Positions 1-64,000 of a stretch of 64,000 nt of DNA are shown in pieces. How positions within the stretch are numbered: position 1 is the first letter of the stretch; every line of letters begins with the position of its first letter. The translations under genes were made by a program, and so were the position numbers. Under the pieces are notes generated by a model, which did no database searches, was not told the origin of the DNA, and was given only the letters and a program-made list of their open reading frames with translations. The DNA comes from Monocercomonoides exilis PA203 (Eukaryota; Protista; Preaxostyla), in the NCBI GenBank assembly GCA_001643675.2, contig LSRY02000031.1:372001-436000 (forward strand), given 5' to 3'.

Positions 1-46
1 CTGTTTTTTTTTTCTTCAGAAATACTCTTCTTCTATCTTTCAATAA

Positions 47-2240
47 TCATCCCATATAAAGATGATAAAAAAAAAGAAGAAATCCAATTAAATGAAGTGA
101 GAGATGATGATGAAAAAGTGGTGTAATATGATGTTTATGCACACAAAGAAGAAGAAATAGAAGAAAAAGAAGAGGAGGAGGAGGAAGAAGAGGAAGAGGA
201 AGAAGAAGAAGATGATGATGATGATGAGGAAGAAGAAGAAGAAGAAGAAGAAGAAGAAGATTATGAAGATTATGAAGAAGAAGAAACAGAAAAGGAGGAA
301 GAGGAGGAGGAAGAAGAAGAAAAAGAAGAAAAAGAAGAGGAAGAAGCGAAAGAAGAATGAGAAGAAAAAGAAAAAGAAGAAAAAGAAGAGGAAGAAGAAG
401 AAGATTATGAAGATTATGAAGAAGAAGAAACAGAAGAGGAGGAAGAGGAGGAGGAGGACGACGACGAAGAAGAAGAAGATTGGTGGCAGTCAAAGGAGGT
501 TTTGTAATGAACGGAATGAGTGCTGCATTTGAACATATTTCATCTACTGCTTTTTTCTCCACCTCTGAAGAAGAGGAAGCAAAAGAGCAAGATATTTGAA
601 TATAACAACATTCAGTTGCCTCACAATCAACTGGCCTTGATGATGATAAGAAGGAAGATGATATGAAAGAAAGTAAAAATATTTGCTGCTCCGTTCTTTC
701 AGCAGCCGCTCCTTCAAATTGTTCAGATTCGGACGAATAAATTTGGTCATCCAATGCTCCTTCTAAAGATTCTGAGGTTTTCGTGTTTGCGTATCCTTCT
801 CAGCATCTTCTTCCTTCTCTTTCACTTTCGCTCTCTTCTTCTTCGTTTCCTTTTCTGACTTTTTCAAGTTCTTTGTTAATTTCTTTTCTTAATTCCTTTT
901 ATAACCTCCTTTCATCTGCTTTGATGGCAATTCACCTCAATCTCCCTCATTTCCTCGACCTCCTTCATCTTCCAAATCATCATTTCACCTCTTCATTTTC
1001 TCCTCATTCTGTCACTTTCGATCTGAGCACTCAACAAAATGAATCAGAATTCTTGTGATTATTAAAAAATAAGGTTCATCTTTCCCTTTTGCTTCTGGCT
1101 CAACAGAACTCTTAATCTGATAGCCAGCCCTTCTTCTGTGTGGATGAAGACATGCAGAATGGGAAGAAAGCAAACCAAGCAGAAAAGCAGAGGAATAAAG
1201 AAAAGAAAAAGAAGAATGGGAAAGTTGCTGCTTATTCCGTGCCTGTGAATGCTTCCAGAGTTACAGCGGCGAACAGCAGAAGAGGTATAATGAATTTCTG
1301 GAGGCTGAGCAAAGTCGCCTTTCCTGCCAAGCACTATCTGAAAGTTGCTGAATTTTTCTGATTGAGTCGCCGAATCAAGTTTATTGTTATCACTCAAGTT
1401 GCCAAGCTGATTCATCCCATTCGTATCTCCATCGCATTATCTTTTTGAAAGAAAATCACTAAACAAAGCAGCTATTTCTTCTGCACTCAGCATCTTCTCC
1501 TCTTTCACCTGTTCTCTGCATCTCCTTCTTCAAAACGCGTTCTGTTCCGCCATGTTGCTTTCTCCTACTCCTGCTCCACGTCTGCCTGCTCATAATTATT
1601 CTCCACAAGTTCACATCTCACCAGCTCTTTTAACCAGTGCACAAAACGTGTTAAGTTTTACCGCTCAACCAGATGCAGCTTCCGCGCACTCATCACATAC
1701 GCAAGTCGGTTGATCAGACGAAGACAATGGTCAACATTATGAGGAGGAGAAGAAAGAGAATGAGAGGAGGAAGAAGAAGGACTTTCTCCTTTATTTGTGT
1801 CAGGATCATCGAAACTTGCGAGTGATGATGATGCTGACGAACATCTTTTGTTGTATATTTTGTGATAAAAAGGCACTCTCTGTTTTTTTTTGCGTTCTTA
1901 TCCGTTGTTTACCCTTCGGATTTCGAAAAGTCAGTCCTTTTTCAGTTTTCCCTTTGTGTTCCTTCTTTTTCTCTTCATTCTTTTCTCCTTCTCTACATCC
2001 TTCTTCTCTTCCTCAGTCATCTCCTTCTCCCTCTCCTTCATCTTCTTCCTCTTCCTCCTCCTCTTCTTCTTCTTCTGTTACTGCAGTAACTGACCTCTCT
2101 CTGCACCCAAACCACCTCATCGTTCTGAAATTGCAATAGCGCCCCGCATAAGAGCTACACACCCTCTCCTCCGCCAACGCTATCTCAACCGATGCGCACA
2201 AGTAGCTGCTTCAAGCGCTTCATATTCTTCTTCTTATTTC
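47..2240 (-). pseudogene. Degraded, low-complexity coding remnant(s)
   Basis: Protein-like minus-strand segments (47..754 DDQIYSSESEQFEG..., 1658..1876, 2013..2201) broken by stops and frameshifts; a GAA-rich tract with a duplicated unit at ~253-310 and ~400-456. Boundaries approximate. Confidence 0.35.
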
Positions 2241-3271
2241 TCCTTGTTGCGTACATTGCTTCACAACAAATTCCTGACTGGTGAAGAGCAGCGTATGAGA
2301 AGGATGAGGCAGCAGTTCGGAAAAAGAAGGAAAAGACAATATTTCATTCTCCCGCCAGATGTGTTTGAGGCGCTGCCGCTGTTTGCAGAGTTTCGGATGG
2401 TGGAGCGGTGTGCAGAGAATCTGGAGAAAAGGAAGAAAGAGAGAAGGAAGGAACGAGAGAAATGATTAAGATGAGGAAGGCATTGAAATACGCAAATGAT
2501 AGAGATAACATGTAAAGAAAATGAAAATGAAGCAGTATCAGAAGAAAACGAGAGTTTCTCATTGATTAGAAGAGATTCTCTGAAGAAAACGAAGAATAAA
2601 GAAGAAAATAGAATGCATTTCCGAAAGCTCCATCGTAATCAATGAAGACGAGCAAAGAGAGAAGAGACACAAACAGAGAGAAAAATAGAGGTTGATACGA
2701 AAGTATTACCAGGCATTTAAGCCTCAACGTGATTCTGTTGTGAATGAAATGCTTTTGATGGTCAGACAAAACCTGCTGCTTTCTCCTGCGCGGATTGACG
2801 ATCAATAAAAAGACCTGGAATTAATGTGAGTGCTTCGAAAATGAGGGAGATGGCTTCGAAGACGGGAAAGAAGAGAAAGAAGGGAATCATTCTTTGAATG
2901 AAAATGGAAACAAGGAAAAAGTTGAATGAGATAAAGATGATGGAAAAGATGAGGAAAAGAAGTGATTTTGGAGAATTTAATGAACAACCCCAAAGCAGTT
3001 GTTTCAAAAGCAAATATAATCAAACGGAAGTAAAAAAGAGTGCAAACGCCAAAGAATAAATAAAAAACGGCAGAAAAGACGAAATACATTCCAATGAGCC
3101 AAATCCCGAGCCTCTTTCATCGCAAAAGCAGCAAAAACAACTCCCTCTCCCCCACCTTCACCTTCTCCTCAACATATACAATCCTCTTCAGAACGAGGCG
3201 CCTTTGGAACGATACACTTTACGCGAGGGAAGCGAATGGACGGTGGATGAAGAGGAGTCGGAGGGAGAGCG

Positions 3272-4460
3272 TTGATTGCGAACAGCCAAAAGATGAAGAT
3301 AGAGATTGGTGCTAAAGGTGCACTAACGATATCGCTGTCACATGTTGTTGGAGAAGGAGGGGCGACGTTGTGTGTGATGGGGGTGAAGGATTTGGACAAA
3401 GAAGTGACAAAGGCGATGCCAGATGAGTTTCAGGATGAGAAAGGGAAAGTGGACGATGAAGAAGCGAAAATCACGTTTAATTCATTGGAATCAGATGTTC
3501 AGAGAGAAAAACTGCTTCGGATGACGAAGCTTCAGGAAATACAGAAGAAGAAGAAAGAAGAAGAAGAGAAAAAGAAGAGGCGAAAGACCAAAGAAGAAAA
3601 AGACAAGAATCTGTTTAGCAGTATCCAAGGAATACTACAACCACACCTTGAGGCAGGCACGCCGACCAACCAGAAAGAGTACAAAATGGCCAGCGAGGCG
3701 CAGCAAGAGGCGAAAGAAAGCCATCCGCCAAGTTTGACAAGAGAGCGGAAATTGGACTGCATGCTGAATGATTTAGCTAATTCTGACCTGGAAGATTTGA
3801 GCGATGAACTGGATGTGCCCTGCAGATATGTGCGAATCAAAAGTGAGGAAAATGGACAATTTTTGTGGAAGATGCAAAAAGAACCTGTGTGTATGCAGCA
3901 GTCGACGCGAGGCAGACGAGAGAGTGGTTGGATCTGATGAGTGCGCTGAAGAGTGGGCTGAGGCAGAACAGGGCGGAGCTGCGAAAAGGAAGGGGGATGA
4001 AGTGGAGGGGATGGTGGCCGTACAAAGAGGAAGCAGAAGTGACACACAGAAAGGGAAGGAAAGGAGCAGGGAAAGGATCGCCTCTGCTGTTTCAGAAGGA
4101 GAAAGGGATAAGAACATTCAGTCAGAGCAGTGTGCCTGGGAGAAGAGATGCGCTATCGTTCTCAAAGTTGGAACCTTTCTTCACCTCGCAGAATTTAATG
4201 GCGATGGATCTGATGCAGAAATATTCTGCACTCAATTTGGTTGCGCCTTTTGATTCAACTGCAGAATTTGACGCAAATTCAAACATTGCTCTTCATCCTC
4301 TTTCTCACTGCACTTCTTCACTTGTCATTCGTCCTTGTTTATGAACATCCAACTTCAATTTTCTCCTTCTTTCAGAATCTCTTCATCTCTCTTCCTTTTA
4401 TCTCAAGCTGTACATCCATCTTCTGCTAATTCTACTTCTCCTGGCTCACTTTTTCCGCTA
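3272..4460 (+). pseudogene. Frameshifted hypothetical gene fragment
   Basis: ORF 3272..3937 (MKIEIGAKGALTISLSH...) overlaps ORF 3865..4344 in another frame (EWLDLMSALKSGLRQ...FSKLEPFFTSQNL); no family recognised. Confidence 0.35.
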
Positions 4461-4599
4461 TCTCTGCTAGCGTCAACTTCGTCTCCTTCTTTTTTATTCA
4501 ACTTTCGTCGAGTTCAGTGCCAGACCTCATCTTTCGTTGCAACTTGGAAAGAAACAAAGAAATACTTATTCTCGATGATTCATCAGCTTAAGTTATATG

Positions 4600-5430
4600 T
4601 CAACTGAAACGATTCTCCACAAAGCAAAGAAAAGTCTGCAAGTTATCAACAACTGAATCAATTCTGACTTTTTCATTTGGAGGCTGAAGCATTCGAAGTG
4701 AAAAGGAAAGTACGATGAGGCTAGGTTCCAAAAATATCCATTGGGAGATTTCACAACGACAAAACATCGGTGAATTGCAGGAAATGAAAAGGAAAGGGAG
4801 AGCAATTTTGAGGAAAAGTCATGTTTGAAGGGAAGTCATATGAGATTCTGGTACTAATTGGATGCAAGCAAGTTGAAATCGGAAAGGTGAAGAAAATATA
4901 AACTGAAGAAAATTGCCTGATATATATGAATATATTTCTTTTGAAGATACGACAGCAATGAATCTTTTTTCATGAGCTTAATTTGTAGTTGATGGAGAAG
5001 AAAAATTAGATGAGGTAATGACGAAGAAATATTTTTGTTTTGTTGATATTATGGATTTCTGAAAAAAATAATGATGATATATACGTCAGTTGAAAAAGCT
5101 ATGAAAGTTCATGAATTTTTCTATGAAATGGAAAATGGTGAAAATGAGAAAATGAAGGAAAGGAAAGAACGTAAGAAAAAGTTTATCATTTCCTGTTATT
5201 TTTATATCAACTGCGCTGAAGGTGAGTGTTTGAAGAGGAACAAATGTTGAGGTGAGGAGGGTGAGGGAGGCGTCTTGAAGGAGGGAAATGAAGCCATTTA
5301 GGGCATACTCGATGGTGGCGCATGGAGTATGTTTAGGTATGCCACAGGCATAAGCATCAGTTCCATTGCTGGAAACGATTTTGTTCTCTGCTATGAGAGT
5401 GAGACAGCTGTTAGACTTCGCTTTATCCAA
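4600..5430 (-). pseudogene. Fragment of the Cys-rich/beta-helix surface protein family
   Basis: ORF 5086..5430 has IVSSNGTDAYACGIPKHTPCATIEYAL, the same CG-x(4-5)-PC module that is repeated in the 28288 protein; truncated, with no intact start or end. Confidence 0.5.
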
Positions 5431-5599
5431 TGGTTCACGATTTCGTAAAACGTTTGATGAATTCGATGAAACGAATAAAATGAATGGAAATTTGTTGGCA
5501 TAATAAAGGAAAGGGAAAAAATAGAAAAATGACTATTATTGAAAAATTGGTTTCAATAGTATTGTTTTCTTATCTTCTTTTATGTTCTTCTTTATAAAC

Positions 5600-6180
5600 T
5601 TTCTCTTTGCAATGTTGTATTTTGATGATTATGAATTTGCAATTTTTTCTTTTGAAGTTTTATTTATTTATTTTAGGTTAATTTTTTTTTCACTTGATCA
5701 AAAAAAAATCTTTTTCACCTAAAGTGTAAAAAAGGTATGTTTTTTTACTATAACAATAAAACAAATATATATTACAGAAATAGAAGTTAAATGCTTAAAA
5801 TTGATCTGAAAACTCTTTGATCATCAAATACCACAATAGATTTTATTTTTTCGATTTTTGATCTTTTTTTATGATATCAAAAAAAATCACCCATATTTAC
5901 ATTTTTATTTCAGTTCAAACATTTGCTTTTGAAATGGTTTTCATGAAATTTGTCAAAAAAATATTAAATCTCTATTCAATGACAAACAACCTTTGAAAAA
6001 TCAACATCCCGAAAAAAGTTATGATTTCAAAAATAATCACCCATATATGCACTATTGATATTTAAAATCGAAAATTTTTGAGAAATTCTTTTTGTTGAAA
6101 AGAACAACATCTTTAAAACAGTTTCATTTATTCATTGAAGTCCGATGAGAAAATATTTCACTCAGAAATTTGAAAATAAC
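5600..6180. repeat. Old dispersed AT-rich repeat (TE-derived)
   Basis: 5853-5896 GATTTTTGATCTTTTTTTATGATATCAAAAAAAATCACCCATAT matches the reverse complement of ~41593-41636; homology extends ~5600-5900 vs 41590-41890. ~5985-6046 matches ~46862-46925. Confidence 0.7.
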
Positions 6181-6706
6181 AAATGTCAGAAAAAGTTTAA
6201 ATAATTCACACAATGTTAAAAGATGTTCAATCATTATTTTTTTCTTTATCTTTCTTGCATGCATTTCCGAATGAAAAGAAGTTCGTTTTTTGTTAAATAT
6301 AAAAATAAATTTTCATTAAAGATAAATATGTTCCATTTGGAAATGCATTTTTTTTCATTAATTGCTTGAAGAGAGAAAATTTGAAGGTGAAATTTGTTTT
6401 TCAAAAGATAAATTAAGAATATATTTATTTCGAACTCATTCCTCTTCAAAAAACACATTATCTCCATTATTATATATTTTTATTTATATTTCGAATTTTA
6501 AAAAAAGCTGTTGTAAAAGAAACAACCATTCAAAGGTTATTATTTTTGACACACAAAATTTCTCCAAACCCATAAAATTTTCATAAAGTTCTATCTTTCA
6601 TCAGAAATTTTCTGTTACAGAAAAGTTTGCAAAACAATTTTGCGTTTTGATGTTCTCACGTATTTTTCATATTATTATTTTAAAGTTATCTTATAAAACA
6701 CAGGAG

Positions 6707-9700
6707 ATGTCACTTGAAAATCTGCTTGAAAAGCGGAGCTTGCTTATTGGATCTCGCGTTGGAAATTTGATGAAAGAATGCCTCAAAAAAGGAACTTTAA
6801 AGAAAGATGAAGGAGGAATATTTAAATCACGTTCGCAACGTGTTATGCTGACTACACATTTTCTTTTATATACAAGCGCAAATGAAGAAGGAGGGACGAT
6901 TGAAGATGCAATTCTTTTAAGAGATTGCATAATGAAGCCGCAACCAGTTAAAGATTTAAATGGAAAAGAATTTGGAATCGAATTTCGAACACCTCATCAC
7001 GGAAAGAAAAAATCGCCTGGACCAGGGCAATTTAAACTTATTTGTTCAAATATAGATGAGCGCGGTGAATGGATGGGCGTTATTAGCGATATGATACAAC
7101 TTCAAACGGTTTGAAAAACATTCAAGTTACAATTTAATTATTTAATGTTGTCGTATTTCCTGCAATTCTACAGATTCCTTCATCAGATTCTCAACCATCC
7201 TCACAAAAGTTGACTCCAGTGCCTCCTCCAGTACTCAGCGAAGATAACCCACAGCCGTCTTTTCAATCTGTATCACCATCACCATTTCCTTCTTCTTCCC
7301 CTTCCCATTCCCCTTCTGCATCTCCTTCGCCATCTCCAAAGTTATCTTCATCCCGCTTCTCACGCACTCAATCTCCGAATTTTTCTTCAACAAGTTCTCC
7401 TTCTTCTTTTCCTCGTGTTTCGTCTCCTGACCAGTCGAAGATGCACTCTTCAGCAGCTTTCACTCTGAGTTCTGCAAACACAAGCACAGATTCTTCAGAA
7501 AGGAAAGAAGAAAAAGAAAAGGAAGAAAAAGAAGAAAAAGAAAACAATGAGAAAGATGAAACAAAAGTTGAAATTGCAGAACACTCATCAGAGCAGCTTA
7601 GTGAAGCATTCACTTCTTCTAATGCTCCAATTGCACCTGAGCCAGTTATTGCTTCTTCTGCTTCTGCTTCTCCTTCCTCATCACCTTCTCCTTCTCCTTC
7701 TCCTTCTCCTTCTCCATCAATTTCATCTTCTCCTTCGATTTCTCTCATCAAAGTTGAACAACCACAAATTGATTCAACATTACTTGATGCACCTTCTTCT
7801 TCTTCTTTTTCTTCTCTTCCTGAATCATCCGAACAGGAAACATTGCAATCAATTCCATCTTCGACTCAACCAAGCAATATTTCTTCTCCTTCTCCTCCAT
7901 CTTCATCTTCGTCTTCGTCTTCTCCTTCACATTCCCCTTCTTCTTCTCGCTCTTATTCTGTTTCATCTCTATCATCTTCATCATCATTACCACAATCATC
8001 ATCTTCTTCTTCTTCAGATTCTTCTTCTTCTTCTTCTTCTCTTCCCAATGCCCCATCCACATCTTCATCTGAAACACAACAAAATGAATGTCCTTCTTCC
8101 GAATCTATCAAAGACACAGCAGAAGAATCAAGTTTAGCTTCTCCTTCTCCTTCTCCTTCTTCCCCTTCCCCTTCCTCTTCCCCTTCATCATCTTCTTCTC
8201 CTTCATCTTCATCATCTCCTTCTCCTTATTTCACTCCTCCTCCTCTCAATCCAGAAGATGCTTCTTCTTCTTCTTCTTCTTCTGCTTCTGCTTCTTCTTC
8301 CATTTCCCTTTCTTCTCTTCCTCTTCCTCCCTCTCTTCCACCTATTCAATCATCATTGCCTTCCTCTTCCTCTTCTTCTCTCCCTCTTCCTCCACCTGCT
8401 TCTGTAGCATCATCATCATCATCCTCCTCCTCTTCTTCTTCCTCTTCTTCTTCTTCTCCTTCTTCCATTCAATCAACAAATGCTCTTTCTCTTCCTCCTC
8501 CTTTCCCTCTTCCTCTTCCAATTCCTGTTTCTGTTCAGAATTCTTCTTCTTCTCTTTCTTCTTCTTCTCTTTCTTCTTCTTCTCTTTCTTCTTCTTCTCT
8601 TTCTTCTTTTTCTTCCTCTTCTTCTTCCTCTTCTTCTTCTTCTTCCTCCTCTTCTTCTTCACATCATCATCCTCTTTCTCATTCTCTTCTGTCTGAAGAT
8701 GTGGATAAAGAAGAAGAAGAAGAAGAATCGCAAAATAAAAGAAATTTGACAGAAAGAAAAGGAAAGGAAGAGAAAGAGAAAGAAGAGAAAGAAGAAGAAG
8801 ATGAATTCGATGATGATACAGATGAAGAAGAAGAAGAAGATGATGACGATGATGAATTTGATGATGATAATGTGAAAGAAGAGGAAGAAGAAGAGAAAAA
8901 GGAAAAGAAGGAAGAAGAAGAAGAAGAAGAAGAAGGAAAAGGAGAAGAGAAAGAGAGGAAGGAAATAAAAGAATTGGAAGATGATGAAAAGAAGAAGAAA
9001 AAGGACGAAGATGAAGCAAAGGAAGAAGAAGTTGGAGAGGAGAAAGAAAAGAAACTGAAAGACGATGACGATGATGATGACGAAGAAGGGAAAGAGAAAG
9101 AAGAAGAGAAAGAAGAAGAAAAACCAGAATCAATTAAAGATGAAGGTGAAGAAGAAGAAAAAGAGCAAAAAGAAGAAAAGAAAGAAAAAATTGAGAAAGA
9201 AGAAACAGAAGATGATATAGAAGAAGAAGAAGATGAAGATGATGATGATGAATTCTTCAAAGAAGAACAAAACACAAATGTTAACGCAACAGCTCTTCCT
9301 CTTCCTCTTCCATTCATTTCGTCATCTTCATCATCATCATCATCTGCTTCTTCTGCTTCTTCTTCTCTCCCTCTTCCCCCTCCTTCTTCTCCTTCCTCCT
9401 CTTCTTCTCTTCCTCTTCCCCCTCCTTCCTCTTCCTCTTCCTCTTCCTCTTCCTCTTCATCATCATCATCTTCTTCTTTCTCTTCTTCTCTTCCTCTTCC
9501 TCCTCCATTGTCATCGTCTTCTTCTCTTCCTCTTCCAATTTCTGATTCTTTGAAGAATACAACGCTTTCTTTATTGTCTTCTGGAATAGAGAAAGATGAA
9601 GGAGAGAAAGACAAAGACAAAGAGAAAGAGAAAGAGAAAGAGAAAGAGAAAGAGAAGAAGGAAGAAGAAGAAGAAGACGAATTCGATGAAAATGATGATG

Positions 9701-12297
9701 AGGAGGAAGAATCAATGGATGACGATGAATTTAAAGAGGAGGAAGAAGAAGAGGGAGAAGAGGAGAAAGAGAAAGAGAACGAGAAAGAGAAAGAGAAAGA
9801 GGAAAAAAAAGAGAAGAAGGAAGAGAAGAAGGAAGAAGAAGTTGGATTTGATGATGAAAACGAGAAGGAAGAAGAAGAAGAAGACAAAAAGGAAAGTGAG
9901 CAATCAATGAATGACTTCCAAAAGGAAGATGAAGAAGAGGAAGAAGAAGATGGAAACAAAGAGATAAAGGAGAAAGAGAAAGAGAAAGAGAATGAAGAAG
10001 AAGAAAAGGAAAGGAAAGAAGAAAAAGGAAAAGAAAAAGAGAAAGAAGAAAATATCCTTCCAGAACTAACATCGTTACCTCTTCCTTCATTGGATATCCC
10101 ATCAATATCATCATCATCATCATCATCTTCTTCTTCCTCTTCCTCCTCTTCCTCCTCTTCCTCTTCCTCTTCAGACAGCATTATTCTTCCTCCTCCTCTT
10201 CCTCAGCCAGATATTGACATTCTCCCTCCAATAGATTCAATACAAAATTCTTCTTCTTCTTCTCTTTCTTCTTCTCTTTCTTCTTCTTCTTCTTCTTCAG
10301 AAAATGATGTTGATGTTTCTTCCAGTCAAATTTCGTCTCTTCCTTTGGAGTTAAACAAAACTCTTCATCCTCTTCCTTCTCTCCCTTCCCTTCCTTCTCT
10401 TCCTTCTGTTTCTTCTCTTCCTCTTCCTTCTCCTTCTCTTCCTTCTTCCTCTTCTTCTTCTTCATTGCTGCCTTCTTCCTCTTCTTCCTCTCTTCTTCCT
10501 CTTCCTTCTCCTTCTCCTGGCTTCGAAAGTGAAGATGAATCAGAATCTTCTCAAAACACTCCTCTTCCTTCTCCTCCTCATGTTTCTCTTAGCCATCTTT
10601 CTCTTTCTCTTTCTTCTTCTCTTTCTTCTTCTTCTTCTTCTTCAGATGAAATTAAACTTATTCCTCTTCCAACTTTTGATGAATTGCGAATGGATGGTTT
10701 GACTGATCCTTCAAATGAAATGATATCAACTTCTAATAGAATATCTTCTTCTCCTCTTTCTTCTTCCTCTTCTTCCTCCTCCTCTTCTCTTTCTTCTTCT
10801 TCTTCTTCTTCATTAAATGTTGAATCTATGCTTCCTTCTCTTCCTTTGCCTGAAATAAAATTGAATGAAAAAGAAGATGCAAAAGAAGAAAATGAAGAAT
10901 TAGTTCCTCCTCCTCCTCTTCCAATCGAAAATTCTTCTTCTTCCTCTTCCTCTTCCTCTTCTTCTTCTTCTTCTTCTTCTTCCTCCTCCTCCTCCTCTTC
11001 TTCTTCTTCCTCCTCCTCCTCTTCTTCTTCCTCCTCCTCCTCTTCTTCTTTATCTTCTTCTCTTCCTTCTCTCCCTTCTCTCCCTTCTTCTTCTTCTCTT
11101 CCTCTTCCTCTTCCAGATGATTCAAATATTCCTCCTCTTCCTCCTTCTCTTCCATTGCCTCAACCAGATATTGATATTCTTCCTCCAATTGACATTAGCA
11201 TGACCTCTTCTTCTTCTTCTTCTTCTTCTTCCTCTTCTCCTTCTTCTTCTATTTCTTCTTCTTCTTCTCTTCCTCTTCCCATTCCTGATGAGTTAAACAT
11301 GAATATTGAACAAACATCTTCTTCTTCTTCTTCTTCTCTTCCTTCTTCTTCTCTTCCTTCTTCTTCTCTTCCTTCTTCTCTTCCTCTTCCTGATCCTTCC
11401 TCTATTCTGCCTTCAATTGAATCTTTGCCCGATCCTTCTTCCATTCTTCTTCCAAATGATATTTCAAATACTCTTCCCCTTCCTTCTTCTCTTCCTTCTT
11501 CTTCTTCTTCTTCTCTTCCTCTTCCTGACGAAGAAATGATTTCTTCTTCTTCTTCTTCTTCGTCGTCGTCTTCTTCTGTCATGTTGAATGCTGTTAATGA
11601 AAATTCATCTTCTTCTCCTTCTCCGTCTTCTTCTCTTCCTCTTCCTCTTCCTGATGAATTAAACATGTTACCATCATCATCATCATCATCTTCTTCTTCT
11701 TCTTCTACTCTTCCTGATCCTTCTTCTCTTCTCTCTCTTCCTCTTCCAGATGAAACTTTGCAATCTTCCTCATCTTCTTCTTCTCCTTCTCTTCCTCTTC
11801 CCATTCCTGATGAAACATTGATGATTGATGCAACTTCATCATCATCATCATCATCATCATCTTCTTCCTCTTCTTCTCTTTCTTCTCTTCCTGATCCTTC
11901 TTCCATTCTCTCTTTAGACAATGAAAACTCTTCTTCTTCTCTTCCTTCTTCTTCTCTTTCTTCTTCTTCTCTTTCTTCTTCTCTTCCTCTTCCTCTTCCC
12001 AATGCAGATAACATTGCCATCACTCAACAACTTTCCATTGACCAATCAACTCCTCTTCTCAATCCTCTTCCTCTTCCTCTTCCAAAACCTTCTTCTTCTT
12101 CTTCTTCTTTGCCTTCTTCTTCCTCTCTTCCTCTTCCTCTTCCAGATGAGCTTTCTCCATTACCTTTACCTTCTCAACTGGACAATTTCAATGTTTCTGC
12201 TGATTCTGTTAATCTTCCTTCTCTTTCTTCTCTTTCTGATCTTCCTGATCCATCTGTAATGTTGTCTGATCTCCCTGATCCTTCTAACTTGAGTTAA
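6707..12297 (+). CDS. PH-domain protein with a very long Ser/Pro- and Glu/Lys/Asp-rich tail (~1841 aa, 2 exons)
   Basis: ATG at 6707; exon 1 (6707-7108) is PH-like (LKKGTLKKDEGGIFKSRSQRVMLTTHFLLY...FKLICSNIDERGEWMGVI). GT..AG intron 7109-7173 joins in frame to ORF 7210..12297. Confidence 0.8.
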
Positions 12298-12639
12298 ATG
12301 AGCTTTTCGAGTGTAATTTATTTAAATTTGCATGAAAATTTTAATATTTTATTAATATTTTCATTATTTAATGAGTTAATGATACATTTTGTGCTGTTTG
12401 TTTTTATTTTTGATTTTTTTTTCTTTTTCTTTTCTATTCGAATATTGTTTTGGAATTTATCCGCTCTCGATCTCCATTTTCGATACCAAAATGAATTTTA
12501 ATTTGCGGATTTCGCTTCTTTGCTTTTTTTTTGTACAAATAACAAAATTTTGCCAACCATAACTCATTTTAATTCCTGTTCTTAATTTTTATTTATTTTT
12601 CTTTTTTTCTTTATCTTGAGGTTCATTCTTCTTAAAACA

Positions 12640-15600
12640 ATGAGCACAACAAAGAAAAAAGATGAAGAAAAGGAAATTGCATTTTTAAGGGAAAAGATAA
12701 GAATTCTCAACAGAGAAAGAGATATTGAAAAAAGAATGAGGTTTTTTTAGTTATTTTTTGAAAGATATACTCTAAAATTGAACATTTGAAATTAACATAT
12801 TTCTTATCAACTTTTTAAAGGCAAAAACCCGCTGAGTCAAAAGAGCAGCTCGAATCAAAGATACTTGAAGAACAAAAAGCAAGAGCTCTTAAACAAAAGA
12901 AAGCTTCTGATCGAGTCGAAGCTATTCACAGGGCAGCACTCGTTGGCGACCTTTCAAAAGCAGAAAAAACACTGAAGTCTCATCAAGATGGTCCGTATTA
13001 ATTTTATTTTAGATTTTTTAATATTAATATTTTTGACTTCTTTATTAAAGACATATCGAGTGATCAGCAAATTCAAAAACGACTTGAAAATTACATGGAA
13101 TACAAAAGGAAGCTCGAAGGAGCGAATGTGCGAGTACAAAAAGCTTTGGCAGAGGTTTGAAAAAAAACTGTTTATCCAAATTTAGAAAATATTTTTGAAA
13201 CAAATAGACCGAGATGAATTTGTCTAAGGGGCTTCAAGACTTTATTCCAGACCTTGTGATTATTCCACGAGCAGCTGTTCCAGTTTCACCAACAGGTCCA
13301 CGCTCCGTTTCCTCCTTCAACACTTTCGACAAAGACAACGATAGGATAGTTGTTGGAGGAGAACTAATGACCGAAAAGGAGTTTGTAGAAACGACCAGAC
13401 TGAATGTGGGTGTGCTGATGGAAGCGCTGACACGCAGCGAAGACCAGAAGCAGCTGTCAGAAGTGTGGGAGTGGGCGTGCAAGCGCGAGATGGGGTACAC
13501 AAGCGATGTGAAGCGGCTGGCATCGCTGGAGAACACGAATGCAGTCATTCAGAGGAATGTGGACAGCTCAGCAGCTGAAGTGGATGGGATGCTGAGTGCT
13601 GTGAAGGAGACGAAGGAGACAGCGTGGGGGCAGTGGGTGAGGCTGCAGGAGGCGCTGGCGAAGAAGCTGGAGGAGAAAGAGAAAGAGAAAGATCTGAGGA
13701 AGAAGTTGAGGGAGAGAAGGAAGAAGAAAAAGAAGAAGGAGAAGGAAGGAGAGGAAAATGGAGGAGGCGGCGGAGGAGGAGGAGAGAACGCAGGGGAAGG
13801 AGAGGAAGGCAGCGCTGTCAGGACAAGGGCGATGAAGAAAGGGAAAGAAAACGAAGGTTCTGAAGCGAACAAAGAGGAAGAAGGAGAATATGAGAAGGAG
13901 AATGAGAATGAGAACGACTTGTCTGCTTCATCAGATTCGATGGAAGTGGAGGAGATGCTGTTGGAAGCAGTGACATCAGCAAATGCAGAGGCGAAGAGTG
14001 GAATGGAAGGAGAAGGGAGGAAGAAAGGGAGCGTGGGAGGAGGAGGAGGAGGAAGTGGAGGAGGTGATGACTTGGGAAGGTTGAGGGCGATTATGAAGAA
14101 CTTGGAAGCGTCGATGTCGAATATGAAGGCGAAGATGCGGGCGAAGGAGACTGCTGCGCAGAAGATGAAGGAAAAGTACGAGAAGCAGCTGGCCGAGGTG
14201 CAGAAGGAGAAAGAGAGCGGAATCGAGACGAAGATTCAGCTGGAGACAGAGCTGCAGCAGAGGCAGATGACAGCAGCAGATCAGATGAAGAAGATGCAAA
14301 AGGAGCTGAAGAAGAGGGAAGATTACATTCTTCAGCTGCAGTCACAATTGGACTTAATGAAAAGACAAGTTAAAGAGCTACCCTCACTTTCCTCTTCTTC
14401 TCTTCTTACTCCTTCACCTTCAACTTCCTCCTCCTCTTCTTCCTCTTCTTCTTCTTCATCGCATGCCCCCTTTCTTTCAGCAATGAACCGAAAAGAGAAT
14501 TCGATCTTCCTCTCTTCCTCTTCTCTCTCTCACCCAACTTCTGTCTTCACTCCGCCTGCCACTTCAACATCCGCAAACACAAACACCCCCACTTCTCCAT
14601 CGGCTTTGCCTTCGCCTTCTACCTTCTCTACAGCCACAAATGCTGCAACCAACACATCATCATCATCATCTTCTTCTTCTTCCTCTTCCTCTTCTTCTCT
14701 TCCTCCCTCAAACATGCTGACGCTTTTAATCACTTCTTCTCATTCACTTCAATCACTTTCTGATCAAACACAGCAACAAACAGACTACCCTCCTTCTTCT
14801 GCCTCTGCCTCTGCTTCTCTCTCTCCTTTCCCTTCCATTCCACTCACACCATCTCAATCTTCATCTCAACAATCATCATCATCATCATCTTCTTCTTCTT
14901 CTTCATCTTCCTCTTCCTCTTCCTCCTCTTCATCTTCCTCTTCCTCCTCTTCTTCTCTCTCCCCCTCCCTCCAATCCTACTCGACCTCTCCTCTTCAGAT
15001 GGAGCGTGCAAAGACACGTGACTTCGTTTCTTCTTCTCCACTCTCCACTTCCCACACAGCACCCGAATTCTCCCCCGCCATGTCGCCTTATTCGCTCGTC
15101 TCACCTTCCTCTTCGTCTGTCGTGCAGACCTCGCTTTCCTCGGCCTTCTCGTCAAATTCTCTTGTTTCTGAACAATCGATCCCCATTTCACCCACTCCAG
15201 ACACACCTTCCATCTCTGCTCATTCGTTTTTTCCTCTGACAACTACAAGTTCATCATCATCATCTTCTTCTTCATCTTCTTCTTCTTCTTCCTCCTCCTC
15301 CTCTTCTTTCACTTCATCTACTGCTTCTCTTCCTTCCATCTCTCAGCCTCACCCTCCTCTGACTCCTTCTTCTCAAAAGGTGAAGAAAGGGAAGAAAGGA
15401 GGAAGAATAAATTCACAAGGGAAACTGGGAAAAGGAAGAAAAAAGGGGAAAAGTGGGAATGAAATGCCGTTGTCACCTTCATCTGCGATGAATGGAGGGT
15501 TGTTTGGAAGAGGAGCGTCGAGCTTGGATGAAGACGAGGAAGACGATGAAGATGCACCGTTTGTGTTTTTCAGCCAGTTCAAGAAGAAGAAGAATGAGAA

Positions 15601-18600
15601 AAAGAAAGGAGGGGAAGGAGGAGGAGGAGGAGGAGGAGGGAGTGATGATAACAGCTCGTTAATGTCACCATCGTCAAGAGAAGATGCCGGCTTTTCAGAT
15701 GGGGATGGGCACACAGAAGGAGAAGAAGACGATGGAAGGACAGAAAGGTCGAAGAATACGATTGGATCAGTGAGAGGAGAGAGAGAAAGAGAAAGAGAGA
15801 GAGAAGGAGAAGGAGAAGGAGAAGAGAAAGAGGATAAATTGCACTGTATGACGTTGCTGGAATTGATGGCAGAAGATCCAGAGTCGATGATAGACAACGA
15901 AGAAAGCGCGTTTCAGAAGAGGACAATGTCAATAGCAGAGCAGTGGAAGAAGAGGAAAGAGGAGTTGGATGAGTGGAAGGCGAAGATCGAGCAGCAGAAG
16001 GCGAAGTATGGCGAGATGCCGCAGCAAACAATCGAGGAAGAGAAAGAAAAGACAGAGAAGACGTTGAAGGGGAAGGGGAAAGGGAGAGGAAGAGGGAGAG
16101 GGAAGGCGATGTTATCACGACAGGATTCGATGAGGAAGATGAAAGGAAGAGATTTCATGAGGCCTGCCTCAATTCTGACTGACTCGACTTCTCCTTCCAC
16201 GTTTGCAATGCCCCCGACTACACCTTCATCAGCATCTGCACTGCAGAGATTGAGAGAAAGAAGAAGGCAGAACTCGTCTTCTTGCCTTGTTCCTCCTCCA
16301 CTCACAAGCACTTCTTCTTCATCTTCTTCCTCATCCTCCTCATCCTCCTCATCCTCCTCATCCTCCTCATCCTCCTCTTGCTCTGTTCTTCCTACGCCTC
16401 TCTCCTCCTTCGGCGTTATTGCCTCCCAATTAGCATATTCCTCCTCTTCAACCGATGTCAGTAGTGTCGGCAGTACGGGAAGTAATCAAAGTTTAGAGAG
16501 AAAAGGAAGCAAAAGAGGAAGTTCTCATTCATCTGCTGGCTCAACGGGGGGTTCAGGAAGACGAGTTTCGGCATCTGTTTCAGCATCTTCTTCGGCGCTG
16601 GTGCTGGCGAGGGGGCCGCAGAGGAGGAAGGAGAAAGAGAAGGAGAAAGAGAGAGAAAAAGAAAAAGAGAAAGAGAAAGAGAGGGAGAAGGAACGAGAGA
16701 GAGAAAAGAGGAAGGAGAAAGAGGAAGAAAAAGAGAAAGAGAAAGGAGCACGGAGAAATATGAAGCCAGCACCGATTGTTCCTGTTTCTCCGTCGGACAC
16801 AGCAACACAAATGACGCAAACACCGAGTTCATGGAATGACAGAAGAAGATCCTATTCTTCGGATAGCGTTTCGTTAATGTCTTCTTTCTCTTCTCCTTCT
16901 TCGGTTTCTTCTTCTTCCTCTTCTTCTTCGATTTCTTCTTCCTTTTCGTTGACACATACGAACAGCTTGCCAGCTCATTTGCACAAAGAAAGGAAGAAAA
17001 ATGGGGAAGGAAACGAAGAAGATGATATTCAATCACAACCTCATCATCATCATCACAAAAGACATAAACTTAGAAATCATCACCACCACCATCATCATGA
17101 CTCAACATTCCCTTCTTCTTCTTCTCTTTCATCTGCTTTGTCTTCAACACACACACCTTCCTTTTCTTCTTCTTCTTCTCCCTCTGCTCCTTTTCCTGAT
17201 CCCAATGAACCGCCCAAACACCATCACAGGCACCACAAGCATTCACAACGTCATCATAACAATAGACATCATCATCATCATCATCATCATCGCAATCATC
17301 TGAACAGCAACTCATCTCCTTCCCTTTCTTCCTCCCTCTCTTCTTTCTCTCTCCATCCTTCTTTCCTTTCCGACTCGCAAAACGATCTCTCCGCAGAAAC
17401 AGACATTTGTGTCAGAACATTGACAGACACTCGCTCTGCGAAGAGAACAGGAAAGAGGAACGTTTCGACATCTTCGCTGTCAACCAGAGAAGATCCATTG
17501 AATGTGAGCGGAGGGAGAAAAGGTGGGAGAAGGAGGAAGAGGAGAGGAGGAAGAGGAGGAAGAGGAGGAAGAGGAGAAAGAGGAGAAAGAGGAGAAGGTG
17601 GAGAAGATGAGGATTATGCTGATGAGGACAATGATGACGGGCAAGGAGATGAAGACGAAGGAGGAAAAGGAGGAAAAGGAAGAAGAAGAAGTGGGAAGAA
17701 AGTGCCATCTGAATTGGATTTGCATGCACTGGAGATAGCGAAGATGATGGACTTGTCATCACAGTCACTTTCTCAGCTGGCATTCAATGAAAGACCAGCT
17801 ATACTGCCTACCCCAACAAGGGATATGTTGGGTACTCCATTTGGAGGAGGAAGAGAGAGGGAGAGGGAGAAAGGAGGGGAGAAGACGAATGAAGAGGGTG
17901 AAGGAGGAAGAGAAGGAAGAGAAGTGAGTGGAGAAGCAAATGGAGAGCGAACACAACAGAACTTATCGTCAATCACACCAAAATCAGCATATGGAGGAGG
18001 AGGAGCATTGAACACTTTAAGCACTTCTTTGTCTTCGTCTTCATCAGCATCTGGCTTTCCCCCTGCGTCAGGCAAGCATTCATTTGCCTTTGGATACGAA
18101 GCACATCCGCTTTTGGCGTTTATTGATGTGGATGTGAGGGCAAAAGCAGCAAAGAAGATTGCTTTTGTTCATTCCTCGTCGAGCAAGTCGCTTTTGAATG
18201 GAGAAGAAGGAAAGGGAGAAGACAAAGGAGAAGGAGAAGGAAGTTGTTCGAAGGAGAAGAGGAAGACAATGAACTGGAAGCAGATACATCGAGTGAGATC
18301 AGAGAAAGATCTGAAAATAGGAAGATGGGAAGACAACAGCGAGTCAGGCATTCAATCAGTGCGAAGCGAGACAGGAGAAGATGCGGGGGCATACGAGATG
18401 AATTCTGGTTCATCATCATCTTCTTCTTCTTCTTCCTCCTCCTCCTCCTCTTTTTCATCTTCTCCAATGGATGACTCAAAGAATCCATCAGAAGATGGCT
18501 CAGATGGAATGAATGGGCAGACAAATGCATCAACTGGTGCTTTTCCTGACTCAAATTCTTCTTCTTCTTCTTCCTCTTCCTCTTCTCTTTTCCCTTCCAA

Positions 18601-21600
18601 TCAACAAGCAAACGAACAAGGAGATAACAACCAAGCGTCCACAGATATCTCTTCCTCTGTCTCTTCTTCTCTCCCTCTGCCTCCCAAGCTGCATCACCCA
18701 TATCTTTCCTCTCAGCTTCCCAGCTCCATTCCCATCCCTGTTGACATCTCCTCTTTTACTTCTTTGTCTCTTCAGGGTGTTCCCATCAAGACTGTCTCAA
18801 ATGGCAATCAAAATACATCCAAATTGAGAAGAAATAACAGTAATAATAACAATAATAGCAATAATAGCAATGATAATAGTAATCACAATAAAACATCTGC
18901 CATTCGTCGCAAGCGCCTTCCTCGCCCGACATCAGCCGATGGAGCTAAAATCAAGCTGTTGAAACATCTTGTGTTTGAGAAGGTGATTATTGATGAGAAC
19001 TTTGCGAATGATGCAGCGATTGTTGGGGTGAGGTTGCAGCCTGTGCCGAGAAAGCAGCTGTTGAGCGTGCTGAAGAGGAAGTGGATGAACGAGGAGAACA
19101 GAAAGAGAGGAGACGAGGAGAAGGAGAAGGAGATGAAGGAAGGGAGAGAGAAGGAGGAGAGGAGGGAGAAGAGGAGGAGGGAGAGAATGAGGGAGAAAGA
19201 GAAGGAGAGAGAGAGGAAGAGGAGAAGAGAAAGAAGACTGAAGATTCGTGGAGAAGGAGGAGAAGGAGGAGAAGGAGGAGAAGGAGGAGGAGAGGGAGAA
19301 GGAAATGAAGAAGGAAACACACAAACAGATTCAGAAAGCAGATCAGCAGGGCATTCACTTTCAAGTTGGTATTCATTGCAGAGTGAAGGAGAAGGAGGAG
19401 AAAGAGGAGAAAGAGGAAAGAAGAGGGAAGGAAGGAGCAAGCGATCAGGTTCATCTGAGCTGATTGTGGCGGGTGAGGCAGTTCATCAGCACCACAGAGA
19501 GAGAGGGAAGCAGTCAAGACATCATCACTCACGTCATCACGGACATCATGGGAGGAGAGAAGGAGACAGAGGAAGTGTTGGAAGCGTTGGGAGAGAAGGA
19601 GAAGGAGAAGAAGGAGGAGAAGGAAAAGAAGGAGAAAGAGGAGAAAGGAATGAAGAAGAAGAAGAGGCGAATCGGAAGAGAAGAGAAGAGAGAAGAAGAC
19701 AAAGAGCACAGCAGTTTCCATTTCTTGACCAGAATGTGCAGTCATCTTCATCTCATCATCATCACAAAAGACAAAATCAGTCTTTTACATTGGAAACCCC
19801 TCATGCCACGCCAATTGGAGCAAATGGAGAAGAAGAAAGATTTGGTGACGTGTCAGATGAAGGGGGAGGAAGAGAAGGCGGAGGAAATGAAGGAGGAGAA
19901 GGAAGCAATATTATTGCTGCTTCTTCTCTTTCTTCCTCTTCTTCCTCTTCCTCTTCCTCTTCTTCTCTCTCTCCTTCCCTCAAAGATCGCAATGTCAACA
20001 TCACTGTTGACACCCAGCCATCTGATGTGCAGTTGTTGCTGTCTCATTCTCCTGTCCATTTTCCTCGTTTGTCTCAGCAAAACCAGAATGCTCAAAGAGA
20101 AGCAGAGAAAGTTTTGTGGAAGATTCCTTCCTCTTTCGCCCCACTCCACGCACAGCACACAAACATCAGCTCTAATTCCAACATGAACATCAATCCAAGC
20201 ACAAACACAAGAGAATTGGGTGTTTCTCCGCCAAATGGAATGTTTCTGTCGAATCAGGAGCAGATCATCCAGATGGCAAGAGAGTTTGCTTTCAGACCTT
20301 CCACTCAGCCATCTGCCTCTTCTTCTTTTCCTTCTTCATTCTCCTCTTCCTCCTCTTCCTCCTCTTCCTCTTCCTCTTCCATTTACAATGTTGATATTCC
20401 TGTTCGCCCATTCACTTCTGATGTGACATCTTCCTCTTCCTCTTCCTCTTCTTCTCTTTTTGTTCCTCAATCATCTTCTATTGCTGCTTCTCTCTATCCA
20501 ATTTCTTTCTTATCTTCTTCTTCTTCTTCCTCCTCTTCTTCTTTCTCTCCTCCTCCTCCTCCTCCTCCTCCCATCATTCGTCGTTCTCTTTCTCCTCCAC
20601 ACACATCTGCTTCTTCTTCCTCTTCCTCCTCTTCCTCCTCCTCTTCTTCTTTCAATCGCTCTTCTCTTTCTCCTCCTCTTGTTCGCTTCGACCAAACAAA
20701 ATCTGACAAATTTGGCAGACCAATCAAAAGTGGCTCGCCTTTCGTTTCTGAAAGAACATTTGCTTCTCAGCAGCCATCATCATCTTCCTCTTCCTCTTCC
20801 TCTTCCTTCTCTCCCTCCTCCTTCATCACCACTCGCCAGATCCGCCAGAGTTACTCTGCCACATCCAAACCCTTCTCCTCTTCACGTGCCTTTTCCTCCT
20901 CTTCCAAATACCCTCACCCTCCTCTTCGCCCTTCCCCCGCACGTGATTTGTCTAAGCAATTGGATGTCTATGGTGTATCTGCTTATCCTCTTCCTCTGCC
21001 AACGTCTGCTTCATTCAATCAGAATCAGATTCATCCATCAGCTTCTTCTTCCTCCTCCTCCTCCTCTTCTTCTTCCTCCTCTTCTCTTTCCTCTCGCCTC
21101 TCCTCTCCTTCTCATCTTCAGCGCACGTATTCAGACAACATAGACAACATCATCAGTCTCAGACAATCCAACTCAGAAGGAGAAAGAGTGAAAAGTGCAA
21201 CCGCGTCAGCCACCACACGACGAGGCAATTTAGACACATTTTCTCGTCGCTCCTCTTCTTCTGCTTCTTCTTCGTTCAAGCCACACAACAGAATAAACAC
21301 TCCATTGCATTCGAATGGGAACGAGAGAGGGGTTGGGGTGATGGGGAGGAAGGGAGGAAGAGAAGGAGGAGGAGGAAATGGAGGAGGAAGTGATCTTTCG
21401 ATGAGACGTTCTATTTCATTTATGCCTTCTTCCTCCTCCTCCTCTTCTTCTTCCTCTTCTTTTCGTGTGGCAGAAGATGCGATTGATCCAACACTCACTC
21501 CTTTGAGACAGATACAACCATCTTCTTCTTCCTCTTCTTCTTCCTCTTCTTCTTCTTCCTCTTCCTCTAATAATGCACAAGATGAATTCAACAGCTATTT

Positions 21601-22954
21601 ATCATCTCAAAACACATCATCTTCCTCTTCTTCTTCTTCTTCTTCTTCTTCTCATTTGACTCTTCCTTCTCTTCGCACTTCGCAAAGCCCTCCTTTCAGA
21701 GACAGACAACATTCTTCTCCTTTCCCTTCACTCCAATTTGAGTCTTCTTTTCAATCATTCGACCCTTCTCCCTCCATCACCCTCACTTCTCCTATGAAAC
21801 GCCCTTCTTCTTCTATTTCTTCTTCTTCTTCCTCCTCCTCCTCTTATCAAAACTCTTCTTCTTCTTCCTCTTCTTCCTCTTCTTCCTCTTCCACTCCATT
21901 TGATCCACTTGAGTGGCAGAGGAAGAGAGCGAAGACACCTGGCTCTTTTGCACAGGCACTCGCAAAAACAGCTCAAAAACCTGCTTCCGTCTTCCTCGCT
22001 CCTCTTTATGTGTCAAACACACCTTATTCTTCTTCTTCATCATCATCTTCTTCATCATCATCTTCTTCTTCTTCTCAATCTGATTCATTTGCTTATTCAG
22101 TCAATCAACACAACAAGAATAGGAATTCTGCTCAAAATAGCAGTACTTCTGAGTCATCATCAACATCAACTTCTTCTTCTTCTTCTTCCACTTCACCTTC
22201 GCCTTCACCTTCTTCATCTTCTTCTTCAGACACTTCAACTCCAGTTCGTCTTCCTTCTCCTTCTTCACGTGGATATCCTTCCTCTTCTTCTTCCTCTTCC
22301 TCTTCTTCTTCTTCCTTTTATCGTCCGGCTTCTCCTCGTATTCCATCAACCACTCCAATCATTTGCACCCCTCCTCCTTCCACTGCCATCTCTCCTTCTG
22401 TCCCTTCTTCTCCTCCTCTTGTCATTTCATCTTCTTCTTCGTTCCCTTATTCTTCTTCTTCTTCTTCGTCGTCGTCATCGTCTTCTTCTTCTGAAGATGA
22501 AAGCAAACCTTTCCTTTCAGACTTCTTATCAGATGACGACACATCACCCGCTGTACAGCAAACACCCTCAGCATCTCAATCATCATCATCTTCTTCTTCC
22601 TCTTCCTCTTCTTCTTCTTCTTCTCCTGCTTTCAGCAGTTTAACTGATCTTCCCCCCATTTTGTACACCTCCACTTCATTTGCGCCTTCTTCTCTTTCTC
22701 CTTCCTTTCAACAACAACAGCAACATAATTATCAGCATCAACAGCTTTCTTTATCTATACGCCCTTCTTCCTCTTTCTCTTCTTCTTCTTCTTCTTCTTC
22801 TTCTTCTTCTTCTTCTCCATACAAATCAACAGTTAAGCCGAGAAAGGATCATTTGGCAGATCCAACGCTTTCTTCTTGGAATCAGCTCAAAAAATCTGAT
22901 AAAACATCAGACAAATCTCTGTTTGCCTCTCGAATAGCAGAGGCACTTTCTTAG
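12640..22954 (+). CDS. Giant low-complexity protein with N-terminal coiled coil (~3370 aa, 4 exons)
   Basis: Exons 12640-12740, 12821-12990, 13051-13154, 13208-22954; three GT-AG introns keep the frame into the 3246-aa ORF. Poly-S, poly-G, poly-H and EK tracts. Confidence 0.8.
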
Positions 22955-23424
22955 TTAATTCTTCATTTTTTGTTGGAAAATCATCATGACAAAGAATTTT
23001 TTGGCAATTTATTGAATTCTTTTGAATGCAATTAAGAATTGATTGCTTTTCTTAAAGCATCTGTTGAGTTCATTCAATGTTTTATAGACAATTTTTATTT
23101 CACTGTTCCATTTATTTTCATACATTTTTTGTTTTTAAATTTTTAAATATTTTCATTTTTTATTCTTCAATTAGCTCTACATAATCAAGTTATGAAGATC
23201 AAAGAATTTTTTTTAAAAAAAAATTTACAAAGTGAGACATATATATAATTTTTATCATGAATGCTTTTAACGAGAAGATAAAAAGTGATTTAAAGAAATT
23301 TCGCGTTTTGCGAGAGAATATTGTTGTGAGAAGTGATTCATTTCGCAAAATGTGATTCTAGATGTGAACTCATGCCTGTAAAGACTTTTTCAAAATAAAC
23401 AATCTCTCCAGAAAAGGAATATTA

Positions 23425-24097
23425 CTAAAAGCCCCACATTCCTCCTCCCATTCCTCCATTGCAGCCATATCCGCCTCCATTCATATTGTTTATTCCAGCT
23501 GCATTCGCAAAAGAATTTGCCGCGCCTCCAAAGTTTGAATTTCCAAACGCATTATTTAAAGAAGCGCATCCACGTGCATTCCCCATGTTATAGCCAGTTT
23601 GCCCAGACCAACTATTTTCTTGAATGTTTCTCACAAGATATTCATTTCCTTGATGAATTTGATATTCATTTGTTTCATAAGCTCCAGAAGCTCCAATATC
23701 GACATCAGCGTTCACTGAATTCACAGCATAAGCATCTTGCCCATAGCCTACATTATCAACTCCAGCACCATAAGCATTTGCATTTGCTTCTTGTGCATAT
23801 CCACCTCCAACTCCTCCACCTCCATATCCTCCTGCTCCAACTGGCCATCCACCCCATCCACCCCATCCACCCCACGCAGGAAATCCGCATCCTCCCCAAC
23901 CACCATTTCCCCAATTCCCGCATAATCCATAAAATGATATTCCATATAAATTGCTAAATAAAAGGCCTAATGCCAACGAAATCATCAATGCTTTATAAAA
24001 TCGTCGATATTATAAAAATATAAACTTTAAAACAAACTAAAATACGAGCACAATCACTGTAGAAATATCTACAAAAAATAAATCACTTACCAATCAT
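23425..24097 (-). CDS. Small secreted Gly/Asn/Tyr/Trp-rich protein (~190 aa), possibly structural or cyst-wall-like
   Basis: 7-nt first exon ATGATTG (24097-24091) and GTAAGT...AAAG intron 24090-23991 give the signal-like start MIALMISLALGLLFS; then WGGWGGWGGW and GGY repeats. Confidence 0.75.
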
Positions 24098-24272
24098 CGT
24101 AATATGTTATGGTTAAGTACCCATTCTTTTTTGAAAATTTTGAGAGAACGAAATATTTAATTCAAAATTTGTGAATTAATTTATTTAATTCATTGCTTGA
24201 AACAAATGAAAAATTCATAGACTCTTTCAGAACACATATCTTCTTGTATTTTCTTTTTCGTAAATTTATTGT

Positions 24273-24273
<1 letters not shown>

Positions 24274-24312
<39 letters not shown>
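24274..24312. repeat. 39-nt poly(T) tract
   Basis: Seen directly, ~180 bp upstream of the minus-strand secreted-protein gene. Confidence 0.9.
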
Positions 24313-24318
<6 letters not shown>

Positions 24319-24615
24319 TCAACGGAGAAAAGCCACATTCTGATTTGAAACATGTTTTCATATCAAGTCGAAACGACTTATTGACTTATTCTGATTTGAT
24401 TGCAAAAAAAGACTGCATCAATTTGTGATTAATTATAAATAAGCAAAAACGATTAGATAATGCTTATCCCTCTTTCTTTGATAAAAATTCATTCATTTCA
24501 AAATTGATTTTCCGGTTCGATTTCAGAAATATTTCAAAAACATAATTGTCTAAAAAGAACATTATTTTTCTTTTGTCATGAAACAATAATAGTTTGCTAA
24601 AGAAGTGAACAACTA

Positions 24616-26485
24616 CCCTTGGTGGAAAACCCGGTAGTTGGTGACTCGAAATAGTCGGATTTTTCAACGTTAAAGTCATCTCAATTCTTTTTGAGTATTC
24701 TTGTTTTTGTTTTATAAGATTTTTGTGAATGTTAAATTTTATGTTTGTTAATAAAAGTGGGTGATTTAAATTAGAAAATTATTTTTTATATTTGATCAAA
24801 ACCATAAAGATGAAAAAAGCATGCAGAAAGCTCAACTACAGCTTAAGAGAAAGGTTTGCAATAAAATGTTTCAGCGGGCATTTAAAACAATTTATATGTC
24901 TTTTAACTTGCAATAATTATTTTAGTGAATATACATGTAGTATACCTTTTTTTCGAAGATCGTATATTTTTTGTGATAAGCTATTAAAAGAAAGATTGCT
25001 GTCTGCTATTTTTTTGTATTATGTTTATTTTATTGTTTTTTGTTGAATGCTATTATTTAAATCTTCGAAAACGAAGTTTGAACGGCACAGTTTTACGCAC
25101 ATATTTTTGAAGTTTATTTGTGTTTAACTTGCTCAATGATAAGTGAAACATTGATTTTTTGTTATTTAAACAAGCTAGTTGCTGTTGTTTAAATTTTGAT
25201 ATGCATCAATGCATATTCAGTGAGAATTTTGAAATATTTTGTTTATTGAAATTTCTTCAATTCTTTTTATGCAAAATTAGTTATCTCCTTTTTTTATCAT
25301 TTTTCTTTAATCTATACTCAATACGTTGTATGTGTTGTTTTTATTTCTTTAAATTCTTTTTTGTCACAAATATTTTTCATGAATTATTTTTCTTAATTTT
25401 TATTTTTTATTATTTTATTATTTTGTGAATTTACCTGCTTGTGTATTTTTTGCAGACATATGTTGAATATTAAACAAAATTCATATTTATCAATAAATCT
25501 CAATGACTTTTATTGATGACAATTTTTGTTATTTGAACAAATTGAACAAAAACAACATTTTTCATTTGAAAGTTAATAAAGATTTAAAACTACAGCATAT
25601 TTCAATTTGCAACACAAGTGTTCAATAAATAAATAATTGAACATAAAAATTCGAAAGACAAAATTTCACATAAATACAATCTTAAAACACATTCTTTCAA
25701 AATAATGAATAAAATAATTCATGAAAAATATTTGTGACAAAAAAGAATTTAAAGAAATAAAAACAACACATACAACGTATTGAGTATAGATTAAAGAAAA
25801 ATGATAAAAAAAGGAGATAACTAATTTTGCATAAAAAGAATTGAAGAAATTTCAATAAACAAAATATTTCAAAATTCTCACTGAATATGCATTGATGCAT
25901 ATCAAAATTTAAACAACAGCAACTAGCTTGTTTAAATAACAAAAAATCAATGTTTCACTTATCATTGAGCAAGTTAAACACAAATAAACTTCAAAAATAT
26001 GTGCGTAAAACTGTGCCGTTCAAACTTCGTTTTCGAAGATTTAAATAATAGCATTCAACAAAAAACAATAAAATAAACATAATACAAAAAAATAGCAGAC
26101 AGCAATCTTTCTTTTAATAGCTTATCACAAAAAATATACGATCTTCGAAAAAAAGGTATACTACATGTATATTCACTAAAATAATTATTGCAAGTTAAAA
26201 GACATATAAATTGTTTTAAATGCCCGCTGAAACATTTTATTGCAAACCTTTCTCTTAAGCTGTAGTTGAGCTTTCTGCATGCTTTTTTCATCTTTATGGT
26301 TTTGATCAAATATAAAAAATAATTTTCTAATTTAAATCACCCACTTTTATTAACAAACATAAAATTTAACATTCACAAAAATCTTATAAAACAAAAACAA
26401 GAATACTCAAAAAGAATTGAGATGACTTTAACGTTGAAAAATCCGACTATTTCGAGTCACCAACTACCGTGTTTTCCACCAAGGG
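24616..26485. mobile_element. Non-autonomous foldback DNA transposon with 775-bp TIRs and TA TSD (Tc1/mariner/pogo-type)
   Basis: Arms 24616-25390 and 25711-26485 are equal-length reverse complements (one mismatch seen, 24631/26470); 320-bp spacer; TA|CCCTTGGTGG...CCACCAAGGG|TA. Mirror ORFs give identical translations. Confidence 0.9.
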
Positions 26486-27039
26486 TATCCAAATTAAAAC
26501 CCTTTTTTTTTTTCAATCATAAAATTCAACAATAAAAACATATCCCTGTCAAAGAATATTGAGATTATATATATATTATGAAATCACAATATCCGTGAAG
26601 TGTTTTGAGAAACATTTAGCCCCATAATAACATAAAAATTCCTGCACTTTTTCTTTTCCGTTTTCCGGAGTTTCATGAATATATTGAGAAATATTTCTGA
26701 TGAAACTTGCACAAACATTTATTTATTTTTCATTTTTACATGGATGAAGAGGGAATTTTCAGTTTGTTTCAGTAATTTTAACAAACAGAAAATTTCTCAT
26801 TTTGAAGGCAGATAAAGCACAAATGTTTTTATTCACTTTCCTTCCTGCTCTATAATTTGTATTATTACGAAAACTCTGCTTTTACACCTTAACCTAATGA
26901 TATCAATAACTAAATGGCATATTTTTGAAAAATGATTCATTCAAGGCCATTCCACGTGATACCTGAGCAAAATAGACATATTTAGTATAACTGTTTGTTT
27001 TTATATGTGTTTCTTTTTGACCAATTTTATTTACTTCAG

Positions 27040-27500
27040 AAATGCTGCAATTGGTTCGAAAATGCAAAAGAAATGATTGTTTTCAAGACTCGGAATCTGA
27101 GGGGAAAGCAGATCTCAGAGCTTCAACAACAGAAATGCCAAATGAATTGAAGGTTTGAGGTTTTCTTTTAACAAAATTATTTTTGATATTTGCTTTTAGG
27201 AACGTTTTATTCAATCATCAGAAAATGGATTATTTTGATTATTAATCACAGAAACTTTCAAATCCTTCTCCGATTGCACAAAGATGTGAATAACATAACA
27301 ACACAATAGCGAAAATGGGAATATGGAAATTATTTTCTGGAAAAAGCAGTTATCAAGATTGAGCAATCTCCAAATCTTAGCTGATTTGACAAACAAGTAA
27401 TTGAAAATTCGAAATGAAGACAAGAAAAGGCTGAATTGAAGAATTTTTGAAGGAACAGGAAAATATCTGAAAAAGATAGAATTTCATTGGATAACTATTC
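27040..27500 (+). pseudogene. Degraded intron-containing gene remnant
   Basis: QDSESEGKADLRASTTEMPNELK, an apparent GTTTGA...TTTAG intron, then ERFIQSSENGLF* with multiple stops. Confidence 0.25.
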
Positions 27501-28287
27501 AAGAATGAAATGAAACGAGATTGAACAAAAAATAAATCTGCAATTTGAATTTAAAGGAGAATTCAGAAATTGACAGAAAATATTGTATGCCTCAAAGAAG
27601 AAGAAGACTTGAAAAACAGTTGATTAGAAATTGAAGAGAACATAATGGGGATCATCAAGAGAAACAATTGAAGAAAAATCAGAAAAGAGAAAGAACAGAG
27701 GATAAATAATCAAAAATCAATTTCTCTTTTGAAAAAACGGTAAAAAAAGAAATTCCATTAAAAAACGTGTCAGAAAAGGAGGATTCGGAGATACGATGAA
27801 GAGTTGAAGCAATTTTTACTGAATGAAGCAAAAGCAATAATGAGCGGCTTTGGAGCATTCGGAATTATTTCTTGGTATTTTTATTTTTATTTCTTTTCAT
27901 TTTTTGATATTTTTTTTCTCTATTTGTATTTTCAGAAATATTTAAAACCAGGTGAAGAAAATAGGGCGATATCAAATGAATGAAAATAATTTAACGAGAA
28001 AGGGGATTACGAAAAGGAGATAAGAATTAGAAACATTTCATTCAAACGGAATATACAAGAAAGATGAGATTCAAGAATATTAAAGAAAAAAGAAAAAATT
28101 TATTGAAGAAGGCAGTTTCTTGAAATTAATGTTAAAATAGAATGAATAAGAAAAATGGAAATAAAAGCAAAGAATTGGATTTTGAAAATGGAATCAATGC
28201 AGGAAATTATATTTATTTATTGTTCTTATAGATAATGGGATAAAATCAGAAATATGGGATCATGAACCCATAATCATCATTGAAACA

Positions 28288-31200
28288 ATGATTCCCTTCG
28301 TTTTTCATGTGTGTTTGTTGTCAGCCATTTGTAGCAAAGATGGAAATGATAGATTGAGAAATGAATATGATTCTTTCCATGTTCGTGGAATGGAGAAGAG
28401 AAGTATTTTTGGGAAGGGAAGTATTGTTCAAATGTTCTGCGAAATGTTTAACTCATCAGTTGAATTGAAGGGGATGTTGCTTGAAAAGCCAGATAATTGT
28501 GCGATGCTCGAAATAAGAGCAGGATCATTGCTGCAGGTTGAGGGGAGTGTGTTTGAGAGAAACAATGAGATGAATGGTCATTATGTGAGGAATGGAGGGA
28601 CATGCTCACTGATTAACACGACTTTGAGTGTCGTGAATTGTCAGGAATGTGGAATGATGGGGAGTGTGGTGGAGATGGAAGGGGGTGATTTGTCTTCGTT
28701 GTTTGTGAGAAATAGTGAGTTTGAGGATGTTGTGTTTTGTGGGAGCGGATGCAGTTTTTTGAGAGATGGTTCAGGAAGTCTTGAAGGAATACAAAACTGC
28801 AAATTTGCGAATATCACAAAGAAATCTTGTGTGACAGAGGAAATGCAAACTGTGAAAGAGAGGATGATGATGAAGAGTTCAATGGAGAATTGTGATGTTA
28901 AACGATCGATGAATGTGCTGGAGGGAGGGATTGTGAGTGGAACAGAAGGATCCGTTTCTTTTTTTTGCAATAATTGCACATTTGTTCAGAATGAAAGAGT
29001 GGATCGGAAAGTGAGAAACACAAATAGGGTTGAAACCACTGTGACACAGACACATAAGAATGCTGAATGGATTGGATGCAATGCTTCATGTGGTGGAGCA
29101 CTGTATGTTCATGATAATTCGAGTGCAACACTGACTGTTGAGAATTCGTCATTTGTGAAGTGCAACGCGACATCCACAAGAGGAGGAGGAATATTTGCTT
29201 TGAAAATTGGAGAATGCACTGTAAAACATTCCACATTTGTTGAGTGCTATTGTGTTTCATCAACAAATAATGGAGGTGCTGGGATAGAAATCGAGAGTAT
29301 TACTGAACAGGTGCTTGTTGATAATTGTTTGTTCCAAGATGGATGGTCTGGAAATGATGCTGGAGGACTTGGAATCTGGAGATCGAATATTAAAAAGTCA
29401 AAAGACTGCGTGTTTAATTGTTTTTTCCAAAATTGTAGTGTACATAATTCAACGAGTTCAGATGGTGGAGGATTGGCGAATTGGTATAATTTAAATAAAA
29501 TTGTTGCACATAACTGTCTTTTTCAAGGATGCCATTCAGATTTACATGGAGGAGGTGTAAGTATCATGGAAAATGGATATAGTGGAAATCTTTTGTGGTT
29601 TTGCTTTTTTCATAACAATACTGCTCCATATGGTAATGACTTTTATGTGGATGACTATTCCACAGACTCCCAGATTGTTTATTGTTATTCAACAAGAACT
29701 GGCGGAAATAGATATTATGCAGGTGGAGATAAGAGCGATTGGCTTCCCAATGAAGGAGGAAGAAGCAGATTTGTCGCTTCGAAGGAGAATCAGACAAATG
29801 CGAACGATTCATTCAGCTGTGGATTGAATGAATCGTGTGCATGCCTCACAATAAGCCATTGCCTTTCCCAAATGATTGAAGGATTTGTGGAAGAAATCAA
29901 GGTGTTGAGTGGAACAGTTGTGGAAGAAAAAGGAGTTGATGTTGGGGAGAAAACGATCACTGTGAATGGTGTTTCTTCATCTGGTTCTTCCATTGAAACA
30001 AAATTTGAGGGAAATGGACTGAGTCTGTTTTGTGTTGGAACAGGGAAATTGAGTGTGAGTGATCTGTCAGTTGTTCACAACACCTCATATGAAAACAACA
30101 GGCAAGGCAGACTGTTTGAGGTTGAGGGAAGTGGGTTGATGGATGTGAAGAGAATGAACATCTCGATGGATTCAGCTCATTCGGAAGAGAGGAGCATTCA
30201 AAACTCACTTGTGAAAGTGGAAGGGGGAGAGTTGAAGATGCAAGATGTGAGATGGGGCAGAGAATTCAGCACAACGAGTGTGATATCACTTTCTCAAGGA
30301 TCTTCTGTGACATTGTCTCTGGAAAACTGCACATTCAACAACATTGTGAGAACAACAGCAGGATCATCTCTGATAAGTGCCAGTGAAGGGTCATATTCGA
30401 TAACTCTTGATGGATGCACGATTGATGGTTGTGGGAATGAAGACTCTGAGTTTGGAGGAGGGATGATGGTTGAAATGGGAAGTGGGAGTTCATTGAGTGT
30501 GAAAGGAGGTATTGTGAAGAACTGTTATGCCTCAACAATTCAAGGCAGAGGAGGAGGGATTGGGCTGAAAGTGAGAGACGCAAGTTCAGAGTTTCTGATT
30601 TCATCAGGATTTGAAGGAAACAGGGCCAGATGGGGAAGTGACATTTTTGTTGACTCGATCGATCTGGAATCAACTGCAACAAGTGGGAAGATCGCTTCAT
30701 TGACTGCTTCATTGGAAACAAAGAGCAAGATGCAGGGATATGAAAATGGGGATGAATCGTTCCCTATTCCACTGTGTGTCTATTTGTGGAACAACTTTTC
30801 AGCACCAGCGTTTGTTGGAGGAGGATCATTGAGCCATGATTTCTCGAAGTGTGGATTTGAAGAGTTTCCGTGTTCATCTATTTCGAAGGCAGCCACAATC
30901 CACTTTGAAGGGAAGAAAAAGGATGTTGCTCTTCTTGAGCCATTTGTCTTTGAGGAGGAATTGGGGTTGACTTCAGATGAATGGAGCATCGCATCCAAAG
31001 AGAACGAGATGAAGTGTGATGTTTGTGATCGGAAAGAGGGAGCTCAAAGTGGATTGATTGAAAACACAGTTTCTGTGTGTGTGACAGGCATTGTATTTTC
31101 ATTGAAGAAATCGCTGATGTTTCATGAGAGTGTGTTTGAGTGCCATTCAGGGAAGCTCACACTGAATGGATGTGGGATGGAAGGAGGCACTGAGTCTATT

Positions 31201-34200
31201 TCAACAGTGTTTGTGAAGGCTGTTGGGGGGGTTGTGGAGGTGAGTGAGTTTGGATCAGAGAATATGAAAATTGGAGATTCATCGATATTTGTTGTTGAAG
31301 GGAATGCTGAAAGTGTGCCTTCACTGAATATGACGAACAGCCATTTTTCCGAAATCACATTTGGTGATGGGTGTGTTGTTGAGTGCCACGAGGGGATTGT
31401 TGAAGAGATGTCAGGATGCACATTTTCATCGATCACTCGTTGGAAGGGAAGTGGAGGATGCATCAGCATCACGAACAAGAATGATAATAATGGAAGAGAT
31501 TTCAAAGTGAAAATAGAAGACTGCACATTCGAAGGGTGTGCTATCACTGGAGAGGAGGGAACTGAGATTGGAGGAGGTGCACTCTTTTGTGAGGCATCTT
31601 CAAAAACGAATCTGTTGATTAATATGTGTTCGTTTTATTGTTGCACAGCACCATATGGAGAGGGAAGTGTTGGATATGGAGGAGGAATAATGTTGAAGAT
31701 AATAAACGAGGAAGAGGCAGGGTTTGTGATATCCTCACCAGTTTTTTCATCTGAGAAGCCGAACAATGCGAAATATGGGAAGGATCTGTTCATTTCATCT
31801 CCATCGCTTGCCAAGAGCATCAAGAACGAAACACTTCCATTTGTGAAAGATAGACTGGAGGAATTGACCGAAGACTCTCTGATGGGATATGATGGAGAAA
31901 ACAAGGAGTGTGCAATCCCACTGATCTATTTCTGGAAAGAGGTTGAATCGAGTGTATATATTGCAGAGGAAGGAAACAATATTGTTGCGTGTGGCTTTCC
32001 AAATCTTCCGTGCCGATCTGTTGATTATGGGATGAATCGGATTGGCAGTTCAACAGTGGAGCAGATGATGATTCATGGGATTTGTGATGTGAGGAGTGAA
32101 ATGAGTGTGAGCGGGATGAAGGTTGAAGGAACAAATGGTGAGTCAGACAAAATCCAATTTACTCAAACACTTGAAGGGGATGGAGATGCTGTTGTTGAGT
32201 GCAAAGGGGTTGTTCAGTTCAGTGAATTGGGGATTCTGATTCCCAGTGCCTTTGAGAATGGAGCAAAGATCCTTATCCAGACAGGTTCAGATGCAGTCAA
32301 AACGGGTGTTATTGGATGCTCAATTCACGCAATTGGCAATGATGAAAGTGATGTGTCATTTGTTCTGATCAGTGCATTGAAAGGAATTATTTCTATTGAA
32401 AATACAGAAATAGCTGGATTCTCAACGATGCATGAGATAATGAGCATATCAGCTGATTGTGTGACAACCATGAACAGTGTGACATTTGAAGATATTTCAT
32501 TGATCGGGAAAAGTGCAATCACGATGAGTGAAAGTGTGATTTCTGAGAGGAAGAATGATAATGAAGGAGAAATATGGAACATTCTTTTTGAGCAATGCAC
32601 ATTTGTGAATGTGAAGCACAGCGTGTCAAACAACCCTTCATTGCTTTGTTGCGGTGAGCAAAATGTGGCGAAATTGAAAATGCACAATTCGACAATCCGT
32701 GATTGTGGATCAACAAGCTCGAATGAAGGGGGAGCTGTATTCTTTGGACTCAGCGAAGGCGGATTGTCGGAAATCAACCACACAAATGTGACAGAATGTT
32801 TCTGCTCAAACATTGGGAGAGGCGGAGGGATGTTTTTGAAATCACAGAGTGTCTCACAGAAGGCATTGCCATTTGTGCTGTCGAACATCACATTCAAGGA
32901 GAATGTTGCATCGAAGGGGAGAGATGTGTTTGTGAAGTGCACAGATCTTGACTCGCAGATAAGTGAGTCACAATTCCTGATAAATTTTGGGGAGCCATTT
33001 GTGAGGGAGCTGGCGATATGGGGGTGCACAGCAGACAATTATGGGGATGAAGAGGATCTGCTGAGGAGGGTGTTTGTGTTCAGGAGCGAATTCATATTTG
33101 TTTCATCGATTGTGGAGAACAGGAGCGACAGCAAGCAGTGCGGGGAGATGAAGAGCACATGCAGATCACTGAATGTTGGGGTGAGCCACATCATCCCATC
33201 GGATTATTCGCAGTTATTGATCTGGAACGAGACAGAATTGACTGGTTCGTGCTCAGCTGAGAAGGTGACGATCAAGTCGATGGAGGCGAGCAGGAATGGG
33301 GAGATAAAAGTGAATGAAATTAATTTAGCTGATGAAGGAGCTGTGAGAACTTCAGAATCTGTTCGATTTGAGAAGGTGTCATTTGTTTTTTGTGGAACGG
33401 AGAATATTGTCTGCTCGTGCTTGATGCACCAGCTGAATGGATCTCTCATTCTGGAATCTGTTTCATTTGTGTCAGAGAGCAGAACAGCAGAAAATACACA
33501 GACCCTTTTTGACTTTTCTCTGATTGTTGTTGAAGAAGGGTTGTTTGAGGCAGATCGATGCAGTGTTGGCCACTTGAAATTCTCAAAGGCTATATTCGAG
33601 ATATTGCATTCAGAAAGGGCAACATTTGAGGATGTGGGAGTGGATGGTGTCCAGTGCAAGAACTCGTTGATTGAATGTGGGAAAAGTGAGAAAGTGAGTA
33701 TTTCGAAGTTGGCAGCCACAAATATTGGGTTGGAAGAGAGAAGCCTGATCTCAGTTGAAAACAGCCACTCATCACTCGTTTTGTCATTGATATTATCATC
33801 ATTCACAAACATCAGCCGATCAACTTCTGGATCAAGCATTGTTTGCACAAGTCAGCCGATGAGTGGATTTGAGATGTGCAACTGCTCTTTTCATAAGTGC
33901 ACATCAGAGTCACCAAAGGGGAGCCAGGTGGCGATAACAAATGCAAACAAAATGTTAGTCGATTTGTGCGTGTTTGAGGGGAATCTGGAAACAGGAACAG
34001 AAAGGAATGGGGTTTCTGAGGAAGTGTGCAAATGGAATGGGTCAGTTGTTGACTTGTCGATGAGTGAAGCAGTTGTGAGAGACACCACGATTTGCAGCTC
34101 GTCGAAGGGAGGGATGAGTGTGAGTGGAGGATCTGTGACGATAGAGGCATGCAATTTCAGCAACAACAATCCTTCGATTGAGAATTACCCATCAGTGAGA

Positions 34201-36015
34201 AGAAACATTATTTGTTCTGATTCTGGAGCATTGAATGTGGTGAGTTTGAAAGGTGGAGATGGGGTTAAAGATAATTCTTCACTTTGGATTCTGAATGAAG
34301 GATGCAATTTTGAGGGAATTATTTCTGAAAGAGCATCTTTATTCTTCATTCCAGTCCTGGAGAGTGTTGAAACAAAGGAAGTGGGAGAAGAAGTGGAGGT
34401 TGTGTTCAAAGGAAAGGAGCTGCTGCCATGCGACTTGTCATTCATGGTTGTGAGGCAGATGGGAGAAGAAAAGCAGATTGAGAAGCATGAGTTTGATGAA
34501 AGTGGATGTGTGTCAGAGACAGAAGTTGAAGGGAGACTGCCAAAAGAGACGATAATGGAAGCAGGAGAAATGGTGGAAGTGAGTGTGTGCATTCTGTTTG
34601 GAGATGACAATAATCCATCATCAACTGATTCTTTCATCCTGAAGAACAAGAGCGAATCAAAAACAAATGGAGAAGGAAAGCTTGTTGAAGGAGGAAAAGA
34701 AGGGAAATCTTTTTGGTTATTGATTGTTATTATCATGGGATTTGTTCTTCTTGTCATTCTGATTGTGGCAGTGATATTGGCTGTAAGATGGAGGAAACAA
34801 AAGAGAAGAACAGAGGAATTGGAAGAGATTGTGAATGACACAGTGAAAAAGGATCCGAAGCTGATTGAGATGGTGACAATGGAGATGTCACCTGAGGAAC
34901 AGTGGCGAAGAGCAGAGAGGGAGGCAGAGAAGAAGAATGAAGAGAGGATCAAAAAGAGAGTGTATGCGAAAAGCTTGGGGCACTCAGAATCATCTGAGCA
35001 TCTTCTGTCTGAGAGTGGTTCCACTGAATACATTCTGGGAAGAGATTCAGGAAAGATTCCTGATTGGGTTCTTGAGAAGGTTGAAGAAGAAGAGATTCAA
35101 AAGAGATCGCCATCGCCTTCCATTTCATCCACTTCAACAACTGACTCAGATTCAACATTTGTTAGAGGGGAGGATTTGTGCCCAACCACCTCATCGATGT
35201 CAAACTTGGTGGATGCAATGGCATGTTCTTCTCCTCATGAGAAGCTGATTGTGGACTTGAGGGATTCATTGTTCATGCTGTTGCATGGAAGGAACGAGAA
35301 GAAAGAGATGGCAATCGGTACTCTGCAGGAAAGGGAAATGACAGCTGCACAGGTCTTGTTCTGGGTGGCGAATGGGGCACTCCACTCCTTTGATGAAATA
35401 GAAAACCCACTTCAGTCATTGGCCAATCTGAGTCCTCACATTGTGCTGTTCTCCGAACACATGGTCATCTGCATTGTGATGCACTCTGACTTATTGTCTG
35501 ATGATGACTCAAATTCATCCTCCATCTCTTCATCAACAGTTGTCACATCTGCAAGTGACGATGATGAGGATAGTGACTCTCTTCCTTCATCAGCCTTTGA
35601 GGATGAGGACCTTTTCAAAAAAGAGTGCTTGAGATGGAAAGCACCAGAGCTGCTGATGAACAAGAAGATGGGGGCGACGAAGGAGTCGGTTGTGTTCTCG
35701 ATTGGGATGATGGTGTGGGAGTGTCTGACACTGCAGATTCCGTTTGGGGAGTATGAGGCAGAGGTTGCTGGACAGAAGATTGTGAATGGGGAAAGGCCTG
35801 ATGCAGTTCGAGTTCGTGAGTCAACGCTCTATCGATTCGTTTCACTGTGCTTTTCTCAGCAGATGGAAGAGAGGCCAGATCTTGTTGAAGCAAAAAGAGA
35901 GTTCATCCAGCGTTTTCCTCAGGGAGCTGCTGTACTCACAATTTCAGACGCCGTGGATTATGAGATGTACAGCCATTGTAACAAAAGTGAAGAGGAAGGT
36001 GAAGATTTTTTATGA
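28288..36015 (+). CDS. Type I membrane receptor-like protein: signal peptide, Cys-rich beta-helix (PMP/pectin-lyase-like) ectodomain, TM helix, C-terminal kinase-like (pseudokinase) region
   Basis: 2575-aa single ORF with hydrophobic N-terminus; GGA/GGG and FxxN motifs; four CG-x4-(P)C modules; TM FWLLIVIIMGFVLLVILIVAVILAV (~34710-34790); CLRWKAPEL, VFSIGMMVWECLTLQIPF and ERP match kinase subdomains VIII-XI. Confidence 0.85.
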   Translation: MIPFVFHVCLLSAICSKDGNDRLRNEYDSFHVRGMEKRSIFGKGSIVQMFCEMFNSSVELKGMLLEKPDNCAMLEIRAGSLLQVEGSVFERNNEMNGHYVRNGGTCSLINTTLSVVNCQECGMMGSVVEMEGGDLSSLFVRNSEFEDVVFCGSGCSFLRDGSGSLEGIQNCKFANITKKSCVTEEMQTVKERMMMKSSMENCDVKRSMNVLEGGIVSGTEGSVSFFCNNCTFVQNERVDRKVRNTNRVETTVTQTHKNAEWIGCNASCGGALYVHDNSSATLTVENSSFVKCNATSTRGGGIFALKIGECTVKHSTFVECYCVSSTNNGGAGIEIESITEQVLVDNCLFQDGWSGNDAGGLGIWRSNIKKSKDCVFNCFFQNCSVHNSTSSDGGGLANWYNLNKIVAHNCLFQGCHSDLHGGGVSIMENGYSGNLLWFCFFHNNTAPYGNDFYVDDYSTDSQIVYCYSTRTGGNRYYAGGDKSDWLPNEGGRSRFVASKENQTNANDSFSCGLNESCACLTISHCLSQMIEGFVEEIKVLSGTVVEEKGVDVGEKTITVNGVSSSGSSIETKFEGNGLSLFCVGTGKLSVSDLSVVHNTSYENNRQGRLFEVEGSGLMDVKRMNISMDSAHSEERSIQNSLVKVEGGELKMQDVRWGREFSTTSVISLSQGSSVTLSLENCTFNNIVRTTAGSSLISASEGSYSITLDGCTIDGCGNEDSEFGGGMMVEMGSGSSLSVKGGIVKNCYASTIQGRGGGIGLKVRDASSEFLISSGFEGNRARWGSDIFVDSIDLESTATSGKIASLTASLETKSKMQGYENGDESFPIPLCVYLWNNFSAPAFVGGGSLSHDFSKCGFEEFPCSSISKAATIHFEGKKKDVALLEPFVFEEELGLTSDEWSIASKENEMKCDVCDRKEGAQSGLIENTVSVCVTGIVFSLKKSLMFHESVFECHSGKLTLNGCGMEGGTESISTVFVKAVGGVVEVSEFGSENMKIGDSSIFVVEGNAESVPSLNMTNSHFSEITFGDGCVVECHEGIVEEMSGCTFSSITRWKGSGGCISITNKNDNNGRDFKVKIEDCTFEGCAITGEEGTEIGGGALFCEASSKTNLLINMCSFYCCTAPYGEGSVGYGGGIMLKIINEEEAGFVISSPVFSSEKPNNAKYGKDLFISSPSLAKSIKNETLPFVKDRLEELTEDSLMGYDGENKECAIPLIYFWKEVESSVYIAEEGNNIVACGFPNLPCRSVDYGMNRIGSSTVEQMMIHGICDVRSEMSVSGMKVEGTNGESDKIQFTQTLEGDGDAVVECKGVVQFSELGILIPSAFENGAKILIQTGSDAVKTGVIGCSIHAIGNDESDVSFVLISALKGIISIENTEIAGFSTMHEIMSISADCVTTMNSVTFEDISLIGKSAITMSESVISERKNDNEGEIWNILFEQCTFVNVKHSVSNNPSLLCCGEQNVAKLKMHNSTIRDCGSTSSNEGGAVFFGLSEGGLSEINHTNVTECFCSNIGRGGGMFLKSQSVSQKALPFVLSNITFKENVASKGRDVFVKCTDLDSQISESQFLINFGEPFVRELAIWGCTADNYGDEEDLLRRVFVFRSEFIFVSSIVENRSDSKQCGEMKSTCRSLNVGVSHIIPSDYSQLLIWNETELTGSCSAEKVTIKSMEASRNGEIKVNEINLADEGAVRTSESVRFEKVSFVFCGTENIVCSCLMHQLNGSLILESVSFVSESRTAENTQTLFDFSLIVVEEGLFEADRCSVGHLKFSKAIFEILHSERATFEDVGVDGVQCKNSLIECGKSEKVSISKLAATNIGLEERSLISVENSHSSLVLSLILSSFTNISRSTSGSSIVCTSQPMSGFEMCNCSFHKCTSESPKGSQVAITNANKMLVDLCVFEGNLETGTERNGVSEEVCKWNGSVVDLSMSEAVVRDTTICSSSKGGMSVSGGSVTIEACNFSNNNPSIENYPSVRRNIICSDSGALNVVSLKGGDGVKDNSSLWILNEGCNFEGIISERASLFFIPVLESVETKEVGEEVEVVFKGKELLPCDLSFMVVRQMGEEKQIEKHEFDESGCVSETEVEGRLPKETIMEAGEMVEVSVCILFGDDNNPSSTDSFILKNKSESKTNGEGKLVEGGKEGKSFWLLIVIIMGFVLLVILIVAVILAVRWRKQKRRTEELEEIVNDTVKKDPKLIEMVTMEMSPEEQWRRAEREAEKKNEERIKKRVYAKSLGHSESSEHLLSESGSTEYILGRDSGKIPDWVLEKVEEEEIQKRSPSPSISSTSTTDSDSTFVRGEDLCPTTSSMSNLVDAMACSSPHEKLIVDLRDSLFMLLHGRNEKKEMAIGTLQEREMTAAQVLFWVANGALHSFDEIENPLQSLANLSPHIVLFSEHMVICIVMHSDLLSDDDSNSSSISSSTVVTSASDDDEDSDSLPSSAFEDEDLFKKECLRWKAPELLMNKKMGATKESVVFSIGMMVWECLTLQIPFGEYEAEVAGQKIVNGERPDAVRVRESTLYRFVSLCFSQQMEERPDLVEAKREFIQRFPQGAAVLTISDAVDYEMYSHCNKSEEEGEDFL

Positions 36016-36164
36016 ACCACAGCAACTTCGAACACAAAAGAAATTTCTGTCTTTTTTAATGTGCAGGAATCGTAGACATTCTCACTTCACCAGATATATT
36101 ATAAGACTTCTTTTTGCTGAGCATAAAGTTGCATGGATAGTTTGTTTCAGCAACAGCAAAAAAA

Positions 36165-36240
36165 AAGAAAGAAAGAAAGAAAAAGAAAAAGAAAAAGAAA
36201 AAGAAAAAGAAAAGAAAGAAAGAAAGAAAGAAAGAAAAAA
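36165..36240. repeat. (AAAG)n/(GAAAAA)n microsatellite
   Basis: Seen directly. Confidence 0.85.
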
Positions 36241-36484
36241 TTCATTGGCAATTTTCAACTTAACATGATAATCATTTTTCTTCAAGGTTTCTTTTCTTTT
36301 CTATTTTTCCAATTTTTGAAGTCGACTTTATTGCTCGAATTTTGATAAATTTTTATTTCCTTTTCCTAGAAAAGGTGTCATGAGCGAGCGCACAAAACCC
36401 GCTCCCTTCATCAGCAAAACCAAACAGTATCATTTCTTGATTCATATTTCAGACAGATTATTCTAAATCTTATTTAGAGGAATA

Positions 36485-38686
36485 TAGTCAGGGACAAAAC
36501 CCGGGACACTTCAGTCTAGAATATTTTTTTTGAATGTTTATTTAAAACTATTCCGAATTATAAAACATTTCTTGATTAACTTTCTTGATTTCATCCTTTG
36601 AATACTTGTCAAAAAATTTGTCTCTTCAATAAGAAATTATATCAAATAGAATGATCAAACTTCCCTAAATCATATGAAAAAAGCAAACGTTTCTTCGCCT
36701 CTCCCTTTCAACAAATTATCACCGATTAAGGCCTCAGCAGAGTTTCGCCGGCTCCCTTCAAAAGTGGAAAAAGTTGATTATCTTCTGAAACAAGATGGAA
36801 TTAAACCTTCAGATCTTGTGAAAGATAAAATTATTACTCATTCTTCCATTTACCGGCATATGGCTTCAAAAAAAGCAGGGCGTGATCCTCAACATGCTGG
36901 TAGACCAGGACTATTTAATAAAGAAGAAATAGAGGAAATAGAAGATTGTGCAATTGCACAAATATCATCCACAAACAAATTGACAGTTTCAGACATTATC
37001 AGATTCGTGTGTTGCTATTTGTTTGTTTTATTATTTAATTGTGCATTTTTGATAGTCAGAAAATGTGATGATGAAGAAAAAGAAGGAATGCACACAAACG
37101 ACTGAAGTCAGGAAAATCAGCAAAAAATGGGCACGCAGGTTGATAAAGAAAAGTGGATTACAGAAATTAATTAAACCAACTTTTATAGATCTTCATCGCC
37201 TTCAAGCGTCCACAATAGAAAATATGAGGAATTGGTTTTCGTTGTTTAAAAAATGTTATTGATGATTATTATATTTCATCAGATTTAATTATCAATATGG
37301 ACGAAACTGGCATCTTGATGAAGCAGTCGGACGAGGAAATAGTAGTTACAATAGAATCTCAGCATGCATTTTTACCAGAAGCACAGAGAAGGAAAAATGC
37401 TACATTATTTTTTTCGATTTTTGCAGATTGGACGTCACTTGATCCAATCATGCTATGGCCTTCTCAGACCCTTTCCGAGGATTTAAAGGAATAGAAGTAT
37501 CATCGTATTAACTGTTTGGCAAATGGGACATGCTGGATGACAAGAAGAGATTTTGAAAAGGTTATGATAGAAATATTATTACCAAAAATTAATGAGAAAA
37601 GAGTTGAGCTTCATGGACAGTCTTCCTTCGCTTTGATTATACTTGATGGGCATTCCTCTCGCCTAAGTTTTCCAGTTATATCTTGGTGCAGAGATCATTT
37701 AATCCATTTATTGATTCTTCCATCACACATAACACATCTTACTCAGCCGCTGGATAGGTTTGTATTCGCGCATTTCAAAAACAGCCTTAAAAGAGCATTC
37801 TCGGTTCCTTCTGATTCGTCAATTTCTTCTTACAGAAAATCATTAATACCAGCAGTATCAGAAGCGGTTAATAACTTTCTCTCTTCAAGAATTGTGAAAA
37901 AGTCATTTGAAGCATGCGGAATTTTCCCGTTAGACCCTTCTGTCGTATATCAGTGCCTCTCGCAGAACATTGAAGCCTCTTCGACATCAGAAAAAGTGGT
38001 AGACAATTCTTCACTTTCATGCAGTATCTGCATGAAATTAATAACTGGAGATAATTTTTTCGAAAGCTTTTCCATGCAATTCGAAAAAAAAAAAGAAAAG
38101 TCAGCAAAATAGCTCGGTAACAAAGCAGGATGGCGCAATGTCTGAGGTGAAGGAATTATCAAATGTTAAGGACAAAAGCTCAAATGAAACAGGACCTGTT
38201 GAAAATGTCAACTTTCAAAACCATGGAAGGAAAACAATTATTCACGATGATGTTTCTTTGGAACAATCTGATAATTCAGAGGATCAAAAAGAGCAACGAG
38301 ATACAACAGAAGAAGAGATTCTTTTCCCCAGTGAAAAAAGGAAAAGAAAACTAACTTCAGAAAGCAAATAGGGATCCATCTTTAATTACTGTTAAAAAAA
38401 TTTAATGTGAGTTTCAAATTATTTATTCAATTCATATTTCAACATGGTTCAACGTTATTAAATGGTGCTTTGTTTTCTATTGCTTTTTAAGCGACAATCT
38501 TTTTTAACTGATATTTTTATTGCAAATTCAATTCAGATATTTTCATTTGGCTTGTTCGATCCACCCAAATACACGAAAAACTCGATCATCAGTATATTTT
38601 CCCATGAAAAAGTGTTGAATTGTGTCAAAAAAAGCTAAATGGAATATCCCGTGTTTTGTCCTTGTCCCGGGTTTTGTCCCTGACTA
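36485..38686 (+). mobile_element. pogo-superfamily DNA transposon (~2.2 kb)
   Basis: 24-bp perfect TIR TAGTCAGGGACAAAACCCGGGACA with TA flanks (36483-84, 38687-88); extra subterminal motif copy at ~38647-38661; DDE transposase inside. Confidence 0.92.
36674..38371 (+). pseudogene. pogo/CENP-B-type DD35D transposase, disrupted
   Basis: HTH region with AGRPGLF; in-frame intron 37007-37055; MDETG, ILDGHSSR and QPLD with 35-aa spacing. +1 frameshifts in A-runs at ~37250 and ~38090 and an in-frame TAG at 37492. Confidence 0.88.
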
Positions 38687-39029
38687 TATATCAAACATTC
38701 GCTCTTCCATTTTGATATAGCGATTATTGTGCAAAAAATGTTTTCAAAAACCTCTATTCATGAATTCTTTTCATTTTTTCATATGAAATAAATTCATGAA
38801 AATAGTTTAAAGAATATACACTGGAACGAGAAAGTCCAGAATGCAAACATGGTCGATGCAAAATGCTATTTTCATTTGGAGGAAAGCATTATGTGTATTG
38901 AAAGTGTGACAAATGTTATGAAAAACAAAATGCTTTTTAAAGTGCGCATTTGGTCAATTCTTCAACTCTTTTAGATAATTCTGATGATTGCTATATAATA
39001 ATGTATTGGAGTTTCTGTTTCATATAAAT

Positions 39030-41890
39030 GTGAACTCTGGGAAAATATGAACTTTCATGTTTTTTTGCACAAAAAAAATAATATGTTTCACTCACAACTT
39101 TTCTTAGCTTTCTCAGATTTTAAAATAAATAGGATTTTCACATCAATAAACATATGTCATTGATATCACAACATCATGTTTTCTTTCCTCACAGGTTTTT
39201 CAAAAAATGAACAAATTTTGTCTGGATTTTCTGATCAAAAAAAGTCAATAAAAAGTGAATAATTTTTCTTTGAAAAAGCTTGGCGTTTCATATTTTCCAT
39301 CAACTGTTCGTGATTCGTGAGGAAAAAATTCACGATTGAACAAATGTGCACATGTTTGATGATTGTCAACATGTGAGATTGTTTTTGATATATTTCCATT
39401 TTTCGGTTTATTAAATATCCAAAAAATATTCAACACTTGCCTAATTATTTTTCTTTTAAATGAAAAAAGAATCACCATTATTTCAAAATAGAAAGAACGA
39501 TAAAATTGAAGATCAAATGTGTGATAAAACATAATTTTTACTTGTCAGCATTTATTTCATAATATTCATGGCAAATATCCAAACAGAAGAATTCCACAGA
39601 ATATTTTCGAATTAAAACATAATCACTAATAAATAATTTCCCCTGTGACAACATTAGGATAAACATTAACTATACAACAATATTTTTGCGAAAAGAATGT
39701 GACATTAACGAATGGCATGGTTTTCGATGTGATTGTTTCCTTTATGCACCAAAAATAACAAAATCAAACTCATTTTTCACAAAATGTTTTTGTTGATAAA
39801 CAAAATGAGTTTGTGTTGATTAGGCATATGTTGAGGAAATTGGACAGAATTATTTTATTTGCTTCAATTAAGGAAACGAAATAGTTATATAGTGGAAAAA
39901 TATCCTTTCAAGCTTATTTTGCACAAAGCACAAAAAAAATGTTTCACTTTTTGCATCGTTAAACTTAATCAGATTTCAAAATGAATTTGATTTTCATTCA
40001 AGCAGACAAACTTTATAAAAAGTTTCACAAAAAAATTTATGACCTCACATATATTTCGAATAGAGAGTTAATGTCATTTGTGTTATCTGATCACAAAAAG
40101 TTCATCTTATGAGCATTACTTCTCAATGAAAATGCCTGAAGTCAAATATTTTGTCCCAAATGAATATGGGAAATTGTAATTGATATCAAACTTTTTCTAT
40201 CAAAAAATACGTTGAATAAAAAAATTGTTTGAAAAAAGAAAATAATTGACCAATACAAAGAAAACTCAACAAAATTGTGTTTATTTTTTTTCTCAAAAAT
40301 TGTGTTTAGCAAATATTGCTATTCAATGAGATTCTGACCACGAAATATCCAAACTGACAATAAGAACAATGCAATTATCTTCATTCCGAAAAAATGAATG
40401 ATTTCAAAAACAATCACACACATATGCAGGAGATTACAATTGAATCCTAATTTTTTCCGTGAATAATTTCTGTAAGTGAATAAACTTCAAATGTTGACAT
40501 ATGAATTCCGATGAGAAACGACCTTTTTCAAAGAAAAATTATCCTTTTATATCATCTTCAGCTTCGTCATTAAAAACGACATAGGCACATAAAACATTTG
40601 AATGAATAATTGTTTCTAAAAAGAAAGAAATCATTAAAAGGATAAACACTTCGAAAATAGTTATGATATTAAAAGATATAACGCATATATATTTGTATGA
40701 TAAATTTTGAAATCAAAACTTTTTTCTGGATGTTGATGTTTCAAAAGTTGTTCGTCTTTGACTTTTAAATTGCCATTGAGATGAAAAATGTGCAATATTT
40801 CTTTCATAAGCCAATGTTTGAGATTTGTTCATTGTTATATTTTCTTTTTGTGGGAGAATGATTTTCGGAGTTCATTTTTTCATATTCAAAGCATATTTTC
40901 TTTCAGAATTTTTTGATAGAAATAATATGATATCAATAATAATCAAACATATAATACATAGGACGAAATATTTGACTTCAGTCATTTGCATAGAAAAATG
41001 TGCACTTTTGAAAAGCTTTTCATATGGGACAAAATGTTTTGCTTCAAGCATTTTCATTGAAAAATAATGCACTTTTCATTGACTTTTTTGATCAAAAAAC
41101 ACAATAAAAATGAGTCCATTTTTTGACATTTGTGAAAAGTTGAAAAACTTTTCGTTTTGATTTCTACGATGCCTGTTCACGGATATGAAAATCAAATTTA
41201 TTCCAAAATTTGAGAAAGGGAATAAAAGTTATGAATGAATCAATTTTTTTTGTGCTTTGCGCAAAAGAAGCTTGAAAGTCCGTATTTTCCACCATTTAAA
41301 TATTAACAATTCAGAAAATAATAATTGTTATATATAAATCTGATGACTTAAAAAATATTTCATGGAATTATAAATTCAATCATTACCCCAAAAATTATTC
41401 AACATCGAAAAAGTTTTATTCATACGGGTGATTATTTTTGTAACCACATTTTTTCTTTTAACAATTTCGGTTTGAAAATTACTTTTGGGCATCAACAAAT
41501 GAACAATAAAAAGTGAACAGGCATATTCAAGACCTCTTTATTTTCATTTCGAGTCAAGCATTTGTTTTTGAAACAGTTATGATAATTTCAGTATATGGGT
41601 GATTTTTTTTGATATCATAAAAAAAGATCAAAAATCAAAAAAAATTAAATTAATAGTGGTATTTATTGATCAAAGAGTTAATTTGATTTATAACAGTATT
41701 TAGCTTTTATTTCTGTCATATATATTTGTAAAATTTATTAGAACAAAAAACAAACCTTTTTTATGTTTTTAGTGAAAAAGAAATTATTGATTATGTTTAA
41801 TAAAAACAAATAAAAAACAAATAAATGAAACTTCAAAAAGATAAATAGTCATATCATAATTGTGAAAACAAAACTTATAAAGAAAATCCA
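39030..41890. repeat. Cluster of decayed MITE-related repeats
   Basis: A ~270-bp unit at ~39039-39300 (+), ~39890-40165 (+) and ~41020-41295 (-) is collinear with 47841-48085 + 56401-56430. The TTATGAT(A/T)TCAAAAA.AATCACCCATAT-like motif recurs at ~40400, 40660, 41425 (-) and 41595 (-). Confidence 0.75.
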
Positions 41891-41949
41891 TATTTGTTGA
41901 ACAATGTTGATGGATATTTATGTACTAAATAACATTGCTTCAAATAACA

Positions 41950-44900
41950 TGCATTGAGTTTTGCTTTCATTGAGGTAAAACTTCATCACCAATTTCCTGC
42001 ATCAGCTGAGCAGTTCAACGACTTATTATAACAACGAAAGGAATGGAGTAGAAACAATAATGGTTGATCACAAGAGAGTCTATCTCACTTTTCTCTTCAA
42101 ATTCTTTTTATGAAATGATTTTCTAGCCATCTTCTCCATCCGCTGTTCATCTTTCTTCTGTTTCTGCTCCACTTCATCGAAATCCCCCATTTGAAAATGT
42201 TGCCCATGTTGTGCACTTTCATTCATATTGTTTTCATTATTTATCATTCGTTACACTTCTTATCGCTTATTAGACTGAAAAAAAACGTGTTAATCTTTTT
42301 CTTCGAATTCGCTTTGTTCATTTTCTTTTTCTTCTTCTCCTTTCAGCCAGCTCCGTCTTCCTCAACCACACCTTCATCACCAGTCTCACTTTCAACAACC
42401 TCAGCGTATTCCACCTCACCTTACTCGCAAACATCTTCTTTCTCAGCTCCTTAAACAGTTCCAACAGTACCATGAGCAGCGTCATCTTGGTGCACAGAAA
42501 CCAGCAAACTTCCGCAGGCGATATGTTTTCTTTGACATGAAGATCAGCCTGTTCTGCTTGATTGAAAATGTGAACGAAGGAAAAAGAAGAAAAAAAAGAA
42601 GACGACGAAGAAGAAGAAGAGAAAAAAGCATATTTAACCAATAGATATGATATAAATATTGGAGGTTATTCATATAACTGCAAATGACAAACAGATTAGT
42701 TAATGAAGATGCTGATGAAGATCGGAAAAGATGCAGATCCGTTAATTTTTGATCGACAGAAACATCGTCTTCCTCAATTTTATCGCTAAATGTACCGATT
42801 TACGAGTTTTAGAAACATCTTCGCTCGCCTCTTTCGGAAGAATCGTTTTGAACAAAGAAAAATCCAAGTTATTCTCGAATTTCGTTAGATGTCCCTCTTC
42901 CATTTCTTCTAATATTTCTTCAACTTGAGCAGTGTGATGGTCTGCTTCGCCATTCAGAAGGAGAAGAAGCGAAGAGACGAAGGTGGTGGGAGATGATATG
43001 CAATCTTCATCTTCATCAACAGTACCTGCAATTGATCCTTCGGATTCCTCGAAGGTGGAGACTTCATACGCTTCTGCATCAGCCATGGACTTCGTCGAGA
43101 GGTGGCTGCTGATTGTGGTGCCTGAAGCAGCAAGCGTGCATTTACATCAAAATAAATAGTTTCAAAGAACGTTGCAGACGCTTCGAGGGATATGTTGTAT
43201 GTGCTCAATGAGAATCTTTCTGCGATGCTTTCAGTTCCGCTGGTGCTGCAACTTCCGCAGCTTGCTGCACCAGCAGGCACGAAGTTGATGAGCAAGCGGA
43301 TCTTTGCGGCAGCAGATGTGAATGCGCTCCCGTCGATCTACGATTTGTTCGACTTGTCGCTGCTTCTGTCAGCGATAGCACGGCTGGTGTCGCGATTGCA
43401 ACGGTCAATGTGTGTAGTGGTGAAACTTGATGAAGAAGTGAAGAAGTGGATAAATGCACTGTGTAAAGAAGGAGGAGAGGTTGGGAAGAAAGCATTGGAG
43501 GTGGATGGGCAGAGGATAATTGATGTGGTTCTATTGTCAGCAGCGATTGAGCTGGAGGTGCTGGAGGAGGGCGAAAAGGCAGAGGAACGAGAAAGAGGAG
43601 GCAAAGAGGGAGAAGAAGATGGTAAAGTTAATTAAGATAATGTATTCGAAAATGAAAAAGCTGAAAAAGCGAATCACTTTTCGACGATTGATTGCTGAGC
43701 CCTTCTTCGATATCTGATTTCAGTCAGAAAATCTGAGCAAAGAGTGGTTAGAATCTTCACAATACTATTCTTCTTTATTTTGTTTTCAGCTTCTCTTTTG
43801 CTCCTCTTTCTTTCTGAGCCTTTCTATTGTCTATGCGAATTGCATTTTCTTTATCTTCCTCTTCTTCTTCTTCTTCCTCTTCATTTTTCTCATTATCCAT
43901 GCATTTATCTGTCAGACACAACGATCCCTTTTCATCTTTATCACTCTCAAACTCATTTACACTCCTCTTCTCATCCTTTTTCTCTCCCTTCCCTTCCTTC
44001 TCCCCACCCACCACAATCCTCTGGCTTGTCACATTTGCTGCCCAGCTCAGCGCCTTACTCTGCCACTCAAACGCATCCCTCGTCGCTGACACGCTGCCGC
44101 TTGCAAACACACCTGTTTTGCCCAATCTGCTCTTCCAGAGAATAACACAAGGGATAAGCAGCGAGAAGGAAGTGATAGAAGAAGATAAAGACGAAGAATA
44201 CATGTTCGAAAAATAGGTTGAGCTTGTGTGTGATATGTCGAGTGACTTTTGTGAAGTAAATAGGAGTCTGTGGCGAAAGACGATTGCGTGAGTGGCTTCG
44301 GCAGAGTTCCAACAAGAACAGAAGGGGAAGACAATTGTGTGTGTTGTAAGGGAGAAAAAGGAGGAGAAGCAAATGCAAAGAGGCTGTGATAAATTGAGTG
44401 AACAGCTGGGCAGTTAAGAGTGTGCTGCCGAACGAGCAAAAATGTTTGCTGCTGTTCATCATCATTTTCATCACCTCCTTCTTCTCTTCCCATGTCCCTC
44501 CTCCTCCTTTCTGTTGCTGCATGAGCAAGTTTTGTGTCGAAAGTTTCAATATGAGATGCGCAAAACTCATCTTTCTCCTTCTTCTTCGTCTTCGCCTTTG
44601 ACTCTCCCTGCTGTTTCCCTTTCCTCTTATCTATGCTTAACTTGCTTCTGAAATCCGCCTTCTTTGCCTCTTCCATTTGAACTTGGACTTCTCTCTCTTC
44701 GCTTCTTGGTGGTATCATAAAGCGAGCAGATGAACGTAATGTGCCTGTCAGCTCCTGTGCATTTCCCATCCACTCCTTTCAGCTCATTCTGAACAGCCTG
44801 CTCACGGATATCATTCAAAACGATAAAGCAGAGTGGGATGCGCATCTGCAGAAGAAGAAAGCAAATAATTTGACAAAGTGAAATACAACAGGAGGCATTG

Positions 44901-45120
44901 ATGGAGATGATGTTGCTGTTATGAGAAAGCAAACTGAATGTAATAATTTTTGGTGGATGCAGTCTATCTGCTGATTGAATAGCTCATATTCATTTCAAAG
45001 AAGACGGAATGATTCAATACGAAGAAAGCTGAAATATTTCAAAGATGAAGCAGAAGAAGTTGAGAGGAGAAGGAAGAAGAGGAAGAAGTCAGAGACGAAG
45101 AAGATGGTGAAAATGAATAT
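41950..45120 (-). pseudogene. Multi-exon hypothetical gene, heavily frameshifted
   Basis: Chain of overlapping protein-like minus ORFs in different frames (44627..44932, 44047..44769, 43775..44203, 43338..43604, 42954..43295, 42742..43086, 42318..42641) with intron-like AT-rich gaps. Confidence 0.5.
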
Positions 45121-45499
45121 TTACAATGATTGACAAATCCACAAAAATTCAAAAAAAATTTTCGAGGAAGAAGTGGGAAGACTCCACGTGATGTTGTTGA
45201 ATGAAGGAAATTCCTCATTTATCAAGTTAACTTCGCAACAAAATCAAACCAAAATTGCAGATATTTTGGCTGATATTCTGTTATTAATCAATAAATGCTG
45301 ATTTCTTCAAATCAACTCACTATCTTTTCGCAATTTCCTTGTTTTTTCCCTCAGAAATTGATAATAATAAAACTCTCAATTTCCTTTCCATTTCCCTCTT
45401 CGATTCAGCTCACAAAATTCTCTGAAAATATCAATTCCCTCCTTTTCTTCATCTTTTTCATTCTCTTCCAAAATATCTTCTCCTCTCATTAAAAAAACA

Positions 45500-46480
45500 C
45501 CCCTCTTCCACTTGAACACTTCTCATTTTCCCTCTTCTCATCGGCTTTTTCCCTCTTTTCCCTTCTTTTCAAAATCCATTTCTCCCATCAACAATAATCA
45601 CCTTCTTCATCATCCCCAGCCACTTCTCTATATATTTACTGCATTTTCTTCTCCAAATCACCGTTTGCTCTTCCCCATCCCTCTGTCTCAGAATTTCTTC
45701 CATTCGAAAACCCCTCTTGAAATATTAACATTCTCAAAAATACTCAGCTCCTTCCCTTAGCAACAAATAATTCTCTTTCATCTCTTCTCTGCACAATATA
45801 TCTCCAGCATCTAGTGTTGGCGAGATAAACCTCAAATACATCTTTTGGTGGTTGAGGATATTATTAAAGGAGATGATCATGCCAAAAACAGAAAAACCCC
45901 TTTGGACAGGCATCACAATGTGTACGGGCTGAGAAGACTCTCCAGAGAGATATACGATATTCTTTGTGGAGACGCGTTCCGTGCTGCAATTTGACCATTC
46001 TGGAGCTGAAATGAAGAGATTATTTTTAGAATGATGAAGGCTGTGGAGATGAAGCTGTTTGACAAAATACATGAGAGCAGATGTTTGATCTTTATTTATT
46101 TTTCTATATATGAGTATAAACCTGTTGATGTTTTTTGTGTTTTTTTCAAAGCAGGAAATGGAAATGAATGAAAATGAAAAAAAGCAGGATGTCTCATAAT
46201 GTAAGCTGACCATCGAGTTGAGGCATCAGATTCATATGGAAAGTGCCCAGGATGAAGGGATTGGGAAGGAAATTGAAGATGTTAATTTTTGAAGAAAACC
46301 AGGATGCTCTGAATTGAGAAAGATAGAATTAAGCTTAATGAATAAACTTCACATTTTTTGGAAGAGAAAGAAATCTGCACTTTTTTGGAGAAATAACTGT
46401 TAGAAAGGATAATTGAAGAATCAGTTGGTAAAACTAGAAAATCGATTGATTTCAACAAATTTGCTTCGATTTTTAAAATC
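45500..46480 (-). pseudogene. Degraded gene fragment (possibly a surface-protein N-terminus)
   Basis: Short ORFs 46282..46482 and 45734..46213 with protein-like stretches, broken by stops. Confidence 0.25.
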
Positions 46481-46799
46481 AATTTTTTTTATTTCTTTGT
46501 TATATCATAATTTAACAGCTTTTTTTGCTTAAGATATCGATAAATTATGTGTTGTGATTATTGTTATCATGCTTTTTGAACCAGTAAACTTTTGTTTTGC
46601 TCAGTTAATTAAAATTTCGATATTTTGCGAATAATTTTTTAATGTTTTTTTGAAAATAAGTAATAAAAACAATTGGAAACAAATTGAAATTAACAAATAA
46701 TAAATAATAATAATAATTCGAGCAATATATTTGAATGATCATCACTTTCATTTTTCCAATCAACCCAACCCTTAATGAAAAATATTTTTGATCAAACGT

Positions 46800-46926
46800 C
46801 GGAATTTTTTATGATATCAAAAATAATCGCCCATATATAAACACAAATTCTCTTCCCAAAAACAAACAATCTTTGAATAATCAGCACACCGAAAAAGTTA
46901 TGATTTCAAAAATAATGACACATATT
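46800..46926 (+). repeat. Two copies of the dispersed TTATGAT(A/T)TCAAAAATAAT..CATAT motif
   Basis: Matches ~5868-5896 and ~5985-6046. Confidence 0.65.
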
Positions 46927-47510
46927 CGAAAAAGATGAAAATTTATTTTATGTTTCAATTTAAGTGAAAAGCAATGAAATTATTCTGATACAAACGTTGG
47001 TTAATTAAAATGTTTATTTAATGATAATGTTTTTCATTTATTATTAGCTGCTGTTTTAGATAATATTAAATGATATTCATAAGCCCTTTTCTCATTTTGA
47101 TAATTCAAAATGATTTATTTTGTCAGTTTCAAATGCGATAAATGACATTAAAACCATTTCGTATTTTTATAAGTGAGATTGGTTTGAAACCTTTTTGATG
47201 TGTTACAGGATTGAAAACTATCCTAACTTTTATATTTTTTCCAGAAATTACTTATAAATTCCGGAGCACATGTGAAGAGTTTTATAATAATTCAATTTTT
47301 TCTTTTATAATACTGTAAAACTCATTCGAACACAAAAAAACAACAAAAAAATGTTTTTGTGATTGTCATTAACAAATTTCTCAGACCATTCACTGAAAGA
47401 AAAGAAATTGACACGAGTTTGAATAATGTAAATTTTTTCAAAATTGTTGATGATGAAGTATTTTCGATGTTGACTAACTTTTCGTTCGCGAATACAAAAT
47501 GGAAAAGCTA

Positions 47511-47557
47511 AAATAGAATAGAATAGAATAGAATAAAATAAAATAAAATAAAATAAA
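47511..47557. repeat. (AATAG)n(AATAA)n microsatellite
   Basis: Seen directly, just left of the outer TIR. Confidence 0.8.
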
Positions 47558-48432
47558 ACAAAAAAAACAAAAAATAAAAATACAGTTTGTGCAAAAAATA
47601 CCGGACAAGATCGATATCTCAATAACCACAAGAAGAAAAATTCTGATAATTTTCCTTAAAATACATCTCGTCAATGCAAACTCACATGTCCAACAAGACT
47701 TTTTAAATCGCATCATTCGTACTCAGAGAAAATTATTTTTTTATATTTCTGAGAAATAGGATTTCAAGTTTCTCCGAGATTTCAAAAATTATTTTTTATA
47801 TATTCAGTAGACGTGAAAATGAAAGTTTGATATGACAAATGGGGGAAAATACGAGATTTAAAGCTTTTTTTGCACGAAGCATTAAATTTTTATTTCGCTC
47901 AGAACTTCATAAAACGAACTCAGATTTTCAAGTAAATTGGATTTTCTGATCTGAATACTAACGCAATTGACATTGCAACATTATATTTTATTACCTCACC
48001 CGTTTAAATTAAAATGAACCCATTTTGTTGATAATTTCTATTCAAAAAAATTTAAACCAAAAATGCAAAATTTTTAAATGAAAATTAACCCTGGGTGACG
48101 TACTGACTTCTGACGTGAAGTTTTCGAATTTTGACGGACGTGACAATAATTTTCACGTCACAAAGCAAAACCAACATAATTGTTTTATTATTTCATTAAT
48201 GCAAATACAGTTTGTGCAAAAAATACCGGACATCGCAAAAAATACCGGACAAAAAATTTTATAATGGAAAGATAAATTTTCTATCGATTGAAAAAATAAT
48301 AAAATTTTGTGTTGATGAAACGAAATAATTTCTTTTTTTGTTTATTTCCAAAAAATTTTTTTTATTTTCCAAATTTTAAAAATATGGGTTTATTTTTTCA
48401 CATTGGACCTGAAGCAGCACAGTCAAAGCACT

Positions 48433-50361
48433 ATGGAGGAAGATTCAAGCGAAAGTGGAAGTTTATTGCTTCAAAAATCAAAAATTTTGGAGAAATTAAC
48501 TGAAAATCTCGATCATGATATGGCAATTAGAATATTTACTGAATTGGAATCGCTAAACCCGGAAAATATTCCAATCATGCTGAAATATTTACAAGAGTTG
48601 CTTTTTAGATATTATCCGAAATACTCAACGTCCAGAGGATTACAATTGTTTGTTAATTTCAAAAAATCAAGAATAGATGAATTAATTAAGATGGCAGATA
48701 AAGAATTGAAAGAAAGAGGAAGACCTTGTGCTATGTCAAAAGAAAAGGAGGAGGAGCTGATAAACCTTTGTATTGATAAATATCATCAAGGAAATCCTTT
48801 TACAATATCATCTTTACAGACTTACATCAATTTGACTTATAATTTAAATATTTCTTACTCCTTTGTTCGACATTTTCTGTTCACTCATTGCGACAAATTG
48901 AAGAAAAGAACAGCAAGACCCATTGAATTGAAGAGAAAAAATGTCAAACAATCACAAGGAAAAAAATATGTGATAGAATTGCAAAAAGTTCTAAATAATG
49001 TTGAACCACAATTTGTTTTCTGCATGGATGAAACTGGGATACAAGAATATGTAGATGCAAAAAAAAAGAAAGTCATTTGCCCAAAAGAAGTCGATGATAA
49101 GAATGTGACATACACAGTTGTTAGAGATGGGAAACTGGTCACATTGATTGGGTGCATTCCTCTTATTGGTCCTTCAGTTGTTCCTATGCTTATAATAAAA
49201 ACTGCTACTGTTCAATCTTTAATATTTGGAGATTTAATTGATGGAGTGGATGTTGTTATCAAAAACTCATCCAAGGGTTACTGTACTTCACAAATCTTTT
49301 TAGAATGGCTTCATATTTGTTTTATTCCGCATATTAATAGGCTGAAGGATGAACCAAACAAAAAAACGGTTCTTATTGCAGACGGGTTTAAAGCACATTC
49401 AAGCGACGAAGCTCTTCGTGTTATGGAATTAAACAAGATATGTATTATTTTTATTCCACCGCATTCTTCACATTTATTTCCACCGTTGGATTTGGTCACA
49501 TTCTCAAATCTGAAAAATAATTTAAAAAAGTTGCGATCTTTATTCCCATCAAGGCAGCAGGCGCATGTCCTTGCCGGTATTGTTAAAAGCTATCAATTAT
49601 GTACAATTCCATTCACAAACAGATCAGCATTTCGCAGAGCAGGAATCACATTGAAAAATGAAGATGGAAAGCAAAAAGTTATAGTGGATCAGTTTCGAAT
49701 GGCTCAACATATAGAAATAATGTCTAAGGACGAAAATCCATTTCAGTCAATAAAAGATAAAAAAGATGAAAATGAAGAGATCAAGAAACAAGATGAAGAA
49801 AAGAAAGATAATAATGAAGATGAAAAAGGAGATGAAAAAGAAGAAAAGAAAGATGAAGAAAAGAAAGATGAAGAAAAGAAAGATGAAGAAAACGAAGAAG
49901 AAATGAAATTTTGGAAGGAATGGATACATGATCATCCAGCATATGTTGTTGAAATGTTACTAAAAAAGAGAGATAAGATTCAAAAACGAGTGAAAGATTT
50001 GGAGAAAATTAACAAAAGAAATTGCATTTCAAAAAAAGAAATAGAAAAAGATTCATCACAAGAGGAGGATGATGATGAATGTATTTTTCGTGTGAAAAGA
50101 AAAAAGAAAGCTGATTCTTCTGATAGTTATATTAAAGGATTGAGAACAAAGCATTTCAAAAAGTCAGAAAGTGATTCAGATAATGTTCAAATAAAAAAAC
50201 AAATTCGAAGAACGAGATCTGTAAAAACGCAGAAGAGAATAAATATGTACAGTTATGATGATTCTTTTTCTGAATCAAGCAGTTTTTATGATAGATCCAC
50301 AACTGTGAATAGTGAAGACTCCTCGGTTGAATATTCTCCTTCTTCCTTAGAACATGAATAA
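48433..50361 (+). CDS. pogo/CENP-B-type DD35D transposase (~642 aa)
   Basis: First ATG at 48433; RGRP + HTH region; CMDETG, IADGFKAH and PPHSSHLFPPLD (35-aa spacing); charged C-terminal tail. Confidence 0.92.
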   Translation: MEEDSSESGSLLLQKSKILEKLTENLDHDMAIRIFTELESLNPENIPIMLKYLQELLFRYYPKYSTSRGLQLFVNFKKSRIDELIKMADKELKERGRPCAMSKEKEEELINLCIDKYHQGNPFTISSLQTYINLTYNLNISYSFVRHFLFTHCDKLKKRTARPIELKRKNVKQSQGKKYVIELQKVLNNVEPQFVFCMDETGIQEYVDAKKKKVICPKEVDDKNVTYTVVRDGKLVTLIGCIPLIGPSVVPMLIIKTATVQSLIFGDLIDGVDVVIKNSSKGYCTSQIFLEWLHICFIPHINRLKDEPNKKTVLIADGFKAHSSDEALRVMELNKICIIFIPPHSSHLFPPLDLVTFSNLKNNLKKLRSLFPSRQQAHVLAGIVKSYQLCTIPFTNRSAFRRAGITLKNEDGKQKVIVDQFRMAQHIEIMSKDENPFQSIKDKKDENEEIKKQDEEKKDNNEDEKGDEKEEKKDEEKKDEEKKDEENEEEMKFWKEWIHDHPAYVVEMLLKKRDKIQKRVKDLEKINKRNCISKKEIEKDSSQEEDDDECIFRVKRKKKADSSDSYIKGLRTKHFKKSESDSDNVQIKKQIRRTRSVKTQKRINMYSYDDSFSESSSFYDRSTTVNSEDSSVEYSPSSLEHE

Positions 50362-50649
50362 AGCAACACAAGCTGCTGTCTTCAAAAAATTTTTTCTTTC
50401 GAATATCAAACACTTCAAATAAAGAACACAATCAAATTTTTCTGTTCAATTGTTTTTTCAGTTAAATAATATTCATTGTTATATTTTATTCTTTTCTTTT
50501 ACATATTTTTAACAATTTCAAACTTGTTCGATTATTAATTAAAGTTAAAAGAAAAAAGTTCGAGTCTTATACACACAACGAAACTTTTTATCTGAAAGAA
50601 TCATGAAAGAAATACGTTTTCCAGTGAATATGTTTGTTTCAACAATCTT

Positions 50650-51400
50650 TTGTTTTTCAATTTTTCTCGAAAAATGTGAATGGATTTAGACTTCCCAACC
50701 TCAACAGCCCATCCACTTCCCTCTCAACCTTTAACACTTCTTTCCTCCGCCAAGCACACTCTTCTGAAAATGCTTCTGAAAAACATGTTGGAACAGAAGC
50801 CGACAGAAAGAAACCAGGAAGACAAACTGCATTTTATATGAACAGTCATCGCTTTGAATGGTGCGAATGGAACGATTCAAAGGGTGGAAATGATTATGGA
50901 GGTGCACTAAAAGTTAACTGCACAAACGAAAATTTCTCAATCTCTTTTTGTTCATTTGCGTTCGTTCAACTGCAGCTGTATGAAATGGAGGATGGTTGTT
51001 TGTCAACGACTTTGTTTAACATAAACTTCACGAAGTCCAAAATGATTATCTCCTCTTCGCAACATAGTTGATCAACAGATTTATGGACTTTCCAATCTGA
51101 TTCATATTGAATGTTTCCGCAAAACAAAATTGAATGTTTTTCATAAACAAATCATTTAAGAAATATTTGGAATAAAAAGATTGATGAAATGAACCAAACC
51201 TCGTGTTCTTGTATCCCAAATTCTTCTTCATTGCAAATGCTGGTTGTAAATCTCCTGGATCATAAAATTTGCTTATTCTCGGTATTTCATACCAAGAATA
51301 TTTTCATTAGGATGAATACAGGAACATATACGATTATTTATGAAATTCATCAACATCTAAAGGTGGCACTGGGCTGCGTTGAACAAAAACCTTCGCGCAA
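50650..51400 (+). pseudogene. Captured fragment of a beta-helix surface-protein gene
   Basis: FNTSF...GRQTAF..HRFEWCEWNDSKGGNDYGGALKVNCTNENFSISFCSF resembles TH.NAEWIGCNASCGGALYVHDNSSATLTVENSSF of the 28288 protein; frameshifted further on. Confidence 0.55.
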
Positions 51401-54400
51401 TTGAGCAGAACAGAATTCCGTTCGTTTTTCTTCATTGGAAAAAATCAAGCACATTGCAAAACAAAGAGAAAGAAAAAGAAAAAAATTCTTCAAACGTGGA
51501 TGATAATTGACATATCCTTCATTGGAGAAGCAGCGACCAAGAAGAAAAACAATTACGTCCATCCTGATTAAATGAAGAAAAACTGAAAAACTGACATGAA
51601 TAATTAGATAATTAATTATTGGAAAACATCGCTTTCGCAAACACTCAATAATGATGTAACAAACGTTGAGTTCGTGGTTGGATTTTTGTTTCATAAGAAT
51701 TCAGCAAATAATCAGCATTGAGATTTTATTTTGTTCTTGTGAATTACAGAAACTTGAAAATAGATAAAATATCTGAAGGAGATACTCTTGAAATTAGTCA
51801 CAATCTTTGTCTGCTGATATTGAGCAAGCTGATATACATAATTGACTACACTTTAGAATTCATTTCATTTATCGATTCAAAGAACGAAAGAAAAACAAAT
51901 AGCAAATGTTTGCTTAGATAATATTAATAGTTTGAAACACACACACTCAAAACAAGAACAGCACATTTAAAGCTTCTGGATTTTCCCTGCACTTGAATCT
52001 TCAAATTCGTTTTATGTTTGCTCAGAACGCATCATTATTATGCTCTTCCAAATAGATAAAAGATTATTCTTTTCTCATGAACGTTCTTATCCAATTGTTT
52101 CTTGTATTTTAAAATTTAATATAATATTGTTGACCAGTGCTTTAACAAAACAAAAAAGTGAGATAATAATCTCTTTTGTGAGAAAAAGATTGATAAACTT
52201 TTTATTCAGTTATTGTTGAAACTAATAATGTTTATAATTTCGCATTGGTTAATTTTTTTGAAATAATTCTATGTTTTTTTGAATGTGATGTCAGATAACA
52301 TTTCGATAAAAAAGAGATAAAGATGTAAGGACAAAGGATTTTGAATTTTGTTAAAAGGTGAAAAATGTGAATAAGAAATAACATTTATTTAATATTTTAT
52401 TATATTTCTTGATATTTGATTTATGGTCCAATTGATCTTCACGAATCATGAAATGTGTTAATTTGCATTATTTCAATTTGGAAGAAAAAACGATAAAGAA
52501 CAGTCAAATGAATACATAGAAGGTTTGAAATTTGGATTGTTTTGTTATAATAACTGTTTCTTTTTGTCAATTGTGACACTTTGATTATTATTTCTAAAAA
52601 GCAAAAAGATGATCACTTCAAATTAATGTTTTCATAGTATTTGAGAAATTTTTAAAAGTTTGCAATACATACTCAAATGAAAATTATTATTTGTTTATTT
52701 TTCATTTTTTGTTAATCACAGTTATTTTAGGTTGTTGATCTTGTTCAATTTCAATGCGATCAATGTTCTTTTGATTGTTCAAAATTATATTCATTGCATA
52801 TTTTCTTGATGAAGTTGCTTTTGAACATATGATCCTTTCATTTTCGAAGTCTTTTTATTGATATCAGGAAGGATTGATTTTTTAATATTTTTGTTGAATA
52901 TCAAGTTGTAAGTTTTATTATTATGAGTACAAATGTGAATATACACATTTTTACTTGGACATTTTGCATTATTCGCATAATTATCTGTTTTAAGTTCTTG
53001 TTTCATTTCATTATCATAATAGAAAAATTATTTGATTTATCAATATTTAACTTGTATATTTTTGGATCAGGAATTTTTGAGTCACAATAATAAACAAAAA
53101 AGCAATTTAAAGATGAATTCATGAATAAGGAAATGAAAGGAAACAAAAATTGTTCTATGGTTTTCAATCAAAAGAAACTTATCTGAAATGAAAATATATA
53201 TGATTGTTGACTTTGAATATATAATAATATGCAGGTTCTTTTTTCAAAAATTGAAAGATTTTCAAAACCCTTAATAGTTAATGTTGTCCGGTATTTTTTG
53301 CGATGTCCGGTATTTTTTACACAAACTGTAATGTCAAATAATATTTTTTTTGAAAATTGTGAAAATCTAATTAACTATAATGAATTTTTCACTGACTTGC
53401 AAGCGGCAATGGGATTTTTGACACGTCACAAAAGTCACTGACGTCATTGACGTAACTTCCTGTCATCTATTTGAAAAAGTCAAAAGAATGAGCAAAAGAA
53501 TAAATTAAAAAATAAATATCAAAAGAAAGTCTCGTTTTTTTATTCTGATTCAACAACCATAAAATTTTCATATTAATTTCGATAATGAAACTATTTTTAT
53601 AAAAGAAACAATGACAAATCTGTAAAATCTTCTTCAACATACAATTTATCGTTTTTCACAATAACGCAAAAATTGGAATAAGAATATTGACTTGGTTTGA
53701 ATTATACAAAATATTTTTTTTGATTTAAAATTTTATTTGGAAAAATTCATTTTCAAAATGTTTAAAGATCTGGCTTGGAGTATATATGTCATCAATGTTA
53801 TCATTTGAAAATTCTGATCCATTTCAAATTACACCGCTTTACCACAGATGAATGTATTTCATCAAAGTATTGAAAAGCATAACACATATAAAAAAATGTT
53901 GATAACATATTTTCCTTTGATAATCTGCAAAGCAACACTCGCAGATCAGCAATGAGATGTTTGAACTGACATATGTAAAAACTCAGATTGATCAAAATTG
54001 TTGTTTGCAAAACATAAGTTTGATGATTTGAATGAGATAAAGGATTTTCACAAGAAACATTTCAATCCATTTTAATTTTAAACATTTTGAATATTTTTAT
54101 ATTTATCTTTCGGACAAATTGCAATTTATTTTCCCATCAGCATAGATATTTTTCTCCACATTTGTAGAATAGGTTTTTTTTTCATATTCTTTCATAACTT
54201 TTTATCATCAACTTTTATTTTTTTCGATCAGGTTTTATCCTATACCAATAACTCTCTTCTGAAGTTGTTTGAAATTTCAGTTATTGATGCGAAATAAATG
54301 AGGAGGTGAGATGAACACAAACTTGAAAAAGAAAAGAAGAAGATAACTCTTGAAATGACGAGAAAACGAGATATTATCCATTTTTTAACTAAAACTGACA

Positions 54401-54849
54401 TGCAGATAAGTTTTTGGAAGAAGATTTTTGCAGAAAAAATTCTAAAAATAGAAACATATAAAGGATTTGTCTATATTTTTCGATACACATTATTTTGGAA
54501 AAGCAAATTATTGACTGAACAGAATAGAAAAAGGCTTGAAAAGATTCCTTGTTTTCTATTTTGTGAAATAAAAAAAGTTTGAGTTCAAAATGAAAAATTT
54601 ATCTATTTATCACTTTTTAATAAAATGGTCAATAATAACAAACTTAAAATCAAAACCATCAATTTTTTTAATAATCAAGAATTTCATGAAACATAATGAT
54701 AACATCTTTAAATTTTTCTTTTTCATTATTTTTTAATATTTCCTTTTGGCTTTTTCCATTTCATAATCTGTATTTTCACATAATCTTCAAAAAAGTTTCA
54801 AAAAGAAATACAAACAATTCAATTCATTAACGTACAATTTTGTTATTTA

Positions 54850-55920
54850 GTGTTTATTATTGTGGTTTTTTAAAAACAGTGTCAGCCGAGCAACTCTTAA
54901 ACAAGTCTTCAACTTCAAAAGCTCTGCTATCCACAGTATTTCTCTGGGAATAAATGCATATGTAACTAATAACTCGGTGATCATCCTTCGCAACTCGAAA
55001 TACCTGAAAAACGCTGCAAATAAATCCAACTGATTCTTCATTCAACAATTTGCAATCGTGAAAAAATGCTCCAGAGTTTGGATCCATCTCATAATTATAA
55101 ACACTTCTTTTTCTCATTTCTCTCCTTTCCCCTCTTGTTTTTTCTTCCAATCCACACATCTTGTCAACTGTTCTAATTCTCTTGCTGCTTCTCTAGCAAA
55201 ATGCAGTTCATTCACGATTATGTCTTCCAAAGATCTGTCACAGGATAATCTGTTGATCAAAAACTCCCAAGCAGACTGACATGCAAGTTGTGTTAGATTG
55301 TGATGTTCCTGATGAAACAGGATAATCTCTTTGATTTCATTCTAACACAGTTCTTGCCTAAAAAACTAATTAGAAATTAGAAAATAACAACAATATCAAA
55401 AGGAAATAATAATGTTCATACATAAAATTTGATGTTGCTCAACGCAAGCAACGTCACTTCCGCTTCTTTTTGAGCTTCTTCGTTTTCCTCTTACCAAAAT
55501 GCAGCTTTTATAAAGCAAGGCACAATGATTGATATCAATTCATTAGGATTTTCTTATCATTCAGCAAAGCAAAACATTCACATAGATTGGTTAAATGCTT
55601 TTCATCTTTTTTCTTCTCATATTCATCAATTATCATCTCTTTCATTCTTTCGCTCAATGAAGAAAACCCAAAGCCTAAAACCCTCATATCTTACAAAACA
55701 ATGCAATATCCAACATGCTTCAACATAAAAATCGCATTTCCCATCGATAGTTTCTATTCTTTAATCATTTCATCCGTTTCATCGAACCATTTTTTTGCGA
55801 AGACAGATTTGAATTCTTCTTCATTCATTTCATCAATTATTTCATTCATTTCCTCCATTTTCTTTCTCTGTCCACCTTCATTGAAATGCTCCAATTCGCA
55901 AAACAATTCTTCAAAAAGAA
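54850..55920 (-). pseudogene. Captured copy of an expanded helical-repeat host gene family
   Basis: Manual translation gives LFCELEHFNEGGQRKKMEEMNEIIDEMNEEEFKSVF...LKHVGYC...EENEEAQKEAEVTLLALSNI, an intron (~55421-55360), then EIKEIILFHQEHHNLTQLACQSAWEFLINRL...ELHFAREAARELEQL, with several stops. Recalled as a large oxymonad hypothetical-protein family. Confidence 0.7.
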
Positions 55921-56739
55921 AAATAAATAATCAATGCAATAATCATGAAATACAAAATATCGACAGACACACTGAGATATTTTTTGATCAAATTCAATTT
56001 ATTTGTATTTTGAAATTGTCATTTCAATGAAACAGCACAATGTTTGTTGATCTTATTGAACAAACAAAAAATGAAAAGAAAATATTTTAAATGCTATTCA
56101 AACAAACAATATTCTAAACAATTTCAAAATTCACACAATTCCGTAAAGAAAATTGCATATTTCTTCGAATAATATAAAAAAAAACTTGCATTGTTATTTG
56201 AATCATGTTGTAATGGGATCTCATGATCATTCATTTAAAATCTCATAAATACTTTCTGAATGAACATTTTTTATAATAAAAATATTTCTGTTGTTCTTTT
56301 CCATTGAAAGCTTTTTTTTTTTTTTTTTTTTTTGTGAGTGGAAAACTGGTGACGGACATGACGGTGTTTTTTCTTCACGTCGCCCTGGCTTAATGAAAAT
56401 GCCTGAAGTGAAATATTTCGCCCCAAATAAGTTAGTATTGTTAAGATAGATTTGAAGGAAAATTATCAGAATTTTTCTTCTTGCGGTTATTGAGAAATCG
56501 ATCTTGTCCGGTATTTTTTGCACAAACTGTACATACAAAAAAATATTTCTATTGGATGAAATTTGAATAGGACATTTTAAATTGAATAAAGTCAGATCAT
56601 TCGAAAAAAAACTTTTTATTCACATTTCATCCATTGATTCACGATTAATGAGATCTGAACTATTGAATGAAACAACTATAAAATTACGGAGTCTTAAAAA
56701 ATAGAGTATCTCAGTTAATATTAGACACAACGTTATATT

Positions 56740-57830
56740 TCCATTTAGTTTATATCCACAAATCAAAAGTCACACATCAATTAGTGTTATAATTTTATAT
56801 TGACCTTTTTTCTTTATCTTGACCTTTTTCTTTTTTGTTATGCTTTCGGCTATACACAAGCCTGAGATAAATAAAAAATAACCTGAAATGTTTGAAATGT
56901 TTTAATTTCCTTGTTCTATATTTTTTTTTCAATATTTCTAGTTTTATAAAAAGATCGAGGATTATAATAATTTTTTGTTTTGATCATTGACTTGCTGCTT
57001 TTCCAGCGAATATTTTTTATAAGAAGTTTTAAGTTTTCATATCATAATGCATTGTTTCTTTTTTATAAGTTTAACTTGTTTTAAACTTTCTCAACTTGTT
57101 TTTTTATCATTTTTTCTCATTTCACACATATATTCAAAAAACACGATTTTAAGGACAAATATGAATTTGTTTTGAAATTTATTGAAATGACAAATAAACA
57201 TTATTAAAATAAAACGATTCTTGTATGTTTAGATGATTATTTGTTTGTATATGTTTGGTAATTAAAATAACAAAAAAATCATATGTACTTGCTTTTTTGT
57301 TAATATTCTTGAAAAGTTCCTTTTCATTTCAAAACTGAATACAAATAAACGATAATTAAGACTTTATTTATTTTTTTCGTTTTTATAAAATTTGACACAA
57401 ACACTTGTTTATAAAAAAAATCGTGTTTTAAGCAAAAATAGTGAAATGAGAAAAAAAGGTCAAAAATTAAATTGAAAATGTTAAAAACAAGTTAAAATAA
57501 TAAAATAGGAATGTGAAATTATGATGCTGTAGATTAAAACGTTCCGTATGAAATATTCGCTTCACAGCCAGCAAGTCTTTGATCTGGGTCCTAAAATAAT
57601 ACAAATTTTTGTTATTTTTTTATTCATAATAATTTCAAAAATTTTTTCAACAGAATTCTGAAAAACAAAAATATCAAGAAGTCTATTTATTTTGTTTTAT
57701 TTTTAAGCCTTTTAACAAATCAAAAAAGCAAAAATAAGTTTCAAAAAAATAGGGTTGAGATAAAAAATTGAGGTCAAGATAAAATATGCACCCTATCAAT
57801 GATTTTTCAATTCAAACGGAAAATAATAAT
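56740..57830. repeat. Old degenerate foldback (inverted repeat) element
   Basis: 56982 GATCATTGACTTGCTG..AGCGAATATTT pairs with ~57551-57584; 57110 TTTTTCTCATTTCAC..AAAACACGATTTT pairs with ~57417-57455; TTTATCTTGACCT (~56813) pairs with ~57771-57783. Centre ~57280. Confidence 0.65.
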
Positions 57831-57984
57831 AAATAAAAACTGAAGAAACAATATTTAAAAAAGGAGCTTAAGATTGTAAAAATTGTAAAAATGTCATGAA
57901 ATGTACAGGAATTAAAAAATAGCTTTACAAAACAATTTTGAGTTAAAGATCATGAAGTGAAGCTTTTATGAAAAATTAAAGAAA

Positions 57985-58498
57985 TTATTGGGAAAGCATT
58001 GGGACAAAACCCAAAGATGTACATTCTCCAACAAGCGTTGGATCTTTTGTTCGAGGTGGGCCCAGAATTTTACACATTGTTTTGCTGAAGATAAACAAAT
58101 ACAATAAACAAATGTTTCATATGTGGATTCAGCATTGTGAATAAAAATTTAAATCTCAGAAGGAGAGCAAACCTGATAACATTTAATTGAATTAACTTTC
58201 CTGACAGTTCGAATTTGTAAACAGTAGGTTGAGAAAATATTGAAAGTTGTCTTTTAACTTCTTGAGTGAGTTCTTCCGCATGCTCTCTGCAATGTCTTTC
58301 AAGTAAATCTCTTTCCACTTCTCTAGGTAATTTTTCAGGTAAGGTTTGATTTGTTTTATATTCAGGTGTTTTTTCGTATTCCATTACCCAAGTTTGATAA
58401 GCAGAAGATTGTAAAAGTTCTTCAACACGATATGACGAGCGACCATATGGATATGCAGCTTTATCAAAATGTTTTTGTTTGCTTGAGCTTGTCCCCAT
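57985..58498 (-). CDS. Small hypothetical protein (~141 aa) with an N-myristoylation-type start
   Basis: Starts MGTSSSK; GT-AG intron 58172-58085 gives exon 2 SKTMCKILGPPRTKDPTLVGECTSLGFVPMLSQ* (TAA at 57987-57985). Confidence 0.7.
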
Positions 58499-58697
58499 GC
58501 AAAGAAGGTTTTACAATAAAAGAAAATATATCAAATATCAAAAAAGAAACATAAAATAATACCCTCTGATTGATCTGGTTCAATAAATTTTGTATACTCA
58601 AAAAAATTAGATGAAACATATATTAAAAATTACATTGAAAACACATCGCATCTGAATTAATATATATGTCCATAATTATATTATTATTAAATTTAAG
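58499..58697. promoter_or_regulatory. Probable bidirectional promoter
   Basis: 199-bp AT-rich spacer between head-to-head ATGs at 58498 (-) and 58698 (+). Confidence 0.45.
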
Positions 58698-61600
58698 ATG
58701 AGTATCCAAGCGAGGATGCGACTTTTAGAAGCTCAAGCAAAACATGATTTAGACATTGGATTATATGATAATGAAAATTATAATCCTTTGTTAATGAAGC
58801 AAATAGAAATGAGGCGTGCTGCACAAGAACAAATGAGAAAAATAAGATCTGCGCAAAGTGCTTCAGATATTGACCAGAGTTTTGCAACTCAAGAGAAAAT
58901 TGAAAGTCCTCCATCTCCTCTTTATAGAGAATCTGATGGATGCGTTTCTGATGCTCACAAAGACAAAGATTCTGATTTTGACAATTCATCAGAAAATCAG
59001 CCTTTTTCAAAAAAAGTCACAACTTCTTCAAAAGCTCCATCTTCAAAAATACCTAGACTTTTAAGGAAAGGCGTTCCTCAAAGGATGCATTCGCCTGCAA
59101 CGCCAAGAAAAAATGAAGAGGAAACCTATGTCGCCTTTTGGAGAACGACACACCCTTACAGCCCTGCGCCTGCTCAACCTAAAGCTCCTTTGGTAAAACC
59201 GTCAGAGCCCTTATCTGCTCCCCCGTCACCCACAAAGGCTACCCCAAAATCGATAAAGAAAAAGAAAAAGAAGACAAAGCAGGCTGAAAAGCCTCAAGAG
59301 AAGAATATAGGTAAAAAGAAGAAATTGAAGACAAAGATAGCAACTGATAATAGAGTTGAAATGCTTGCAAAAGAAATGATAAAATTAAAAGAACAACTTC
59401 GAAAAGAAGAAGAAGAAAGGGAGCAGGAAAGAAAAAGAAAGCAAGAGATTGAGAAAGCGATTGAGGCCGAAAAAAAGAGGTTATCCGATCTCCAACATGA
59501 AAAAGAAATGGAGCTTCAGCGTGAAAAAGAACTATTGAAAGAGAGGGCTCTTGAAAAGGAGAAGGAAATGGAAGAAGAGCTTGAGAGGGAAAGAAGGAAG
59601 TGGGTGGCAAAGGAAGCTGAATGGGAAGAGGAAAGAAGGAAAGAAAGAGAAAGAGAAAGAGAAAGAGAAGAAGAATCAAGAAGAGAAAGAAAGAGAGAAG
59701 AAGAATTGAACGAAGAGCTGAGGAAAAACAGAGAAAGAGAAAGAGAAAGACAAGAAGAAGAGGAAAGAGAAGAGGAAGAGGAAAAAAAGAGAGAGGAAAT
59801 GGAAAGAGAGAAAGAAGAAAGGAGAAGAAAGGGAGAGGAAGCAAAGATCGAAGAAGAAGATGAGGATGATCTGGAATGGGCAAAAGAAGAGCTGAGGAAG
59901 AAAAAAGAGAGAGAAGAGAGAGAAAGGAAGGAGAGAGAAAGGAAGGAAAAGCAGAGGAAGCTGAAGGAGGAGCGAGAGAAGATAGAAAAAGAACTGGAAG
60001 AAATACACGAAAGAGAAGAGCGGGCGCAGATGCAGGCGATGATTGAAGAAAAAGAAGAGAGGAAGAGAAGACTTGAAGAGGAGGAAGAGAAGAGAGCGAA
60101 GGCTGAGATGGAGAAGAAGATGGAGATGCAACGAAGGCAGATTGAAAGCGAAAAGAGGGATGCGATCAAGAATTTGGATGAGAACAGAGAAAGAGAAAGA
60201 GAAAGAGAGAAAGAGAGGGAGAAGGAGAAGGAGAAGGAAAGGGAAAGGGAAAAGGAGAGAGAGAAAGAGAGAGAAAGAGAAAGAGAAAAAGAAAGAAGAA
60301 GAAGAAGAGAAGAGAAAATGCAAAAGGAAGAAAGCAGAAGAGAAATGAAAAAGAAAGAGGAGGAAAGAAAAGCGAGAAAAGAGCAGGAAGAACGAATGAA
60401 GGAAGACGAAGCTAACAACTTGCATCTTTTGGAGCTTATTGAGGAGAAGAAGAGAAAGATTCAAGAGATGCAGAAGGAGAAGGAGAAGAGAGAGAAGGAA
60501 AGGAAAGAAAAGGAGATGGAGTTGAAAAGAAAACAGGATGAAGAAAAGGAAAGAGAGAAGAAGAGAGAGAAAGAAGAGAGAGAGAAGAAGCGAGAAAGAG
60601 AGAAGAGAAGAGAAGAGAAGGAGAGAAAGAAGAGAAAGAAAGAAGAGAAAGAAAGGATAATGTTGCATATGCGGCCGTTATATTCACGTGTTGAAGAATT
60701 GATCGAGCAAATGGCTGAAAGAGATAGAGAAAGAGAGAAAGAAAGAGAGAAAGAGAAAGAGAGAGAAAGAGAAAAGGAAAGGGAAAGAGAAAGAGAGAAG
60801 AGAAGAGAAAGAGAAGAGAAAGAAGAGAAAGAGCGTGCTGAGGCAGAAAAGAGGAGGAGAGAGAGAGAAGAAATGGAATATCAAATGGAAATCAAAAGAA
60901 AGCAAGAGAGAGAGAAAGAAAGAGAGAGGGAACGGGAAAGGGAAAGAGAAAGAGAGAAAGAAAAAGAAAAGATGGAAGAAGTAAAAATTCCTGTTTCAGA
61001 CAGCGTCTCTGCTTCGATTCCAGTTCGGCAAGTGACTTCAGTCTCTGCTCTTCCTTCTTATCCTCCTGCTCTTGATTATCCTTCTTCTTCTTCTTCTTCT
61101 TCTTCATTTCATCCATCTTTGCTTTCACACTATCCACAATCCGTTCCTCTTCCTTCTCTTCCTTCTTCTTCTCTTCCTTCCTCCTCCTCCTCTTCTTCTT
61201 CTTCTCTTTATTTCCCTTCCTTTCAGCGGCAGCCTCTTTACACGCCTTCAGACATAGTTCAGATGACACGAATGTATTCAGATGAGATTGTGGATGGCAT
61301 TTTGGATGAATTGATGACAGACGCAGTGAAGAAGACATGTGAGACATATGGAATTGAGTTGGAGGAAGAAGAAGAAGAAGAAGAAGAAGAAGAGGATGAT
61401 GAAAAAGAAGAGGAGGATGAAAAAGGAATGGGAAAGGGGAAGAAAGAGAAGAGAGAAGAAGAAGAGAAGATGATGATGACAAAGCCAAAAGAAGTTAGTT
61501 TTGATGGTGCGAAAGAGCAAGAGAAAGAAAGAGAACAATCTCGATTGAGACAAATGTCTTCCAAACAGACTGCAGAAAAAAAAAGAGAGAAAGAGAAAGA

Positions 61601-64000
61601 GAGAAGGAAAGAAAAAGAAGAGGAGGAGGAGGAAGAAGAAGAAGAAAGAGAATTATCTCCTGCTTCATGTCGCAAAGTGGAGCCAAAAATTGGAAAGAAG
61701 AGAAAAGAAGAGGATGATGAGGAAGAGGGAGAGGATGAAGAAGAAGAAAATGAAGAAGAAGAGGAGGAGGAGGAAGAAGAAAATGAGGAAGAAGAGGAAG
61801 AGGAAGAAGATGTTGATTCAGAAGCAAGTGACAAACAGAAAGAGAAATCTCAAAAATCATCCAAAAATAAAGATTTGAAGAAGGAAGAGTCAGCAAAAAG
61901 AAAGAAGGAGAAAGAGAAGGAGATGGAGAAAAAGCATAAACATAAGCACAAAAGAAGAGAGGAAGAGGAAGAGGAAGAAGAGAGCGAAACAGAAAAGAAG
62001 CATAAAACATCAAAAGAAAAAGAAAAAGAAAAAGAAAAAGAAAAAGAAAAGAAAAAATCAGACAAACACAAGAAAAGCCATCATTCTCATTCGCATTCTC
62101 ATTCAATCTCATCCAAATCAGCAGAAAAAGAAGGCAAATCAAAAAGAGAAAGAGAAAAAGGAGAAAAAGGAGGAGAAGAGCAATCTGTTGGAGTTGTTGT
62201 GTCTGACTCTCTCTCAACCACTCTGCCAACACATTCAGTCTCTTCCACAGTCAATCCATCTTCTTCTTCTTCTGTTGCTGCTTTTTCTTCTTCTTCCTTT
62301 TCTCCTCCCCTCATCCAACAAGACACCACACAATCTTCTTATCCTTCTCTCCCTTCTCTCCCTTCTCCCTTCATCACTCCCTCCACTTTCGCCCAGCCAG
62401 TCCCTCCTCCTCATCCACAATGTGTTGTTCTTCCTTCTCCTTCTTATCCTTCTTCTTCTTCTTCTTCTTCTTTTCCTTCCTCTTCTTACTCTTCTTCCTC
62501 TCCTCAATCAATCGAACATTCTCCTTCTCTTTCTCTCCCTCAGCTTCAACCTCAGCTTCCTCGGCAGGCAAAGGGAGAGATTAACACAACACCAGAAAGT
62601 GTGAGTGAGAAGGGCAATGGAAGAAGAGGAAGAAGGAGTGAAGAGAAAGAGAGGAAAGAGAAGAAGGAGAGGAAGAGGCAGTACGCAAAGACTTTGGCAT
62701 TGTATGTTTTTAATGATTGGATTTAATTTTTGTTCAAAAGAAAATTTGAAAAAAATAATCTTTTTTTTTGTGAATGAAATGATGATATTTTCTTTTTCTT
62801 AATATTTTCGAGTTATTTCGTGAGAAATTTTTCTTTATTCACAATTTATTTATTTTTTTCAATTTTTATTTTATTTTTATTTTCCATTGTTTTCTGACAC
62901 TTTATTCATCATTATTTTCATCTCATTTTTTTCCCTTCTGTTATTTCCTTTTTCTTCCATTTTTTTTCCATTTTTTCCATTTTTTCCATATTTATCATTT
63001 ATTTCTTCCTTCTATTATTTTTCATTATTTTTCTTCCATTAAACTTCTTCATTCAGATGTGGCGATGAAATATTGTCACAGATGGTGAATGAATGCATCG
63101 AAGTGTTTGAAAGGGAGGCAAACAGACAGATACATGCAGTTGTACAGAAGGAAGTGGAGACATTAGTTGCATTGCAGAAGGATGAGAAGGAGGAAGAGGA
63201 GGATGAAGAGGAAGAGGAGGAAGAGGAGGAGGAAGAAGAGGAGGAGGAGGAGGAAGAGGATGAAGATAGCGAAGAAAGAGAAAGAGAATTTGAAAAGAAT
63301 CGAAAGAGGAAATCTAAACATAACAAGAATAATCGTGCTTCATCCAAACACAACCAAAGAGATGAAAGTGAAAGCGAAGAAATAGAAAATCATTCAAAAG
63401 CCAACAAAAAGTCGCATAAAAACAAAGAAAACGCTATTTCTATCGCTCCTCCCACGTTTATGCCTTCTTCTACCTCTTCTGCTTCATCATCGTCGTCGTC
63501 ATCATCATCATCATCATCATCTTCTTCTTCTTCTTCTTCTTCTTCTTCTTCTTCTTCTTCTTCTTCTTCTTCTTCTTCTTCTTTCGTTTCTTCATTTGCT
63601 TCTCCTTCTTCTTCTTCTTTTTCTTCTTCTTTTGAAAGCAATCAGCTGTCTCCGCCAGCAATGCAGCATTCAGATGACGACAAAGAAGAAATCAATGAGA
63701 TTGACAATGAATACGAAACAGAACAGCAAATGATGAGGAAGAAAGGCGAAAATGAGGAAAATGAGGAAAATGTGGAAAATGGAGAAGAGGAGGAAGAGGA
63801 GGAAGAGAAAGAGGATGGGAAAGAGGATGGGAAAGAGGATGGGAAAGAAAGGAAAGGAAAAGGAGAGAGTTTTGATGATTTACATGGAAATGAATTGGAT
63901 GAAGAGAACAAGAAGGAAAGAGAAGAATCGGATGAAAAGCAGCAACAGAATGAAAAAGGAAGGGAAGATGAATTTAATGATGAATTCGATCAATCCAATG
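58698..64000 (+). CDS. Large E/R/K-rich coiled-coil or single-alpha-helix protein, 3' end outside the window
   Basis: Exon 1 58698-62701; GTATGT...TTCAG intron 62702-63056; exon 2 (LCGDEILSQMVNECIEVFERE...) is in frame and open to the window end. Confidence 0.78.

Follow-up and report, generated by a model that had tools for sequence, protein, structure and literature searches.

Four DNA transposons lie stacked one within another in the genome of Monocercomonoides exilis, at positions 47583-56529 of the window (the whole 64,000-nucleotide stretch of DNA that was analysed), in a repeat-rich, AT-rich intergenic setting; features are on the + strand unless stated otherwise. We consider it very probable that this nest passively records four cut-and-paste insertions, made one after another, and that, as far as can be seen, it has never moved as a unit. 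A preliminary description had proposed a nest of three layers; the nesting stands, but the layers number four, an element that we call the R2 MITE having been overlooked. In the proposed order of events, a 359-bp pogo-type MITE would have inserted at a TA; the R2 MITE would have inserted into it, duplicating AAAT; a ~3.2-kb non-autonomous element, probably hAT-type and carrying a decayed copy of a helical-family gene, would have entered R2, duplicating ATGAAAAT; and finally a 5.1-kb autonomous pogo would have inserted at a TA located 122 bp into this middle element. Each element would have been moved by the transposase of its own family. The nest is taken to be real because layers 2-4 each have a target-site duplication, together with an ‘empty site’ at another locus, where the element that was entered is uninterrupted; for the outer MITE there are the TA flanks only.

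The TA target-site duplication of the outermost layer is read directly, at 47581-47582 on the left and 56530-56531 on the right. Its left part (47583-47840) is colinear with canonical copies of the family and includes the AAAT at 47837-47840 that was duplicated by R2; its right part (56425-56529) begins with the second AAAT (56425-56428), and closes with 25 nt that repeat 47583-47607 exactly in inverted orientation. When R2 is taken out, the MITE is 359 bp long (47583-47840 plus 56429-56529), has arms of ~100 nt that are 90% complementary, and is colinear with canonical copies such as L017 and L028 across the excision point. An outer MITE of ~630 bp had been reported earlier; its pogo-type ends at 47583 and 56529 and its TA flanks are confirmed, but it is not a single element, being composed of the 359-bp MITE and the ~276-bp R2. 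A few MITE matches reach into the right end of R2 (56393-56424), and this stretch was considered as a part of the pogo-type MITE; since a multiple alignment showed the MITE to be complete and colinear without it, these matches reflect weak chance similarity.

Genome-wide, the 25-mer end of the pogo-type family has 226 matches with at most two mismatches (58 exact), as compared with none for the control, well in excess of chance. The outer element is short, non-coding, almost fully palindromic and TA-flanked, and belongs to a family of more than 100 copies whose common ground with the autonomous pogo is the terminal ~25 nt only. In its ends, its TA, its copy number and its lack of coding sequence, it is a MITE derived from the pogo family. 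These features, and its length of 359 bp, liken it to Stowaway-like and other Tc1/mariner-derived MITEs; unlike those, the M. exilis family has members of 358, 378 and 396 bp, three size classes that are distinguished by the presence, at each end, of a 19-nt tandem copy of an internal motif. MITEs with one copy of the internal 16-nt motif, as in the outer ends here, are present in many copies with exact ends, and such single-motif ends are presumably usable. The flanks of the two pogo-type ends that were compared are both rich in A-runs and T-runs, which may reflect a target preference.

The R2 layer extends over 47841-56424 and is ~276 bp long without its insert. It has inverted ends of its own (GGGGGAAAATA... 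and ...TTTTGCCCC) and is bounded by the 4-bp AAAT duplication located above; other R2 copies have duplicated ATAT (L002 and L003) or AACT (a copy on C38). The left part (47841-48085), delimited by uninterrupted copies elsewhere, ends with the ATGAAAAT at 48078-48085 that was duplicated by the middle element; the right part (56393-56424), which is read directly and has paralogs, begins with the second ATGAAAAT (56393-56400). Uninterrupted full-length copies with 85-93% identity, two of them on C17 and one each on C46 and C9, cross the insertion point of the middle element. Among the best 40 of 479 candidates, which were those scored, there were 35 more copies at 70-75% identity, nearly all of them starting from query base 1. 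A diverged R2 copy also lies within the window itself, at ~39870-40155, with the corresponding site uninterrupted at ~40125.

The 8-bp duplication flanks the third layer (48086-56392), as had been described, although the direct host of this element is R2 and not the pogo-type MITE. The element is in two pieces, 122 bp on the left (48086-48207), with a 16-nt end that is repeated genome-wide, and 3062 bp on the right (53331-56392), which has copies on other contigs and terminates in ...GCCCTGGCTTA. The 16-nt end was found 67 times in forward and 67 times in reverse orientation, 134 in total, as against 1 + 2 = 3 for the control, again far more than by chance, and such ends are common to about 67 elements. 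Copies are located on C38 (92-95% identity), C68 (76%), C8 (77%), C29 and C10, and another on C80 has an 8-bp duplication of its own, ATAAAAAT. The copies on C38 and C91 (~1.94 Mb) are uninterrupted across the TA and are the empty sites for pogo.

An 8-bp target-site duplication and short inverted repeats, both found here, are features of the hAT superfamily, and the middle element is probably a non-autonomous element of hAT type. Merlin elements likewise give 8-bp duplications, and more than 100 copies in at least seven families have been reported in M. exilis (PMC8101967); in our searches there were at least 150 DDE_Tnp_IS1595 matches, one of them on C31, between two middle-type ends that form a 5.2-kb pair. 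Nevertheless, with 575 Merlin candidates genome-wide, one such coincidence is expected by chance, and according to the published description Merlin ends begin with GG (PMC8101967), whereas those of the middle element begin with TAA or TAG. Furthermore, open frames with matches to the hAT dimerisation domain lie between the members of two long pairs of middle-type ends, one of 924 aa at C2:1489118-1498137 and one of 900 aa at C8:56422-68675, an association by coordinates only in which a foreign nested hAT is possible. A Merlin-type element is thus a rather unlikely alternative to the hAT-type assignment. A piggyBac-type element, with TTAA flanks and CCC...GGG ends, was also considered and rejected: the left end reads TTAA-CCC here, but CTAA or ATAA is present in other copies, and the empty sites are in keeping with a duplication of 8 bp.

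Inserted in this probable hAT-type element is a pogo of 5121 bp (48208-53328), flanked by TA at 48206-48207 and 53329-53330. The preliminary description had it as a 5.1-kb element with 45-bp terminal inverted repeats and an open DD35D transposase, and both points hold. One mismatch separates the two 45-nt repeats, and the transposase gene (48433-50361; 642 codons plus stop) encodes a DDE_1 domain (PF03184; E = 4.7e-20, 72 bits against a cut-off of 22), with the second catalytic Asp separated from the third by 35 residues in the translation. Where pogo transposases have a CENP-B/psq-type helix-turn-helix DNA-binding domain, at the N-terminus, a profile search gave a weak HTH_32 match, which was under the cut-off (E = 0.015). 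The TA target, the short inverted repeats with a repeated internal motif, the single DDE_1 transposase and the 35-residue spacing are those of pogo/Tigger-type elements of Tc1/mariner; the M. exilis elements differ in their length (5.1-6.1 kb), in a non-coding 3′ region of 3-4 kb that includes an old surface-gene fragment, and in the weakness of the N-terminal match.

Five open copies of the transposase gene are present in the genome, along with broken ones. All four of the other open copies keep the three catalytic residues, and comparison with these gives dN/dS values of 0.16-0.22, indicating that the gene family is under purifying selection. The nearest database proteins outside M. exilis are at most 32% identical to the transposase, and an exact-protein look-up found no identical protein on record in other assemblies. 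A sibling pogo on C7 is 92-96% identical and has other TA flanks, while the copies on C91 and C5, nearly identical to one another (dS 0.019), are of a sister lineage; this near identity and the dN/dS values are indirect signs of transposition. Comparison of the terminal 25 nt with the MITE family showed 2-4 differing positions in the other open pogo copies and three in the C7 sibling. The inner pogo, which by its sequence looks functional, is the only intact copy found with an end that exactly matches this abundant family, and we infer for this reason that it is the best candidate for the source of the enzyme that moves the MITEs.

Both the pogo and the middle element hold pieces of host genes, as the preliminary description had noted. 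In the pogo 3′ region, a fragment at 50676-51224, corresponding to ~185 of roughly 940 codons, is homologous to the central portion of genes of a large surface-protein family; tblastn against proteins of 770-940 aa from loci on C25 and C2 gave 45-47% identity over ~189 aa, and 65% over the first 87. The same segment is colinear ~430 bp past the transposase stop in pogo copies on C91, C5 (two) and C63; it is an old cargo that all pogo lineages have in common. Within the middle element, on the - strand at 54718-55506, is a stop-ridden copy of a ‘helical’ gene family of ~260-300 aa; by tblastn, open frames in L041 and L042 match it at 40-43% identity over 216-269 aa. This copy is split into short frames and is also found in other copies of the element. 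No significant Pfam domains were found in the proteins of either family. The further suggestion that such carriage is a route by which these families spread is weak, the pieces being partial or stop-ridden and most checkable genomic copies of both families lying outside such elements. Retention of the same piece in copies of each carrier is as in Pack-MULE-like transduplication, but the carriers here are pogo and a probable hAT-type element, not Mutator-like ones, and the pieces are incomplete or decayed.

The nest had also been proposed to be a self-mobilising composite of up to 8.9 kb, and the geometry on which this was based is as described. The outer and left inner ends are identical over 25 bp (47583-47607 and 48208-48232), the terminal 25-mers being identical at 47583, 48208 and 56529, with one mismatch at the right pogo end (53328). 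On paper only, each of the left ends (47583, 48208) could be paired with each of the right ends (53328, 56529), which makes four possible end pairs; the ends are compatibly oriented and have between them a transposase gene that is apparently intact, and ends of one family in the correct orientation therefore surround other DNA and a source of transposase. The extra compatible ends would give the inner pogo a theoretical capacity for alternative-end transposition, of which the genome shows no realised case. It is very doubtful that the inner pogo, on C27, is a live driver of the MITEs that occasionally uses its far end together with an outer MITE end, carrying the intervening elements and gene fragments; if true, this would be a Tc1/mariner-superfamily counterpart, in a protist, of maize Ac/Ds macrotransposition.

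For the nest to be a functional composite (macro)transposon, the inner transposase would have to pair an outer MITE end with the inner or outer opposite end and move 5.7-8.9 kb, including gene fragments. The orientation and near identity of the four ends, the open and conserved transposase, the abundance of exact-end MITEs with a single motif and presumably usable ends, the C7 sibling as a sign that the 5.1-kb unit of the pogo family has moved at least once, and the maize Ac/Ds precedent (PMC3260210; PMC4270019) are all in keeping with this. Nevertheless, when junction-spanning queries were run against the 82-Mb assembly of one genome, with the best 40 candidates per query scored, none of the six internal junctions was found elsewhere. 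A badly decayed composite could escape such scoring, but a copy spanning a junction should outrank half-matches. Matches crossing a junction by 13-41 bases (C2:1489072, C15:749354, C30, C37 and C24) were rejected, the extension being A/T-rich flank only; that at C2:1489072 belongs to another middle-type element, of which it is the left end. For every layer, the nearest copies are solitary and have unrelated flanks: they are on C38 and C91 (~1.94 Mb) for the middle element, on C7 for pogo, and on C46, C17 and C9 for R2. The activity of the transposase is a prediction.

We consider such a functional composite most improbable, and its self-mobilisation is not supported. The preliminary description had itself held that a lack of independent composite or hybrid-ended copies would reduce the structure to a one-off passive nest; the genome search revealed neither these nor a further locus in which the internal junctions recur between other flanks. 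We conclude that this is an ordinary passive nest rather than a working composite transposon because there is no sign of movement as a unit. The absence of copies does not show an inability to move, and polymorphic or somatic movement of a composite would be invisible because a single genome was examined.

Nesting is routine in the M. exilis genome: the C38 copy of the middle element has its own R2 inside, that on C68 contains an unrelated 632-bp MITE, and the C7 pogo contains three insertions. All four families are independently repetitive, as judged by the pogo-type ends, R2, the middle-element ends and the pogo transposase copies. It is scarcely credible that the nest is an artefact in which a long-read assembler joined unrelated repeat copies, for although the assembly was made from ONT reads with Canu (read N50 8.9 kb) in a genome with 46% repeats, 35% of these ‘unclassified’ (PMC8767320), it was polished with Illumina reads, and a false join would neither give four perfectly matched duplications (TA, AAAT, ATGAAAAT, TA) nor leave interrupted elements whose two halves, put back together, are colinear with intact paralogs. 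It is these duplications and the empty sites that argue for the assembly across the nest.

Like bacterial composite transposons, in which two IS copies flank cargo, the passive nest has unrelated DNA bracketed by ends of the same family; in contrast, what forms the bracket here is one MITE that insertions have split, together with a single autonomous element inside, and there is neither a sign of unit movement nor a selectable cargo. The closer parallel in arrangement is maize, where an autonomous Ac near a non-autonomous Ds, with ends that can be paired across the intervening DNA, formed a macrotransposon that mobilised up to 100 kb (PMC3260210). Movement was observed there, whereas here, in another superfamily and with no second copy, it is a geometric possibility only. 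Because nesting is routine in this genome, and because composite mobilisation, even if it occurs, has a well-studied precedent in maize Ac/Ds, the idea is not new in kind and opens no new mechanism. For M. exilis, the analysis gives the exact ends and the duplications of four transposon families, namely pogo and its MITEs, an abundant MITE with 4-bp duplications, and a non-autonomous family, probably of hAT type, with about 67 members, which helps to annotate the repeats of this genome; it also adds two cases of gene-fragment capture and points to one pogo transposase as a candidate for an active enzyme.

The inverted and direct repeats listed in the preliminary description were all recovered at their positions when the window was compared for repeats. 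The outer MITE arms (47581–47682 and 56430–56531) are 90% complementary over 102 nt, while the inverted repeats of the pogo element (48208–48252 and 53284–53328) pair over 45 nt with one mismatch; both elements have TA on both sides. The middle element, from 48086 to 56392, is bracketed by two copies of ATGAAAAT. One and the same 25-mer starts at 47583 and at 48208 and, inverted, ends at 56529; at its right end, pogo departs from this shared 25-mer by a single base.

The nesting stands as described, although three layers prove to be four. Searching the genome assembly (82,301,135 bases, 101 contigs) with 47583–48085 gave two distinct sets of matches: query bases 1 to 215 or 259 matched the arms of pogo-type MITEs, often in inverted pairs ~360–400 bp apart, and bases 250–503 matched a different repeat, R2. 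R2 elements, MITEs of ~276 bp that make a 4-bp A/T-rich duplication, form an abundant family. The copy in the nest occupies 47841–48085 and 56393–56424, opening with GGGGGAAAATA at 47841 and closing with TTTTGCCCC at 56424, between copies of AAAT (47837–47840 and 56425–56428); the duplication is ATAT at other copies and AACT for the R2 inside the C38 middle element. An R2-only query returned 479 first-look candidates, and 35 of the 39 other scored matches start at query base 1. Without R2 the outer MITE is 359 bp long and, in a multiple alignment, colinear with canonical copies straight through the excision point. Because R2 has separate ends and its own duplication, and the 359-bp MITE is colinear without it, the nest has four layers, and what had been taken for a single ~630-bp MITE is a pogo-type MITE interrupted by the overlooked R2.

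For each layer except the outermost, the flanking duplications match and the host element has an uninterrupted paralog elsewhere. Outer-MITE copies lacking R2 are present in the genome; R2 copies on contigs C46, C17 (two) and C9, and a further, diverged R2 in the window (about 39870–40155), run uninterrupted through the ATGAAAAT site, at about 40125 in the window copy; and middle-element copies on C38 (92–95% identical) and C91 (~1.94 Mb) run uninterrupted through the TA of pogo. Neither the duplications nor the uninterrupted paralogs would arise from repeats being wrongly joined, so misassembly is a very unlikely source of the nest.

The preliminary description also proposed that the whole structure could mobilize itself as a composite, and took an independent copy of the composite or of a hybrid-ended form as its own criterion. 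The idea is already established for maize Ac/Ds, where a macrotransposon bounded by Ds on one side and Ac on the other mobilized up to 100 kb (PMC3260210); alternative transposition, in which the ends used come from two neighbouring elements, is also well described (PMC4270019). Queries covering or abutting all six internal junctions (47583–48085, 48000–48300, the whole pogo, 53230–53430, 53331–56392 and 56300–56560) found no second copy of any junction genome-wide among the best 40 candidates scored per query, the window alone giving a full match. The next-best matches were confined to a single side of a junction, a few overrunning it by 13–41 bases, solely into A/T-rich flank; since a true copy would outrank such half-matches, a hidden second copy among unscored candidates is unlikely. 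By that criterion the locus is a one-off nest, and self-mobilization of the whole is without support in the genome searches. Immediately to its right lies an inverted repeat of ~214 nt (56982–57194 and 57373–57584, 71% identity), which may be another palindromic MITE.

The pogo copy in the nest is probably active. Its transposase frame (48433–50361, 642 aa) carries a DDE_1 domain (E = 4.7e-20) with DD35D spacing. Five open copies of the transposase occur in the genome (one on C27, whose positions 372001–436000 make up the window, one on C91, two on C5 and one on C63), plus several broken ones; pairwise dN/dS among the five is 0.16–0.22, and the three catalytic Asp residues are conserved in all. 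Nearby right ends imply an element length of ~6.0–6.1 kb for the other open copies. The C91 transposase is almost identical to one C5 copy (dN 0, dS 0.019), so this sister lineage, with 6.1-kb copies at C91:994972–1001102 and C5:572026–578155, would have moved recently; the near-identical pair suggests very recent transposition or duplication. The nearest relative of the C27 pogo, a C7 copy (92–96%; C7:1679604–1699718), is a distinct insertion of the 5.1-kb unit, with TA on both sides and broken by stops and three insertions (about 256 bp, 226 bp and 14.5 kb). Some 280 bp past the right end of this sibling there is a diverged pogo-type MITE.

The exact 25-mer is found at 58 genomic places, and at 226 with up to two mismatches, against none for the reversed control; among the matches listed, opposite-strand pairs are spaced mostly 358, 378 or 396 bp apart. 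This 25-mer is mismatched at 2–4 positions in each of the four remaining open pogo copies and at 3 in the C7 sibling, leaving the C27 pogo as the sole intact copy found with an end equal to the MITE ends. We infer that the C27 pogo lineage is the enzyme source for the MITE family. The left flank of the outer MITE (47559–47582) and the right flank of pogo (53331–53352) are A-run and T-run sequences complementary to each other (82% across 49 nt, counting the ends), which hints at a preferred target that is AT-rich and roughly palindromic around TA.

The middle element is likelier to belong to the hAT superfamily than to Merlin. Its 16-nt end has 67 matches per strand genome-wide (1 and 2 for the control), in pairs typically 2.8–3.5 kb apart, and no transposase frame was found in the copies examined. 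Merlin elements are abundant in M. exilis and also make 8-bp duplications (PMC8101967). Open hAT-type frames lie inside two long end pairs (924 aa on C2 and 900 aa on C8), and together with the 8-bp duplication and the TAA/TAG ends they favour hAT. Inverted ends TAGATATTTTACG bound a 632-bp insertion in the C68 middle-element copy (869–1500 of locus L033); it lies 28 bp from the pogo site of the window copy and is unrelated to the four families of the nest.

On sequence comparison, the nest holds two examples of gene-fragment capture. Within pogo, 50676–51224 (+) matches the middle of 770–940 aa surface-family proteins (45–47% identity over ~189 aa). The pogo copies on C91, C5 and C63 have the segment too, colinear and ~430 bp 3′ of the transposase stop; two keep its frame open for ~165 aa, whereas in the rest it is stop-filled. 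Being common to these pogo copies, the segment is an old capture carried along with the family rather than a recent pick-up. The same surface family is matched elsewhere in the window at 5158–5493 (−; 51–63% identity over 100–113 aa). The middle element carries a stop-ridden helical-family copy (54718–55506, −; source gene 260–300 aa), common to the C38, C68, C8, C29 and C10 middle elements. When the ~35 other genomic matches to the helical gene are set against the listed element ends (contigs up to C41), most have none close by, so transfer went from host gene into element. Pfam searches gave no significant domain in the proteins of either family.

The ONT assembly of PA203 was reported as 46% repeats, with 35% of the genome ‘unclassified’ and 4.5% DNA transposons, and the names pogo, MITE, Tc1 and hAT are absent from that paper (PMC8767320). 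We conclude from the sequence comparisons that the nest is genuine and well defined: its four layers are elements of known kinds, and the protist genome that holds them is poorly annotated.
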